A stretch of 17,064 nt of DNA. It comes from an uncultured Pseudomonadota bacterium (GTDB lineage Bacteria; Myxococcota_A; Bradymonadia; Bradymonadales; GCA-2716585). The translations under genes were made by a program, and so were the position numbers. Numbering within the stretch: position 1 is the first letter of the stretch; each line of letters starts with the position of its first letter. The notes under the pieces are model-generated. The model was not told where the DNA came from, ran no database searches, and worked only from the letters and a program-made list of their open reading frames with translations. The stretch is from positions 1-17,064 of the forward strand of contig CALBXO010000197.1 of the NCBI GenBank assembly GCA_937890335.1, in the 5' to 3' direction. This document shows positions 1-17,064 of the stretch, in pieces.

Positions 1-3000
1 GTCTGTATCCAACCGGTGGAAGACCCGGCGCGCCAGGGTCCATCCGCTTTGGTCTGGCTCGCCGGGGCCGGCCAGCAGCTCGCGGAGGGTCGCGCGCATG
101 GCTTCGTCCAGCGGCGCCTGGGGAGGGCGATCAAAGGGCCAGTGCGTGAACCCGGGCGGGGCCGCGGCCCCAACGACGGGATTATACGAGCCTCTGGGGT
201 CAGTCGGGTTCTCCCTCAGGTAACGGTCCGCGGCGATCAGCTCCTCCACTGAGATGCCCAGCCCGCACGCGAGGTCCGCCGCCGATACGCCGGTACAATC
301 CAGCAAGGATTGCAGCGCCCCCGGCGTGGCGCCAGGGAGTTCGGTCCGGTTGATGTTGGCGTCGGGATCGCAGGGGAACATGTTGGCGACCGTGTTGAAC
401 GCGCCGAGAATCTCCAGGAAGTGGGGCATGCCGGCGTCGTACAGGATGTCGTCGAGATGTTTGAAGTCCGCGGCCTCGAGAAGCTCCCAGTCCTCCAGCG
501 GAAACACGGTGGCGCCGTCTTCGCGGAAACCGATGTCCTCCAGGACAGAATTGACCGCGTGACGGGCCGATTCATTGGCGGACTCCATGGTGGACAGGCG
601 GGTGGACGTCTTCATGTGGTTCCCGGCCGCCACGAGTCTGCCGAACGCCACGTCGTACTTGTACAGCCCGTTGGCCTGAAGGTTCCCAGGCCGCCGCTCC
701 CAATCGCCGATCAGATTGAGCAGGTAGCCTTGGTCGGGCGTCTGCGGGAAGGAGTCGATGTGGTAGTACCGCGGCTCTGGCAGGTTGCCCCGTGGCGTCA
801 GCTCGCGGAGGGGGTGCGCCGAGCGACCGTCGAGGGCCATGCGCAGCTGCCTCCACACCTCGGCGGCGAGTTGGTCCGGATCGGTGACGCTGGACGCCGC
901 GCGGCCCACCAGTGCGCTGCTCTGCCAACCCGGCGGTAGCGGGTTCGGAGCCGGCTGTACCGCCTGGTCCCACGCGCCGATCACGACGGAGATCTGCCCC
1001 CTGATGTTGAAGTCGCGCCGCATGCGCAGTCGCCGCTCGGCATCCCAGAACTGGTCTTGCGAGATAGAACTGAGCGCCCAGTCGCTGTCGGGGTAGACCA
1101 CGTGACCCCGAAGAATCTTGATCTCGTTCTCCACAAAGAACTGGATGCCTGAGATGACGCCGAAGGACGTCTGCACCGGGAAATGGCGCAGCCGCCACAT
1201 GTCTCCCGTTGGCGTCCACCATGGATTGACGGACTCCGTGTTCTCCACAATCTGCCGGGCGGAGCGCGCCGGGACCGCCATGACCATGATGGGGTCGTCC
1301 ACCTGCGTCACGTTCAGGCCGTTGTGCACCTCGGCGTGGAGGATGCTCTCGGAAGTGAGCCCGGTGGCGGGCTTAAGAACAAGATGTTCCAGCCGCTCAC
1401 CGAACTTGAACTTGACGCCCAGCTTCTCCAGCCACGCCTGCCATTTGTCGAACCACGCCTCGCTGCTCGGCCCGTTGAGCGTGCGGTCGGTCTGCCCGCC
1501 GAGGCTGACCTGGTCCTGCAGCAGCTGCACAAAGACCAGCCCCTGGGTCCGGGCGTCCGCGCGACGGGAGTCGAGGGCGACGAGCACCTTGGGGAGGTCG
1601 TCCAGGTAGCGCTGAAAACGAGGGCTGTAGCTCGGTCCGTCCACATAGTCCCACCACGAGATCTTCTCGTAGTCCGCCCGGCGCTTGGGCCCGCTGGTGA
1701 GGAACTGGAATGTCTTGAGGCTGAACAGCGCGATGTCGCGCATATCGTAGCCCAGGGACACCAGCGTAGTCTGGAGGAAGCTGAAGACCTCGGCGATGCT
1801 CAGGTCGAACTTCCGGTTGAAGATGTGCGTCCTGAACCCGTCGTTGAGCGCGACGCCCTGCCGGTCTGTGGACGTCAGGTTGTCGGCCACGGTGCGCCGG
1901 TGCGAAGCCGGGTCCGGGATGCGCGACATGGTGTCCGTCACATGGCGGTAGAAAGACGGAAAGAAGCGGAACCCATGCTCCCCCGCGATCATGCTCGTCT
2001 GCGGCGGGTCGAACTCTCGAACGAGCTCACCGGCGTGAAGGTCGACTTGCCAGATGCGGTGCGGGTAGGTGCCGATGCGGCGCGACGCTACGTACGCAAA
2101 CTCGTCGGTCAGAACCATGCTGTTGATCGGCGCGTCCAGCTCGAAATTCCACAGCGGCTTCAGAGGCTCGGATGCCTGCCAGATCGACACCGTCCCGCCC
2201 GTGGAGCCAGTGCCGATGAACTGACCTGCCGCATCCGACGCGACCACGGTCACGTCGCCTTTGGGGGCTCCTCCCTGGTAGTCGACGGCGGGCGCCGTGC
2301 CCGAGAACGAGGTGACGGGGCCATTCGCGCTGGCGATCGCCGTCCGGTTGCCGGACAGCGTAGCGGAGGTCACGGCGGCGAAGGTGATGACCGTGGTGCC
2401 CGCGCCAGCGGGAAACGCGAGAAAGGCATCCGAGCGCACTGCGGTCCCAGCGCCAAAGTCATCGATGGCACCCGACAGCGCCGGGGTGTTCGCGGACAGG
2501 GGGAGCCAGACCCGATTGAGCGAGTACGCGCCCGTGAACCCTTGCTGCCACCGCGCCACGGTGCCGTCCTCGTCGCCAGTGAGGAGCCAGGCCCCGTTTG
2601 GCGCGGACGCTACCATGGTGACCGGCACGGTGTGCAGGCCGGTCAGATCCCAACCGACGCCTGTCTCCCGCACGTCGACAACGCGAGGGACCGTATCGCC
2701 AAAGGAGGCAAACACCAGGCGCTGGGCGTCCTCGTCCATCGCGAGGGCGCGCACCTCCGTCGGCAGCAGCGGCGGCGCGTTTTGACTCAGCACCCGGACA
2801 AACCGGCCAGTGGGGGTGTACCAGACACCGATGCCCGCGGAGCCAGCCACGAGAATGGAGCCGCCCTTGCCGCCCACCGCCAACTCGATGGTGCAATCGT
2901 CCGGCTGGAGCCGCGTCCGCTGCGCGGTTGTCTGGGCCGGTGGCGCTGTGGCGTAGCTCGAGCGGGCGAGCCCACCGAGCTGGTGGGACGCCTCGTAGAC

Positions 3001-3108
3001 CGTGACCGAGAATCCGCGGTCCGCGAATTCGTGGGCGGCGGTGAGGCCAGCGATGCCGCCGCCAAAAATGGCGACGTTGACCTGGCTCAGATTCAGCGGA
3101 TTGCTCAT
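1..3108 (-). CDS. Large flavin-binding amine-oxidase/phytoene-desaturase-like oxidoreductase with a WD40-like (beta-propeller-type) insertion. The N-terminus is complete (ATG 3108-3106). The C-terminus runs off the window start, so the protein is longer than 1035 aa.
   Basis: The minus-strand frame at pos mod 3 = 0 has no stop from 3108 down to 1; no stop-terminated ORF is listed in that frame, and my hand translation is continuous. The N-terminus MSNPLNLSQVNVAIFGGGIAGLTAAHEFADRGFSVTVYEASHQLGG is a GxGxxG dinucleotide-binding fold followed by the GG of amine oxidase/CrtI proteins. An insertion follows with WD-like repeats (GDEDGTVARWQQG, GSTGGTVSIWQASE). The amine-oxidase core then resumes (AGEHGFRFFPSFYRHV), and the C-proximal FAD-contact motif is present (HMKTSTRLSTMESANESARHAVNSVL). 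Third-position GC is high. The ATG overlaps the upstream gene's stop as ATGA. Confidence 0.6.
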   Translation of the reverse strand, partial: MSNPLNLSQVNVAIFGGGIAGLTAAHEFADRGFSVTVYEASHQLGGLARSSYATAPPAQTTAQRTRLQPDDCTIELAVGGKGGSILVAGSAGIGVWYTPTGRFVRVLSQNAPPLLPTEVRALAMDEDAQRLVFASFGDTVPRVVDVRETGVGWDLTGLHTVPVTMVASAPNGAWLLTGDEDGTVARWQQGFTGAYSLNRVWLPLSANTPALSGAIDDFGAGTAVRSDAFLAFPAGAGTTVITFAAVTSATLSGNRTAIASANGPVTSFSGTAPAVDYQGGAPKGDVTVVASDAAGQFIGTGSTGGTVSIWQASEPLKPLWNFELDAPINSMVLTDEFAYVASRRIGTYPHRIWQVDLHAGELVREFDPPQTSMIAGEHGFRFFPSFYRHVTDTMSRIPDPASHRRTVADNLTSTDRQGVALNDGFRTHIFNRKFDLSIAEVFSFLQTTLVSLGYDMRDIALFSLKTFQFLTSGPKRRADYEKISWWDYVDGPSYSPRFQRYLDDLPKVLVALDSRRADARTQGLVFVQLLQDQVSLGGQTDRTLNGPSSEAWFDKWQAWLEKLGVKFKFGERLEHLVLKPATGLTSESILHAEVHNGLNVTQVDDPIMVMAVPARSARQIVENTESVNPWWTPTGDMWRLRHFPVQTSFGVISGIQFFVENEIKILRGHVVYPDSDWALSSISQDQFWDAERRLRMRRDFNIRGQISVVIGAWDQAVQPAPNPLPPGWQSSALVGRAASSVTDPDQLAAEVWRQLRMALDGRSAHPLRELTPRGNLPEPRYYHIDSFPQTPDQGYLLNLIGDWERRPGNLQANGLYKYDVAFGRLVAAGNHMKTSTRLSTMESANESARHAVNSVLEDIGFREDGATVFPLEDWELLEAADFKHLDDILYDAGMPHFLEILGAFNTVANMFPCDPDANINRTELPGATPGALQSLLDCTGVSAADLACGLGISVEELIAADRYLRENPTDPRGSYNPVVGAAAPPGFTHWPFDRPPQAPLDEAMRATLRELLAGPGEPDQSGWTLARRVFHRLDTD

Positions 3109-3611
3109 GGGTGGCTCCCAAAGCGCAAGATCGGTGTAGCGGCGGGGGCGGCGCGGAAGGCGTGCAGGAGACCTGGGAAGCCCAGGCTTCGCACGGCGCC
3201 GTGGAGGTAGAATCCGAGTCCGTCGTGGAAGGCCAGCAACCCGTCCACGCTTCCACGCAGGATCAGTTCGTCTGCCATCACGGCGCTCATCAGGGTGTGC
3301 GTGCCGTCCACAAGCGCCAGGATGGCGCGGCGGTCTGTTGTGACCTCGACGCTCGGCGCCGGCTCCAGCGCGCGCTGCGGAGACAGAGGTACGGAGCGCG
3401 TGGGGCGCAGGTCGACGTCGTCGCTGTGGAATCGAAGATCCAACACGTCCTCGGCGAGTCGCAACCGCACGTGCCGCCCCTCCAGACATCCACACATCCG
3501 GCCAAAGGCGTCAGGTTGTTGCTCGCGCAACACGCCCAGGGAACGGGCCACGAAGTCGGCGGGACCGTCGGGGGTCAATGCGGTCACGCCGCCAAAAACG
3601 AGCTCACTCAC
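3105..3611 (-). CDS. SCP2 (sterol/lipid carrier) domain protein. The preferred start is GTG 3611-3609, which overlaps the upstream stop as GTGAGTGA. An alternative start is ATG 3497.
   Basis: The C-terminal region TTDRRAILALVDGTHTLMSAVMADELILRGSVDGLLAFHDGLGF matches the SCP2 fold signature (..msG.L.i.G....a.kl..l). The frame has about 74% GC3 between 3611 and 3497, arguing for the longer GTG start. The TGA stop at 3107-3105 overlaps the downstream ATG. Confidence 0.55.
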   Translation of the reverse strand: MSELVFGGVTALTPDGPADFVARSLGVLREQQPDAFGRMCGCLEGRHVRLRLAEDVLDLRFHSDDVDLRPTRSVPLSPQRALEPAPSVEVTTDRRAILALVDGTHTLMSAVMADELILRGSVDGLLAFHDGLGFYLHGAVRSLGFPGLLHAFRAAPAATPILRFGSHP

Positions 3612-4662
3612 CCAGAAACTCAAACACGGCGCTGCCGTGTAGTTCGACCGGCTCGCCACCCACCTGCCCGCTGAGGTGCACGCGTCCGCTCACTTCGTTG
3701 ATGATCGTCACATTGTACTCCCGCTCGCCGGGTATGACGACCTGCGCGACATCTTCGCTGTCGAATCGGCCGACCACCTGGTCCCCGCGGACTTCGGCCC
3801 GAAAGTGCAGCTGCTCTGGCACGTCCGTGGGTTGTTCGGGGTGCAGAAGTCCCATCACGGCAGGGACCTTGACCACGGAGCGCGGGCGCAGGTAGCCGGC
3901 GTGCCAGACCTCCATGTCGTGCTCGCGAAACGTGCGTCGCTGGACCCCGTCGTGCCATAGGAACAGCCCCTGGGCCATGGTCCGGCTCCGCGCGCGGTTG
4001 GTCAGCCGGACAAAGACCATGCTCCACGGCTCGGCCGGGTCATCGGGCAGCCCAAAGCCCCACTCCCAGGCGAAGTCGTCGCCCCACTTCCATCGGCCCC
4101 AATTGTGGTCGTGGTACGACGGCGCGTCGGACAGCGTGTGCTCCACACCGTCGACCCGAACGGTCCCCGTCGCCAACGAGCGCGGCAGGACGCACCAGTG
4201 GATCGGCGGGCCGGTCTCCAAGGGAATGTTGGGCGCGAGCACGGGCATGCATGCGGGCGCGAGGCGCAGGTCACAGGCGATGTCGCGCCCGCGCGCCCGC
4301 GCGCGTATCGTGTACGCCCCGTCCTCGTAACACACGAGGTTGCGCCCCATTCGCATGTGGATCTCGCCGGTGCGCACGTCCACATCCTGCGCCCGGTAGG
4401 TGTCCACGTCCCCCGTCCAGCCACGCTCGTCGCGGACCAACAGTGTGATGCGGGCCGTCTCCGCCCAGGGCCCAGCGTGGTGCCCGCCGGGCCTTTGGCC
4501 ACCGACCGGCTCGTCGACGACGCTGAAATTGACCAGCACGTCCAGGCCCGGTGCGTGCACAGCAAAGTGAAGCCACTCCTTGTGACCGCCGGGGCCGCCT
4601 GCGAGGGCCGGGGACCGGCGCAGGTGGTCGAATCGACGTATGGCGGAGCCGTAGACGTCCAT
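3604..4662 (-). CDS. Hypothetical protein, tentatively of the CrtC/AttH-like (carotenoid 1,2-hydratase, lipocalin-like) family.
   Basis: A 352-aa ORF with high GC3. Its ATG 4662-4660 overlaps the upstream TGA as TGATG. The N-terminal GHKEWLHFAVHAPGLDVLVNFSVVDE resembles the CrtC (Y/E)WWYFD motif, and the Trp-rich HDHNWGRWKWGDDFAWEWG segment is also present. The family call is made from memory only. Confidence 0.55.
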   Translation of the reverse strand: MDVYGSAIRRFDHLRRSPALAGGPGGHKEWLHFAVHAPGLDVLVNFSVVDEPVGGQRPGGHHAGPWAETARITLLVRDERGWTGDVDTYRAQDVDVRTGEIHMRMGRNLVCYEDGAYTIRARARGRDIACDLRLAPACMPVLAPNIPLETGPPIHWCVLPRSLATGTVRVDGVEHTLSDAPSYHDHNWGRWKWGDDFAWEWGFGLPDDPAEPWSMVFVRLTNRARSRTMAQGLFLWHDGVQRRTFREHDMEVWHAGYLRPRSVVKVPAVMGLLHPEQPTDVPEQLHFRAEVRGDQVVGRFDSEDVAQVVIPGEREYNVTIINEVSGRVHLSGQVGGEPVELHGSAVFEFLGE

Positions 4663-4910
4663 CAGCGCAGCAGCGTTCGCTCGGTGTGGTCGCTCACGCC
4701 CTGAAGACTGTCGCCGCAGTCGCCAGCCGGCGGCGCGTTCTGCTGGTTAAGCTCGCCAGTCACGGAGTCCGTCAGGTGGATGAGCCCAACGAGGAAATCG
4801 GTGAGGGCCTCGGACTCGGCCGTCGCGGGCTCGGGGTCCGCCGTCTCCCAGAGACCACCGCGCAGGGTCTCATTCACCGACGCGAGGCCCAGCGCCAAGT
4901 GCAACACCAT
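4662..4910 (-). CDS. Small hypothetical protein (82 aa), sequence MVLHLALGLASVNETLRGGLWETADPEPATAESEALTDFLVGLIHLTDSV....
   Basis: High-GC3 coding-like frame from ATG 4910-4908 to TGA 4664-4662. The stop overlaps the next gene's ATG as TGATG. The listed 208-aa ORF in this frame is junk upstream of 4910. Confidence 0.4.
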   Translation of the reverse strand: MVLHLALGLASVNETLRGGLWETADPEPATAESEALTDFLVGLIHLTDSVTGELNQQNAPPAGDCGDSLQGVSDHTERTLLR

Positions 4911-4932
4911 ATTGCGGTCGTCGAAGGAGTCG

Positions 4933-5379
4933 CTATGCCGGTGGATGATCGGTCGTTTGCCCAAAGGGCCCCTCCTGCGGGTCAAAGAGACCTGCGAGCA
5001 GTGCCTCGGCGTCGGGGTGGGCGGCGGCGGCCATGAACGCCTCCACCAGCGAGGACGGCAGCGCGCCGTCCCCCTCCTCCTCCAGGATGTTGAGCGTGAC
5101 ACCCTCCCAGATGACGCGCCCTCGGCGCAGCAGCTCGGAGCGGGCGACCTGCGCGCGAAGCGCGGCGCCCTCGGGCGTCTGCGCGTGGGTGCGGCCCTCC
5201 CTGACGAGGGCACGGAACAGCGCCTGGGCGGCGGCAGGGTGCTGCAAGAGGAGTCGTTGGCCAGCGCGCAGACTGTCGGACAGCGCATCGGACGGTGACG
5301 GCTCGGGATGCTCCGACTCAGCCGACGCCTCGCCGGTTTCCTCGGTCTTGAACGCCAGAACTGGAGCGTCCGCGGTCAC
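4933..5379 (-). CDS. Hypothetical acidic protein (~148 aa). The GTG start at 5379-5377 overlaps the upstream TGA stop (GTGA).
   Basis: The frame of listed ORF 4933..5490 is protein-like only downstream of 5379 (TADAPVLAFKTEETGE...LVEAFMAAAAHPDAEALLAGLFDPQEGPFGQ). The listed ATG at 5490 would overlap the preceding gene by 115 nt, and the region it adds is R/S-rich junk. There is no ATG in frame after 5379. GC3 is moderate to high. Stop is TAG 4935-4933. Confidence 0.45.
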   Translation of the reverse strand: MTADAPVLAFKTEETGEASAESEHPEPSPSDALSDSLRAGQRLLLQHPAAAQALFRALVREGRTHAQTPEGAALRAQVARSELLRRGRVIWEGVTLNILEEEGDGALPSSLVEAFMAAAAHPDAEALLAGLFDPQEGPFGQTTDHPPA

Positions 5380-6225
5380 TTGGCCGTCTTGGCGGCTGCT
5401 TTGGCGCGATTCTCGTCGCGAAACTCGACCATGAGCTCCATCATGATGGAGCGCATCTCGTCCTTCATGGTCTCGCGGCTCGGCGGGCAAGGCTCGGGTT
5501 TTGGTGTGGGCTCAACCTTTGCCTCGGGAACGCACCCGTCGGAGACAAAAAGGTCCAGGCACAGGGTGTGACAGACACCGCAGCCCTTGGCCGAGAGCAC
5601 GGCGTCCCAATGGGCGCAGTCACACCAGCAGTCGCCGACTGTTGTGATCTCGATCCATAGCTCCACACACTGGAAGGCCGCCAGGCAGACCGGGCTGCTG
5701 ACCTCGTCCCCGTGGGCGTCGAGGAAGCGGACCGCGGCCTCACACTCGTGAGGATCGGCGCCTTTCACGCCGCCGCGCATGACAAATGGCGTGACGGACA
5801 GCTCGATCTCCACCGTGGTGGCGTTGTCGTTGCGCAGCACGAACTTCGACGCCGCTGTGCCGCCAGCCTTCACGATGAAGCTCAGGCACTCCGACGGCAC
5901 CGGGGCCAGCGAGCTGCTGGGGGGGGCAACAATCGCCGGGAACTTCGTGGTCCGCCGGCACCTTGCTGCAGCCGCATTTGCACTTCGGCTCGCCGCAGCA
6001 GGACACCGGCGCGCAGCCGCATCCGGAGCCCTTTAGCAGGCCCAGCATTCTCTCGTAGAAGCTCAGTTGAAGCCGGGCGAGATCGAAGAGCGCGTCCGCG
6101 CCGTTGGGGCACGGGTTGCACGCGGACTTCGGGGCGCACCCGGAGGCCTGACCGAGCAGCGCAGCCAGGGTCTTCATCTGGATCTCGGAGGCCTTGTGCA
6201 GTGTCTCGTACTCGTTGCGGCTCAT
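5376..6225 (-). CDS. Cys-rich hypothetical protein (~283 aa if contiguous) with apparent frameshift at a C8 tract (plus-strand G8 at 5919-5926); possible pseudogene, phase-variable gene or homopolymer sequencing error. CxxC, CGC, CKCGC, CWCDC and CGVC motifs suggest metal binding.
   Basis: The N-terminal part (ATG 6225; MSRNEYETLHK...CCGEPKCKCGCSKVPADHEVPGDCCPP) is in the frame of listed ORF 5740..6357, which degrades into Arg-rich junk after the C8 run. The C-terminal part (..SECLSFIVKAGGTAASKFVLRNDNATTVEIELS...CWCDCAHW...KAAAKTAK*) is in the +1 frame, listed as ORF 5376..5900. Removing one C from the 8-C run joins the two frames. Both parts are Cys-rich and have high GC3. Confidence 0.5.
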
Positions 6226-6229
6226 CGCT

Positions 6230-7255
6230 CTACCGGTTTCGCTGGACCACGCGATCCACGATCTGCTCGAGGAAGGCGCGGTGCACGGACGGCTGGAGCC
6301 AATCCGTGGTGTTTGAGAGAATTTCGCGGGCGTTCGAGGCCCTACTGTATGCCACATTTCTCGCGTAGTCGACGCTCTGCGTCCGCTCCACGATGGCGTG
6401 GAGTTCCCGCACTTCTTCGTCGGTCTTGTCCGCCCGTGACTTTTGCAGGATCTCCTGTGCGCGCGTCGTGTCCGACGGGTTCGCCGTCCTCATCGCGTGC
6501 ATCAGGATCAGCGTGTGTTTGCCCTCCCACAGATCGCCGAGGTGCTCCTTGCCGTACGCGCCGTCGCCCACTTCGAGGTTGAGCACGTCATCCACGATCT
6601 GGAACGCGACGCCGAGCTCCACCGCAAACGCCTCCAGCGTCTTCATCTTGTCGTCGGCGACGCCCTTGATGATCCCGCCGATGAGGATGGGCGCCAGAAA
6701 GGTGTACCAGCAGGTCTTCTTGTGGACGAGGTGGAAGTAGTCCTCGTCCGACAGGTCCCAGCGCCCCTCCCGAATCCAGAACAACTCCAGAGCCTGCCCC
6801 TCGGCGCTCTCGCGCGCCATGTCGGCCACCACTCGCAGAATCCGCAGCGCCTTGCCGAGCCCGAGCAGCTCCATATTGTCGAGCAACGGGGACAGGGACA
6901 GCGCCAGCATGGCGTCGCCGACATTGATGGCGATGGGAGCGCCATACTTGCGGTGCAGCGTGTTGTCGCCGCGCCGCATCAGCGACCCGTCCTCGAAGTC
7001 GTCGTGAATCAGGAACGCGTTGTGGTAGAGCTCGAGCACGGCGGCGGTGCGCAGCGTCGCCTCCAGGTGGCCGCCGAGCGCCCGGCAGGTCGCGATGCAA
7101 AGCGCCGGTCGGAACCCTTTGCCCTCGCGCAGGGGGTAGTCGAGCATGAGCTCGTAGAGGACCGGGCCGTAGCGGGGGTCCTTCGGGATGATGTCGCGGA
7201 TTTCCTCCAGCACCAGCGCCCGACACTCGGCGAGATAATCGTCGAATTCGTTCAT
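6230..7255 (-). CDS. Trans-polyprenyl diphosphate synthase (short-chain, FPP/GGPP-synthase-like isoprenyl diphosphate synthase).
   Basis: The first Asp-rich motif LIHDDFEDGSLMRRG has F at position -4, consistent with a short-chain product. The second motif is FQIVDDVLN. The length is 341 aa from ATG 7255-7253 (MNEFDDYLAE). That ATG overlaps the thrC TGA (7254-7252) as ATGA. The listed 408-aa ORF N-terminus (MRDRRWT...) is Arg-rich junk. Confidence 0.85.
   Translation of the reverse strand: MNEFDDYLAECRALVLEEIRDIIPKDPRYGPVLYELMLDYPLREGKGFRPALCIATCRALGGHLEATLRTAAVLELYHNAFLIHDDFEDGSLMRRGDNTLHRKYGAPIAINVGDAMLALSLSPLLDNMELLGLGKALRILRVVADMARESAEGQALELFWIREGRWDLSDEDYFHLVHKKTCWYTFLAPILIGGIIKGVADDKMKTLEAFAVELGVAFQIVDDVLNLEVGDGAYGKEHLGDLWEGKHTLILMHAMRTANPSDTTRAQEILQKSRADKTDEEVRELHAIVERTQSVDYARNVAYSRASNAREILSNTTDWLQPSVHRAFLEQIVDRVVQRNR

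Positions 7256-17064: not shown

What the first reader, a model, noticed from the sequence alone, without database searches (positions are those of the whole stretch)
1..3108. Protein longer than 1000 aa with an amine-oxidase/CrtI flavin fold interrupted by a WD40-like beta-propeller insertion
After the N-terminal GxGxxG...YEASHQLGG FAD-binding beta-alpha-beta unit, the chain departs for about 300 residues containing WD-like motifs (GDEDGTVARWQQG, GSTGGTVSIWQASE). It then returns to amine-oxidase-like sequence (GEHGFRFFPSFYRHV) and to the C-proximal flavin-contact motif (TMESANESARHAVNSV). It continues for more than 130 further residues and out of the window. Propeller insertions inside a Rossmann-type flavoenzyme are rare. 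Such an insertion could serve as a protein- or membrane-docking platform for the lipid module.
Basis: partly seen in the sequence, partly recalled or inferred. Interest (0 to 1): 0.6.

Follow-up and report, generated by a model that had tools for sequence, protein, structure and literature searches.

The report
WD40 propeller inserted in PDS-like flavoenzyme
One uninterrupted gene encodes a phytoene-desaturase-like flavin enzyme with a seven-bladed WD40 propeller spliced into a surface hairpin of its FAD-binding domain, a very rare architecture, and it is the last gene of a widespread but uncharacterised isoprenoid-lipid gene cassette.

Summary

The architecture is very rare. One cluster representative among 1.84 billion matches the insert end to end, and none of 185,579 species genomes holds a close relative.

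The new context is that the insertion point is a family-wide hotspot. Relatives carry nothing, 25-35 residues, an OmpA-like domain or other 200-330-residue modules at the same place.

The gene closes a conserved cassette: short-chain prenyl-diphosphate synthase, three small unknowns, an AttH/CrtC-fold enzyme, an SCP2-like protein, then the oxidase. A convergent Ser/Thr-kinase/AAA_16 gene usually follows.

The most likely function is FAD-dependent desaturation of a prenyl-derived lipid, with the propeller as an exchangeable docking module. Substrate and binding partner are unknown.

The parts
1..3108 (-). Flavoenzyme gene, first 1036 codons of about 1183; it runs off the window at position 1
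   Evidence: No stop codon. Single GC3 phase. Homologues P0001-P0003 are 1183-1210 aa. The C-terminal remainder was recovered after the scaffold gap in L090.
2959..3108 (-). Residues 1-50: N-terminal beta-alpha-beta FAD/dinucleotide-binding unit (GxGxxG, the E of VYEAS, the GG motif)
   Evidence: NAD_binding_8 and Amino_oxidase hits. G16/G18/G21/G45/G46 are invariant in 117 sequences. pLDDT is 96-98.
1984..2958 (-). Residues 51-375: inserted WD40 beta-propeller. Seven repeat units start near residues 79, 117, 159, 203, 248, 283 and 328. Only the repeats at 159-193 and 283-316 are canonical.
   Evidence: Pfam WD40 32.1 bits, above 27. PkwA WD40 is the best PDB sequence hit. All-beta AF2 model. 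Foldseek matches WDR5 at E 6e-12 over about 335 columns. The insert profile hits more than 100,000 WD40 proteins. Internal repeats found. dN/dS is 0.43-0.57, and 0.5-0.9 for residues 201-285.
529..1983 (-). Residues 376-860: remainder of the PDS-like FAD/substrate-binding core, from GEHGFRFF to TMESANESARHAVN
1..528 (-). Residues 861-1036: start of a clade-specific, mostly helical C-terminal extension, about 320 aa in the full protein. Just past the window it carries an EF-hand-like acidic loop and the conserved tail LLxQILSPSPFSFLFR(R/K).
   Evidence: Alignment. Helices with pLDDT 43-75. Relatives have only 80-130 aa after the TME motif. EF-hand_6 reaches only E 0.2. Tail recovered.
3105..3659 (-). 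Gene E (164-184 aa), probably SCP2-like lipid-binding. Its TGA overlaps the oxidase ATG (ATGA), and GGGAG lies 8-12 nt upstream.
   Evidence: Sequence. Sub-threshold SCP2 hits in 3 of 6 orthologues, best E 0.018. Fused to the N-terminus of the oxidase in P0060 (31% identity, E 2e-15). Syntenic in all cassettes.
3604..4662 (-). Gene D (352 aa): AttH/CrtC-fold two-barrel enzyme with an invariant YHDHNWG motif
   Evidence: AF2 pLDDT 93.4. Foldseek matches AttH 2ich at E 2e-11 and TM 0.70, then kievitone hydratase, the Diels-Alderases CghA/Fsa2/Phm7 and 25-phosphosteroid lyase. 326 homologues; those the sources name are nearly all called 'hypothetical protein'. Invariant columns.
4662..4964 (-). 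Gene C (about 100 aa), unknown function, conserved cassette member
   Evidence: tblastn and HMM synteny. No Pfam, NCBIfam or PADLOC hit.
4933..5379 (-). Gene B (about 135-148 aa), unknown function, conserved cassette member
   Evidence: No PDB sequence match.
5376..6225 (-). Gene A (about 271 aa in relatives; Cys-rich N-terminal half in this clade; possible Ig-like C-terminal half). In this window it is split by a frameshift at a C8 tract (G8 on the + strand, 5919-5926).
   Evidence: tblastn matches in two frames. The sequence reads intact if one C is removed. The ENA scaffold L090 is 100% identical across this region. Weak Ig-domain hit, E 0.01.
6230..7258 (-). Prenyl-diphosphate synthase, first gene of the cassette. 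FARM motif is NAFLIHDDFED with Phe at position -4.
   Evidence: Pfam polyprenyl_synt 195.6 bits. Best NCBIfam matches are short-chain IdsA and GGPP synthase, all below cut-off. Motif. Precedes the cassette in unrelated genomic neighbourhoods.

Best explanation
The gene encodes a single polypeptide of about 1183 aa. Its catalytic body is a plant-type phytoene-desaturase/HpnE-like FAD enzyme.

Right after the N-terminal beta-alpha-beta unit and the GG motif, the chain leaves at the tip of a beta-hairpin. In relatives that hairpin is a roughly 12-residue loop between GGKARS and GEHGF. The chain then builds a seven-bladed WD40 propeller of 325 residues, in which blades 4-5 are degenerate, and returns to complete the flavin fold.

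The gene is translationally coupled (ATGA overlap) to the end of a co-directional cassette: short-chain prenyl-diphosphate synthase, A, B, C, an AttH/CrtC-fold enzyme (D), an SCP2-like protein (E), then the oxidase.

Inferred mechanism:
1. The synthase supplies a prenyl chain.
2. D hydrates, cyclises or eliminates on it.
3. E carries the lipid.
4. The flavoenzyme introduces a C=C bond, or otherwise oxidises the lipid, through FAD. FAD is reoxidised by a quinone, as in PDS.

The propeller does not take part in catalysis. It is an exchangeable surface module that tethers the enzyme to a protein partner. Candidates are other cassette proteins or the adjacent Ser/Thr-kinase/AAA_16 regulator.

What is shown: the architecture, the folds, the insertion site, the rarity, the cassette synteny and the gene fusions. 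What is inferred: the chemistry, the substrate, the quinone dependence and the docking partner.
For: - One continuous frame with uniform codon bias.
- Pfam Amino_oxidase, NAD_binding_8 and WD40 all score above their cut-offs.
- AF2 model: pTM 0.75, core pLDDT above 90.
- The base-family member P0033 has rice PDS as its best PDB sequence relative (E 1e-9), aligned collinearly at the GGK and C-terminal FAD motifs.
- All FAD-motif residues are invariant across 117 relatives, and core dN/dS is 0.17-0.25.
- The insert profile matches more than 100,000 WD40 proteins, but only one representative end to end. Seven internal repeats.
- Hotspot: the GxGxxG-to-GEHGF distance is 50, 74-86, 165-257, 359 or 376-383 in different relatives. 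OmpA domains map inside that interval.
- Cassette synteny in more than 20 loci across Myxococcota, Binatia and Actinomycetota.
- Fusions E+oxidase and D+E.
- D has the AttH / kievitone-hydratase fold. E has recurrent SCP2 hints.
- The kinase/AAA_16 neighbour is present in the window's own lineage.
- Prokaryotic WD40 genes are frequently linked to Ser/Thr kinases (PMC5587647).
- The PDS mechanism (FAD, quinone, ping-pong, membrane-facing cavity) is taken from PMC5703498.
Against: - No cassette member has been characterised, so the substrate and product are unknown.
- No head-to-head synthase (SQS_PSY) is present, so the substrate is not phytoene or squalene.
- NCBIfam HpnE/PDS/ZDS/CrtD scores are far below their cut-offs and rest mostly on the N-terminal 40 residues.
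- The propeller is only moderately constrained, and residues 201-285 evolve almost neutrally and fold with low confidence. A precise binding function for the whole propeller is therefore not assured.
- The model coordinates could not be inspected, so the position of the propeller relative to the substrate tunnel or membrane face is unknown.
- The SCP2 assignment of E is below threshold.
Confidence: 0.6

Rival explanations
1. The propeller is a gate or cap over the active site, as in prolyl oligopeptidase, where a seven-bladed propeller inserted into the hydrolase domain filters substrates. Here it would control lipid or quinone access to the flavin.
For: The topology is the same: a propeller inserted between a short N-terminal piece and the rest of the catalytic domain. 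The comparison with prolyl oligopeptidase rests on established knowledge, not on a test made here.
Against: The insertion point is in the FAD-binding beta-hairpin next to the dinucleotide-binding unit. In PDS the substrate cavity opens in the membrane-binding domain instead (PMC5703498). The same loop holds unrelated modules (OmpA-like, helical) or nothing in active-looking relatives, which argues against a specific gating role.
Confidence: 0.1
2. The propeller is a decaying passenger domain with little or no present function, tolerated because the hairpin tip is a permissive site.
For: Insert dN/dS is 0.43-0.57 against 0.17-0.25 for the core, and residues 201-285 reach 0.5-0.9. Only 2 of 7 repeats are canonical. 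Residues 241-283 have pLDDT below 50. The site tolerates many different insertions.
Against: The 325-aa insert is kept with identical boundaries and no internal deletions across four lineages diverged to 60% identity, with saturated dS. Blades 1-3 and 6-7 have dN/dS of about 0.3-0.5 and many invariant residues. Keeping about 1 kb of useless coding sequence is unlikely.
Confidence: 0.15
3. The flavoenzyme is not a desaturase. It could be a non-redox FAD enzyme (a hydratase like OhyA, or an isomerase like CRTISO or the P. acnes fatty-acid isomerase), or an amine or thioether oxidase such as prenylcysteine oxidase.
Confidence: 0.2
4. Artefact: a chimeric assembly, or two or three separate genes mistakenly read as one.
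For: None found. The only irregularities are a scaffold gap just beyond the window end and a frameshift in another gene.
Against: No stop in 1036 codons and a single GC3 phase. Identical sequence in separate ENA assemblies. Three diverged homologues from JGI, ENA and Logan with the same boundaries. The two flavin-fold halves assemble into one PDS-like domain.
Confidence: 0.01

Closest known systems
Plant/cyanobacterial-type phytoene desaturase (PDS; rice PDS, PDB 5mog) and its relatives ZDS and HpnE
   Different: About 15% identity. Below every NCBIfam equivalog cut-off (HpnE 50 against 283). No phytoene or squalene synthase in the cassette. Carries a 325-aa WD40 insert and a roughly 320-aa C-terminal extension that PDS lacks.
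The uncharacterised 590-aa 'FAD-dependent oxidoreductase' family (COG3349-type annotation; e.g. Corallococcus P0033/P0037/P0065) and its cassette-linked subgroup
   Same: 33-38% identity over the whole core. Identical invariant residues: GEHGFR, RR, and T..T..TME.A.E..R.A.N. The cassette subgroup shares the whole seven-gene arrangement.
   Different: Base members have no insertion (the distance from GxGxxG to GEHGF is 50 residues), and most are not in the cassette. Cassette members mostly carry an OmpA-like or other module where this protein has a WD40 propeller.
Bacterial WD40 propellers such as the PkwA WD40 domain (PDB 5yzv), and WDR5
   Same: Best PDB sequence match to the insert (E 1e-6). 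WDR5 is matched over about 335 columns by Foldseek. Seven repeats.
   Different: Those are terminal or stand-alone domains with regular repeats. Here the propeller is nested inside another domain, five of the seven repeats are degenerate, and the middle is poorly constrained.
[not shown]
   Same: A protein-docking module nested in a flavin amine-oxidase fold, leaving the catalytic domain intact.
   Different: The Tower domain is a coiled coil inserted at a different point of the fold and binds CoREST. The two have no sequence or fold relation and no shared pathway. This is an analogy only.
Prolyl oligopeptidase (a seven-bladed propeller inserted in an alpha/beta-hydrolase; own knowledge)
   Same: Nested topology: a short N-terminal catalytic piece, then the propeller, then the rest of the catalytic domain.
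   Different: Different catalytic fold. There the propeller covers the active site, and here there is no evidence for that.

Membership tests
Flavin amine-oxidase / PDS superfamily (Pfam PF01593, GR2-type FAD enzymes) | N-terminal beta-alpha-beta dinucleotide-binding motif GxGxxG, with an acidic residue ending beta-2 and a following GG motif | tested here: met
   GGGIAGL...VTVYEAS..LGG at residues 16-46. NAD_binding_8 scores 38.8 against 21.9. Invariant in 117 sequences.
Flavin amine-oxidase / PDS superfamily (Pfam PF01593, GR2-type FAD enzymes) | Whole-protein Pfam Amino_oxidase score above the gathering cut-off | tested here: met
   41.5 bits against 19.8, in two stretches.
Flavin amine-oxidase / PDS superfamily (Pfam PF01593, GR2-type FAD enzymes) | Contiguous two-domain (FAD-binding plus substrate-binding) fold, including the C-terminal FAD-contact helix | tested here: met
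   [not shown]
Flavin amine-oxidase / PDS superfamily (Pfam PF01593, GR2-type FAD enzymes) | Bound FAD and redox activity | not testable with these tools
   Needs purified protein.
Specific desaturase equivalogs (HpnE TIGR03467, PDS TIGR02731, ZDS TIGR02732, CrtD, CrtI family TIGR02734) | NCBIfam score at or above the curated cut-off | tested here: not met
   HpnE 50.1 against 283, CrtD 28.5 against 549.7, and so on; the matches cover only residues 11-51. Base-family member P0033 scores 100.6 against 283 for HpnE.
WD40 repeat beta-propeller (Pfam PF00400) | At least one repeat above the Pfam gathering score, plus profile-level homology to WD40 proteins | tested here: met
   WD40 scores 32.1 against 27 at residues 159-187. 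The insert profile hits more than 100,000 WD40 proteins at E<=1e-3, and 585 at E<=1e-30.
WD40 repeat beta-propeller (Pfam PF00400) | Six to eight four-stranded blades closing into a propeller | tested here: inconclusive
   The AF2 model has about 25 strands, and Foldseek aligns WDR5 over about 335 columns (TM 0.55). Seven repeats occur at 38-45-residue spacing. But residues 241-283 (blade 5) have pLDDT below 50, and ring closure could not be inspected.
WD40 repeat beta-propeller (Pfam PF00400) | Regular GH...WD signature in most repeats | tested here: not met
   Only the repeats at 159-193 and 283-316 are canonical. The other five are weak or degenerate.
Cassette-linked subgroup of the 590-aa oxidoreductase family | Position as last gene after prenyl synthase, A, B, C, D and E, with E overlapping or abutting the oxidase start | tested here: met
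   All six upstream genes were found in order in the window. ATGA overlap.
Cassette-linked subgroup of the 590-aa oxidoreductase family | Convergent Ser/Thr-kinase/AAA_16 gene downstream | tested here: met
   It lies outside the window but is present in the same lineage: L090 15128..16792 (366 bits), plus L002 and the P0001 contig. It was not found in L001.

The most novel reading that the evidence does not exclude
The cassette (prenyl synthase, A, B, C, AttH-fold enzyme, SCP2-like protein, PDS-like oxidase) is an unrecognised isoprenoid-lipid pathway. It spans several phyla, including Myxococcota, Binatia and Actinomycetota (with Mycolicibacterium among them), and is under Ser/Thr-kinase/STAND (AAA_16) control.

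In this reading the hairpin insertion of the oxidase is the pathway's exchangeable regulatory or tethering socket: OmpA-like in most lineages, WD40 here. The WD40 version would bind the neighbouring kinase or a phosphorylated partner, coupling lipid desaturation to signalling.
Probability: 0.25. Interest if true: 0.7.

Novelty: new variant of a known kind. Interest (0 to 1): 0.55.

Why it matters
Domain insertions into Rossmann-type flavoenzymes are uncommon, and a WD40 propeller nested in a PDS-like desaturase has, as far as these searches show, no described precedent.

More useful than the oddity itself is what it exposes. One surface hairpin has been used repeatedly as a socket for different modules. 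It sits in an enzyme that always ends a conserved, wholly unannotated seven-gene isoprenoid cassette. That cassette occurs in cultivable bacteria (Mycolicibacterium chlorophenolicum, Sorangium sp. So ce542, Nannocystaceae ST9), which gives an experimentally tractable route to a possibly new bacterial lipid.

It also offers a natural example of modular tethering of a membrane-lipid enzyme, which is relevant for engineering scaffolds onto carotenoid and terpenoid desaturases.

Tried and rejected
1. The search for homologous proteins with the insert alone returned nothing. This is a tool artefact of the word-based candidate selection, because P0001-P0003 are 48-64% identical over the insert. The exhaustive profile search was used instead.
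2. The P0004 insert (341 aa, same site, same cassette) was compared with the WD40 profile. hhalign gave probability 2.6%, with only a 54-residue N-terminal stretch at 28% identity. Homology is therefore unproven.
3. PADLOC defence models gave no meaningful hit for any cassette protein, so the defence-system idea was dropped.
4. Pfam, NCBIfam and PDB sequence searches of A, B and C gave nothing significant.
5. The family-2 encapsulin cargo prenyltransferase model scored 174 bits against a cut-off of 450 and was rejected.
6. The Cys-rich protein A was considered as a prenyl-cysteine substrate for a PCYOX-like oxidase. It was rejected because the Cys richness is restricted to this clade and A orthologues elsewhere have few or no Cys.
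7. The 1148-aa gene call in scaffold L090 is an artefact of reading across a 10-N gap.
8. Taxonomy of the source could not be obtained: cluster look-ups carry no organism names.
9. The AFDB50 fold library was unavailable.
10. Literature searches for the architecture, COG3349 and AttH-terpene clusters found no description.
Full report
**Observation**

The feature is a minus-strand gene starting at ATG 3108..3106. Translation of 3300..1 shows no stop in the 1036 codons from that ATG to the window edge. GC at the third codon position stays at 0.80-0.94 in one phase from position 1 to about 3000, through the putative insertion as well, so there is neither a frameshift nor a compositional seam. The 675-aa plus-strand ORF 1183..3210 is the usual high-GC shadow ORF. 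Pfam gives Amino_oxidase (41.5 bits, cut-off 19.8, two stretches), NAD_binding_8 (38.8 against 21.9) and WD40 (32.1 against 27, residues 159-187).

**Boundaries and reality of the insertion**

A search of 5.8 billion proteins found three full-architecture homologues: P0001-P0003, 1183-1210 aa, 72/64/60% identity. It also found a large family of about 590-aa FAD oxidoreductases that match only about half of the query. Aligning them places the extra segment precisely between GGLARS (residue 50) and GEHGFRFF (residue 376), so the insert is 325 residues. Sequence identical to the window occurs in contigs from three ENA assemblies. The four lineages come from JGI, ENA and Logan data, so the architecture is not an assembly chimera. 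Scaffold L090 has a 10-N gap exactly at window position 1. Beyond it, the correct frame continues for about 146 aa and ends LLAQILSPSPFSFLFRR*, matching P0001-P0003, which gives a full length of about 1183 aa. The 1148-aa gene call across the gap is an artefact.

**Folds**

**The propeller**

A profile of the four inserts was searched exhaustively against 1.84 billion cluster representatives. It hit more than 100,000 WD40 proteins (585 at E<=1e-30), so the insert is a true WD40 relative. Only one representative, P0002, which is one of the four inserts in the query profile, matched end to end (548 bits). The best PDB sequence hit is the WD40 domain of the actinobacterial kinase PkwA. Iterative internal-repeat searching finds units near residues 79, 117, 159, 203, 248, 283 and 338, which is seven blades at 38-45-residue spacing. 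Only two of them, 159-193 and 283-316, are canonical. Nei-Gojobori estimates are rough because dS is saturated at about 1. They give dN/dS of 0.17-0.25 for the core, 0.43-0.57 for the insert as a whole, and 0.5-0.9 for residues 201-285, the same stretch that folds with low confidence. The propeller is thus retained and constrained at its two ends, but its middle blades are degenerate.

**Rarity**

A pattern scan of one genome for each of 185,579 species recovered 564 family members, the best at only 35-36% identity. No close relative of this WD40-bearing clade is therefore present in any species-representative genome. Literature searches found no description of such an architecture.

**The insertion site is a hotspot**

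The distance from GxGxxG to GEHGF was measured in the relatives. It is 50 residues in the base family, 74-86 in some members, 165-257 in many, 359 in this clade and 376-383 in P0004 and P0097. In P0010 and P0014 a Pfam OmpA domain maps inside that interval, at residues 97-192 and 82-156. Other members hold unrelated alpha/beta or helical segments, some with acidic low-complexity runs. The WD40 propeller is therefore one of several modules plugged into the same hairpin. The 341-aa insert of P0004 could not be shown to be homologous to it.

**Gene context**

Upstream and co-directional in the window are these genes:
- a prenyl-diphosphate synthase (6230..7258; Pfam 195.6 bits; best NCBIfam matches are short-chain IdsA and GGPP synthase; Phe at position -4 of the FARM motif);
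- three small unknown genes, A, B and C;
- D (3604..4662, 352 aa);
- E (3105..3659).

The stop codon of E overlaps the oxidase ATG (ATGA), and GGGAG lies upstream. The same order is conserved around P0001-P0004, P0006, P0014 and P0097. HMMs of the cassette proteins find it in 24 of 89 fetched loci, among them Myxococcota (Polyangiaceae, Labilithrix, Nannocystaceae ST9), Binatia and Actinomycetota (Mycolicibacterium chlorophenolicum, Mycobacterium spp., Sciscionella). Most insertion-free family members, such as those of Corallococcus, are not in the cassette.

D folds with pLDDT 93.4 into the two-barrel AttH fold. Its best matches are AttH 2ich (E 2e-11, TM 0.70), kievitone hydratase, the decalin-forming Diels-Alderases and 25-phosphosteroid lyase. 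These are enzymes that hydrate, cyclise or eliminate on hydrophobic, often prenyl-type, substrates. Its 326 detectable homologues have essentially no informative annotation: the names given are almost all 'hypothetical protein'.

E gives recurrent sub-threshold SCP2 hits in 3 of 6 orthologues. Two fusions tie these genes together. The N-terminal domain of P0060 is an E homologue fused to the oxidase (31% identity, E 2e-15). In L010, D and E are one 491-aa protein.

A convergent protein of about 1200-1270 aa with Ser/Thr-kinase and AAA_16 domains follows the oxidase in most non-actinobacterial cassettes, including the window's own lineage (L090, L002, the P0001 contig). Actinobacterial cassettes instead have a large AAA_16-type ORF upstream.

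**Interpretation**

The shown facts support a PDS-like FAD enzyme acting on a prenyl-derived lipid made and handled by the cassette. By analogy with PDS, FAD abstracts hydride and proton from a CH-CH bond inside a hydrophobic cavity reached from the membrane, and FAD is then reoxidised by a quinone (PMC5703498). This chemistry is inferred, not tested.

Several points argue that the propeller is a surface docking module rather than part of the catalytic machinery:
- It sits at a hairpin tip of the FAD-binding domain.
- The FAD and core motifs remain invariant.
- The same site accepts unrelated modules or none.

Its partner is unknown. The association of bacterial WD40 genes with Ser/Thr kinases (PMC5587647) and the conserved kinase neighbour make that protein a candidate. 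The cassette proteins themselves are another.

Rival readings are a gating cap in the style of prolyl oligopeptidase, a decaying passenger domain, or a non-desaturase chemistry. None can be excluded, but each is less well supported, as set out in the rivals section.

**Novelty and score**

Each fold is known, and nested domains are a known phenomenon; the LSD1 Tower domain and the prolyl oligopeptidase propeller are functional analogies drawn from general knowledge. The specific combination, the modular hotspot and the unannotated cassette are new as far as these searches reach. I rate it a new variant of a known kind, with interest 0.55.

Noticed in passing
window 5919-5926 (G8 on + strand, C8 on the coding strand), within gene A at 5376-6225 (-): The cassette gene A is split into two frames at a homopolymeric C8 tract, and removing one C restores an intact orthologue-length ORF. 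The ENA scaffold L090 is 100% identical across this region and carries the same split gene call, as does L091. It could be a pseudogene, phase variation or a programmed shift.
   Followed up: partly
window 3604-4662 (-): The 352-aa 'hypothetical' protein D has a confident AttH / kievitone-hydratase / Diels-Alderase fold with an invariant YHDHNWG motif. It defines a family of about 326 sequences that carry no Pfam annotation apart from one Tocopherol_cycl (PF14249) tag.
   Followed up: yes
P0060 residues 1-140; L010 7529-9004: Two fusions of the Rosetta-stone type: E fused to the N-terminus of the oxidase, and D fused to E. Both link the three last cassette genes functionally.
   Followed up: yes
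P0010 residues 97-192, P0014 residues 82-156, and many relatives: An OmpA-like (peptidoglycan-binding-type) domain is nested in the same hairpin of an apparently cytoplasmic flavoenzyme that has no signal peptide. Its ligand there is unexplained.
   Followed up: partly
L090 15128-16792 (-), just beyond window position 1; also L002, L004, L008, L009, L012, L013, L018: A protein of about 1200-1270 aa with Ser/Thr-kinase and AAA_16 domains is encoded convergently just after the oxidase in most non-actinobacterial cassettes. Sigma-54 activators with FHA or GAF domains lie nearby in L008 and L010.
   Followed up: partly
just beyond window position 1 (L090 after the N gap; P0001-P0003 C-termini): The clade-specific C-terminal extension has an EF-hand-like acidic loop (for example DRDGDGAVAGED in P0002; Pfam EF-hand_6 reaches only E 0.2) and a strictly conserved tail, LLxQILSPSPFSFLFR(R/K), that looks like a sorting or anchoring peptide.
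   Followed up: no
window 7252-13302 (-): A co-directional amino-acid block precedes the cassette, with overlapping stop and start codons: aminotransferase, bifunctional aspartokinase/homoserine dehydrogenase (846 aa), homoserine kinase, threonine synthase. The same arrangement is seen in L001 and L002 but not around P0004, P0014 or P0097, so it is lineage-specific synteny rather than part of the cassette.
   Followed up: partly
window 13878-15020 (+) and 15160-16920 (-): An SPFH/Band_7 gene lies on the plus strand (Pfam 83 bits). A 586-aa minus-strand ORF has no family hit. The interval 13302-13880 has lower GC (about 0.63) and looks intergenic.
   Followed up: no
L071 3589-6633 and 6504-9788: One Kofleriaceae contig carries two tandem oxidase paralogues, each with a different helical insertion of about 230-240 aa at the hotspot and no cassette genes nearby.
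   Followed up: no
(query window:1984-2958:-): The word-indexed protein search returned no hit for the insert alone, although 48-64% identical homologues exist in the same database. This is a sensitivity artefact worth knowing for low-complexity, G/A/T-rich beta-propeller queries.
   Followed up: yes
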